Origin: Raillietiella orientalis
Taxonomy: Eukaryota
DNA: 64,000 bases
Direction: 5' to 3'
Assembly: GCA_036172245.1 (NCBI GenBank)
Contig: JAYWIR010000008.1
Span: 1,550,001 to 1,614,000 of the forward strand
Within the stretch, counting starts at the first letter, position 1. Each line of letters opens with the position of its first letter. This document shows positions 1 through 64,000 of this stretch, piece after piece. The notes under the pieces are model-generated. The model searched no databases and was not told the origin of the DNA. It saw only the letters and a program-made list of their open reading frames with translations. The position numbers and the translations under genes are program-made.

Positions 1-274
1 GGAGGAATGCGATGAGGAAGGGGATAGAGCCGCCGCGGCGACGAGGGTGCGCTGAGAGACGGCTCCGATGACTGTTCAATAGGAGATCCTCGGGCCCGCC
101 AGCTCCTGAAGAGCACGAGTTCCTCCCGAAGCAGCTCACGGATCAGTCTGAATTCCCACTTCAGAATCTCCCTCTGAGACCTCCCCCTTGGGCTGGTTGA
201 TGGAAAGTTCACCCAGCCCCTGCAGTAATGGAGGATTTTCAGGACACCGAGAATCCAGGGGTGTCCGGAGGGAA

Positions 275-417
275 GGAAGGGGGGGGAGGCGGTTCGGCCA
301 GGGGACGAAAAAGGGGCGGGACTGTTTCTCCGGGAGAGACAAACAAAGGTGGAGAACCCACCATCCCAGAAGACTTGCCCCAGTCTTTCGGGTGAACCAG
401 ATCGCGGGATGCTGCAC
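275..417 (-). mobile_element. Fragment of a DIRS1-like element (methyltransferase-like region), a diverged inverted copy of 2764-2905
   Basis: The reverse complement aligns by eye at roughly 75% to 2764-2905. It translates to LFVSPGETVPPLF versus IFVFPPVETVPPLF in the other copy. Confidence 0.55.
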
Positions 418-1049
418 CCAAGAGGAGTGGGATTTCCCGGGTCGCTTCCTTGATCCGTGGAAGCGGCGTCTCCTACGGATCTCGCAGCCCGCGAAATTGT
501 GCCTCCGACCTCCCACGGGACCAGCCGTTCTCTTCAGTTCCTTCATGTTCCGTCGGCCCCTCTCGGCTTCCCCCAAGCTCTTTCGGCTATTCTTTTCGCT
601 CCATTTGTCCTTTCGTCATGGCCTTCGTCTCTACTCCAGCGTGTTCCTGCTGATTCGAAACGCATGGGTGGGTGGAGGGGGAGGAAAAGAGGACGCCGAA
701 GAAGGAAGCCTTGGGATCCAACGCCACGAATGGGAGGGGGGAAGGAGAGAAAAGAAGCAGCTGGAAAGGAGGGGAAAGAAGAAGAGCTGTGGATAACGAT
801 GAGAAGGAGGGGATGGGGAGAAAGTCGAGCGGCAGTAGGAAGGAGGAGAGGGGGAGCATCTCTCACCCAACATCCTGGGGAGGAACGCTGCTCGCAAGAA
901 CGCGCGCAGCGTTCCTCCCCAGGAAGTCCTTCCGAGACGCTCCATCCCTTTCCCTAACATCCAGTCCGGGCAGTGGCCTATCCGCCCTTGGCGGACGCCG
1001 TGGCGGAACAAGAAAGCCGGAAAGCGGCCGTGCCAAGCAGTATCGGGTG

Positions 1050-2905
1050 CGGGAATGTAGCCCGCCGGCCAAGTATGAGGGGCTTTTTACCGCTACCAGA
1101 AAGGGGTGTTGCGCGAGTCTTCCGGGTCTTCTGGGCCCTTCCTTCCGGTGGAGAAGAAGAACGGGGTCGCACTCTCTGGATATGGGAAGTTCCTCGTAGG
1201 TCCTCAACCTCTTTCGGAGAGAGGAAGGGGGTTTGACAAGGGTGGGAATCCTTCGTCGGATGGTCCCTCAAAACGCGGAGGCATCCGGCCTGCTCCTTGA
1301 AGGGATGAAGGGGGGGGGGGGGTTTCGGCACCTCTGCACGGAGGAAACCAGCGCCATGTGCGGATGTAATGTGGCGAGGCTAGGGAGGGACCTCAAGAGC
1401 CGACCTCCACGCTCCCTCGCCGTTCCCTGCGGCAGAGGAAACGAGTTGCTAGGCAACGCAACGATGCTCCTGCTTCCGGTGAAGGCATCCGAGATCGAGA
1501 GCGCGCGAACGCAATCACGAATCCGCAACACCTCACTCCCGGATCTGGGCTGCATCGAATGGGAGACACTGCGGGGACACAAATGATCTCTCGAGAGATG
1601 TTTGATGATTCGAAATGGACCAGACGAATCATATCGACGAGGAAGAGGGATAGAGAAAGATGAACGATCCGGGTGCACCCGGGTGACTGTCCTGATGCCC
1701 GCCCGTCAACTTTTCCTCAGTTCCTGCTGCAGAGTATTCCTGCTGGCGATTGGGTCGGAATGGTTCAGCATCCTCCCACGTTCATTTCACTCTTGAAGAA
1801 GAGCTTCCCATGTAAAGTGAAACCTCCGAGCATCCCACAGCGGACCCATTTTGACGGTGCATCTCTGCTTTTCTTGCGCGTCCTTCGTCTGTTGCAGGCG
1901 ATCGCAAGGTTCAATCCCTCGCTCAGCTTCCTCCTGGAGTTTATGCCCGCCCCTCCCAGAGAGACACTCAGTATCCTATCGAAATCGATCTGCCCCAAGA
2001 AGCGATTGTACGGCTTCCCCTTTTCCAGTTTTTCCCTCTGCGACTCGGGAAAGCCGTGAGACGAGCCCCGAAGAACGGTTCCTCTTGGCATCTTCCCCCT
2101 CCCCCCCCCCCATTGAGTCCGCGACCACTCTCGGCACTTGGCGACGAAGGCGCATCTTCCTGGAAGCACGCGCGAGAATACGAGTCGGTTCCCTCCCGCC
2201 GCCCGCCGCCATCCAGATCGCACTGCATACGCGCGAAGTTTCCCTTGCTGACGACGCCGTTTCGCTCCTCCATCTTCGGAGGCGACCTCTCTCTCAGCAT
2301 GGAGAGATACCCAGACAAGCAGAAAGCATGGAGGAGGAAGGGAAGGAGGGGGGGGGGGGTGAAGGGGGACACAGCATCTTGAGCCGCATCCGGATTCTCA
2401 TCTCTACAAAACAAAGAGCATTCCGGGAGACGCGGACCGCAGCAATAAAGTCCCCAGATGAGCCTCGCGGGCGGACGCGCGCACTCTCCCGGAGGACAAA
2501 CAGACGGCACGCCGATTGCGCTCGTGCAGTAAATGCCAAACGCAGCAGCAGCAGCACAGAACCCTCCCCTTACCCCAACCCCCTCCCTCTCCTCCTTGCT
2601 TGGTCTATGCTTCCATCTGGGTGAGCCCGACTGGGGACGACCGAACGGATTCCAGAAACGAGGGAGCCATTTGCATGCCCGGAGTCCCAAGAGTTTGCCT
2701 GCTCCGAACTTGTTTGCCCACGCAAACGTCTGGACAAAGAGGTGGGCGGGAGGCGACCGTGCGCGCAGCATCCCGCGATCCGGCCCGCCCAAAGGACCAG
2801 GGCAAGTCTTCTGGGCTGGTCAGTTCTCGATCTTCGTATTCCCGCCAGTGGAAACAGTCCCCCCCCTTTTCGTCCGCTGGCCGAACCGTCTCCTCCCTCC
2901 CTCTT
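1050..2905 (+). mobile_element. Degenerate DIRS1-like (tyrosine-recombinase) retrotransposon: RT to MT-like region
   Basis: Colinear degenerate motifs across frames: KYEGLFTATRKG (~1071, cf. GFYSxLFxVPKK), SLAVPCG (~1412, cf. LPFG), IPAGDWV (~1736, cf. YLDDWL), KKSFPCKVKPPSIPQRTHFDG (~1796, cf. GFxxNxxKSxxxPxQxxxFLG), PAPNLFAHAN (~2698, cf. PxIDLFASxxN) and IFVFPPVETVP (~2830, cf. YAFPPxxLIP). Confidence 0.6.
1441..1745 (+). repeat. Left arm of a ~300-bp inverted repeat
   Basis: Base-by-base match to the reverse complement of 2910-3209, with about 9 substitutions and one 4-bp indel. Confidence 0.97.
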
Positions 2906-2909
2906 TCCT

Positions 2910-3209
2910 AGCAGGAGCACACTGCAGCAGGAACTGAGGAAAAGTTGACGGACATCAGGACAGTCGCCCAGGTGCACCCGGATCGTTCATCTTTCTCTAT
3001 CCCTCTCCCTCGTCGATATGATCCGTCTGGTCCATTTCGAATCATCAAACATTTCTCGAGAGATCATTTGTGTCCCCGCAGTGTCTCCCATTCGATGCAG
3101 CCCAGATCCGGGAGTGAGGTGTTGCGGATTCGTGATTGCGTTCGCGCGCTCTCGATCTCGGATGCCTTCACCGGAAGCAGGAGCATCGTTGCGTTGCCTA
3201 GCAACTCGT
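2910..3209 (-). repeat. Right arm of a ~300-bp inverted repeat
   Basis: Reverse complement of 1441-1745. The outer 156 bp are identical between arms. Confidence 0.97.
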
Positions 3210-6000
3210 GACTGAGAACGAAAATGGCTGCTCAGCAAAACAAATTAACGAAAACGCGAACCCTTGCTGCACGCTTAAGTGTCAGCACTCCCACGAGCGA
3301 AACTGCCGAAAGACTCTAACGCTAAAGGGCAGCTGATGTGAGACCCCAGACATCTCTGAGTTTGACCTTCAGAGGGTGGTCAGGCCTGTAAGCTGATAGA
3401 AGAAAGAAGAAATGCAGCAGCGGAGCGCCGTTACGGAGTCTCTAGGATCTCTTTATCTTGTCCTCTCACTTGGCATCTCCGTTCATGTGAGCTCATAGCG
3501 GCTCTCGGTTCCTCATCGCTCAGCCGTCTTCATCTCGCGCCAGAGGTCATCTCAAAAATCTCATTTGAAGAAAGAAAAAAACATTTGAAACTGGATACTC
3601 CCTGGAAACCACTAAGAGGGAATGGATCGAGACTCGACCAGGAAAGGTCAAGTGTTGGGGGAATGTCGCCAGCTCAGGCTACCATGATTCCGGAGGTCCA
3701 TTCGGATGTGGCCGTCACTTTCTCACCCTCCGGCGATGCGCGCAACCGTGGCTAAAGTCGTTCCAAGATGTATCCCGGCCCAGCGATCGGTCGGAGAGCC
3801 ATGAGCTTGGAAGATGTTCCAGCGCCAGCTTTCCGCTGCTCCGCCGCCTCCGCGTGAGCCGCTCCTTCGGCGAAGCAGAGCAAGGGCAGAGGCGGCAGCC
3901 GGCTCTCGGGTGCTGGGAGACGCAGCTGCCCTCGAGAGAATTTCCCTCGCCCGAAGGGGGCCGCTCCCGAGCTGATGAATAATTTGCTGCCTTCGGCACG
4001 GGACTTTTCCTTTCGGCGGGGAGGGAGAGGCGGGAGCGATGAGCGATGGCCGACGTCTGGGGGAAGCGGAAATTGTGAGAGGAGAGGGGAATGACGAGCT
4101 GGAGGGAGGGTTCGGATGGGAGAAGCGCTCCTTCTTTGAGTGGTCCCGAGCTCTCGACGCAGCTCTACAACCCCATGGGAGGGACATCCCTGGGATACGC
4201 TTCCCTTCGGGTTCCGAAATAGGGAGGGAAGGAGGACAACTCGGTCGCCGAGCCCATCTTCCAGGCATTCATCCAGGCATTTTCACACCAATTCCCTCTG
4301 ATGCAGAAGGGAGCAGAACGTGGAAAACACGGGTTGGTTGCAGAGGTCTTCCACCCCCCGTAGCCAGCGGAAAACAGTAGCTGGGAAAACCGAGAGTGTT
4401 TGGGGGTTAGTGGAAGGAAAGTGGCAGAGAATCCCTAAAATCCACCGTTGCTGAGGGAAGCGAGACGGCCTGCCCGGCGGCCTTCTTCCTTGCCCACTCA
4501 AGCCGTAGGAGAGGTTGCGCAGCTTTTGAGAGGAAGGCTGCTGAGCGTTCCTTTGTACAGAAGGTGGCGCCTCTGCTGAAACGGCCGGGAGCCATCGGCA
4601 CCGAAAACAGACTCGCTCCAGGAAGGACAACGGCAGAAGGCATACCAGGTTCGCTCCATCATGTTGAGAGCCTCGGCGTCGTGGAATCTCCCATGGATCC
4701 ACCTAAAGGAATAAGGGAGTCTTATCGGCAGAGACATATTCGATGCCCCCAGTGGAGCACACGCATCGAAGGAGGCATTCCGCTGGGTGAGCAGCACGCG
4801 TCCAGACTCCAGACTCTCCTTCCTCCTCCCAGCATTTTTCAAACCCGTTGCTTGGTTTTCGAAAGGGGAAATAAACGGACGTCACCAAGTATCGTGACGA
4901 AGGCAGGATGCCGCAAACCAGGGACAACTGGCTGTTCCGAATAAGCAGGCAAGGTGGGCATTTTCGGGAGTAGGTGTTGTGGAATGCCTACTCAACATCT
5001 CGGCTCTTTCGAGAGAGAGAGATTTCTTTTTGCCCGAGGTGTTCAAGCATCTCCCACGAGGTCGGCCCCTCTCAGGCAACTAGGATCCCGTTTCAGGTTT
5101 CGGCTTCCGAGTGTTTCGATGCGACATCGTTGGTGTCTTCGTAGTTCATGAACTGTCTGTTACTCAGTTTTCTAGTCCACAGACCTCGTTCCTTCAACCT
5201 CCTTCGGAAAGGTGGAGGTCCACGAGCCACAGCTCTGAATCTCCCTCGCGAAGTTTACCTCGTCTTCAGCAGGAAGAAGTTCGAGTTCGATTGCTTCTTC
5301 TGCGAGCGAAGGATGGTCTTTGAGCAAAGCCAACTGCCTTATGCGAGAGTGCAAGTCTCTTCCACCTACCCCCTCCTTTGGATGAGAGTTGATCTCGACA
5401 GGGGGGAGTGCCACAGGCTGGGATACACGGATTATTTGAATGAACTCCGAACACAAACGCGCTCTCCTTTCCCAGCCTGTGCACTTCGTTCTTTCATGCT
5501 CCTTGTTGCATTCCGGGCTGCAGTTCCTGCTTCACTCCTGAAAGGGAACCGTTCGGTTTGTTGCTAACTGCGATGAGGGCAGAAGCATCGACGCTCATAT
5601 TCTGTCTTCCGCTTGGCCAATCGCCCAGCCCAAAAGCCCAAAGGGTCAGATGAAACCAGTCCAGAGTTCGAGGCGGTGAACCTTTTCTGATCCTAGGGAA
5701 TGGTATCGATCACATTCCTGATAGGGAGCCGGGACCTTCGTGGTTAGTGTCGGGAGCTGGACTTTGTCGAGGTGGACCTGCTGCTTTAAGACGAAGGGAG
5801 GGTTACTGTGCTGGACGTCGCTGTCCCTTACGAAAGTTGTGCAACGGAGCATCGAGGAGTGCCCTCAGCAGGAAGACGAGAAGACAGGTCGGCTGGGTTA
5901 CCATCCGCACGGAAAACACCCTCAAGAATCGCAGCCTTGCTATGAGGACGAGTCCGGAGGCAGCCCGGCTTCGAGGATGACAGAAATTCCCTCCTGACCA
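3210..6000 (+). mobile_element. Degenerate near-full-length RLE-type non-LTR retrotransposon (R2/R4/NeSL group)
   Basis: Ordered remnants: Zn-finger-like FGCGRHFLT (~3701), RTWKT (~4315), KAYQV (~4636, cf. KAFDSV), GIPLG (~4774, cf. GVRQG), RQLGSRF (~5074, cf. KYLG), AHILSS (~5592, CCHC knuckle) and VDLLL*DEGRVTVLDVAVPYES (5772-5837, PD..D restriction-like endonuclease). Confidence 0.7.
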
Positions 6001-7499
6001 CTTCCTTTGTTTATATTCCCAGCCTTTTGTTCATTTCAGCAGACTGTGATCAGACGTGGATAAAACAAAGACAACGAGGTAGAGGGATTGAGCACGTCCC
6101 GGGGGATCGCGCTAGGCTGGCTCTTGCTGCTTCCTCGTTGCGCTTCCTTCCGAACTGACGAAGCGGTTACTGTGACCTCACCGAAGTCTGCTCAGCGCCA
6201 CCTAGAAGATGCGGATGCATCCCGCGAGCATATTCCTGACGCCTGGAGTCTTTGCGGGCACCTGAGACTGGTAGCCCTCTTTTCCGCGTCTGACTCCAGC
6301 GGGAGAAAACGGGTAAGGAAGGAGTGTTGCCACTTTCTGCATTCTTCGAGACGAGACGGTGCCTTTCTGGCTGCCTCGCTTTGGACAAACTCCCAAGAGG
6401 ATCTCTCCAGGTGTTTTCTGGTGCCCGCTGAACTGCCGCGTCCTTACCTACCTCCAGAGGGTGCTGTTCTGTTGAGAAGTTGACCTACGGGAGTCCTTTC
6501 GAGATCTGATCCGGTGTCCGGAAGAGCGTGCTGGAGTTTGATGATTTGGCGAAGCAGCTAGCTGGAATCCATCTTGCAAGCTCCGGGACGAGAAGGGTTG
6601 GCTCAGTGCTTCCAGAAACGCGGGAGAAGACTGTGCTTCGAGCGTCTTCCGGGTTCTCTGGGTCGTTCCCGGAGTATGCGACAGTCCCACGTTTCGGGAG
6701 GTGGTCCGCCTCCATGCGCGCCTCGGCAGATCCCAGCGAGGAGTCGTCTCCACTGAATCCCCTCCGCCCCGTTGCCAAGGGAGCGTTCCTACTTCCCCTT
6801 CTTCCTCCCCTCCTCCCCCTTATTCGTGCCACCATTCTCCACCGCTCGCCTACCGGCCGAAGGCGCCGCCAAAAACTCGTAAACCCTTTCGATCTTCGTC
6901 CGGTCCGGTTTGCTCCCCGGACGCCCGTCTGCACACCTTGGAAGGCGGCGGATGCACAGGGAGAGGCCGATTCTCTTCCCTCTCCCCCAACAAAGGCCGC
7001 CTCTGGAGCTTTTGGGGCAGACCCTGCTCGCTCGGGCCGGACGCTGCCGCCGCCGCCGCTGCAAACATTCCGGTAAACAAAAGAGGCGCAAGTGCTGCTC
7101 GAATTTCAGAAAAGAATGGAGAGGAACCATTCACCCGCGATAGGAGAAGAATCACCCAAGAATGAGAAGAATGCGAGGAAAGGTGCGGGGCTGAGGGACC
7201 GTCGTCCCAGGGGCCCGCCTGGTGCAGACGGCGCGCCGTCCTGTAGACGATTCTTCTTCCCCTTTCCTTTGATCCCCGTCGGCGCGTCTTCCCGTTGCCT
7301 CCTGCCGTCCTCCGCCTCCATTAGAGTCCATTCCGCTCTTCGCTATCTCGGATGCCGCAGCTCCCTTCGAGCCGGGTGCGGCCGCGGGACCGAACCCGTG
7401 CCGACTCGAAGACGGGAAGGCCTCTGCCACTGCTCCGTAGGGGCCGCCTCCGCCTTTGGCGCTCTATGATAGTGTTTCTCCCCTATTCCGGTTTGCAAC

Positions 7500-7720
7500 G
7501 TCGGCGGCCACAAGAACGACAGAAGCGAAGGAGGTCACGGCGACGACAACGGCCGGGCGACGACGGAAAGGACGGCAAAGGCGACCGCAGCAGTGAGGGC
7601 GCCGACAAGAACGAGGAGGAGACAGCGAGGGCGAGGGCGATGGGCAGCAGCACCGACACCGACTCCGGCAGAAACAACAACAGCTGGGGCGGCCACGATA
7701 ACGGCGGTAGCGGAGATGCG
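7500..7720. repeat. Cryptic trinucleotide-type low-complexity tract (GAC/GGC/AAC/AGC)
   Basis: Run of degenerate triplets, e.g. gacgacaacggc and aacaacaacagc. Confidence 0.6.
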
Positions 7721-9949
7721 GGGCGCGCATGGAGGAGGGGGAGGCTGCGTTTCCCCGATTCGCTTCTCAAACGTTCCTTTCCGGAACGCTTTTAGTCCGC
7801 GGGATTTCACTCGCACGAAACCGTGGGTCCCTTTGACGGGAAACAAAGGGGGCGAGGCCCAGAGAACAAAGGGCCCTTTGTCAGTGCCGGTGTGCGATGC
7901 TGGATTCGTCACACCGGAGGCTGGGCCGGGAAAGTTTTCTTGCAGAATCCACATAAATCGTTACAATTTGGGGATCGATTTGACGACATCGTCCTTTTAT
8001 TGCTCGAGGGAAATTGGTCACGGACTTGTCTTCAGACCTTCCTGGAACGGAGGAGCCCCGGAGCTGCACTCTCCTCCTCCTCCCATCATTGATTTACGAG
8101 GTGCTGTTTATTATGGCGTGATTGGGAGACGTGGCCTGCCCCTCCCGGTGCGAGCAGCGCGGGAAACAGGCAAAACAATCGCCCCTGGGTGGATGCGGAA
8201 CACCCGTGGCTACAGGCGACGTCCTGGGCGCAGTAGCGGCTCTCACGAAGAGTCGGAGTCCTCCGCGTGCGGCGAGACTCCTGTCCCAACGTTCCGCAGG
8301 GTTTCCTTCGGGAAGAGTAGGGGTGGTGAGCGTTTCCCTGCTCCCCCTTCCCTAAGGACGAGAGGAGGAGGTTCCGTTCCTCGATTCTCCCCGACACGCG
8401 ATGGGGCAGCCTCCTACTCGCGTCTCCAACCTTTCCCAGGTCCCGCGCTCAGCAGCAAGAAGCGCAAAGCCGGCGGACAGCAGCGAGAGGAGAGTGGCGG
8501 ACAGCTCCCAAAGCGGGGGAATCCTGAAAACCCCCCATCCTCCCAGGAATTCTTCCGTAAAACTCCCAAGCGAATGAGCCCTAGGTTTTTAGGTGCGCAT
8601 CTCCGCTGCCGGACAGCGGGAGATGATGGTCGCAACAGTAGCGTCCAAGGGGAGCGGTCCCGCCGACCAGCACGGTGCGCTGATGTCCGCCTCTCGGGAG
8701 ACTCCCTCGTGCAATCAAAACAGGTTGCCAGGCTTTCTGCTTGGGACGCGAGGATCCGAACGGTTCTTCCATGTTGATTTTTTATTTTTTGAAGCAATGG
8801 GGAGGGAGAGGGAGGGGAGAGGAAGGGAGCTGAAGTCTCGAACCCTGGCAGAGGACGCCGCTTTCTCCATCCGAAAAACTGGAAGACTCGAGTTCAAGAG
8901 GGGGAGAGGGAGCGAAAGAGACGGATTTTGCATGAGAAATGGGAAGGCGTCCGCTTCTGCGTTTCACATCGGATGATCTGAAATCAACAGAGGTCATCTT
9001 CAGCACGTTCATCCGGGACGGCACGATGGTGGGAGGCAGCGGCGGGCGCACGGTTGCAAAGATTCGTTGCTCCACAGCGGATGATGTTTTCAGCAGACAT
9101 CATCTCTCACTCCTCTGAGAGGACCCGAACGCAAAGGCATCCGCCTCTCACCAGCCCATCTTCGCGATTCAGCAAGCCAGTTTCCAAACCCAGAAGGCGC
9201 GCCTCGAGGCCGGGAGAAGGTGGGTGGGACTGTTTACACGCATCCGGTCAGCTCTGACCGGAAAGGACTCGAATTTCTCTGTTTCACAAGAAATTCCCCT
9301 CTTTTAGGAAGAGGAAGTTCTTCCCTGAAGCGGCCAATCCTGTCAGCCGGAGGAAGAGGGAGAAGAATGGGAGGAAAGGGGATGAGAAAGGGAGGAGGAA
9401 GGAGGGAGCAGATCGGCTCTGGAGAACCAGAAGCTCTCCAGTAGCCGAATAGTACTTACCGGAAGCAAACGGACGTGGTCATCAGCTGCCAAAAAGCGAC
9501 TGTCTCTTCGTCCCCGTGCCGGCGTAGAAGCGGACACGAAGAGTTTCTTCGTGCCGCCGCTGATGGGCGTTCTGTTCGGCTCTGTGAAGCCAGCAGAATC
9601 TTCTCAGTTGCCGTGGGAGAGTCCACATCGAGCGGCATCCTCCTCCACGGTCCCTTCTCTCCAATCTCTTGCCCTCTTCAGCATCTCTCCACAACCACCG
9701 AAAAGCCAAGCCTCAGCTCCACCTACTTCCACCTTACCCAGCTTCGCCAGCCTCCTCCCGCCTACTACGTTTTGCTCTCTGAAAGAACTAGCACGCCTGC
9801 AGACAACTTCCGCTTATCCGCCAATGGACAAGAGGAATTTGCGAGCATCCACAAGAGCCCCTCTGTAAGTCCCGTTTCGAGGCGTCCAGAACATCCCTCA
9901 AGGAACGGAAAGGACTGGAAGGGAAGCATCCCTAGGGAGCGCCGGAAGC

Positions 9950-10400
9950 CCGAGCAGCGGCGAATTCGTTGCTCCTGCCCCCGATTTCCTCTTCCTTCCC
10001 ACCTGTTCAACCCCCAGGGAAGAAGGAAGGGGTGGTATTGCTCCCTGTTGGCCACTTCTGGTCGCTTCGCCGGAGGCTCGGAGCTCGAGAGGCTCTCGCA
10101 GACTACAGGGAAACCGTCGAGCATCTTCCCATCACCGTCGGAATCAGGAAGGGTTGCCTGGAGGCACACAGAGCTGCTGGAAAGATCCCGTGGTCTGCTC
10201 AGGTTCTCTAAGGGTTGCTCTTGGGGCCCAACGTCAGCGCGTGCCATCAATCCTGGGAGCGAGATCTTGAGATCCTCTCTGAGGCGCTCGGAACGCTTCC
10301 GAGGGTGAGATGGTTGAGATCCCGTAGCCTACCCCCTCCGGACTACAAAGTGCTGCAGGGATCCAAGAGGTTGCCGCCGTCTGCCTCAGGCGCCACGCTT
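9950..10400 (+). mobile_element. Possible DIRS-like RT fragment
   Basis: KGWYCSLLATSGRF (~10027, cf. GFYSxLFxVPKxxGxxR), then ELERLS, GIRKGC and RSLPP in the expected order. The matches are weak. Confidence 0.35.
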
Positions 10401-13400
10401 TATCCTCGTTCCTCCCGTTTCCCGAGTCATACCTCTCACAGGCAGGGAACCAGCACCGAGGCAGGGAACTCCTTGGAGGAGACGCTGGCGGGTTTCCCGA
10501 AGGTAGGCGCCTGGGAGACCAGCAGGAGGGGAAGAAGGGAGGATGGGCGAGCACGTGACTCACGTACCCGACGGGAATTGCCCCTACCATACTCCCCCTA
10601 CCCCTGATGCTGCCCGATGACGTCATTTCTTTACCCTCTCGAAAGCGCAGAGGTCTTCATGCTCTCTGGAGCGGAGCAGGAGGCGGCGGTGGGAGAGGAA
10701 AAGGAAGAATCAACCTTCCCACCTTCTCCTGAAGCTTCCATCTTCCTTTCTCCCTCTTTTTGCGGAGGAGACCTTGCCTAGGGAACGCCGTCCACCTGGA
10801 AGAAGGGACGGTTTAGAGACGGTGCGTTCTTCCAGAAGGAAGCTTCGCAAGGCCCTTCGAAGAATCCCGGCTACGTGTCCGAGCTCCTGGGTATGGTCTC
10901 TTCCGGTATGACTTCCGAGAGTTGAAGCATAGGACCCTCCCGGGAACCACTCGATCCCCGTTCTCCACCCTTTCCTCGTGCTCGGACATCCCGGCTGAGG
11001 GAATCGCAGCTGCGGCTTGCCTCTTCGGAGAGCAAGCAAGGGTGAAGAGGTGATCAGGAGAAAAGGACGGAGCCGGAACCGTTCTCCCCGGAGGCCCAGA
11101 ATGATCCACCCACGCCCCTCCTCCCTTCCAGCGCGGGAACGAGGACGTATCCGGAGACCGCTTGAGAGGAGAGCCAGTGGAGTCCCTTCCGGTCTGCCCC
11201 TTTCCCTCCTTCCTACCCCCATGCTTCTCGGTTGTGCAGCGCGTCGCGTGCGCATGCGTTTCTTCTGCGCCGCGCTCCCAGGAGCGTCAAGGAAGAGCAG
11301 GCAAACTGGGCAGAGGAAGAAAAGGGAGGAGGAAGCGGTTCCTTCCTTCCTCCCCTTCTTTCCCCTTCCCGCTGCCTCATCACGAGTACGTTCGTTTGCC
11401 ATGCGATTCCCAAGGCGATGCGACACCGCCGTACGTCCGGGGTTGTCGGACTCCTCTTGACGGGTCGCATGGGTTGGATGGTTGTTAGTGGCAGTGGCAG
11501 TCGAAGCACAAGGAGACCGGTAGGGGGGGGGGAGGAAGGGAGAGAAAGAAGGAAGAAGAAGAAACTCTCCACGGAAGAGGAAGAGACTGAGGCAGCTGCG
11601 AGTGGGAAGCGGCAGTCTGCTCCGCCCTCCCCTCTTGCGGCCGGCCACCTGGCTCGCAGAAAAATGAAAGGAGAGGCGAAGGTCCAAAAAGGCATGGCGA
11701 GGGAGCTGCACGAGGTGGTACCCTCGCTCTGCTCCCCCCCCTAGCGGCTCCTCCTTGCTAGGAGAGCCACGGCTCCTGGAACGGAACCAGCGTGACGGCA
11801 ACGAATTCCCGAAGGGGAGGAATGGGAAGAGCACAAGGAATCTAGGAGGAAGAGGAGGAGGAGGAGGCGTGGAGGTCGCGTGCCTCCCTTGGGGAGGGGG
11901 CTGAATGCGGCACGCTAATGGGGATTGGCTGACCGCTTTCGTTCACCTTCCTACCCCACCCATTCTTCCTGTTTAGCTTTCCTTTCCTTTTTTCGCCCCT
12001 TCCCCTCCCCCCCGCCTTTTTTTCCAGGCTGTTCCCACGTGCATCCCGTTACCAGCGGACAGGGAGAGGAGGGAGAAAAGCCCTGTGGAGGGCGGCAGGC
12101 CCAACAATGGAAAGGAATGCGCCACACAGGAAGCTACCAGCCGACCACCCCCACACCTTCCTCCACCACCGCTCCAAGTGTTCCCGATCCCATTAGTTCT
12201 CCCCTCTTCCCTCCCTTTCCGTCCTTTGAAGAGCACGATCCCGCTGGCGAGTGCCTTTGGAGTCCCGGATCCATGTTCGCCAGGTTCCTCCTATCCGGAG
12301 GAGGAGATGAGCCGCGCCCCGTCCAATTAGCCCGCCACCAGAGCGGAACGCTGGTGCGCAGAGCAAGGTGGGGGAGAGCGCCGCCTCCCGAATCCTCTGC
12401 ATGAGCATTCCCCTCTTGGGGGAGGGATCCTTCCGTGTAGGCGGAAATAAGAAAGGGGTCTTCGGGAGAGAACTTCATGGATCCTCCCCCTTCTGCCCCC
12501 TCATCCAAGGAGTCGACGGAACAGGGTAGGGAAGAGACGAAGGAGAGAGAGACGTGAGGGAGAGAGACGAAGGGGCAGAGGGGGAATGAGGGAGTGAGGG
12601 TTGGGACAAGGAGAAAAGGGGCAGGAGAGAGAAGGGAGAGCAAAAGAAAAAAATCAGCTGCACTGGCATCCCTCATGCCTCGTGCCATGGGCCTCTCCCT
12701 CCTGAAGCAACCCTACTGGCAAACGGACCGCCCCATTTCTTCCTGCACACGGCGTCTCCCAGGCAACGTCCGCTCGACTCTCGACTCAGCGGAAGGGCGA
12801 GGTGGCTCTTCTCGCGTCTCCCAGCTCTGCGCTTATGCCCCCTTCCCGCCTCAACCCCACTCCCGCGCATCTTCCGTCCCCTCTTCGGACGTTCCCACTC
12901 AGCGAGAGCACGGCATGATTTTGCTAAGCAACGGCGTGGTGTGCTCTCCCTCGACCGGAGGAAGGGAACTGGAGGAGCTCCGGCTTACCCTCGGAGAGTG
13001 GAAGCTGCGAAGAGCATCGGCGCTGAGCGAAGCGCGCGCTTCCGAGGGAGCGCTGCGCGGGAGGAGGGAGGGAATCCTTCCTCCCGTTCGTAGATTTCCA
13101 TCCAGAGCGGACGAAGAGCGTGTCTCCTGCAACCCCCCTCGGCTATCCCCGGTCGTCGTCCAGAAGCATGGGGGAGGAAAGCAGGAGTTGGATGGAAGGG
13201 AAGAGGACGCACAGCTTCTCCCCTAGTGAACGTGCTCTGGAGGGTGTGCCCCGAGCGCGCACCCCCTTCTCCGTCCCCGTTATGAGGGAAAGGGGGTCAG
13301 GGAGTGGGGTGCAGGCTTGCCTGCGCCGCCCGGCAACCGGCGGTGTCGCGCGCTCCTCAACACCCCGTGGGCACTTCTCGCGGTCTCCTGAGGCGCGGCC

Positions 13401-14868
13401 GGAAAAAACGGGGCGAGCAAGAGGAAGACGCGCGTGCGTTTCGCCCCGACCACCCCAAGTGCCCTCGCGGCGGCGGAGGCGGCAAACGAAAAGCGAGCGC
13501 CGCCGCCCGCGGATGCCGCTCGCTCGCGTCCGTGCACAGAGCCCCTTCCCTCCCCTTTCCTCCTCTTCCTCCTCCTTCTCTCTGGGTCCATGCACGCTTC
13601 ACCCGGCCCGAGAGCAGAGCTCCAGTTGCGTGCATCTGCAACGGCGGTGGAGGACGCGCTTCTTCCTTTCACTGCTGCTTTTTCTCGTTCTCACTCTTCC
13701 CCTTGCTGTGGATGCGCCTGCCGGAGCGAGTAGGTGGGGTAAAAGTTGACAAGGGTAGGTGCAAGGAAACAAGAAAAAAAAAAAAATATGCGAGGAACGC
13801 GCTGGCGAGGAGGTCGGCGTTCCCAGGCAGGTCACCAGCCCGAGGTGCCAGACTGACCCCTGCCGAATGCTGGTGGTGCCGGTGGTTCTACTTTTTCTTG
13901 TGCGCCTCGTTTTATTGTTTTCCTCTTCAATTTGGCGAGAGACAACCTGCAATCAGTGGCCGCCCTCCCGGCGACCCTCGAGACGAGATTTATGGCTCTT
14001 CCGACGTGCCTAGTCGAGAGCGAAAACAAACCCCAGGGCCGTCTTCGGCGACCGCCGCTGTTGTCCAGCCTGTGGTCGCCACCCGCCGATAGCAGAGGGC
14101 CCTGCTTGTAGCCCCTGCCAACCCACCTCCTTCCGCGCCGGCACGGTGGAAGAGAGGCTCTTCCCCTCGTCAGGACGGCGCTCGTGGATCGAGGCGAATA
14201 CGGGGTAGCGCAAAGACAACACGGAGCCGCTGAAGACGGCTCTGGCGCTGGGAAGGAAGAGGAAGGGAGGAGAAAGGATCCTGAAGGCAGCAGCCCCTCG
14301 CACCCTGGACGCATATCTGAAACGGGAAAAAAGTCCAATCTGAGATTTGTCCGAGATAGGAGGGACATCTGAAGCTCAGAAAGGAAAACAGGAGACTGGG
14401 CATCCTGGAGGCCGGACGGGACCACTGGAATTTCGTGCCTGCAACCTTGGAGGCTGGGTGCCAGGAGCCCCGGAATGCGGCATAGGGAGCGCTGGAGGCC
14501 GGGAATCCGAGGCGGTGCCGAAGGCTCCGCTCTGAAAATCCACCGGGTTGTCCGGCGTTCGAATCCAACGTCTTCCTTCACCCCTCTGGTGCTCGGCCCT
14601 CGCAGACCTTCAGCTCCACAAAGACAAGCCGAGTCTCACGGTCCGCCCTTGAAAGCTGCGAGGCACCGCATCTTCGTGAAAGGAGCGGCCAGCGTATGTC
14701 CCTCGGAAGCCACGGAAGACCCGAGCCCTCCCTGGTCGCTTCCCACGCGCCTCGGAGGTCCGTTCGTTTCCTCCCCCCTTTCCATTCCCCGGAGGGGAGG
14801 AGGGGAATGCGCTCGCGCTTCGTCGCTTTCCCTCAAAGCTCTGGTTCGAGGCTGCTTTGCGAGACGGA

Positions 14869-14908
14869 GGTTCGAATCCCGCACGAGAAAGGAAAAAAAA
14901 AAAAAAAA
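14869..14908 (+). mobile_element. Pol III B-box followed by poly(A): possible tRNA-derived SINE remnant
   Basis: GGTTCGAATCCC at 14869-14880 and an A16 run at 14893-14908. There is no clear A-box or cloverleaf. Confidence 0.35.
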
Positions 14909-16399
14909 GCCCCGTTGCTGACCGGACGGATGGGCGTCTGTTCGACGCGTTCACCTCCCCCTCCCCTTCCCTAAAGGTCTTTCCTTTATGGTCGCCAGCG
15001 TTTTTCAGCGGAATTCGGATGGACCAGTAGTGAAACCAAGCGAGGAAGCAACCGCAAGATTCGTTCGAGCGAGACCGAACGCGGCATGCCCCGCCACCGC
15101 TACGGGAGAGAGAGAGAGAGAGAGGCCATTGCCATGGATACCAACGGGAATCCGGTATTTCGGTCGAGAAGCTTCCGCGGAAAGGTCTCTCGACTCAAAG
15201 GGAATTCTAGGAGGAACGCTAGGCGGGTGACAAACACGGAAGAGATGACAGCGAGACGGGGCGCGGGCGTCATCTCTCGCCCGTCCTCCTCTCGTCCTGG
15301 AACAATTGGAATAACACTGGCTGGAGGCGAGCCACGGGATGAAGCGGGGAGCGCGCGCGCGCTCCGGCGGGAGGCGCGCAGCATCTCAACAATGGCGCTC
15401 AGCTGCAGACAAAGAGGAACTTTCTCTCCCGACTGTTAAATGGAGTCGTCGCTTCTGTCACGGACTTAACCCTTTCCGTAGGTTCGACCGGGGGCAAAGG
15501 AAAAAAAAAAAAAATCCTTTCTTCCTTCCTTTCCAATTTGCTTCAAATGAGAAGTCGGGCATGACGATTTCGTGACGGGGAGGAGGAGGAGAGGCACCTG
15601 AAATGGAGAGTTTCCGTAATTCGACTCTCTTCGCAGCTGGCAGAGACGGAGGAGGCGAAGGAAAGGAGGAGGAGGAAGAAGAAACGGACAACGCGATGCC
15701 GACGCTTTTTCGCGCGTTTTTCCCACGGCAACGGGCATCTCCAGGGCAGCAGCGAGCGAATCGCGCGTGTCCCGGGACGCGGGGAGCACCTCCGGCCTTG
15801 TGCGCGGAGCCGTGCTCCCGAGAGAGCCGATCACCGGCCCTCCCGCCCTCCCCGCTCGTGGCTGATCCAAAGATCCGTCTTCCCTCTTTCTCTCGGGAAG
15901 GACCTCTTCAGCGTCGCGCGCGTCAAAGATTTGCGACGCACGAGTCCGCTCCTGCCGTAGGAGCGGACTCGTACCGTAGGTACGGCGATGCGCGCGCGCT
16001 GCGAGCGCTGTAGTTTTGCGCGGCCGACTGGCGGACTAATGAATGAGTTCCTGCCCCGCTCTCTTCCCCCGCTAAAGATCTCCGCTACGAACCGGACACG
16101 CGAACTCGAGGAGGAAAGACAGGGAGCGGATGAAGGCAGGGGCGAAAGCGGAGGAGCGATGAATCGGAAAATAGGGAAGGGAGCGCGGAGAGGGGACGGG
16201 GGAGGGGGAATCGGGACCCCCGAGATGCCTATTGCCAGGCGGACAGGAGTCCGCCATGACAACATGCTGAAGGCGGTGTCTCCTACGTGGCGGCTGGCTG
16301 AGCACGAAAAGCCCTTTGAAGCCGCCGAATTGCAACGCAACGCGTTCAATTAAACCCATGACAACGAGTTTTTCTCTTAATTGGAGCTCCTGAACCGTC

Positions 16400-19300
16400 G
16401 CCCAGGATAGGCTTTCGTCTGGACTCCGACGCCACGCGGAGCAACAACATCCTCAGCTCTGGGCACTTGCGGTGAGACCAACCTCCTCCCCTCCCACAGG
16501 GCACACCGTGCAAGTGCAAGAACGTTCTCAACTGCGTACAGCACTGCGTGGCAGTCGACGGCGGTACATTCGCTCCGGTGACGTGACAACCCGCTCCCGC
16601 TTCCTCGTGATTTGTGCCACTGACTATACAAATGGTCTCGCGTCCGTGACCCGCGTTGGCATCAGCGTAGCTGCGGGTCTTCACGCGTAGTACCAAGCAT
16701 CGCGGGTTTGAATCTCGCCCCGGGGAAGGATCGACGCTGAGAACGAGGGGTGCGTCGTGGATGGAGACAATGACACTCGGTTGGCTTGGGGTGCGGCACT
16801 GGTGGAAACCGGTGCCTCCGTCGACTGACCGGGATTGGAAGCTGACCCTCCGGAGTCCTTCCAGGAGTCAAGAAGTCGATTCCCTTCGAGTTCCCCTTCG
16901 GTTGTGAAAAGGGAGCCGTCCATCTCGTGCCCATGGAGCTGGTTGCCTCTCCAGAGTACAAGAAGCGCGCTACTGTCTTCGGGGAACTACCCCCTATAAC
17001 TTGAAGGGTTCCAGGCACCTTCGGGTGGTATGGACTGTGTTGAAGAGCCTTGCACCAACTTGTACAGTGAGGATAACTTGCATGCCGATGCCACAATGTA
17101 CACAGACTCTACGGTGCTCGAAGAGGCTTAATTGGACACGGATTCAGACTCGTACACTGAGTCTAACGTGTACAAGCACTCATCGACAGATCTGACAGAG
17201 ATAAAAGCCAGAGATCTCGGCAGCCTGTGAGCAGATCCGCATCCAGATGAGCGCTCCCCCTGCAGGCATCTTGCACTCGAGAGAATGGAGGCTGCTCCCC
17301 GGCGCGTCAGGTGCTTGGAGGATCCCCAAAACGGGAAGAGCATTCCTGATTCCTCAGAAGTCCCAAAGAAGAGTGCGTATCAGGAACAGGAGCAAGTTCC
17401 TCTTCTCCCTGGACGCGAGGGAAGTGATCTGAAGGCACGTTACCTTGAGGAGATGGGAGAAGCCAGGACCACTCTTTCCCCCCCCTTGGAGTTGGGATCG
17501 AAGGGACCAGAATGCTGGCTCACGTGTTTTCGCGGCCTCCTTGAGCGTCTCTCTTGAAACCCCTCGCGGCTCCTTTCGTGGCTCTTTTCCTCCACCTCCC
17601 AACTGCTCTGGGCCATCGAACTTCCCGGAACGCTTCCTCGTGGCCTCGCGCGCTCCATCCTACCCAGAAGGGCAGGATGAAGACTTAGGGCGTCTCCTTC
17701 GTTCCAGTTCCTCCTGATTGTCTGTTCCCGGAGCAGCGTCGCCAGAGTCGAATCACGGCAGTGCTGGAACGGATGGGAAAGGCGGCCAAATGATGAAAAC
17801 GAGATCTTCGCTATCCTGGATAGGGAAAAGAATCTCTTGGCCAGAGTCCAGTATGAGGGTGTACATTCCGTTTCCCATTGCTGCCCTTGAAAGAGACCTC
17901 TCCTGCTGAAAGAAAGTGATCTTCTCTGACCTCCTCTGCTATTTCTTGAAGGAAAGAAAAAAAAATTTTTTTTCTTCTCCTTTTTGGCCTCTCCTTTTCC
18001 TCACCCTCCTCCTCCTCTTTCGGACTTGACATGTCATCAGTGCCATCTCAAGAGGGGGAACACTTTTCAGCATCTCATCTTCCTCTCTTCTCATTAGCCC
18101 ACGCTAATGAACGAGTGATGCTTTCCTCGGAAGCAGCTCTCACGTTCTCAGGAGCAGCCTCGCCGCGAAGGCGATCGATCTCGGATGTGTCACTTGCACG
18201 AGCTGGTCTGCCCGCTTCGGTATTCTATGCTAACGCGGAAGAGAGAGATGATGACTCGACCCGGGAAGTCGGCGGTGCAAAGCCGCGGGACAGATCCGTC
18301 GCTCTTTTTCCCCGTGGGGCTCACGGCATCGGTAGAAGTGAGCCCAGTCTTGGGAAAGAAGCCTGCTGCAGGATCGTGCGGGACCACTTTCCTGCTTCCC
18401 TCCATCAAAGTTTTCCCCCTTTCCGTTTGTTTTGGTCCTTTCGTCTTTCTTCTTTGCCGTGTCCGAAGGCACTGAGGAACGTGGTCTTTCTCTTCTTCGC
18501 CACTATTGCCATCTTCCAGGTACGCCCCAAGGGTTGTTGCTTGGCTGCTGACCTCATGGAAGGTCACCAGTGAAGGAATGAATCGAGGCTGGAGTCTTCG
18601 TCACCCTTTGTCATTCCGGATGGTTCCCGTGAATTACTCGACACTGTTTCGTGGAACTGATTCACTTCTGCGGCTTCTCATTAGATTTCTGGATTGGTTT
18701 GCATCCGTAGCTGTCAGATGAATGATAACAGCAGCGTCCTGAATGGGAGCTTCATGGAAGGAAGGAAAAGGAGATAGAGGACACCCCACAAATGTCTGTT
18801 CTACCGAGTACCTTCACTGAGTCCATAGTCCCCTCCTCTCTGCTCACTTGGTCTTCCCCTTTCAGGTCTTCGAGATTTGGTCATTATCACAGGGAGGGAG
18901 GGATGTGTGGTCAACCATGAATGAGCACCCTTTTCCGACTACACCCTTCGGAAAGGCTCTTGCTCTAGAAGGCCAGCTTCTGTCTTCGAGCCTGTTGCCA
19001 TGCCTTTGACATGGAAGAAGCGAAAAGAGGTCCTTCGGCTCGGTTCTCTCAAACTGTTTCTCCTATACCAGTCCAGATCAGAGAGCGAGTTGCAACCAAG
19101 CTGTCCTCTAAGGCATATTCTTCTTGGAGTACCGAGACCTTAGTCAGAAATGTTTTTGCGGCGGATGCCACACCTGGAACGCTTTCGAAGCGTTGCAGAT
19201 GCTTCTTCTAAAGCCATCATTTCCGGTGGCTGGAAGGAGTTCCTGAGGCTTCCAGAATACACTGGAATAGAGAGAACAACGATTGAGGGAAGGATGTGTG

Positions 19301-22300
19301 GCCTTAGAAGAAATGGGTCAAAAAGGGTTTGGGACGTGCGCGAAACGGACGGGGAGAAGCAGTCGTGGATCCAGAGTCCTGGCATCCGTGGGGACACCGA
19401 ATGCTTTGGTGAGAGGAGGCACAAGTGAAGCAGAAGTGCTCCGGATGGCCACTGGCTTATCTCCGGAACCAAGTTCCATGATTGGGAGGCAATAGCCTAG
19501 AGTAGAGGGCATCTCGAAACCATCAAAGTGATGAAGCAATTGGAGGGCATCAGGTTCCTCGTTTAGCAGTGACCGCTCGTCATCAGGGAGTAGAGAACAG
19601 AATGGAGGGGGTCAGAGGGGATGATGCGTTGGCGTACACGAAACGCTGGAGGCGAAAAACGACTCCTCACGAAAAAAAAAAAAAAAACCAACCTATGGGG
19701 GAACCACCGAGGCAGTTTTGCAGCCAGACCTAGAGAATGATGATCTCGAGGCGAGGGCAAGGGAGCCCACCAGCAAGGTGTTTCGCAAGGGGGGCCCAGG
19801 GGTCGAGAGAGCAGTCCAGAAGCTGAGATACGTGCCCTCGAAGGTCTCTCAAAGGACTGCTGCATTCACGCACGCTCGAGATGACATCTGGAAGCGCGCG
19901 TGGAAAGCCGAAGAGGCCGAGGTGAAAGAGACGTACTCCCGTTCTATTCGTCCCAGCGCCGTGCCGTGAGCCGAAAGGGGGAAGCGAAATCAAAGATACG
20001 TTCTGGCTGACAGCCATCCTGAATAAGACTTCGATCCCTAGGCGCATGAAGCTCACGGTGGGAGCGCGCAGCTCCTCTGAAAGGGCGTGCGCGCGCCCGC
20101 AATGGGTCCGGGTCACAGCACGCATGCCCGTCGAACGCCGAGACGATGAGTGAGATGTTGCAAGATGACGTTCGGAAAGTTAGACGAGCTGGGGCCCTGC
20201 TGACAGAGAGCTCCGGCCGATTCTTACGGACGGCAGCAGCGGTCCCAGTCGGGCGTGTCGGAAAACAGCTGGCGGCAGCCGTACCAGACTCCTGTGCTTC
20301 CCGCAAGATCACGGCGATTCTTCAGCAAGGGTGAAGAGGAACGGAGGTGGACTGCGGACTGCTCTTTAGACGATTCTTTGGTGAAAGGTGGGGACACCAA
20401 AGTTGGAGGCAGCAGCACGGAGGACAGCCGAGTTTCGGGTTCAAGGGGGTTTTAGGAGTAGGAACGGGAGGAAACACCGCGTTATCCTGAAGCGACCTCT
20501 GGTATGGCTGGACGCGACCGGAGAGATCGGCTGGGGATGGAGGGGGAGAGGCTGAGGGCAGTGCAAAGGGAAGAGAACGCAACTTAAGTGACCACGATGC
20601 ATTTCTCATTTCTACCACCGCTTGCGGAACGGCTCGAGTGCTGCAGGAGCCCAACTTGGGTTCCAGAGATTGGTGCTAGCGGGCATCCTGCAAGGCTCGG
20701 CGTTCCGCAGAGCGTCTCGCTACAGCCTCCCACTGTTGCACCCCGTGGAAGCTAAACGCCGGGGGCAGAGGCGCTGAGGGGGAAGCAGCGAGAGCCGAAG
20801 GATCTACCGGCGTGGCACGGCGTGTGCACCCAGCATTCCTGAAAGCGCACAGGAAACACACAGCCTCCTTCCCCGACCGGAAAGGAGATTTATGGCTCCG
20901 AAACACATCTACTTCTTCGAGTGAAAAATACCTTTCTTTCTTCTCCCTGTCTCAACACGATTCTTCTTTTCTTTCTGCATTAAATCTGCAGCGAAGACGT
21001 TCCTTTTTTTTTTTTTTTTTTCCCCTCAGAGAAGGAGCACTCCTGCTGGTGCGGTGATTTCGTCGGCGGTCTTAATTCTTCCTCCATCTTCTCTCCTCTT
21101 CCCACGGGGGCGCGCGCGCGCGCAAGCTCACCAGGAAGCGGTCGAGATGTCTCGCGGAAAGGAGAGGGAGAGCGAGAGAACAGCGGAGGAGGAGCGCACT
21201 TCCTGAGCACACGCTTTCCTCTCACTGCTCCTCGATCTGAGTGACCATTCCGCCTGCTGGGAAGCAAAGAAGCTCGTAAGAGTCCGGATGTGGCAGCCAT
21301 AGGCTCCTCAGTTCTCTCGGGACAGCGGGGAAAGGGATGAGGAGGAGGAATGCAGGGCACCGTCCCCCACGGAACCATCTCCAGGCACGGGTCCAGAGGG
21401 ATCGATCTGTTTCTCGCATCGGGTCGTTTCCTGGGTGACGACATCAGACGATGCTCTACGGTTTTTGTCTTTTGCTTCCCTGCTTTTTTCCGAGGAACGC
21501 AGCTCGATTGATCCAACAGGGAAGAAATCGCCTCCTCTCCCAAACGCAGATGTTTGATCATCGTCCTCACTCGGTTTATCATAGCGCACGCCCTGCTGTG
21601 AGCTCACTCTTGTCTCCTAAAGAGGCTGGTTGCTCATCCATCATCCGGCGCGAACGAGACGTTTGAGAAACAAACGCATGGCTGCCAACACACCAAGTTT
21701 TGTGCAAGTCATGGTGGAAGACAGCGGCTGATCTCAGTGGGTTATGATGGATGATCGGTAATGACATTGTTATGTTTATACAAAGATGGCCTTTCGCGGA
21801 AAACCCACCAAAGAATGGGATGTAATGATAGGGTTGTTGCAAATGACAACATCGTGGACTTTATTTCTCCTGGAATATTCATTTACGAGGGCTTGCGTCC
21901 TGACCTATCTTCTGCTTCATCTGGCAAAGTGCTTTTCTGGGAGTTACTAATTGTTTTATCCATTCACAGAATGGCCTCCCATCACAAAAGTACCGGACTA
22001 TTAATAACCGTCGCATACAAGTTCCATTGACAGACATTATTCCGGTGCCCAGAAAAAGACGGCCTCGAAGATGTTATTGTGTTCAGAGAAACACGAAATC
22101 CGAGGCCCTCATCTAGCAGTTATAATTTTTGAAAAGCAATTACCAGCACAAAGACGTCAAGAATGTAAGGATTCATTCCTCCTCGGGAGAATAACGTGGA
22201 ACAGTTGACATTTCAGAGTAAGGTACCATCAGGCGAGGCCCCCAAAAGGGTGCCGAGCACGACAGAATTCCCAAAGACGAGTAGGACACCACTGCAGAGG

Positions 22301-24570
22301 AAGGGGAAGAGAAGGATGGCCCGGTGCAGAGACCTCGAGGTGCCATAGGGCCCGAGAGAATCATCCCAACGAGCACCTCGAAGCACCAGAGGACGAGGAT
22401 GCATCTTCGTTCAGTGACTGAGCGCTTCCCACTTGCCAGCTGCTGAAGGTCCTACACTCCCTGCAGAGTTTGCTTATTGGTGAACTCGAAATCCTGCTGC
22501 CCGTTGAGTCCTTGCTGGGGGTAAGCGCTGATCACACATAAGATACAAACCTGTGGAAGAGCGGGAGCGAATAGCGGGAGGCTGGTCGAGAACGAGGAGA
22601 TCGAAAGCCGGCATCGGTGAAAGAGGCAACATGACTGGACGGAAGAGAATGGTATCTGAGTAAATGAGGCATGGGTTGTGTGGCTTGAGAAACTTGGCCG
22701 AAGGAAGGTTCTGTGGTTGCACTGATTACGGCTTTAGCTTCCTCATCTCGTGAGAGGTTTCCTGCCCCGCCTCGTCAAACGGGGCCAGAAGATTCAAGCC
22801 AGATGTGAGCCTGGATCCTGGAGCGAACGACGACCTCGTGCACTGTGCACTTCCAGCTGCTAAGAACCTTCACGTTATCGGACTGGACGTTCCTGAACAG
22901 CATCAGGCAGCTCTTCAAAAAATGCGTCAGCCTGCCAGGAGGCATGCAGGCCGTTCAACGAGATGCATCAGCCCAGCTAATTGACATAAAGAGGCCGACA
23001 ACTTCGCAACGGGCAGTTGCTTTAAATGCAACCTCGCTAGATCTAGCCACGCAAGAAATTATACCCAAGAACCGTACTCTTGGCGGTGAGAAGGAGGCCA
23101 CCACGTTCTCCGCCGACGGATGAGGATCTGGGAGGGAAAATTCACGTCCGAGGTGATCGATTTAACGTGCCCAACGGCGACATCAAGAGCATTTGGGCAG
23201 TGGTCAGACGGGGATCCGACCGAACGAAGGTAAAGCGGACCCTTGAAAAGGCAGTGCCGAAAATCAGATTTGAGAAGGAGGGGAGGAGCTGGAGTTGCCA
23301 CATAAGCCACATCTGACCTACGTTTGACACACTCATGAGAGAGAAAGTGGCCTCCAGCCTACGCAGGATTCAATGCAAGGCAGCATGCGTATTTTCTGTC
23401 ACGAAACACCTGCTTCGAGGAATGGCCATGCCCGGCATTTGGACGCTGGTCGACAGAGCATCCTGACAATGCTTCCTCATCTTCCATGGTCTCGAGCCTC
23501 AGGGCATTTTCTGTCCAACGGCAAGCACCTCCTGCTTGTAGGCTACAGACTGACTCACGCGGCAGAAAGTTTCCTGACTGCCTGTGGGGTGATGTCTCCC
23601 AGGGATGGTGTTCATCTCACGTATAAGGGGTGTGTGGCGCGGGAGGAATGCCTAGGACACATTCCCAATGGCATGCATTAACAAAAAAGTCAGGCACGGA
23701 GAACAGGTGTGCCAAACCAAGAGACCTGCTCTGGAACATTGGGAGTTGATGGTCTCCAGCCGCAGTGGTTTCCCTCGAGCAAGTGGCCTTCTTGCTTCGT
23801 TGAAGTGGCTCTCGTTCCTCTCGCTGGGAGATCCTTCCTGCCTCCCGCACTGGAAAGGCAGCATTCAGAAAGGCCACTAGGATGGCTCGGTGGGAATATC
23901 GGGGAACAGTGGTCAGCATCAGCGTTAGAGACAGGCCATCCCAAGCTGGGGAAGATGCCGGCATGTCAGAGGAGCAAGACTGGCAGCACAAAGCTGGCCT
24001 CGCCTTATCCAAATGGACCATCTCATTCCAGCACTGGATGAATGGATGCAAGGGAAGGAGATTTGCGGCAGTTTGCGCTGTTCCTCAAATCGTCCAGCTT
24101 TGCAGCTGCTTGTAAGCCGCTCACGCACGTCACCAAATAAGGCACCGGACTAAGGAACGCCGCCACGCCTCAGCGGGAAGGGTGCCCAAAGAATGTACCC
24201 ACTGCGATGAGAAACTGCAGCACGTGCTTCTGGAATGGGGAAAGCGGCGTCAGGGATGGAAGTGCGCTACTGAGAAAATCCAGCTCCCCTCTGCCACCCC
24301 ACAGGACCTATTTCGAGAAACTCTCGCTTCTCTAGTTTCCTGCCTACTCTCTGGCGAGCAGCCGTGACCGCCAAAATGTAGAAGGAGGATGGTCCAATCT
24401 GGGATGTGAAGTGCCAAGGGGTGATCTTCAGTCGATTTTAGGCAAGCTGACCCGACACCGCTAAACGCACTTCATTTCCCATCGCTTTCCTTCAAAATGA
24501 GAATCGTCGGGAATATTTTCAGTACCACGAGACTGTCCCCTCTCATCCCCTATTTATTTATTTATTTATC
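16400..24570 (+). mobile_element. Degenerate L1/Tx1-like LINE (ORF1 knuckle, APE, RT, CCHC), interrupted by other sequence
   Basis: ORF1-like DCVEEPCTNLYSEDNLHAD (~17033). APE-like IAAL/KET (~17876), CLAADL (~18538, cf. GDFN) and DVW (~18902). WNAFEA (~19174, cf. WDAFKA). RT-like GFIPPR (~22169), LSDWTFL (~22875, cf. DRVDWxFL), FSAD (~23106) and CLPHWKG (~23838, cf. CLPKxxGG). Knuckle CTHCDEKLQHVLLE (~24194). A (TTTA)4 tract at ~24551 is a possible 3' tail. Confidence 0.7.
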
Positions 24571-25499
24571 CATTGGTTTTTCCTCCCTCTTTCCTATTTC
24601 TTTATCCAGGGGAGTTCCATTGGTTTCGGGTACTTCTCCAGCTGATACATTCTGGATTTATTTATATTAAACAAATGTCCAGGCAATCCGGGATCTTACA
24701 CATTAAATACATTAAACGCCGACGAGCAGCTCGGCAGCCGAGAAAATGGGAAAAGTGGGGAGAAGATCAAGGGGAGCAAAAACAAAACAAAATAAAATAT
24801 GATAAGGATTGAGGATCACCGGGAGATCGTGTTTTTGGCATAAGGATTGGGGCAGGAAAGGGAAGAGAACGGAAGGATCATTGGTTGTTTCCTCCTCGTC
24901 TTCTCACTCTACGAGAGATGCAGACGTCGTCGTCCTCCTTCACTCCTTGACCCAGGTGAGGCGATCATCCCGCTAGGAATGAAGGGAGATGGGGGAGATG
25001 AAGTGTTCGGCCTCCGTCCAGGGCCGTCGATGCTGCTTCGCGCGGCTGCACACAGCATGGCGAGTACAGCGGCTGTCGGAAGTCTCTGACGCAGATGCTG
25101 CTAAGGGAAATCCTCTGAATATGCGGGGCTGCAGTCATGTGCCGTCATCCTTTGCAGAAGAACTCGCTTTGTCGCTTTTATGCGAAGGTCTGGTGCCCAA
25201 GGAGAGATCAAGAGTGAGAAAGGGGTGTTCCTCGTCCGAGCGCGGACCGAGGTTTTCCAGAGCGTCCATCGCCCAAAAGGATTCGTCCCCAACCCCCCGT
25301 TTCGAACCCTCGACCTCCTTCTAGGGGCACCTGGCATCTACGCTGTCGCTGTGGGTCAACTCCTTTTCTCCGCCTTTTTTTGTCTGCGTAGCTTCTACGC
25401 CGCCATGCCAGCCGCTCTTGAGTCCGATGCACCCGCGTGCATGCGGAGCATCTCTTGAGCGCTGCTTTCTCGTGCCGGGAGAGGAACTTTTTCTTGATC

Positions 25500-28400
25500 C
25501 CATTACAAGATCATGTCTGTCGACGTGTTCTCCTCCGTCTTCTCGGAATGCGCCTAATATTGCGTGTTCTCCTTAATACAGCAGACACGTGCAGCTGCAA
25601 GGACTGCTCCGGGTCCACTGCTGTATTTGCCGCACTGTTGTCAGGGCTAATCAGAGATTCATTCCAATCGACATCTTCTCCATTTGCATGAACGAGGACG
25701 GCATGGAAGATTTCGGCCGTTTCGCTCCGGCCTGAGCCGGCTGTATAAGCAACTTCGATCGGATCAATCCCAATTAATCCCACTTGATCAGATCACGGTC
25801 CCTTGGACAACGGGATGGCGCGAGATGACCCCAATCCTTCTGAGCAAACTGCGAAGACGCTGATTTCTCTTATTGGGAAGCTAGCTTGGGGTTAGGGATC
25901 CCCACGTCACGTGACTCCATCGGCTTCCCTTGGGGAACTTGGACGCTCGCGCCGTGTCTAGGAGACTGCGCTCCCGAACTTACTCCACCAGGAAATTCTT
26001 GGTTCTTTAGGTGGCGGTTTCTAAGGAGCGGAAACGTCCAGTGGAACTCGGAAGCTCGGAGCAGCATCCGCATCGGCCGGTTATTAAAAACTTCTTTCGC
26101 CTCTGGAGAAAAAAAGAAGAAAAACAGTGGGGAGCGTCTGGTGGATTTTCAGCCACGAATAAAAGGGGTTGGTGAAAGGGTGACCCTAGAAACGGGGATT
26201 CTATTTTAAAATCAGTACTGGATCGTTTGCCAGCACGTCTTCTCTGTACCAAAGCTCTCATACCGAGATACTGTCGCAGCAGTGGACATGTGACGCTCCA
26301 GCAAAGGAGAGACACATGCCCACTGCTGCGACCTCGGGTCTCTGTTCCCGTCGCGGAGGTCAGCGTCAGGGACAAATTGCAAGGTTCGCAAAAGTCTGAG
26401 GTGACTTGGGTGTCGATAGGGAGAAGTGTGAGAAGGAACTCTTGGATTTATCTCTCACGCGCTGAGGGTCGCCATATGGCTTTCCTTTCACGAGGCGTCC
26501 CAAGAATCCCCCAACTCTCCTCAGCCATCACGAAAGTGTTTTGAGGATGAGTCGACTGCTGCATGCTGTTGCAAGAGCACCTGACTGAAGGCTCGAACCT
26601 AGGGAGGAGTGTGGGAACCTTCCCGGAGTGGCCGTCGGACAAGCGCGTGACCCGCGGGAGACGGGAAAAGGAGCAGGACCTCCCTTTCGCGACTCTCTTC
26701 CGTCCTTTCCGGTGGGCGTTCCTCCGGGATCGCTCGTCAGCCCGTTCTTTTCCCGGAGGAGATCGCCACGCTCCGATAGCGGCTTTGGCCAAGAGCGCAG
26801 CGCCAGCTGTCATTTCTGAGTTTGGTGGAAACAAAGTGGCCGCAGGTGAGTTCTGCGCAGGCTGCCACCGCGCCCCTATACGGCACGGCATGGCAGCACC
26901 CGCTCAGCGCGCCTGTGGTACAAAATCCCTTCAAAATCTTGACGGTTCCTGGAGGGAACGAGATCTCCCAAGGTGGGATTTCTTCCTCCAGGACCCGCCC
27001 TCTTTCTGTTCCCCGTGCCACCGCTTGTCGCTTGCGTTCTAGAATCTCCGGATCTCCCCTTTCACCATCTTACGATGCCGCTTGTCGGGCTTGTGCCGGA
27101 AGCTGCCTAGCAGTACCTGGAACCTGGAACAGGAACTCTCCCGAGGGGGAGGGGGGAGATGGATGCTCCCCGCAAAAGAAGGGCTCGTCCCGACGTGGTC
27201 AGGGGTTTTCTGGGAGCAAAGCACCAGGAGCTTTGTCAAGGAGAAGGACCTTTCCTGAAGAGAGGTGGAGAAAGTGGCCGAGCCGATGCAGTCCTGAGTC
27301 TTTCTGGAGTCACTGGAGGGGGGAAGCCGAGGTGCCCCCTCCAGAGACTCCAGACCTCCCTTTCTGAGAGTCCGAGATCTCGAATCGACCACCATGAAGA
27401 CCACCGGGAAGAGGCGATGAGAGCAGTCTGATGTGTCCACACCTTGGCGAATGATGCCTACGGAGTTCCTAGGACGTCCTGCACCTAGACTGAGATCTCT
27501 CAAGGTTCCTGAATCCTTTCTAGTCTTCCCGGCCTTCCTCCTAGAGCACCCCGATCCTTCCCAAGTTTCACTACGCGGATCAGGTGGTCCTGAAATTTGC
27601 CATGAGTAAATCTCAGGGTAGCTAAGTAGCCGGAGGCAATGAAAGGAGAGGAAGGAAAGGGAATTAGAGAGCAGTAGGGCTTCCGCTGCCGCTTCATCCC
27701 TTTGCCCTTCGTGCAACCTCCCTCCTGGTTTCTTCCCTGAAAGCAGCCTGCCGCTTTGCCAATTTTTCTCTTCTTTTCTGAAATGAGGGGAAGGAAGATC
27801 TCCCGAACCCGTGGCTGCCTCGAGGTTGTCCACAGATCCTCGGATGCCAGTGTTTCTGCTGGAGAGCCTGGCCGGAAGGGAAGCTCTATCTTCTAACGTT
27901 CTCGCTCCCCCCCCCCGTTTTAGCTGCCCCCAGAAAGGGGGAACATAGACTGGGATGATACCAAGAGCAGCCCCGGTTTACGGCGTACCCGGAGATAAAG
28001 AAGCTGTTCTGCAACCGGCTTGGGGGCAGGGGAGACTCGAACGCACTTATCCTCCTGCTCTTTCACGCAAAGGGCAACTGGAAAAGCTACGATCTGCAGC
28101 AGCACCTACGGCAACGTTGGTTGGTCCTAAGAGGATGTGATGTCTTGATTCCCAGAGTCGGAGGGACGACAAAGTCGCAACACCTCTGCAGAGGGAATGG
28201 GAAAGGGAGCAAGAGGCTGTCCTTTCTTGATGGCTACTGCTCCATGGTAAGGCTTCTGGCTAGCGGCGAACCGAGGTGGAAGAGTCTCCTGAGAGTTTTC
28301 TGGGAGGTGTGAGTTTGGCTCGTTCCTTCAGAGACCTCGGCAGAGCGCTCCAGACCGGTCCCGCGCTGCTCCAGGGTCTCTCTGAGAGACAGATTCGCCG

Positions 28401-29640
28401 TTCCTCTAGGAAAGCAGCGCACCCAAGACCGGAGTCGTGAGCATGACGCCGGTCGCAGGATCATGAACGTGAGGTGGATCTACGCGACGAACAGAGTCGT
28501 GTGTTCCTTCCGGGGCGCTGCTTGGTCCGCGATGCTTCTCTGGTTCCTACCTTGGAAGCACCACGGAGAGCTGAAGACATCCGCCGACGTCGGTGGCGGA
28601 TCACGTGAAAGTTCTTCCTCCCTATTCAGAAAAGTAGTGTCCCTGGTAGCCGGAAGACGCGATAGGACGCCGAGGCCGAAGGGGAAGAAGAGCTGGCAAC
28701 GCGCCCACGCAGAGGGTAGGCTCGAAAGGTTGGCGTCGCCCCTGAACACCAAAAGCAACTCCACAGCGTCATCAAAATACCCTCAGACCTCCTCGTCCTT
28801 TCCAGGAACCGCCGAACGGAGGAATTGCTGTATGCTGGAGGGGAGACGAAGCAAAAATCCTCTCAGGTGGCCAAGGGAACCCTCTCGATGCTCAGGAGGA
28901 GGGGTAGGGATGGATGACGTGGCTGCTTGACAGAGAGTGTCGAAGGAGATAGCGACCTCTTCCACCTTACCAGGCAAAACCTTTCAGATAAGGGGAGGGC
29001 CAGAGGATAAGTTGTGTGATGATGGTGGGAGGACGCGCGCTCGCCATCTGGATGCTTTGCAGTCTTTCGGGCGGGAGGAGCCGTGCCGGTTCCGTATTTT
29101 TCTTAATAATTCAGTCATTATTTTTCACGAAATATGCTCATTAAAATATATACTATTTGGGTTAATAGTTTCATTTTTACGTACGTCATTTTACTTGTTC
29201 GTAATTGCTCGATTGAAATATCACTGTGCAACTTTTCTAACGAAATCTTACTCAAATGTGGAGCTACTGATAATTTATAGTTTGTTTTATGGTGATTATT
29301 TGTTTTAATAAATAATTAAAATTATTGATAAGATACTGACTATAAGTTTTATTACTGCAAAAACATTTTTGAAAGTATGGAGTAAAAACCTCTTCGTACT
29401 TTGCTAAGCTTTTTCATTACTATTTCTTTTTTGGTATAATCAAAATAAGTGTCAACCATAGTAATAAAAATACACCACTAATGCCATCCATTTTGTTGCA
29501 GTGTCTGAACCAGCAGTTAATTTATACACACCATCACTTGTTGCAAAGTAAACATTGTCATTTTTATCTACTGCCATGCTTACCGCAGCTCTCTTCTTTC
29601 TTCCTCCTCTCCACAGTTGTGACTCCTGAGAGTGGAATCA
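25500..29640 (-). mobile_element. Degenerate APE-RT LINE (Jockey/I/R1/Tad-like), with the endonuclease split by an AT-rich insert
   Basis: In order on the minus strand: QESQL (~29618), VEEVAI..IPTPP (~28965), LLVFRGDAN (~28755, cf. GDFN), TTFLN..TSADV..ADQ (cf. LN..IDL..SDH), ISGPPD (~27597, cf. PGPDG), KAGKTRKDSGTLRDLSL (cf. KPGK..YRPISL), FRKGPS (~27257), QKTPDHV (~27211, cf. KAFDxV), QYLGM (~26273) and GIDPIEV (~25771). Confidence 0.75.
29095..29583 (-). pseudogene. AT-rich bacterial-like (Mollicute/Spiroplasma-like) insert with a degenerate beta-propeller repeat fragment
   Basis: GC drops sharply to roughly 25-30% by eye. Minus strand 29580-29491 reads SMAVDKNDNVYFATSDGVYKLTAGSDTATK and continues MDGISG after a 1-bp frameshift in an A-run. 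Confidence 0.7.
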
Positions 29641-32449
29641 TCTAGGATTTCCCTTTACCCCCCGGGGATACGACAGGCGAGTTGGAAGGCGGTGCGCTTC
29701 CCTCCCCCCGTCCTGCAGGGAGAAGGAGAGAGGAGGGAAGAGGCGCAGCATGGATGTGAAGGGATCCCGTCCCACCGCTGTCTGCAGCCTCCGGATCGCT
29801 CTCCCGGGGCGATTCACAGAAGAAAAGCAGGAAGGGAGGAGCGAACGAGTCTCTCTAGTCCGCTGGGGCCGCCTTTTGGCTCCTGCGACTCCGCGAGTTG
29901 GTCCCGCGAGCGAAAAGCTTCCAAGAAATCCACCTCTGCCAACCTCCCCTCCCCCTTCTCCTACGGTCGCCCCAACAGACCGAAACTGAGAGTGCAGGGT
30001 ACCCAGCTCTTCGGTAGTATGGAGTTCTGGGAAGGCGACTCCCAGGAAACAGCGGGAGCAGGAAGGCGGAGTCAAAGCGTGGATCCCCTTCGCACTCTCC
30101 GCTCGGACGCTCTATCGAGGGAATGGGCGACCGGGAGGGAGCAAGGAAAAGGAACTCTCGGTATTGAGCTGGGGTCTTTTTTTGCGACCCCCGGGCAAAC
30201 CGACGGACGTGCAGTTTTCTGGGAACACACCAAAAAGATAAAAGCTGGAAGAAAAACAGCAGCATTGCCTTGGGAACTGCTGTTTCCTGCGCAAGAAGAC
30301 CGAAAATACCTGGGAAAGGGAAGGAGAAAAAAGCGAGCGGAGAGGAAGGAAGGAAGGATTCTGGGAAGAGAGGAATGGTCGAATTTCCGGCAGGATGTTT
30401 CGCGCTAGGATCTCGAAGGTTCCCGGGGTGACGGGGCAAAACAGTTTCCTTTCCCTTGGCACCACGGAGAGAGCGAGGCCGCGAGATGAGCCTGAAAGGG
30501 AGCGTGAATGTAGGTGGCTCGGGAAGGGAGGAACGGTCCGGAATTCCCAGAAGGAATCCCAGGGAGCGCTCCTTGACCTGCCCTTCTTCCCCCTCCTTCC
30601 CCCGTGCGGTCTCAAGCGTCTTCCAAGTGGACACGAATCCGGCCCCTCTCTTTACGCTTCCCTTCCTCGAGGGCCGGGTATCCTGGCAACGGACAAGTGT
30701 CGCCTCGTGGCCGCACGCGCGCAAGGGAGACCGCGCTCCAGCAGAACCGAGGTCAGGTGGCGTGCGAGTCGTCGGGCAGAGGGGAGATGAGAAGGAAAGA
30801 GGGAGGGGAGTCACGAAGGGAGGAAGGGACGAAAAGCAAATTGCAGAGTGGGCGGAGCCTACCCCTTTTCCGTATCCCAGACAACCTGTGGTTATTCAGT
30901 CAGGCGGGAACACGGCGGCGACTGGCAGGCGGCGCCGGCACGCCTCCGAGGCAACTGCGACAGCTCGTTCGCCCGTCGTCAAGGAGACCTCGCTGGGGAC
31001 ATCCCTTCCTTTTTGTCTGTCTCTCTCTGTCTCCCCTCCGCTCCCTTTTTTCCACGACCGCCACATTGAGGGGAGGGGAACTTTATCGCTGTTTGATGCC
31101 GCCCTGCGTTCCTGCGGCGCTCTACGCTCCCCCCCTTCAGGGTGTGTGCACGTGACGGGAGGAAGCTGGCCACGCCCGGGAAAGTCACTGCGGCTGAGGG
31201 CGCTCGATCGGATTCCTCCGACGTTCCTCCCTCCTCTTCCTGACAGAGGCTTCGGTTCCCCGCGAAATCCCGCGGGAGCGCTTCCCCGGGAAAGCCGGGA
31301 ACTCCCTCCCGTCATCGTCAACCCGCCTCCGTTCGGACGGGACGCTCAGCTGACGAACATCGGGAGCCTCGTCCACTTCCCCGTTCCCTCCCGGTTTCTC
31401 TTCTTGTCTCCAGGATCCCGCCGAAGGGCGTCCCGGTTCCCCGACAGAAAGAGCTCGCTCTTCGGGATAATCGAGGTCTTCCAGAAATGAGATCACAGGA
31501 TGGAGAGTTCCCCACGACATGGCAACCTCGGGGTCCCTGAGTATGTGCGCTTCAGAGAGACCACTTGGATGAGAAGGGGAGAGGGAGAATGGAGATTTTT
31601 CCCACCAAACACCACCTGAGGCTGGGACTCCCGGGATAGCGAGGGCGCTCCTTCCATAACCATCATGGTTTACTCTCGTCGTCTGTCATCGGGACAGCGT
31701 CGAGGGCCTCGGATACCCGTTTCCCTCTCCTCCCTCTTCCCCCTCCCTCCCGCGTGCCCTCCGCGATCTCTCCCCGCATGTAGCTAATGGGGAGAAGGCG
31801 TGAGTCAACGCTTCTCCCCGAGGAAGCGGTCCCTCTTCCCAGAATCCCCGATCGCTCTCTTTTCTCCCCCCGCTTTCTCACTCCGGAACGCGTTATGCAG
31901 TGGTGGCCGAAGCACGGCGAAGACACGGGAAGAATGCGCCTCCTCTCTTCCTCCTCCTCCTTTCATCCTTGCTTCCTTCTCCTGCTCGTGTGCCGTTGCC
32001 AAGCAACGCGCTGCTTCCGGAATTCAAGATGACTCCCTACTCAGTCGTCGTCTGTATCACGGACCGCGGCGGTGGCGGCCTATGAGAACGACCTCCTGTT
32101 GATCCCGTCCACCCCGGAGGTGGCGCCCGTAGCGCACTGTGAGTCAATGCTCCGAGGACCTCGGAGAGAACACGACTGTTCCCCTTCTCCCTTCCTCTTC
32201 ACGGGAGTTTCGTGAGAGGGGAATCCAGATCGCTTCTCTCCTGAATCTCCCTGAGGGGTGCTTTCACGCACTTTAGCGTGCTAGTGGGCGACTCCTACGC
32301 TGCAGGGGTGTGGTCCCACTGCCCTGGAAGGAAGGAAAGGCACAGGATCCGTTTCAGACGAGAGGGACTCTCTTGTTAGGACAAGCCGCATCTGGAAGCT
32401 TTTTTTTCGCCTCTCCCCCCACACCCACGGAGACTCCTTCTCCATGTTT

Positions 32450-35200
32450 CTCATGCTTCCCTCCCTACGAGATGGAGATCCGAACCGAATCCGTCCTCCT
32501 AAGGAGGAGAATTCCCATGCAGTTTTCGGAGGTGTCCGCTCGGAAGAATTGGAGGCCCTGTGCCGAGACTATGGATCTTTAGTGTGGACACTGGGGGGGT
32601 CCGAAAGACAAGAACCCCGCCAAAGTCAGAGGGAGTATCAGCGGCACCTGGCTGTCCGGCGTCGGCACCGGTAGCAAAAGCTGCCGGTGGCAGCGGCAGC
32701 TTCTTTCTTCCGGATCTCGCCCAATTCCATGGAACCTGCGTCTCGTAGGCTCGGAGGTCGAGATATCCTCGGGGGGCTATCCGAGGAGCGAAAGAAGAGC
32801 TCTGCTTGCTCCATCCTGTATCTTCTCCAGCTTTCCGCCGGGGGTGTGAACCGTCCAGGGAGGTGTGCCCTCTTTCGAGATAGAGGGCTCGCCCCTCCGC
32901 CGCGGAAGGAACCGCACTGCTCGGCTGCAACGCGAAAGAACGCTTAGGGGAAGGTTTCCCGTCCCCCTTTCGCGGGTCACGCTAGAATGGGTGAGCGTCA
33001 GGAACTTTGACGAGGAAACGGGACCAGAGAGGGGCCAGCTCCCAGTTTGTCGATGGTGGCACACAATGGGGCAAGGAAGGAGTAGGAGACCGCTGCTTTT
33101 ACAGGGGGCCCCAGACCACCTCCAGACAGGAAGGCCGCAGATTCCCTTTCCCCATCCGCAGGCACCGCGGCCATGCGACTGGAGAGCAGGACCGCTTCCC
33201 TCACGTTTATCCCGGCCTCCTTCCTGCCGTGCGAAACATCCGATTCCATTCGAACCCTGAGGTCATGCGGAGGAGAGATCCCGAAAGGTCTGTTGCTCCC
33301 CGAGCTTCCGTTTGCCCCGCGAACGCCCACGCAACGCTGGTAAAAGCGACACCCACGCACCTGTGGGGCTCCCTCTCTCGTGCTCACGTGAAAGGTTGCG
33401 CTCCTTCCTGCCTTCCTCCCGGGAACCCGGGGGAAACGAAACACAAACGCGTCTCGTGAGAGAAAAGAACCGAAGGAACACTCACCTTGCAGGGAAACAA
33501 ACTGATCTCGGAAGCTTCTTGAGCATTCTCCTCCCCAGGCATGTCCTTCCTCATCGCCTGGTTCCGTGGCTACGTCTGAGGGCTCATCTCGAATCGAATC
33601 TCGCAGACTCGAAGTAAAGAATGGTGATAGAGAGTTGTAATGGGGAAAGGTAGAGAGCAGAGAGTAGGAGAGTGGAGAATAAAGAATAGGAAATGGGAAA
33701 GAGGAGTAGGAGGGTCGTTTCTTTTCTTCTTTCTTGGTTCTGCTCCGTTCTTTCCCGTTTCTCACTGTGTGGGGATTCCAACAGAACTCGGTGGGTGAGG
33801 AAAGGGGAGCGAAGCAGTCATGCCAGAGAGGGGTTATCCAAAGGTCACTCTGACTTCTTGGAGCTAAAAGCCAGGACCTAGATTTGAACAGAGAAATGGA
33901 AGGCTCGAATCCCTTTGCCTTCCAGGTGGCAAGGAAGGGAAGAGAAGGTAGGCAATTCCTTCCCGATTCCGTGATTGCTGAGCCCTATCTTTTTTTCTTG
34001 TAGCCAACATACTCCCAGACATCCCGGTACACATTCCGAGTATGCCCAGGCCCCAGGAGAAGGCTCCCACCCTGTCCTGGGGCCACAGAGCTGCTCCGAA
34101 CTTGCTCTTCTGTTCGACTTCTCCCTGTCGGCGAGGGCCAGCTAGAGTTTCCCTTCTAGAATGTGGAAGCGTCTCCCTGGAAGATCCGTGAAGTACCATA
34201 CTTTTTCGGGTCCCCACCTCTGATGACGGGCTCAGCGCGCGTTCCTGATGCGGGCGTAGCGGAGATGCAGGGAATGCAAGGAGGCTTTGGCGAAGGCACG
34301 GAAACGGATCGTGGAAGCTCCCTCAGGAAACATCGAACCGAAGGGAGGAAAACTTAGGAACAGAATTCCAAGGAATGTGGACGCGGGACTGAAGGAAGGG
34401 ACACTCAGAAAAACCGAGGACGGAGGGGTGATGGAGCCTGGATACGCAGTTCGAGAACTACGGTCATGCAGGCTTCTGGAGCTCGCGTGAGCCCACGTGC
34501 AGGTCGCCTTTTGCCGCAAAGTGCAAAAGAGGACAGTGGCTGCTGTCTGGAAGAATAAGAGATCGGAAGAGCTGGCGGCGTTCCGGATCATCGGCGTTTT
34601 CGATCTCTGGACTCTCATCCAAGCGTCCATTTTCATGAGTCCAGAGGCAATCTGCTGGATCGAAGTGAAATGAGAACCACGCTGCAGAGATCACAGCCTG
34701 CGCCAACAGAAAGGAAGGCACCCTTCTCCTCCTACAAAAACAAGGCACAGGAAGTTGAAGATCTGAAAGGCCTCTCCTCTTCCAAGATCGGATGGCGTTC
34801 ACCTTCCAGATGCATCTTTCTTACGCCTACGGTGGGCAGTAGAGACACAAGAAGCAGGAGTTGGTCTAGCTCGTGAGCTTTGCATACCTCGGAAGCCAAG
34901 ACTAATGCCTCTGCCACGGGCAGTGGAGCGCTTGACAAGGGACTCTCGTAGGCGGTCTCTCCGAACCAAAGCCCCTTTTCCAGGGAAAGGGAACCGGAAG
35001 CGCACTTCCGCAGCTGCTGCTGGTAGCAGTCGAAATACCAACCGAATGCAGAGCGGAGTCTAAGAACAAGAGTCTCGGGCGTTCTCCTTGCCGAGGAGCG
35101 AGGCAGTCCTGCTGGCGAAGGGGTTCTCCAAAGCTCGCCTCGATCACCGGAAGTCAGAAAATCAGGCTCTGGGTCCTCCCGGAGGGACGGGATCTCCCGC
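32450..35200 (+). mobile_element. Degenerate DIRS1-like retrotransposon with RT, RNase H, MT-like and tyrosine recombinase remnants
   Basis: FSEVSARKNWRPC (~32524), RNIRFHSNPE (~33231, cf. LGFxxNxEKS), VHIPS (~34027, cf. HIPG), APNLLF (~34093) and PYFFGSPP (~34196, cf. YAFPP). YR-like motifs follow: RKVQKRTVAAVWK (~34515), MSPEAI, AAEITAC (cf. AAISACH), GRHP (~34713) and EAKT. Confidence 0.65.
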
Positions 35201-35744
35201 GACGCAGCTGCCATCCAGCGGATGGTTTCTTCTCCTCTTTTCGATGCTCGTTGTAAACGAAACGATCCCTTCCCTCTGCATGGGCGTCGGCCAGCATTCT
35301 AGGAGGGGCATCTATCAAGAATCAATTCAAAGAAAGCTGCGCTCACTTTTCGAAGAAATCGTAATTAATTACCTGACTTTTTTCGAAACCGTTCATCATC
35401 GCGGAGTCTTTCTGTAACGCGAATAACACATTTCCTTTTACAGCGACCAGGTCCGCTTGTCATACGTGCCATCCAACATCCATTTGTCATCTTTTGAAGA
35501 AGGTCGCTCGGCTACTTTCCATCCCGCTCCATGCTTCACGATACGCCGCCTGAAGGGAAGAAGAAAAAAAGATTAAAAGGAAAACAGGTTGGGCCGTTGT
35601 ACTCCTGGTTTGGATGGCAGAACTCTGCACAACCACCTTGAGATCTCCTGGTAACCTTTCGGGAAACGGACGTGCGAGCCGAAACGATTAATCAAGACGG
35701 CTAGCCAAAGGCAGCCAGCCTTGCCACACGTACGCACGCGGGCG

Positions 35745-35781
35745 CGCACACACACACACGCACACACACATACACACACAT
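35745..35781. repeat. Interrupted (CA)n microsatellite
   Basis: gcacacacacacacgcacacacacatacacacacata. Confidence 0.9.
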
Positions 35782-36039
35782 AGGAGAGAGCGCGCGCAAA
35801 AGGACGGAAAGAGAGAGGAGGGGGAGGGGAATCCTACAAGAGAGACAGCACTTTCTTTGAGGCCTTGGGATTTCCGCTCGCCCGAACCGCGGGACCCACC
35901 GACGGCCCGAACCGGCGATGCAACTCGGCGGGCCTCTTTCTTCCCGACGCTCCGACGCGAATGAACGGGAACCGGCAGGCGGACCATTAGAAGATCGTCC
36001 AGGTCTCGTATCCACAGGGTCACAATCGACACTTTCGAA

Positions 36040-36300
36040 AACCAGATTGAATCATTATCGTGATTTGGATACATGAAAGATGACAGCCTCTGCCATTAGT
36101 GCACGCCAGCTCTAACGGGGGAAGATTCCCTTTGATTAATTGCCTGCGAAAGAATTATATAAAGATGACAGCTGGAGCAGATAAGAATCCGAGCTTGTCT
36201 TTCGCAGAAGAAAGCACTAGTACAGAGAGCAGTGAATGGTGAGTAAAAGTCTGCCGCATTCTTAAGATGCCTGCGTGTGGCCATGTAATTCCATCATTAC
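36040..36300. promoter_or_regulatory. Candidate cis-regulatory module (Hox/TALE, E-box and GATA sites)
   Basis: AAAGATGACAGC occurs twice (36076, 36161), with TGATTAAT (36133), CAGCTG (36169) and AGATAAG (36179) in a complex AT-richer island. Confidence 0.35.
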
Positions 36301-38088
36301 GCTGAAGATGTTTTTTTTTTTAAAAAAAAAAAAAGAAAGAAAGAAAGAAGGAAGGAAAGAGAAGAAAAGAAAAGGAAAATCGCGCTTTCTCCGTCAGTAA
36401 ATGGATTTTTTTTTTGGAATTATCATCATTACCGAAGCGACACTCAATCTCCAGAGCTCTTCTGAGTCTTCATCCCTGAAAGCTCATGTGTTCTTTCCGC
36501 CGAGGTTGCGGCGACGTTCTCTCGCCCATTCTGCATTCCAGACACGTGACCTGCCGGGAACCATCCCAATGCTCGAGGGAGCGGAAGGAAACCACAGATG
36601 GAACCGGACAAATTGTGGCAGAGCAATGGAGAATGTCCCCCCGGCCCTGCACCGCTTTCCCGACGGGAAAGCGGAAAAGAAGCAGGCGCCATTCGGACCA
36701 CTTTCCATCTTCACCTGCTCTCCTCTCGCGTCGGGTTCTGCTGGGATAGCAGAGGGAAAATGGTGGCCGGGAAATAGAGACGGCAAGTCCTGGATGCTCG
36801 AGGCACGGTGCCGATTAGTGCCAGAACGCTGCTCTTCGGGGAGGGAAGCTCAGTTTCGGCAAGCACCATAAAATGGGAACCGGTTGAAAGCCAGAGACCC
36901 TTCCCCACCCCCTTCCCCTTCTCCGTCTTCGGGCTTCGGAAAGCTCGTTCCGTGCCGTGACAAACGCCCGGATCATCCGGGAAGCGGCGCGGAAGAGAGG
37001 CATGGAGCTGTTGTGTTCCCTGCCACGAGAAGGTGGGCGGCTCCCACGCCCCGCTCCGTGCTCTGCGACTGCACAGGGGACGTCATGGTGGCCGCCTGGA
37101 AGGAAAGTTCCAGCGAGCCGGCTGCGAGTCTGGGCGGGCGGTGAGAGGCGCAGCGGCTGGTACCTCTGGAACGAAGAGTCATTTCCACTGCTTCCCCCGA
37201 AAGACTCCGTGCTTGATCTCCTGGGAGGCGGCATGAATCGCATTCTGCCTCGCGCGGCTGAGCGCCGGCGTGTGCTGGCTTGCGAGCCGCAATAGCGCCC
37301 TCAGCTTGGTCGCTTCCGTTCAGGGATCCCAGCTACATCGAAAAGACAAGGAGCCTTCCGCTCCACCTGGGTAGGTGCGCCAAAAACGACCGCTCAGGGA
37401 CGCCGCAGTCTCCCTCAAGGATACCTCCCCCATCCGTTGGAATCCCTCAGAGAGCCTCAAAGGTTCCTTCTCGCTTGCACGGATGCTCCCACCCGGCTCC
37501 ATCTATAGGAAGAAACCGCGCTGCAAAATGCACGCGAGGATGGCCAAGAGCACGTGCTGCGCACAGACGTCTATGCGCTTCCGTGTTGCCCCATTGAAAG
37601 ACATCGTGCGTGGAATTCGTCTTTGAAGCCTTGAACCCCATCCAGAGCTGGGTTTGCTTACACTGGATAACAACGCACACGTTGATGTCCGTCAAAGTAT
37701 CCAGCGGCCGTGCCGTCCGGCACGAATCGGCATAGCTGCTGGATGGCTCCCCCCTCAAAAAAGACCTCCCTTCAAATGACCTCACTCTGGTCCATAGAAG
37801 CCCATGCCATGCGGGGAGACTGCACCGAGCTTCGGCTCCACTTTCTCACCGATCCGCCTATCTCTTTCCTACTTCGGAGTTACCTATGCCACACTAGCGG
37901 GATACCCGTTCTCGGTACGAGGCCCATCAAGGAGGGAGGAGAAAGAAGGCTGCTTCTGCAGTGCTGCTGGGTGTGATCCCGAGAGTCCCAAATCCTCTCA
38001 CTTAGCACTCTTTTGTATGATTAGTCCTTGGTGTCGAGTCTCAAGGAGACCACCTGTCGGCTCTGGAAGGCGGATGCGAGGGACCAGT

Positions 38089-38150
38089 TAGCCTGCGTGG
38101 GCGTCCGTGAAGCCACGGCGTCGGCACTCCCGTCGAGGGTTCGAATGCCC
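38089..38150 (+). mobile_element. tRNA-derived SINE-like head (degenerate A and B boxes)
   Basis: TAGCCTGCGTGG (38089-38100) and GGTTCGAATGCC (38138-38149). It shares the 14-mer GTCGAGGGTTCGAA with the minus strand at 25301-25314. Confidence 0.35.
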
Positions 38151-38499
38151 ACAAAAGACCAATGCCGAGTTCGACCCGTCATGGCCTCCCGCGTAATGAC
38201 GCTGGGATGGCTCCAGATTCATGACTGGATTATCACCCGGATGCGCCGGGGCGTTTATTTCATATAAAAGTTAACATTCACAATCTCTGTGGTAACACTG
38301 GTGGTCCAGCTACGTCCTTTTCTGAACCCTGCCGTGTTACCGGTACGCAGATCGGTGAGGTCCTCCACGGCAGCAGAGGGGAAGGGGAAAACAAAACGAA
38401 AAGGAAACAGACATAAAGATAAAAAAATAAACTTGGGAGGGAGGGGGATGCAGGAAGGGATCACGTTCTTCTGGGAGCGGTCCTCTGCATCCTTTCGAA

Positions 38500-40900
38500 G
38501 ATGCCGGCAAGTTCTTGCTGGATGACGTTTCCCAGATGGGACCACCTTGTTTCCATCCTCATGAAGCGGACGGCGAAGTGGATGTGGCATGCCTGCCGCT
38601 CTGTCCTCCACTCGTGTTTGCTCCAGGCAGCCACAATTCCGCGTAGATGGCAGAGAGCTGCTACTGTCGACCTGAGGGACTCGTGTAGGAGGAGGGGTCG
38701 CAAACGGTCCCTGGAGTCGCCATTAGGGATTCATAGGGTCATGGCAAAGCGTTTCCAGGGGGATCGGAGGGCAACACAATCCACAGGCAGATGTGGAGGG
38801 TTCCTCTTTTCCCACACCTGGCACAGTTCGGGTCCACAGATACCCGTGTCAAGTGATGCTGGCGACGGAAGTGTCACGGGAGACCCCAGTACAGCAGCAT
38901 TACCGTCGACTCCTTCCACTTCAAGGGAAGGGGAGGAGCCACTGAAGATCTTCCTCCGGAATACCCAGTAGCTGGCTCCAGCGCAAAAGTCCTCAGGATA
39001 GGGCACTGGGGATCGCAGCGACTGTAAGCTGGACCGTCGTGCACTCACCCAGTCCTCTTCTTCTTACAGGGATTTCAACAATAACCTCCCATCTCGCCGC
39101 AGGGCTGCTGCCCATGTGTTCCCTAGGTACATGACTGGAAAAGTCCCACGTGGAAACACTGTCGAGCTGCTCTGACACCTCCGGGAGGTGAAGCAGTGGT
39201 CCTTCAGTGCTTCGCGAACCAAAGAAAAAAACAACGAACAAACAAAAAGCTGGAAGAGCGTGCAATACAGCAAAAGTAAATTGGGATTCCATCATCCTTC
39301 TATCGGAGGCTCTCCACGATGCAAAACCTGGTTGTGAAAGAGACCAACTAGGTTGTTATCCTGAGCTTGAAAATGCGGTGACAGTATTCGGAGTCGCCAG
39401 GGAGGAAAAGGAGCCCCGCTTGCCTTTCGCCAGAGTTTAGGCTGCGGCGAATGTCCCGGCAGTTAGGTTCTCTGGAATCATGGAACTCACGTAGTGAAGG
39501 AGTCTTGTAAGAGGACCGGGAACAATGCTTCCTGGCAGCGTGTGGATGGGACGCTACTCCATGAGCGCTTGCAAGGTGCGAACTCCTTGCTCCCAGAAGA
39601 ACACAAAGTGAAATCATGCTTGTTGCAGCAACCAGGGATGCTGGACCTTTGCGAGGAACTCCAGATCGAAACATCAAAGCACTCATTCCATGGAAGCAAA
39701 ATGAACCCGTGGCATCCGTCGTCTCGGCTGCCTTCCGTGAAACTCTCAATCCTGGCGCCAGTGCCAGCGTGAGAAGAGCCGATCAGCGACGGCGATGATG
39801 TTTTGGGAGGGCATGCGTGGCGCAAGAGGCTCATCATCAAGCGCCGCGCTGGCAACTCGAACGGGGTTTCCAAAAGGCATGGTAACGTGGTCGGGATCGA
39901 GGGAGCTTCCCGGGAAAACTGAAGCTGGGAGGGCGATCTGGGAGGTTAAATTGAATCCAAAGTCGGAGGAGGGAGTATTCGGAATAGCCAGGCGAGAGTA
40001 TACACCTCTCGTCTGGGGAGCAAACGAGCTGGAAGCCCTCTACGGTGCCTCACAACCAACCCTATTCCGGGAACGGATTGGAAGATGCGATATCGGATTC
40101 GGTGTTCCAGAGAGGCAGATGCATGACCGGGCTATCGTCAAGTGCTGCTCTGGATGAGACAAGACAGCCTAAAAAGTGTTGAGGATTGGTTCTTCTCTTC
40201 GCCGCCAAGAAGCACCTGCATCGGCGCGCGTGATGGCCTCAAGATCCTCGGGTATCCGTCAACGATGGCATAATAGGGGAACTCTAGATAGCTAGGTAAC
40301 AGGCAGAGGCACATCGGGTATAAGAATGACACTCTCGAACGGATGACAGTTCCAGGACATGTACTGGGAGCACAAGGTGGTTCACAAAGCCGGGACAAGC
40401 CTACCATTTCATGGACGGTATCCTCTTCAGGAGGAAGCGAAGAGATCAGATAGATGGCAGATAAGGTGGGCAATCCGTCCCGTGGTTAAGCCGAGACATA
40501 CAGTGGAACCATTGCCTCCTCCATCCTACCAATGAGCACCTGGTCCAGCCTGCTTAGAGACTGCAAAAGGACCCTGCATATCTTTGAGTCATGACATAGC
40601 TCATGGATGGCCGAGAGAACGGTCCTCCCTCTCCACTGGAGCACCAGAACGAACCCACACCTCCATCACACCGAAAGGAGGAGAGCCCGATTCATCCCTC
40701 GCTCCCATCTGCCGATAACGTCCCGGCCTTCGAGACTCCGAAGACTAAGGACCGCCCGCTTTGTTTCCACCACCATTGTGCTGTTGTTGCTTGAGACGAG
40801 TCTGACCACTTCTTTACCAGTTTAGCAACTGACTCTCCGCCCATTACTTGGTGTCCCTTCTGGTTGAGACACTCTTTTGAAACTGGACGGGATGCTTGGA
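38500..40900 (+). mobile_element. Degenerate non-LTR retrotransposon RT (R2-group-like)
   Basis: LHSCLLQAATIPRRWQRAATV and IHRVMAK (~38610-38750), IILLSEALHDAK..PELENA (~39290-39376, cf. LLxxxIxDAK..LDLxKAF), RLQG..LLP (~39565), DGDDVL (~39788), VKLNPKS (~39945) and WCPFW..ET (~40848, knuckle-like). Confidence 0.7.
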
Positions 40901-41449
40901 TGCTCACTTCTCATGTGAAAAGATGCTGGATCGAATTCTGGACGAAACTCTCCCGTCTCGATTCTCCTGAAAACTTCCTCAATTCCGGAACAAATCCATC
41001 CCTTCGGGTCTGTTCCCAGTTTCCATCTTATTGCAAGTCCTGTTCGCCGAAGGGCAGACTCCGTTGCGCTTCCGGGACTCCGAGAGTCCCTGCTTCCCTC
41101 GCGACATTGCTCTTCTCAGGCACCCAAAAACTCGGCTGTCTAAGGGAATGGGATGAGCAAAACTCAGAAGTGTGCCCTTCCTCCTCCTCTCCTCTTCCTT
41201 CCTTCCTCCTTGCTTCCACGGCAGCTGCGGACAACTAGGAAGGCTACGTTGGATCTCAGCGAGGAGGAGACGAGCTTTCGACAAGCCTCCCTTTGATGCG
41301 CGTAGGCACCAGGAGCACGGAGGCTTCCCTCGGGGAATCCTCAGACCCGCGGCGCAGTGGCATCGCCTCCGTTGCTGGTGAGCGTCCTCGACGCCTCCGC
41401 GAAGCCAGTCTCGCCATCTCCCGCTTCCATATCGCTACCACTGCCGCCT

Positions 41450-42060
41450 TCGCCGCGTTCCTGGAAACATCTGCCTCTTTTCTTGAGGTCATCAAGCCCT
41501 CAGGTGGCTCCTTCCGGTGGCTGTGAGACTGAATGGGTGCTGAGGATCATCTCGTATCCCCTCCTTCGCCCGAATTCCTCACTCCGGCCTCCCAGATCCA
41601 CTTCTCCTTCTTCCTGGAACTACCCGAAAAAAAGAAGAAATTCCTTGCTTTGTCTCCTTGTCAGGAACTTCCTCGCCTCAGCAACCGACCTCAACCAGAA
41701 GAGATCTTCCCGCGGGAGGACCGTTTCCAATACGGCCGTGGCTGTCAGGGAGGAAAGGGAGGGCTTCGTCCCGTCGTCTGGGATATCCGTGCGCGCTTGG
41801 TTTCTCGGTCCAACTGGGACTTCTGACCAATCTCCCGACCTCCATTGAGGCGCGAAGCTCGGCCCCTGTTAGGAGACGCGCGCGTGGCCCAGCGGGAACG
41901 TCAGAGAGAGAGGGAGCACGCCTCGCCTCGTTCCAGCGTGTACGTGGAAGGCGGGGTGGGGCGTGGCGCGGCGACTCATCCGCCGAGCGCCAACCACCAT
42001 ATCCGGAAGTCCATAATGAGGAAGAAGAGGACCAAATGTATCACTTTTTCCTGTGTCCGA
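41450..42060 (+). mobile_element. DIRS-like (or LTR-type) RT fragment
   Basis: FLEVIKPSGGSFRWL*D (~41478, cf. FLVPKxxGxFRxIxD), FFLELPEKKKKFLAL, RFQY, GISVRAWFL and RKSIM..CITF (~42004) in RT order. Confidence 0.6.
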
Positions 42061-45000
42061 CATTCCCGAGCAGTATCCTTCTCCCGTAATTGCTGTTCTC
42101 CGCGCGAGCTTACTAATTCCAGTGCTTTCGTTCGGTTGCCTGGAAACCGTGCGGCTGACGGATCGCATAATTTCCGGAGCCTTCATCCCGGCGCCGGGGA
42201 CCGAGATCGCCTCTCCCGATTCGGAGGGGAACGGGCTCGCTGGCTCCCTCCCGTCCTCGCCTGGGATGTCGCCATGCGACAACTCCCCGCCTCCCTCCCC
42301 CCTCTCCCCGCATCTCCGGACGACTAGGAGAGCAGCCGCTGGGTGTCGCAAGATGGAGAGGGAAGGGGAGGAGGGCAGCATCTCTCTAGAGAAAGGAGAG
42401 AGTTCTCGTTTACGCACTCACACGGAATTCATGGGGAGGGAAGGGAAGGGTGGGTTCGGCAGAGCTTCCCTGCCTCCCTCGGCGGGGAATCAGCATCTGA
42501 AGAAACACAGGAGAGAGCTGTCACGGCGACGAACAGTTTCAGGACCGCTCTTCTGTTCCCCCTCTCCCCTTCCGCTGCGCACTCACGTTCCCCCCTCCCC
42601 ATTCCGTCGCGACGGCATAGCCGCTCACGCGACTTTGCGGCGAGACCCGGTGGCCGGCAGCGCCCTCGAGCCGCTCCCACCCCCATCCTCATCGCGGTCA
42701 GATCCTCTAGAGAGCCGGATCTCCCTTCTAATCTGTTTGCAGGATCTCTGCTTACGGAATCAAGGAAGAACAATGGGGGATTCTCCGGGAGGGCAGGGAG
42801 GCATGGAGTGGAGGAGGGGGAGACGGCGAGGAACGGAATCCCGGGTGTGCGGCGGCACAAAACGTCGCCGAAGATCCAGTAGGCGATAGTGAGCCAGTCC
42901 ACGAGCTCCCTAGCCCCGCTCATTGTTCCCGATCTAGGGAGAAAAAGGGAGGGGGGGAGGAAGGAGCATCCCCCCCATTCATTCATTCTCCGCGAGCACC
43001 TCCCCCACTCCTCAGACGATGTCGGGACGAGATAACGCGCCCTGCCGCGCGCGCGTTCCCCGAGAATCCCGGACTGCCATGGAGACGAGATGTTGAGCAA
43101 ACAAACACACGCGGGAGATGCGTATCAGCGCCCGCTGTCACCGCGCGCACGCAGGCTGCGCGTCCGCCCCCACCCACCTGCCGCCAAGGGAAACGCTCCC
43201 CCTGGAGTCCGGGAGCTCCGAGCGCGGGGAACCCTCCGTCCGCGCGCTGCCTTCGCCACGGCAGCGGCTCCCATCCCGCGCTCTTCGCGCTCGCACAGGC
43301 GAGCGACGATCCAGAGCTCGCCCTCTGCCCGGCCGGCTGCTGCGATGTTGACAGAGTTTCCCAGGGGAGGAACAAGGCAGCCACTCTGCCGCAGAGGGAA
43401 GAGGAGCGCGCCATCCCTAAGAAACTTAGCCATTCAGGAAGAGACGTGGGAGTTCTCTTGCCCTCAGGCTTTCGTTTTCCACTCTCTCCCCCTCCCCCTG
43501 CTGAGATGGGACGGCCCGCACCGTTTGCCCACGCCCTTTCTCTTCCCTCCCTCCTCGCAGACCGGACCCGCAGCGCGTGCACCCATCGTCTTCGCCTCCA
43601 GGATCCACTTCCTTCACATGACCATCGCTGCTAGGCAACAAACGAGGCGGAAGAGTTTCCCTACGAGTCTCTTCGCTCGTGGGCGCCACACAAGCAGGAC
43701 CATCACCCCAGTAGATGCGCCACGCGACGCTATCTGCTCGTCTCCCCTCTCACGTCCGCCAGCCACGGTGGAAAGTGAGCCACGAAGGGACCTGAAGGCT
43801 CCTCCCAAAGGGTTCTCGCAAAAGCGGTTCTTCTCACCTCCTCCATCTGCCTCCATTTCTCCCCCCCCCTTCTTCTCGCTTCCTCTTCCGTCTCTCCACC
43901 TGGCGCTGCTGCCGTCCGTCCAAATCTGCAGCGTGCTGTCGGCAGTTCCTACGCGAGTTTGCGGCGGCTTTTGCTATGACGAATCTTACCTTTTTTCTCG
44001 ATCTTCCTTTTCTTTTTTTGTGAGTTCTTTTCTTTCTTTCTGTCTTTTTTTTTGGTTTTACGACCGCCGTTGTCTTTAGCGGCGGCCGGAGTAGCGGAGG
44101 CTTCCCTCTGGTGCTTTTCCTTCCCTCCCTTTCCTTTCCCCGCCCTTCTCGCGCCTTGCCGCGCAGGATCTCCAGAGCAAGGATGCTCTCCGTACTCGGT
44201 CTCAGAGAGACTTTCCTGGAAGGGCTGAAGGAACCAGCCGGAAGGAGAAGGAGGGGAGATACCGTATCTGTCGCGCCTAGAGCGCCTCAACGCGAGCGCG
44301 GGGATCCGCGGAGGCTGGCGGCAGTAGCAGCCGCCTTGTCGTCTGGTCACGTGCGCTGAGGCCGCGGATAGCTGGAGGATTGCACCGAGGGACCCCTCCC
44401 CCCTTTCTCTTCCCCGTCTTTCCCCATCTCCTTCGCGAGTGGGCAGACGGGCCTTGCGTGAGTGGTGGGGTCCGAAACCTGGCGCCTTCTCGCGCCCACT
44501 CACACGAGCGCCCACCACCGCGTATGAGCATCATATTTGGTGTGGGGCAGCAGAAGGGCAACCCCGAGAGCTCAGGGAGGGCTAAGGAGGATTCGATCGG
44601 CAGAGCTGGGAAACGCTTGCCACCTTTTCCTGGTCCCAATCCGTGACCTCGCCCTGCTCGGGCATGCATTCGGTCGCGATGCCATCCGGTCCACCCACGT
44701 CTACTTTCTTTTTCTTCCCTTTCCTTAGGTGGTGGAAGAGAACTGGGAGAGAGTGTGGAACGGAAACGAAAAGGGGAGAGGAGAAAGAGGGAGGAGTCAA
44801 ATCGATGCCGTTACACGGTAACGATGAGCATCACACGCCGAGGAGCGTGCAGACCCCGGAAAAGACAATGGTTTCCGTGCAGCGGTTCTTCAAGAGCCGA
44901 AGAAGCAGTCTCTGTCACCCTGGAAACGGCACTGCCAATGTTTTTCTGCCGTGAGCCACGAGTTCCTTCGTCCCCAGACAGACGAGCGTTCCCGCATCGA

Positions 45001-45899
45001 AGCTCCCCCTCGCGACAAGCGCGAGGCTCACCTCCTTCCCGAAGGTCCACTGCGACCTACCTTGAAGGCAGTGCTCTCCTTGGGACGAGGCTGAGGAAGG
45101 GTTCCGATCCTCCTCATCTCCTCATCCCCTCGCTTCGTCGTCCTGGAGTTCTTCGGAGCTGCGGCTCGCCATCGAAATTCCAGGACTGCCCTCACACCTG
45201 GAGGGAAGATCCTGACCTAGCGGATCAGAGAGGTTACCTAAATTCTTCCCCTAGGGAATATAAGGAACGTGAGGGGAGAGAATGGGAAGAGTGACCGGAA
45301 ATCCTCTCACTTTCCCTGCTCCCTTTCTCACAGGAGTCCCGGCGAGAGGCAGAGTCGGTTTGCCAATTCTCCCCTCGGCTGTCTCCCTTGGACGCTGGAG
45401 AGAAAAAATCTCCCCGGACCTCCCCTCTCAAGAAGGGTGATGCTCTGGGGGTGGAGTAAGAGCAATCCCCTCTGGGTAGGATGCATCCCAAACTTCTGGA
45501 GATCTAGCGCTGCTTCTTCTTCCTACCTGATGAGTTCCTCGTGAAGGTGGCTACTGCCAAAGTCGGTCTCCACGATAAACCACTAACGACGGAGGCGCTT
45601 TCTGGGGAGTAGGGACTTCTGGTCGGTCTCTGGAGCTGCGCTTCTCCATCTCCCTTCAGTCTTCCTCCTGCACAATCGAATTGCTCCAGGTTGGATGATC
45701 CTCTGCCTTCCACCTTTCCCCACCCTCTTACCCTAAGGCATGCATGGACTGCTCCCGCCTGAACCTTGGGACGTTGCAGGCCTCTTGAGTGCAAGAATAG
45801 GAACAGGAAGAGAAAAATTGGGACCTGCTAATGGCGGTGCCCTCCCTTTACTGCCCTTCCTTCGTAGGGTTCACGGAGGGGAGAAGGCACGCGAGGTTC

Positions 45900-48800
45900 G
45901 CCGTTATCCCGTCCCGAATTCGCTCTGCTCTCCTCCCCGTTGCCTCCTCTCTTTCTCTTCATGGTCGGAAGAGCCGAAGAAGAAGAGTTCCACCTCCTCC
46001 TGGGAAGACGGAAGTCTCTCTGCAAGGAAGTTCGTTCGGTCCTCCTGCGGCTGCCCTAAATAAGCAGGAGGAACAGCCTCGATGATTTCTTGCAGCGCGC
46101 AGGGATGTATGCCTGCATCCAAGCGGGAGAGCCAGAAGAGCCGCCTCAGACTTCTATCGTGAACGATCCGGGAGAGTTCTTGGACCACGCTAGGACGGGA
46201 GTCAGGGCAACGCTCGCGAGGAGGATTGAAGGAAGACGTGCTCAAAGCAACGACAGGAAGCGAGGAATCGCTCGGAAGGTGGCGCCTTCGAAGAGAGCGC
46301 TCCTCGCCCTCGAGGATCCTCCTCTCTTCGGCGGACCGGACTCGTTCTTCGCTGCCGCCGCCACTGTTTCTTGATCGTGCTCCGTGACGTTGGCTCCATC
46401 CTGTTGGAAGCGACCTGCGGAGTTTCTCTCGCTCTAGTGATGCGTCATGGGTCGGTTGCAACGAAGGAGTCTGGAGCCAAGTGCTCGCCAAAGCCCAGAG
46501 AGGTCTCCTCGACGGCAATCGAGGGCAACGGGGAAGGTGGCTCAACGCAGCGAGACGCACAGCTCTCAAGCGCACTCTCAGTAAACCCGGCAGCGACCGG
46601 AGGATTTTCCGGGTTTCTTCCTCCCTTCCCGTCTTTTTTCTTTTTCTTCTTCCCTTTTTTCTGAGGGAGGAGGAGGAGGAGAAGGAAAGAGAATCCAGAA
46701 TAGAAGAGACGGTGTTCCCGCTTCCCTTCCTCCTCCATTTGACTTCGTTCCGCGCTGCGATGACAACGGAAAGCTCGGAGTACAGCCCGACAACATGCAA
46801 ATATCGACGCCAAAGAATACGCAGATCGATGAAGCTGGAAGACATGAGCCGACGGGAAGCGGAAGGACAACGGATGAACGTCACGGTAAGTTTCAGAACT
46901 TCTTGCCCTTTTTATCCCGAAGAGGGAAGAAAAGGAGGAGGAGGAGGAAAACAGGAATAAAGAAGGGCAGCGGGAAGGGGAGAAAGGGAGGGAGTAGGTG
47001 GAAATGGAGAATAGGAAGAGAAACGGAAAGTTAGGGAAAAAAGAAGATTGCCTTTCTTCTGCACCCTTTGCCGTCTCCAGCACATGCAGGGGGAACGATG
47101 GACCAGATCCTACAACGATCTGGCTGCCTTCCTCGCCGCCCTCTCGGGTCTGCCTTGCGAATGGACGGCAGAAGCGATCGAGACGCGCAGATACTGCTTT
47201 GGAGCGCTCCAGCGTTCCCAGTAAGCGGTATCACCCATGTCAGAGGAGGACGCCACCGCTCCGGGAGGCGAGAGAAAGGAAGGGCGTGAGAGCAACAACA
47301 TCTTCCGTTCCGTTACTGGAGCAGGGTAAGGATGAGTTTGGGAAAGTAAAAGAAGGTCAGTCGTCGCCCTTTCAAGTGCAGCCAAAGTGCAATTGCTATT
47401 CCTTGCTCTGTCCTCTTCTGTGGATGCATTCTGCCCTTCCCGCAGACCCCCTACGGTGCGAAAGAGATGACTCTGGCTGCGGGAGCTACCATCCTTCCCT
47501 ACTTCCAGAGCATCGACCCAGCTCTGCAGATGAAGAAGGAACAGTAAGAGGAGGAGGGCACGGACGCGTCCTTTAGCGGTCTCGCTTTCCGGTCGCGGTC
47601 AGCCTCCGCGATCGGCGGCCGGCGGCGGCGACGGCGTGAGGTGCGCGGCAGGAAGAAGTCCAGACGGGCAGCCGACAGACCTCTCAGGGTGCCTCCTCCT
47701 CGTCTTCGACTGTCTGCGCCTTTTCCCGCTTCCCACGGCGTCCCCCCCCCTTTCATCTCATCTCCTGTTCGCCCCCCTCCCTGTCTCGCTTCGGCACGCT
47801 TTGCCCCGCCCTCTGAGTAAAGCGATTCGTTTTACGGGCGAAGCCAACCGACTAGGGAGTAGTATCACCAGCCTCTCTCCCTCTCCTCCTCCATCTCCTC
47901 TTCCCCCCCCCCCTCGTTTCTCGACCGTCCAGCAGCTACGGTGGTCACCTTCATTCCGTCTGAGCGCGCCTGCGTCAGACCCCTCCCCCCTGCCCATCTT
48001 GAGTCCTTGTCTTCGCCTCTCCCCTTCTCCTTGGCTACGACAGTCTCAAGCGGTGACTCCGAGGACGCGGCGAAAAGAGCTCCCTTCATTCCCTACCGAT
48101 CCTCTTTTCCTGGGATCGGAATTTCAGGGCAGCGACCCGGGCTCTGGCGGGTGGCAGACCTCTACTAGGGTTCGCGCCTTGGGTACGAAACGAGCCAGGA
48201 GATCCTTCGGTTGCGGGAAAGAAGAACTGCAGGAGCCTTACTTTAACCCTTTACTCCCCATCCTCCCCTGAGCTCTCCCAGGTCCGGAGCAAGAGACAAG
48301 CGGAGAGAAGAAAGGGTGAGAAGGACAACCAAAAAGATCCAGAGAGAGGGAACCAAGAATTCAAGGGTTTGAGATGGGCGAGAGGTGGGCGGGACGCGCA
48401 AATTCCCCTTACAAAGAGGACTCGGGAACTCTTGTACACCCCAGGGGAAGGGAACTTCCCGATTTGGCGTCCCCCCCTTCTCGGTGCCGCAAGGGAGCGA
48501 TAAAAAAAAAGAAGGGGATAGAAGAGAGGAAGGAAATACCCGGGAAAGGATGAGCGGTGGTCGGGATAGCCGAAGACAGCGAGTCCGCTGAATGGTGCGA
48601 CGGTCGCGGTCCGCGGCCCCGAAGGAGGGAGACCCTGAGAAAAGGCAGCGACCTGAAAGTCACGCACGAACTTCCGCACTGCTGAGCGACGCCAGAGAGC
48701 CACCTCGTGGCCGGCACTCGCGACGCCAGGCGCCGTCACGAGCGTTCTTGCCCGCCCTGCCTTGGACCTTCCCCCTTCTTTCTTTCCCCAAAAGTGCCAG

Positions 48801-49900
48801 AGGGGCTCAAGCGTTCTCTGAAAGGCCGCTGGCGTGAAAAGCGGGAAACAGGAAGAAAACCAGAGGAACCAGCAGCACGGATGGCATCAGCAGCATCCGA
48901 CTGAGGCAGCAGACCGGAGGGGATCGGACCGTTTGGGGGCGACCATTCCTTCCTCCCCTCCAGAAGCAGTGGACCCTTCCAGAGAGTGGTTTCCAGAACT
49001 AGAGGGAACTTTCCAAGCTCCGGGAGAACCAGCCTTCTTTCTTCCGCTCTCCCCAGCAGTTCTCTCCGGAGGCAGGAAGAAAGGAAGGAGGCGACTGCGG
49101 GGTTCATCTCCCTCGCCCTCTCACATCTCGGAAACGGTAAACCTTTGGTCAGCTTCTCTCCGGGAATCTTTCCCTAGGTTCGTGGAGCACCTTGAGGGGC
49201 GAAGCGTCCGGGAGCACAGGAGGAGCGAACCGAGCAGTAGCAGCGGTATCCCGACCAGCTGCGTCATGCGGCGGAGGCTCCTTGACTCCCGTCAGTCCGT
49301 TCCGAGCGCTCCCTGCTGGTCACGCCCGCACCGCGCGCTCATCGAAGGCAGAAGCCGCCTGGACTCGCGCTCTCGGACAAACGGGAGCGCAAGAAGGGGC
49401 GAAAACCGAGCGAGTTGGGAGCAGGTCAGCTATCAAAGTCAAAGAGCGTGCGCACGGAGTTGGAAGAGATGGCCAGCGGACGAGCGGGCGTTCCGTAGTG
49501 CTGCGAAGCAGCAGCAGTGTCCTCACTTCCGGGACCGCTGCCGCTGCTGATTCCAGAGAGTCCCGCTTCAGAGGCAGAGGTCACTTTTCCTCTTCCCTCC
49601 CTCGATATCGACGAAAGGCGCGAAAGGCTTCAGTCACAAACCTGGAAGGGAGGACGAGAGGGATCCCCCTCCCCCCTTCCTGTCCCGTCGACAGAGGACG
49701 AGCGCGCGACATGGGATGCCATCTCGTGGGAAGGACACAAGTCAGTGATTGTTGTGGAGTTCAACCAGGTCTCTTTCAAATGCTGGGGAGACAGAACGGT
49801 ACCGGACGGCAGGATTCGGAAGTGCAGGAGCAGATGAAGGGAAGACGCCCAGCCGCTGAGTTCGTGCGAAGGTCCAGAGCGCGGATTTCTAGGATCTCGT
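45900..49900 (+). mobile_element. Degenerate DIRS1-like retrotransposon (gag end, RT start, RNase H, MT-like, YR start)
   Basis: SKRALLALEDPPLFG (~46288), PLLEQG..CYSLL (~47310-47408), SDPGSGGW (~48131, cf. TDASxxGWG), KEE..YFNPL (cf. EE..HINxLE), KDN, LYTPGEGN (~48431), AFLPALPWTFPLLSFP (~48741), EWFPEL (~48984) and TWDAI (~49709). Confidence 0.6.
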
Positions 49901-52339
49901 AGCGGCCGATTCCGCTCTTCGGTGGATCGCGCTTCGAGAAGACGCACGCATAAGTGGAAACCATCTGTTGTTAGCTCGGAAAGATCGTCAACCGAGAAAC
50001 TCCCCAGATAGGGTAAAACGATCCTTACACATATTTTCCGAAATTGGTTTTTTGAAAATGACCAGTTTCGGGCCGTATAAATCAACAGCAGGAATGCTGA
50101 CGAGCCTGCGAGCTGCTCGTGGTGCGCCTTAATGCAAATCCTTAAGCTGGAGAGTTTTCCCTCAGCGGAATGGCTGTAAAACATCCGGCGCTGCAAACAG
50201 CCGTGATTACTCGAGAGCGGTCACGTCCAGCGACTTTCTAGTTCAGTGTTTACCCAGTCTCTCCTGTGTCCCACTAATCACCTCATTTCGCCAACAACCA
50301 GCTGGTTAATGATGATTTCCATATTTTTTTTTTTTTTTTTGAGGGGGGCGAAGGGAAGGGGGGGTCATATTGGGGGGGGAAAAAAAAAAAAAGCTTTCCT
50401 CCTGCGCCGACGAATGAATGAGAGTGTTCGCGAGAATCATTGGCATTCTTACATTCTTATATCCAAGTGCAGTCCCGTTGCTGTGGTTTCAAGCTCGCTT
50501 TTCGCAGACGCCGTCGTTGCCCGGCGAAACTTTCATTTTCAAAGGCGAACGACATTGTTGCGCGACGAGACCTTCGCTTCCTCCCATTGTCGAGGGAGAA
50601 AACTTTCGCTTTCGAAGACGGACTTCATTGTTGCGCTGAGGGACTTTCGATTTCGACGGCTTTCCCGCTTCCGGCACGATTTCTGCGTTTTCCATTCCTC
50701 GAGATGCGAGAGTGATTCAGAGCGCTCTGGTCAGAATTTTTTTCCCGCCTCAGGACACGCTCGCGATTGTTTTGCCTTCCTACGGGAAAGAATGATGTAT
50801 GGAGGACCACTGTAACGTCTATGCTGCCGACATGTGAGGCTGCAACGACCCTCATCTCCCAGGCAGATCTCTGTTCCCCATGAACGAATGGCCAGCATAA
50901 ATCAGTTTTTTTTTTTCTTCCGGAAGGAGAAGAAAAAAAGCTACGCAGCAATTGCATATAACAGTTTCTTCTTCCTCCTTCGTGCGTTCCTTCTTCCTTC
51001 TCAATAGCTAATTGGACTTCCCACATGAGCAGCCTCCGCACCCGTGATTTCAGAATCAGAAAGTAAAGAGAAAAATGAGGGGGGGGGGATGTACGCATGC
51101 GTTGCGAAAGATTTCAGAAAACTCGAGCGGGGCAGGCAGCAGGGCATCCGCCGCCCCACGCTCTCTGAGTCGCAGACGCCGATCGGTTTTCGAGCGCACG
51201 CGCGTGGGCCGTCGATCCCCATCCCTAGAACACCCTTCGTTCCTCCTCCGTCCTGGAGCTGCGGAACCTTTTGCTTTCTGCTCCGGAATTTGAACCTGCG
51301 CCGTTTTGGTGCGTATCCTGCCACCTTGGGACCAGGATGAGACCGCAAAAAACCCTTCTCTTGATTCCTTCCCCTTTCCGTTTCCTCCCTCCTTCAAAGG
51401 GAATGGAGAAGGCTGTCGCAGAACGCAGCGGCGACGGAGGGACATTTCCGAATAGGTCGAAGCTCTCTCAGCTTTCGAGAGCTTCGACCTATTCGATCAC
51501 CCACTCCGGCAAAAAAGGGACCTTTCCTCTCAGAGCTGTTCGGGAGGGCAGAAGCATCGATGATGGTGCACATCTCACGCGGGGTAATGAATACATAATC
51601 AGCCGCTCTGGACACTTACGATGAAGATGCGACCCATTCCGGTTCTATTCTCTTTGCCGATGTTAATTGTTTGTTTCTCGTAATTTATTTCGACGGGATC
51701 TTCTTCCAGAGAAAACAGCGGAGGGCGAAAACCAAAAAAAAAGAATGATGAGATGATGAATCACGGATCCTTTTTCCCGCGGGATGATTTCTGGCAAGTT
51801 CGGCAACATGCATTAATGAAGATGCCAGCTGTCACCACGGAGCTCTCTCTCTCTTCCTTTAGAGATCCTCGCGAGTGAAACGTTCTGGGAGACTTGGAAA
51901 GGAGGGAGGGAGGAGAGAAGAGGGGGGAGGGGAGAGAAAGCTATGGGGAGGGACCCTCGAGAGAAAGAAGTCCCGACGTCTCGCAGATGCCGAGTAGATT
52001 CGAGAGTAGCATCAAACACGACGCGCGCTTCGGAAGATAGATCACGCGAATGGGAAAGGGGGGAACAGCTGGCTGCGTTGCACCGGGTCGTGGTCAGGAT
52101 TGGCCCGTCCTCTGGCCAGGATTACCACCCCGAACGCGTCTCTAAACAGGCAAGAAAATGCGAAGGCGGCTATCTTCTTTTTCCTTTTTTCCGCCCCCCC
52201 CCCCCTTCCCTTCCCTCCCTCCCTCTCCAGATCGCTCCTTCCTTCACACTCTGTGCGTTGTCTCGAAAACTTCACGCCGCAAAGGAAGGCGGTAGGATCC
52301 ATTCGGAGGTGCAGATTGGGAGCCAAGCCATGGCGAAGG

Positions 52340-52570
52340 AGTCGGCCATCGAGACGACTGTCTTCGTCTTCGCCGCCATCACCATCATTGCCATGACTGT
52401 GATCATTACAGTCGCTGCTTATGGTGTTGTCATCATCATTGCTATTATCACTGCCCTGCTATTTCTGTTGCCATTACTGCTGTTGTTATTTATGCCGCTG
52501 TTGCTGCAAATGTCATTGTTATCGCCGCCATGAATTGTATTGTTGCGATCGCTGCCGTTGCTATGCTGCT
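52340..52570. repeat. Cryptic trinucleotide tract (ATC/ATT/GTT/GCT)
   Basis: Degenerate triplets such as gtcatcatcattgctattatc and ctgctgttgttatt. Confidence 0.7.
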
Positions 52571-53599
52571 GATTTCCTCCTTCGAGGGAGAAAATGGAGA
52601 AGAGGATGGAACGGATCCCCGCGATGATGATCAGCGAGTGCTCTCGCCTCCCCTGTAAGCGTTCCCGACCATCCCGAAACCCTTCCCTCTACCTCGAAGG
52701 GTAAGGGCGAAGCGCTCCCAGCGGGTCTTCCTCCGTCAGCGCCGTGAGCCCGAGGGCATAGACATGAGACGAGGAGGGACTTCCGCGGGAGCCAGCTTGG
52801 AGGGACGCGGAAGACCCGAGACCGGCAGCCTTCGATGCGGATGGGGAAGAGGGATGTGCGGAGCTCCTCTAGGGATCATTACGGGAACGTCACCGCCGAT
52901 CTCGAGTGTCGACCAGTCATAAAATTTAATTTATGGAAATCGATGTCTCCAGGCAACGGGCAGCCTCCGAAAGATGCTTCGAAGATTAAAGCCGAAGGCA
53001 ACGAAGGATCGGAATGGAATTTTGATGGAGGGTAGAAGACGCAAAAGACACGCTCGATCCACCACCACCCCCCTCCTCTATGATCTCTTCTGCCTCTGAA
53101 ATTTGTTTTTTTGTTTTGGCTGAGTGGGGGCTGAAGACAGCACTCACTATCCCTGAGGTTCCCGGGCCTTCTCTACCGAGGAAAATGCAGGGCACCATCC
53201 CACCACCATCGGCCTCTCCGTTGCCCTCTGCCGCCATCGAAGCCTCTCCCGCCGCTCCTGTGACCGGGAGAAGAGCGACGTCCCCTGAGGAAACGTTCGA
53301 CCTCGAGGAAATCCCTTTCGTTCGGGTCACCTGCACTGCCTCGAAGGAAACCGAGGACCTCCATTCCCACCCGGCCAGAGTCCGAACCCAAGCCGGCAGT
53401 TCCCAAGGGAAGAGTGCGACTGAAAGCGACGGTCTCTCTCGCCATGGAGGGAGGGAGGGGCCGCCGCCTTCTGCCGCTGCCCCTCGGACGGGAGTTTCCT
53501 TCCCCCACCCCATCCTCTCTGTTATTCGCCTTTGGCCTCTTCCGTTCCTCCCAGCTCCCGGAAGATCCGAGCGATCGCAAGCTGCCGAAAGGGACCCCG

Positions 53600-55000
53600 C
53601 CCAGGAACACGCGATCCATCAGCCAGGAGGGGATCCCACGAAACGGGACCGCGCTCGGTCATGTCCAGGACGTTCTGTTAGAGGGAGGAATCCTCTCCCT
53701 CCTGCAAGAAGGGGTACCACACATCTCTTGAGGTACATTCGGAAAAGGATGGCCCTCGCCCGAGTCCAGCTCGGATCTTCGCCCCTTTCCAGAGGGCTCA
53801 GGATCTCTCTGGGGGGAGCGTCGCTGTCTTTCCACCCACGACTTCTGCTCCCCAGGTGGCAAACCTTCCGTTTCCGACGACCTCAAGTCCCTGCATGGAA
53901 TGCTGGGGAGAGTGGGTCACCCCTACGCGGCGTGCCACCCCAGCGCCCGTCCTCCGGGAGGGCGTCCCGGTGCAGACAGCGTGCCCACGAAACTCACCTC
54001 TACCCCCCTGCCCCCTTCAGCGCTTCAGGTTTATGCCCTTCTCCTCCATGCGCCCAAGCAGACTGTAGCTTCGGTCGCTTCCCGGGAGGGAGGGAAGCGG
54101 AGGGGGGGAGGAGGGGGAACGTTCGATTCCTCCCGGCACCTCTCTCTTTCCCCTTGTCCCCCCCCCTCCACCCGGCCTACGCTGGAGTGCGTCACCCCGC
54201 CGATTAAATTGGCGCCCATGGAGCCACGGGACACGTCAGAAATCCTTTTCTTCCTCCCGCGCGCCTTCGTCGAGAGGAACGACCCTCCCGGCGAGGAGGA
54301 CCCTCTGCCCGGAAACTCCAAAGGGCTGCCAAAGAGAAGACTCCCTGGAGAACGCCGGGAGCCCGTGGATCAAGTGCACCGCCTCCTCCTTCCCGGAGGA
54401 GGCCGCAACCTGAAGCAGGATCCGTTCCCCCCTCCTTCTCCACCACCACCGAAGAAAGGGTTCTCCGAGAACGGCGTGCGAAGAGGACCAGCGTCTGAGA
54501 ACGTCGTACAGTTCCTTGGTACACGCTGATGCCGGACTGTGTGGCTCCAGAGCACACCAGCGGAGCCCCATCCTCGGGCGCACCGGCCCGGAAGAGCCAA
54601 GGAGGATGAACCATGGAAACGTTGCGCTCCGGCACCGCTGGGGCAGAGGCTGCAGCTCCCGAGGTCGTGGCAACTGTTGAGGGCCAACGAGAGGGACACT
54701 GCGGATCTCTCGCAGCGACTAGCAGCGGCTCCGAGACCCGTTTGCGCCTTCGCCGCGGCACCGTTCCTGTTCGTCCGGTCAGGGAGGACGAGTGGGGGCG
54801 CCTCCAGGAATTCCTCTGGGAGTGTGCACCGACGGGCTTCCTGGATCCGAGAGACCGAGAGCGAGCTGGTTTACCGTAGCTGGGGAAGAGCAGCATGCGA
54901 TCCGGGACGCAGGTGGCGGAGTGCTTCATCCGTGCCCTCGGGCGGTCCCCCGGCGGGGCAGACAGCGTGAGGGCGAATCTTTCCCGGACGTACCCACTCT
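53600..55000 (+). mobile_element. Possible DIRS-like RT/RNase H remnant
   Basis: ILSLLQEGV (~53690, cf. IxxLLxKGxI), FHPRLLLPRWQTFRF (~53830) and QEFLWECAPTG (~54805) in the expected order. Confidence 0.4.
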
Positions 55001-56369
55001 TCCTCCTTCCCCGCAGGCCGAACCCCACCCACGTCCGGAAACCCTGGAGAGGCGGAGGATGAAAGGGGTCTCTCCCTTTTCCCTCAGCAGTAGCAAGCGG
55101 CTGTGCCTCGACCCTCCTCCGCTCTCTCGGGAGGGCACCGGAGGGCACCCGCGGATCGTGAGCCCCGTGGGGGGGAGGAGGGCTCACTAGGGTGCTCTAC
55201 CGGAGAAGAGGGGGTTCTTGGGAGGTCTTCGAGCCGGGAGGGGAGATCCGCCGCCCGCCCCTTTCCCTTCTCCCGTTCACCCTGCGGCCCTCTGCTTCCC
55301 CAGCAGCGGGCGCGCGGCGACGAAAGCCCACCGCTACCGTTCCGCGGCGGGGCGGCCTCCACGGAGTCCTTCCGTCCCCCAGAAGGAGGCGCCCCTGGGA
55401 GCCTCAATTAGGGTCTCTTCCTCCTCCTCCTCCTCCTCCTACGAGTTGGTCGCCCGAGCTCTTTTGTTCTTCATCGAGACCCTCTTGCCGTCGCAGCCTC
55501 TGGGCGGAATTTCGGTGTCGAGACAGCCCTTCGGGACAAAACGTAGAAGGGGAAGCGGAGGAGGGGGAGGGGAAGGGGATTTCGTCATCCCGCGGCTTCC
55601 AGCGTTGCAACGAGAAAACGAGGCAAAAAAAAAAAAAAAACTGTCGACCAAGAGACGCAGTGGAACCACCGGTTGTACGCCGGCGGTGGCGCCACTTCCC
55701 CTCCCCCCTCCCCCATCCCCCTTTTTTTGCTCCTCCGCCTCAGGTTGCGGCACAGTGGCAGAGCGCCGACGTCGTCAAGAGTCGTGGCTCGTGCGGGGGT
55801 CCTCCACCACCGCCGAAGTGCACGCGAAAAAGGTTCCACGGACCATCTCGGGCAGGACGGACGCGCAACGTAATGCTGAGTTGTAAGTCCGCCACGAGAG
55901 GTGGCAGCAGCGGCGGCGGCGCACGCGCTGGACGTTCGCGAAGCTCCCGCCCCTGCCACCAAGACGGTGAGAGCGAACGCGCGCGCGCGCGCGATAGAGA
56001 GAGAGGGGGGGGAAGGAGGGAGATCGAGGAGTCCTCGGAGACGAGCGGCCGCGCGGTGGCGCCTCCGGAAAGCGTCCCCCGCAGCTCGGGACGATCCGCC
56101 GCCCGCCACGGGAGGCACCATCGCCCGCGCGATCGAAAAACCACCGGGCTGGAGACGGACGCAGGCGCGGTGGGACGACCCGGAGCCTCCTCCTAGCTGC
56201 AGAGGGAGACAACCAGATCCCCCCTCCCCCTTCCTCGGTCCAATGTCTGCTCCCATCTGCTCCATCGCTCGGGTGGGAGCGATGGGTTCGACCGACGGCA
56301 CCGAGTGCGAGGCGCCGGCAGTTCCCTCGTGGGCGGACGGACAGATGTGGAAGATGACCTTCCTCACAC

Positions 56370-57480
56370 GCGCGTATGCACTTGAGACTTGCGTAGATAC
56401 GTACAGCAAGATGGATGCAGATGTATACGCTTGTGCGCATACATGTGCATACATATGTTTGCAAATATATACATTCATATGCCTACAAGCTTTATAAACG
56501 CAGATAAAGGTGTACAGATGTAGACATATATGTGTGTGTGTATGCATATGAGTGCATACACATATGTATACGCATGCATACGTGTGTGAATGCACATGTA
56601 CATATGCATATGCATGTATAAGTATAAGTGTATGGATATCTATGGATATACAGAGATAGATGATACATATAGATGTAGATAGTTATCAATTGATACAGAT
56701 ACAGATATAGATAGAATTAGAAATGGACAGACACAGATATAGATAGGCACAGATATTGATATAAGTATGTGGCTGTGGATACACATAGATGGATTTGGAT
56801 ATAGATATACTATATAAATATAGATAGGTATATAGATATAGACATGTGGATGTAGATATGGATATAGGTGTAGATATAGATGTGGATGTAGATGTAGATA
56901 GAGATAGAGATAAAGGTTGTAGATATACATATGCGTAAATTCATATGTATACTCGGATTTACACATATGTATTTGTATACATATGTGGATAGAGATAGAG
57001 GTATGAGAAGATAACATATATAGATATACATGTGTATGTATACATGTGCGTGAGCTGATATATATATATATATACGATATATATCTACATATATATGCGC
57101 ATCTATGCGCACATAGATGTCTATGTAGATTCACACGTCTATGTGCACATTTTTACGTGTGTGCTTATGAGTCTCTCTCTATATGATACAACGATATCTT
57201 TATAATGCGTAGATAGATAAGATATAGGCACATATAGGTATACACACAAATATATATATATATATATATGCATTTATTTATATATATACATGTATTTATA
57301 TACATATGTATATGTATATGGGTATCATGCATATGTATGTGTAGATATGTTGTTCGTACCTGCGTGCTAAACAAGCGTGTATAAATGCATGTGTGGATGC
57401 ATGCACTCATGTGCAACTGTGTACACGTACGCACATGTGTGCACGCATGAGTGGAGGATACGCGGATGTGCGGTTCGTGG
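56370..57480. repeat. ~1.1-kb AT-rich low-complexity tract (TA/TG/ATAG/ATGT), largely alternating purine-pyrimidine
   Basis: Directly visible (TA)n runs and degenerate ATAGAT/ATGTAT units. Confidence 0.95.
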
Positions 57481-58099
57481 ACGTGCGCAGGCGCGGGTGC
57501 AACGGCGCCGCGGAGCACGGGGCACCTTCCTGCGGTGGCGGCTTCTGTGCAGCTGTGCACACGGCGTGCCTGCCCGTCACGCAGAACCTCCGAACCCTGC
57601 CGCCGCTGCATCCGCCGCTCGGGGGGATCCGTCGGACTCCTCCCCGCTCCGCGTACACCGTAACTAGCGGATCCTGCGGGCGCCCTTCGAGGTCGGCTCG
57701 GGAAGGACGCCGCACCGCCTCCATGACGACTCCACAGCGGGCCGCCTCCTGCGTTCAGGAGCGCCGTGGAAGGGCAGGAGTGGACGCCAGGGTGGACGAA
57801 CGGAGTCTCTTGGAGTCACCTGAAGGGCTTCGGAGGTCAACAGGGGTGTCTTCCCCTTCCTCCCCTCCCTCCCCTGGATCTCCAGCCCCTCCTCTGGTTT
57901 CTTTGAAAAGGAGAGCCGAGCGGGCACTGCTGGGAAGACAGCCCTCACCCACTCCGCACAAAATCCCTCGTCACTAGGGTCATCCACCACCCCTCTCCTT
58001 TTCCCTCCCTCGTGGTTGTCTCCGGGGTCTTCTTGCACTTTCGCCCTCCATCGGGACTCGCAAGGCACTCCCGGGCTGCCCCGGCTAGGAGGAGAGGGA

Positions 58100-58500
58100 C
58101 CACGTGGTATGAGCTCTTCCCGGGCACCACCCGGATTACCGGGCGCTCCTCGGACCGCTCCCGGAGTGCCCCGCTGCTGCGGGTCTCTGCAAGACGTCTC
58201 TGTTTCCAGGGAAACCAGGAAACGAAGACGCTCCTGGTTCTGGAACCGCTCCCCGGTGACCCCATCCGCAGGGACGGGTGACCGCCTGCAAGGAAGCGCC
58301 ACGTCCCAGAGGTGAAAAGGAGGCCGCCTCCCTGACTCCGGAGCGGTCACGGCACCGGATCGGACGCGTGAGAATTCTCCAGCAGGCACCTCTCCCAGAG
58401 GCGGAAGAGGGATGCGGAGGTCACCGGGAGGAGGGACTCCACTTGCTCCGTTTCCTTCGCCTCTCTCGCCAGCCCCAATTCTCTTGCACTCCACCTTCCG
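58100..58500 (-). mobile_element. Possible DIRS-like RT fragment
   Basis: GEFSRVRSGAVTAPESGRRPPFHLWDV (cf. GFxSRxFxVPKxSGxxRPIxDL), followed by QERLRFL. Confidence 0.4.
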
Positions 58501-60899
58501 CCGAAGACGGTGGGGGCACGGACTGATGAGGTGGACACAGGCCCTCAAGGGGAGGACACGAGCTCCTCGAGGGATGGAGGGACCGTTCCCTGGTCGCATG
58601 ACCTCGCGAGTCAGTCCCCGTTTTGACCCGTGGCGGCTGACCCCTGAGGGACGACGGCAGCAGCTCTCAGAAGGCGCTTCGGGACACCCTGGCTCCATCG
58701 CTAGGGAGCCCGGGAGGCGAGTGCCTCCCCACGCGTCCCTGAGAGGGTTCCACCCGCAACCCTGCCCACCCCTGGGTGCCCACTGATCTCCCCGGCGGTC
58801 TCTTCTCCCGGGAGACGGAGGACCGCCTCCCGCCTTCACCCCTTTCTCCTGAAATGTCCTGGGACGCCTCGCGAGCGAGCACTCCCTTCCTTCCCTTTCC
58901 TTAAACTTCCATTCTCCCTCCGCACCTCCGCAGAACGACTTTGACGAGCTCCGTTTCCGTGGCACCAATTTCTCAGCCTCTCCGCTTCGCTCCGGACACC
59001 ACCACGCAGGGGCCACCTTCCCCCAGCTCGAGGACTTTCAGGACATCTCTGAAAGTCGGTGGCGGAGGGGCGTAGGACTCCGGAGAGGAGATGCACCTTG
59101 CCCGGCTGGCAGAGACGGCGGTGCCTTGCAACCACAGGACGAGGATCCTCCCATGCGGGAGCTTCGTGAGAGATCCGAGAGGAAAGGGGGTGCAGTGGGA
59201 AAACGGCGCCTCTTTCCTCCCTCTGCCAACTCCCCACGCCAGGGGCCCATCTTCAGAAAATCCCCCATATGCGCGTGCGATCTGAACTCTCCCCCTTCCC
59301 CCCCTTCTTTCCCTTTCACGCGTCCTCCTCTGTCGCTCCGCTCCCCCCTCACGAAACGAGGAAGAAAAAATCCCCTGGGAACTCCCCTTCGACCTGTCTC
59401 GCAGCTCGAAGAGGCGTCCTCTAGAGAGACGCCTTCTCCTTTCGTGCAACTCCCTCCCGTGCCGCTAGGTGCGCGCGGGAGCGGACCTACCCAATAATCA
59501 CCATCTGGAGGGGGGAGGGGAAAGAAACGGTTCTTCCGTTCTTCGGGCTTCTACTTCCTTTTCCCGAACGGACAGAGACGGGCAGAAGGGCCGAGCCTGG
59601 TCGCAACGTCCGTCACGAAGGAGGAAGCGGTCATGAAGTCACGGGCTACGACGACGGGCGGGTGCGATCGCAAGGCTCGGCACGCTTCCGCGAGTGGCAC
59701 GCAACCGACGCGGACACGAAGCCGCGAACCCCATCAATCACCCACAGACAAATGGGGGGAGCGCGATCGCAAATGGAGTGGATGGTGGTGCATTCGGCGT
59801 CGACGGCCGCAGGGGAGTCGGGCGATTCAACGACCTACGCGGCATCAGTGAAAGCGGCACAAGGAAGGACACGCTAGCACGACGCTTCCGGAGACCATGG
59901 CGCTGCCGAGGCGCAAGGTGATGCCTCCAGTCCCCACGGATTATCTCCAGAGACGAACATTTGCTGGGAATGCCAGAGCGCGCTCCAGGAGCTCCAGTAG
60001 GCAGTCAGACCCATGCCGAGGGAGCCGCTTTTCCGACACAGAAGTTCGCGAGAACGACTGACCAGCGTTAGTGTAAGATGACCTGACATAAAGCTCCAGT
60101 CAGGACGCGGGCGTCTTCTGGCTGTCGTCAACAAGAAGAGCGCGCGTGGGACGAGTGGGGCGGTGCCTTCGGCAACCTGCTGCGGCAAGTGCTCAAGAAA
60201 TGAGTCAGCAAGGCAAGTGGGGGGCAGCGGACGAAGCAAACGGAAGGGAAAGTTACAGGGAGGCGGGCGTCATAGGAAACATCCATCATCGCAGTGGGGA
60301 TGGCACGCTGCGTAGGGAGCAGCCGCGCGCCTCCCGAGCCAAATCAAAGGAAGCGCGGAGGGAGCGTTGGTAGGACGGGAACTCGTGGATGCTGCGCGGG
60401 GAGGAAGGGACTGAAGAGATCGGTAAACTTGAAAAAACTCCGTGCTGGTGCGAAGACCGAGGGACTCCTGCAGCCCGGTCCAGGATGCCATAACGCGGCG
60501 GAGTGCTCCAGGAAACCGACGCCTCGTGGGGCGGGGGAGGTGTTTCTGCGAGGACGACCGAGAGAGTGGCCGCCACCGCTCCGCCTGCGATCTCTTACAG
60601 AAGAGGAGAAGGGAGAGCGCTCCTCCGGGAGCCGACGCAGGGCTCGGAAGAGTCCCTTTGCGTGCACTTCCGGCTTCTCCCGGGCAGAGCACAGGAAACA
60701 GGAGAAACCACGAGCCTCGCAAGTAGAGCTGCATTCCTCGCGGGCGACGCAGGGCGCTCAGTCGCCACGCGTGCGTGCTGCGTCTCCCCCGGGAAGAACC
60801 GCACGGACCTTCCTCCCTTCTGGCTGCTATCGAATTCCCTCATAAAAGTGGGTCCGTCAAGGGAGCGCCGGTTCCCGTCTGCGCGTCTCTTCGCACCAG

Positions 60900-63200
60900 C
60901 CGCGAGCTCAGAAGCACGTCCAGCTCTGCCGAGCCCAGAAGCGGGGATCTCTGACTCCCGACATCGCAGAACGAGCGTCTCTCTCTTCGTGGAAACGCTC
61001 GCAGGACTGGTCAGCCGACCTATTCCACGGTTTGACGCTTCTGCCTTCTTCCCCAAGCCAAAGGGAACTGTCCGGCTTCCACCCCTTCCTTGGCTTGCTC
61101 TCTCGCCGCCTCTGGCGTGCCGGAAACGGTTCCGGACTGGGGAGACGAGTGACCTGCCGCCGTGATGCTTAAAGGCATAACCGCCAGTGTGATCCATCTG
61201 CTTGCTAGTGGGGGCACTGGCGGCTGGAGCCATCTGGCGAGCTCGACTCTGCGAGGTGGTTGGCCTTGGGACGGCCGGCGTGCCGGTGGCGCGGGAAGAA
61301 CTGCCCATGCGCTTCCGAAGGTGCACCGGCCGAACTCCAAACAGCGCCCGAGTTCCTCCTCCCCATTTTTCCTGGAGCTCTGCGTGCACAAAAGCCTCTG
61401 CCCCTCCTTAAACGCCCCTCCTTCTCGCGCTGGCGACCGGTAGTCGTCAGGGAGGTGGCAGCTGCTGAAAACTCTCCGTCTTCGCCTCAGCAGCGCAGGG
61501 CAAAAAGAGAACGTCTCTCATCATGGGAAGGCAGGCGACGGCAAAGGGTATCGTCGAGAGACCTGGCGGGAAGGAAAATTGCCCCGCGGGAAGTGCGGGC
61601 GCCTTCCGGCGGAAATGTGCCGGCATTTGGCGCGATCTGCCAAGAACCGAACCACGCGAACGGCAAGGAGTGCCACCGCCGTGTTCCTCCACCGGCGGAA
61701 GTCCTGCTGACCAGAACAGCGTGAGCTCCTCCTGAGCGTTCTTTCTGGTAAAATGCTTGCGCTAGCCAGTCTCGAGGGAGGAGGGGGGGGGGTCACGAGA
61801 AATGGGGGATCCGGAAAGCGGACGTTCCATTCGGTGGAGGTCGGTGCCCCCAAGACTTCCCTGTCCTTCCAGGAGTGTCTCAGCGTGACCCCGACTTCCC
61901 ACCCGCTGACGGCTGCTTTCGGATCGCTTGGAATTCCGATGGGCTCGTCGGGGGAGAAAGGGAAGGGGGGGGAGGGAGAGGGGGGGGCTGGATGAATGAA
62001 AGACACCGCGACAGGAGCTGCCTTAACGAGGTGTTGCTCACCAATTCGATCAGACGCGGTCGCGCTTTCTCGCTCGACCCGACGACAAGCCCAAGAGCAG
62101 TCAGACGTGGAGAGGGGCCGCTCCCTGGAAGCGGGCATGAGACAGTCGCCGAGGCCGGATTCACATTTACTGGACCATGAAATGGAGGCAGCAGAGATAG
62201 CGATTCTCACTGATGCGTGCGTTCCTTCTTGCGATGATGGCCCCTGGGTTCGGATCGGGACCGTTACGTGAGCGCGAGACCGTCTGTGGCGAACGTCCTT
62301 CCTTGCGGACTCCGAGGCACGCAGAGCGTTCCTGCTGAAGTCCGGGAAAAGATCTGGGGCACGGACAGCCAGCCAGAACGGAGGACCGGTGCGGCCGCTC
62401 GTGATGGCCTCGGGCGAATCTCCAGCGACCGGTCCACTGATCTGTAAGGCAGCTGAATCCGCCGCGGCTCCTTGCCGGAGTTGGCGCCCCGGGAGTCGCA
62501 CATGACTGCTTCTACGTGCCCTCCCTTCCCTCATCCCTTCCCCTCCCTCTGCGAGCCGTCTGAAAGCACTCGCTCGCCTTGCGTCGGCGAGATGAGCGGC
62601 CGCCTGACTTTCTGCTGGCGCTGGAGTGGTGCTGCTGCTGCCGCCTGTGGCTCGCCCGAGTCGAGGCTGGCGCCGAAGACGACGGAGCCACGACTTCCGG
62701 TGCCACCAGCGCCTTTCCTGAAGACGAAAAGGAGGGAAAAAGGAGAAGGAGTGCGCCGCTGCAGCATCAGGTGGTGCTGCTGACGCGCCAGCTGGAGGTC
62801 AGAGCGGGCGTGACCGCCCCGACGGCGTGCGAGGAGGCCGCCGGGCAGTACCGTCGGGAGGAGCGCGACTTTGCTGGGCTCGAGAGCTCCATCCGGGATC
62901 TCACGAGCGGGAGAAATCATCAGCAGCTGCTGGACCGCGACCTCCTCACCTTTTGACGTTCGCAGAGCATAGAAATCCTCTCTCAGCGGCACAGAGACCA
63001 CGGAAGCCTCTTCTCCCGATGAGCATGGATCGCGCTCCGGGAAGCGGTCCAGGGAAATCAGAGGAGTGCTGAGGACCGTAGACCCTTCCGGAATGCTCAG
63101 ACGAAGGGACCTAAGGATGCTTTGCTCGCCTGATCGCACTCGTTCCAGCAGCAGGAGTGGGAAAGGGAGGTCACCCCTGCAGGCTATCACCCCGGACGAC
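60900..63200 (-). mobile_element. Degenerate DIRS1-like retrotransposon (RT start, RNase H, MT-like)
   Basis: In order on the minus strand: EEVAVQQLL..SKVALLPTVLPGG (~62947), SDPKAAVSGW..HSWKDRE (~61928), CRHISAG (~61627), QEKWGGGTRALFG (~61374, cf. WGxPxxDLFA) and GYAF (~61181). Confidence 0.6.
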
Positions 63201-64000
63201 AGTGGTTTGCTCCGAAGCTGCGGCTGAGCCCGGTAGGCGTCGGCATCCGGAAAGGGCGCGTGGGTCCTCTTCGGGGCCTCTCGGGTCATTCAGGGTGTGT
63301 TCGTTCGCGGGTTCTCCCGGGTCCGCTCCCATCTCGTGGCAGGCGAACCGCTGCCTCCCTTCCTCTCCTCGGGACCGACGATGGTTCCATGTGAAAGATG
63401 CCTTCTTACGGTCCACCGTGTATGCCGGGACTCCTGGACTCCTCTGCAGCTAAACAGGGGACCTCCTGCCCGGGGACTCCTCCGAGTCGCGTTCACGGTC
63501 TGCGCATCGACGCGAGCTCTTGGGAGGGAGGCTGTTTGTCTCTCGGTGAACCACAGTGCTTTTTTCTACTGCGAGTTCCTTCTTGCAGATGATGCAGCGT
63601 CAGTAGCAACTTCTGCTTCAGTCGACTGCCTCCTCCCCTTTCCCCTCCATCCTATCGCAAGGACCCACCGTCTCGCCACATCAGCAGTTCCCCCCCCCCC
63701 CCCCCCGCCTATCCTCTCCATAATTCCCCAAGAATGGTTAAATCTTTTATTGCTGCTGACCTATTGTCTCGCGCGGGGTCATTCGGCTCGAAATTCTCAG
63801 TGGCACGAGGACCTGCTGTTGCCTCCAGATCCCCCCTCCTAGCGGCGACGGGTCTCTCCCCCGCAACTCAGAGGGCTCCGGGTACATGACCTTCAGTTCG
63901 TTAGCACTCTATCTAATTCCACATTTGTTTGCATGGAGCTCAAATAATCGTGGAGATTCCCATAGCAAGGAAACGGCTTGCAGATGCGTTCATCCGCTCG

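Follow-up and report, generated by a model that had tools for sequence, protein, structure and literature searches.

Insertions of bacterial symbiont DNA into arthropod nuclear genomes derive mostly from Wolbachia. Nuclear copies of mitochondrial and plastid DNA (NUMTs and NUPTs) are captured at double-strand breaks by end joining, and consequently have sharp edges and lack a target-site duplication. Within ant genomes, Spiroplasma or Mycoplasma are given as donors for 37 of the 497 curated bacterial HGT loci, and 36 of the 43 events tested in that study are reported as confirmed by PCR (PMC13320244). A family of Spiroplasma proteins relevant here is ScARP/SARP1 (adhesion-related proteins), which is described in PMC2386487 as comprising a signal peptide, 6-8 'sarpin' repeats of 39-42 aa, a 330-aa central region and a variable domain, and as ending in a C-terminal transmembrane helix followed by a KR-rich tail. 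A limited literature search, covering titles and the starts of abstracts, found no report of an ARP/sarpin fragment in a eukaryotic genome.

Here a computational analysis is used to characterize a locus at which these two subjects, symbiont DNA in a nucleus and Spiroplasma adhesion-related proteins, appear to meet. The window (that is, the whole 64-kb stretch of DNA that was analysed, with an overall GC content of 0.573 and zero N) contains a 489-bp AT-rich island that has a GC content of 0.274 and is bordered without gaps by sequence of 57-58% GC, 29 kb on one side and 34 kb on the other (Table 1). The explanation favored here is that the island would be a small, defunct stretch of Spiroplasma DNA within the nuclear DNA of a eukaryote, and that about 115 bp of the island would derive from the repeat-encoding part of a gene for an adhesion-related protein (ARP/ScARP-type adhesin). 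Two components of this explanation differ in strength: a Spiroplasma origin of the ~115 bp at 29469-29583 is firmly supported by sequence comparison; that the island as a whole represents a real, recent capture of Spiroplasma DNA in nuclear DNA is plausible, though unproven, and is assigned a probability of roughly 0.55.

Table 1. Features of the AT-rich island (coordinates are those of the window)
Feature	Position	Strand	Basis or remark
Whole AT-rich island, GC 0.274	29095..29583	.	Abrupt change in GC at either end
One sarpin-type repeat (propeller blade) of a Spiroplasma adhesion-related protein (ARP/ScARP) gene	29469..29583	-	blastn, BLASTP, nhmmer, phmmer
Frame break: one base missing from a Thr codon relative to two aligned Spiroplasma genes	29495..29496	-	DNA alignment A1, ORF tables
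Shifted-frame tail GVFLLLWLTLILIIPKKK, then stop at 29420-29422	29420..29476	-	ORF 29420-29521
AT-rich remainder, 374 bp, GC 0.246	29095..29468	.	No detectable relative, no supported coding frame
Weak second repeat-like motif NSIYFNEHIS-W(TGA)-KIMTELLRKI	29095..29157	-	9/21 identical to P0008 residues 169-189

A preliminary description of this DNA had noted an abrupt, complex AT-rich block of ~490 bp in a GC-rich background, and the measured composition agrees: the 1-kb flanks have GC contents of 0.579 and 0.582, and in 200-nt windows GC is 0.25-0.27 across 29100-29499 versus 0.56-0.64 on either side. The composition steps at 29094/29095 and 29583/29584 are abrupt, the switch being completed within a few bases, and the boundaries given earlier (29095..29583) coincide with them to that same precision. 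No flanking direct repeats, target-site duplication or terminal inverted repeats were found at the island, nor any transposon hallmarks; the flanks have no duplicate copy elsewhere in the window, and there is no repeat common to insert and flanks at the junctions. On the minus strand the right junction (29577-29583) reads ...GCTGCG/GTAAGC, so that a GGTAAG resembling a 5' splice donor coincides exactly with the boundary, and on the plus strand a polypyrimidine run stands at the start of the right flank and ends in CAG at ~29616; both resemblances to splice signals are probably coincidence.

Six stretches within the 64 kb, including the island, fall below a GC content of 0.38 in 150-nt windows. 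Two of the other five (36192-36481 and 56380-57436) reach a comparably low GC content and, when read, proved to be simple-sequence or low-complexity DNA; the remaining three, which were not read through, only dip to 0.35-0.37. Of these AT-rich stretches, the island alone was seen to consist of complex sequence. Regarding the two patches themselves, the first contains, at 36300-36420, T(12) and A(14) followed by (GAAA/GGAA)n, with a second T run ~70 bp further on and a GC minimum for the patch of 0.28; the second consists of ~1 kb of AT-rich, degenerate, microsatellite-like DNA made of TATG/CATA/GATA-type units, with GC down to 0.21 and 65% GC sequence on both sides, and is unrelated to the island.

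On the minus strand the coding piece reads (V)SMAVDKNDNVYFATSDGVYKLTAGSDTATK, the same peptide as had been reported earlier, and its repeat portion (29469..29583) reads (V)SMAVDKNDNVYFATSDGVYKLTAGSDTA-T-KMDGISG, starting mid-repeat at the right junction. When positions 29080-29600 were compared by blastn with 72,556 plasmid records (7.3 Gb), the significant matches were to Spiroplasma adhesin genes: the best was the 'adhesin' gene of S. phoeniceum plasmid pSPh535 (81.9% identity over 29481-29573, E 4e-15, or 1.4e-20 when that record was searched alone), and there were further matches to the adhesin gene of the Spiroplasma endosymbiont of Nesidiocoris tenuis (sNten; 77.7% identity, E 2e-11) and to many S. 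citri plasmids (72-75% identity). Spiroplasma accounts for 23 of the 233 plasmid records matched, the others being short AT-rich matches, and a collection of phages yielded nothing better than E 0.5 for the same region. The preliminary description had suggested a resemblance to Spiroplasma repeat proteins and had named BLASTN as a way of checking it; with best plasmid matches to Spiroplasma adhesin genes at E 4e-15 to 2e-11, that resemblance is borne out and the repeat can be specified as sarpin-type. Comparing genetic code 4 with code 11, on the other hand, is uninformative because the homologous stretch has no TGA codon.

Protein-level comparisons point to the same family. The two annotated homologous genes, from S. 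phoeniceum and sNten, encode proteins of 840 and 804 residues under translation table 4, both of which have N-terminal arrays of the same repeat as the island peptide. BLASTP aligns this peptide with residues 98-127 of the sNten protein (P0002), where 22 of 30 residues are identical (E 9e-13), and aligns it more weakly with further repeats of that protein (seven more at E <= 1e-3); its identity to individual repeats of proteins P0001-P0003 is 63-73%. A phmmer search of 1.84 billion representative proteins returned 141 matches at E <= 1e-3, 11 of them at <= 1e-10 and the best at 8.8e-39. Among the best 20 of these 141, 11 clusters name an organism, which in all 11 is a Spiroplasma (citri, poulsonii in four, phoeniceum, melliferum and four insect endosymbionts), and 9 are without an organism name. 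A blade DNA profile, for which 14 repeat units were taken from the two annotated Spiroplasma genes, aligns (nhmmer) to 29576-29469 on the minus strand with E 5.4e-19, and the blade protein profile scores 48.7 bits on the island repeat. The full-length Spiroplasma homologues match the Pfam family Reg_prop (PF07494) with 47.6 and 54.4 bits (cut-off 20.4); the island peptide has no Reg_prop match even at E <= 10, a single 30-aa unit being too short alone.

No near-identical donor was found among the genome-collection contigs or the metagenome contigs, which were scanned with the 61-aa frame: the former yielded a single distant propeller protein from Bacteroidia (L003, 40% identity) and the latter a single distant propeller protein (L012, 55% identity over 22 residues). 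A shared-word index of longer proteins gave no match to the 43-aa peptide; the exhaustive phmmer search did recover the family.

Two explanations are directly affected by this homology. The first is that the island is native host sequence, namely an AT-rich intron or intergenic patch whose likeness to a propeller arose by chance or convergence--as might be suggested by the presence of other AT-rich patches in the window and by the minus-strand GGTAAG, a splice-donor form, that coincides exactly with the right boundary. The patches that were read, however, are simple sequence, whereas the island is complex; E-values of 4e-15 at the DNA level (7.3 Gb), 8.8e-39 at the protein level (1.84 billion) and 5.4e-19 for the profile exclude chance; and nucleotide identity of ~80% excludes convergence. 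Judging from these searches, chance similarity between the island repeat and Spiroplasma genes is far excluded, and native origin is the least probable of the explanations considered. The second is that the island is a mitochondrial or plastid fragment, its similarity to the repeat being incidental. Organellar insertions do take the form of AT-rich blocks with sharp edges and without a target-site duplication, which counts in favor of this explanation; yet there is no rRNA, tRNA or other RNA family in or beside the island, a Pfam search of seven frames returns no organellar protein family, even at E <= 10, and for 29469-29583 an organellar source is contradicted by the 78-82% DNA identity of the coding part to Spiroplasma adhesin genes. 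An organellar insertion is thus considered highly improbable. For the homologous part, both organellar origin and native sequence are, on these comparisons, effectively excluded.

Within the repeat, reading across the 1-nt gap listed in Table 1 yields K-M-D-G-I-S-G, corresponding to K-I-N/D-G-I-S-G in the homologues; the earlier reading of MDGISG after a frameshift therefore holds, alignment A1 revealing a 1-nt deletion followed by the same residues as in the homologues. In the uninterrupted frame, by contrast, the peptide reads ...TATKWMALVV... instead of ...TATKMDGISG.... The fragment has its frameshift after 30 codons and a stop 24 codons later; detectable homology, as measured with the blade DNA profile, ends near 29469; and no start codon, signal peptide, central domain or further repeat was found in the fragment. 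In the shifted frame there is a hydrophobic stretch ending in KKK (29476-29423, minus strand), for which comparison with the membrane anchor of P0002 gave only matches of 4-6 residues, with E 0.77 or worse; hydrophobic stretches such as this are expected by composition in 25% GC DNA. When 12 full-length or partial Spiroplasma-type proteins were searched against the whole window (tblastn), 31 of 31 matches fell within 29400-29599, and these searches detected no other Spiroplasma-like piece in the 64 kb. As read from its sequence, the coding piece is not a gene but a broken part of one belonging to this family and, being a single broken repeat, would be non-functional in the host.

The preliminary description had extended its Spiroplasma-like fragment over the whole of 29095-29583; this stands for the ~115 bp at 29469-29583, and does not for the other 374 bp, which are without a detectable relative. 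DNA searches of this remainder covered plasmids and phages and gave only short AT-rich noise (blastn); four of its ORFs had no match among plasmids (tblastn), and two had no relatives among viral contigs. The island as a whole has no Rfam match (E <= 1) and no tRNA, and a Pfam search of seven island frames gave nothing significant (all E >= 0.038 and below cut-off). Scores of the remainder against the blade profiles are matched by shuffled sequences, in 220 of 300 shuffles for the DNA profile and in 38 of 300 for the protein profile (<= 5.0 bits). Nor is its longest open frame (70 aa) significant: under code 11 the longest frame is equalled in 124 of 2000 shuffles that keep mononucleotide composition and in 28 of 500 that keep dinucleotide composition, and under code 4 in 340 of 2000 and 99 of 500, respectively.

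Several candidate similarities within the remainder were considered individually. The sequence ITMVD, previously proposed as the possible start of a second blade, is alignable by eye in alignment A1, but the proposal is not sustained: it lacks statistical support, and the DNA profile stops at 29469. Two repeats picked out by eye, ITMVD..TYFDYTKKEIVMKK at ~29462-29400 and NNFNYLLKQIITIKQTINY at ~29330-29270, were rejected, as the profile tests give no support to either; a tblastn match of protein P0034 to 29270-29365 (E 6e-6) is not relied on, having been obtained with a tiny database and with composition correction off. At the left end of the island, the in-frame TGA of the second motif in Table 1 aligns with a Trp of the S. 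poulsonii protein P0008 (E 0.001 in a single comparison), and the motif is without support from the general blade profile; a TGA read as Trp would fit the mollicute code, but the match is too weak to count and is retained as a lead only. The composition of the remainder is Spiroplasma-like, and it probably shares its donor with the repeat, or else is itself a second scrap that became attached to the repeat. A single donor for the whole 489-bp block is accordingly adopted as an assumption, 374 of the 489 bp being without an assigned source.

The degree of divergence bears on when, and whether, this DNA entered a chromosome. Over 101 aligned bases the island agrees with S. phoeniceum at 80 and with sNten at 78, while S. 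phoeniceum and sNten agree with each other at 78; the GC content over the aligned bases is 0.366 in the island versus 0.347 and 0.386 in the two Spiroplasma genes; and the differences have no AT-to-GC bias (8 versus 6, and 7 versus 9). The island repeat falls within the diversity of living Spiroplasma genes and has not drifted toward the 58% GC of its surroundings. Since it matches living genes both in divergence and in composition, either the DNA arrived in the chromosome very recently or it has never been part of it.

The latter alternative corresponds to an artefact of assembly or library preparation, whereby a 489-bp piece of a co-infecting or contaminating Spiroplasma was placed between host segments through gap filling, polishing, a chimeric molecule, or template switching during whole-genome amplification. 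In divergence as well as composition the repeat cannot be told apart from the genes of living Spiroplasma, just as would hold for a contaminant. Spiroplasma genomes themselves contain truncated or broken adhesin genes: pSci6 is reported to carry two truncated ScARP CDS (PMC2386487), and the protein matches include short fragments from S. poulsonii (98-188 aa). Because truncated and frameshifted adhesin genes are common in Spiroplasma, the broken frame is no proof of decay within a host. An artefact would require, however, two independent false joins returning to the same locus within a gap-free 64-kb stretch; the insert and flanks have no common repeat able to mislead a graph assembler; and the window contains no second Spiroplasma-like piece (all 31 tblastn matches of the 12 proteins being at 29400-29599). 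Host-like sequence is present on both sides of the block in the assembled window, which describes the assembly rather than the molecule; we infer that both junctions are present in the organism's own DNA. Given these considerations, an artefact is regarded as the main rival explanation and a serious possibility, though one falling somewhat short of an even chance.

If instead the island is a genuine nuclear capture, as favored here, then DNA released by a Spiroplasma associated with the host, either within it or alongside it, would have reached the nucleus, where end joining would have captured it at a chromosome break. Such a capture would have to be young, given the divergence and composition described above. 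Neither a target-site duplication nor terminal repeats are expected under this mechanism, because end joining leaves neither.

The DNA surrounding the island provides few indications of the nature of the host. The 150 longest open frames of the window have no Pfam match at E <= 1e-4, and 142 shorter ones (selected as the 150 least RPGSA-rich of 435 frames of 70-143 aa, with eight in the island or in simple repeats dropped) have no significant match at E <= 1e-3, only a sub-threshold C1_1. No reverse transcriptase, integrase or transposase was found by Pfam in these 292 open frames, no tRNA genes were found in the window, and the long frames have no codon-position GC pattern; the most coding-like frame (P0153) has no relatives. 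CpG is not depleted (observed/expected 0.87). Peaks of 3-base periodicity in the window are mostly triplet repeats. The strongest of them, at 52300-52660 (score 9.3 versus a median of 1.0), stems from an imperfect triplet repeat of the ATC/ACC/GCT type, and all frames there are low-complexity runs (I/A/V/T, C/H/Y and S/L); this region may be a repeat rather than an exon. The sole hint of a host exon is an 83-aa open frame at 24116-24364 on the plus strand, with the sub-threshold match to a C1 (phorbol ester/diacylglycerol-binding) zinc finger (E 1.9e-4, 21.6 bits versus a cut-off of 26.5).

Overall, to judge from these scans, the window resembles eukaryotic DNA that is poor in genes or has short exons, with neither CpG depletion nor transposon proteins. 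The lack of recognizable domains and of transposon proteins, together with undepleted CpG, might fit the genome of a coccidian-like or other protist. That the host is indeed a GC-rich unicellular eukaryote, the nucleus of which recently captured plasmid-type Spiroplasma adhesin DNA, is considered unlikely; were it true, the island would represent a Spiroplasma-to-protist transfer and the trace of a cell or body cavity (an arthropod's, for example) shared with a Citri/Poulsonii-like Spiroplasma.

The significance of the island depends upon its junctions. DNA insertions from bacteria into eukaryotes are already well known, and the island, if real, adds no functional consequence. If the junctions are real, it is a relic that records physical contact between Spiroplasma and the host lineage--contact that would be recent, because the fragment is undecayed--and it adds a Spiroplasma donor to the bacterium-to-eukaryote transfers, which are dominated by Wolbachia; a host outside the arthropods would make the case more unusual. 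False junctions would instead mean that Spiroplasma DNA had been present in the material sequenced and that the assembly contains a local error for curators to remove. Either way it has practical value as a marker for Spiroplasma in the assembly and in the raw data.

Compared with known systems, the island most closely resembles, at the level of its coding part, ScARP, SARP1 and SkARP1 (of S. citri, S. kunkelii and S. phoeniceum) and the ARP-like proteins of S. poulsonii and of insect endosymbionts, with which it shares the pattern ..AVD.K.N.YF.T..G.YKL.AGS.T.TKI.GI..; one unit of the sarpin type is present, at 29583-29469 on the minus strand. It differs from the ScARP/SARP family in having one repeat rather than the 6-8 described for these proteins in PMC2386487; in lacking a signal peptide, the 330-aa central region and the variable domain, its frame moreover being broken; in lacking a recognizable membrane anchor or KR tail; and in being located within GC-rich, eukaryote-like DNA instead of on a Spiroplasma plasmid or chromosome. 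In its proposed mechanism, as filler DNA that would have been captured by end joining, it is like NUMTs and NUPTs, from which it is distinguished by a bacterial source and by the absence of organellar genes or RNAs in the Rfam, tRNA and Pfam searches. Its setting is unlike a typical arthropod region, with 57% GC over 64 kb, a CpG observed/expected ratio of 0.87 and no significant Pfam match in 292 frames; and unlike the ant loci that are reported as PCR-confirmed (PMC13320244), its junctions are those of the assembled sequence. In other respects it has the features of arthropod nuclear insertions of symbiont DNA, namely a non-functional bacterial piece that in the assembly lies between host-like sequence, has a donor-like composition and is without transposon hallmarks.
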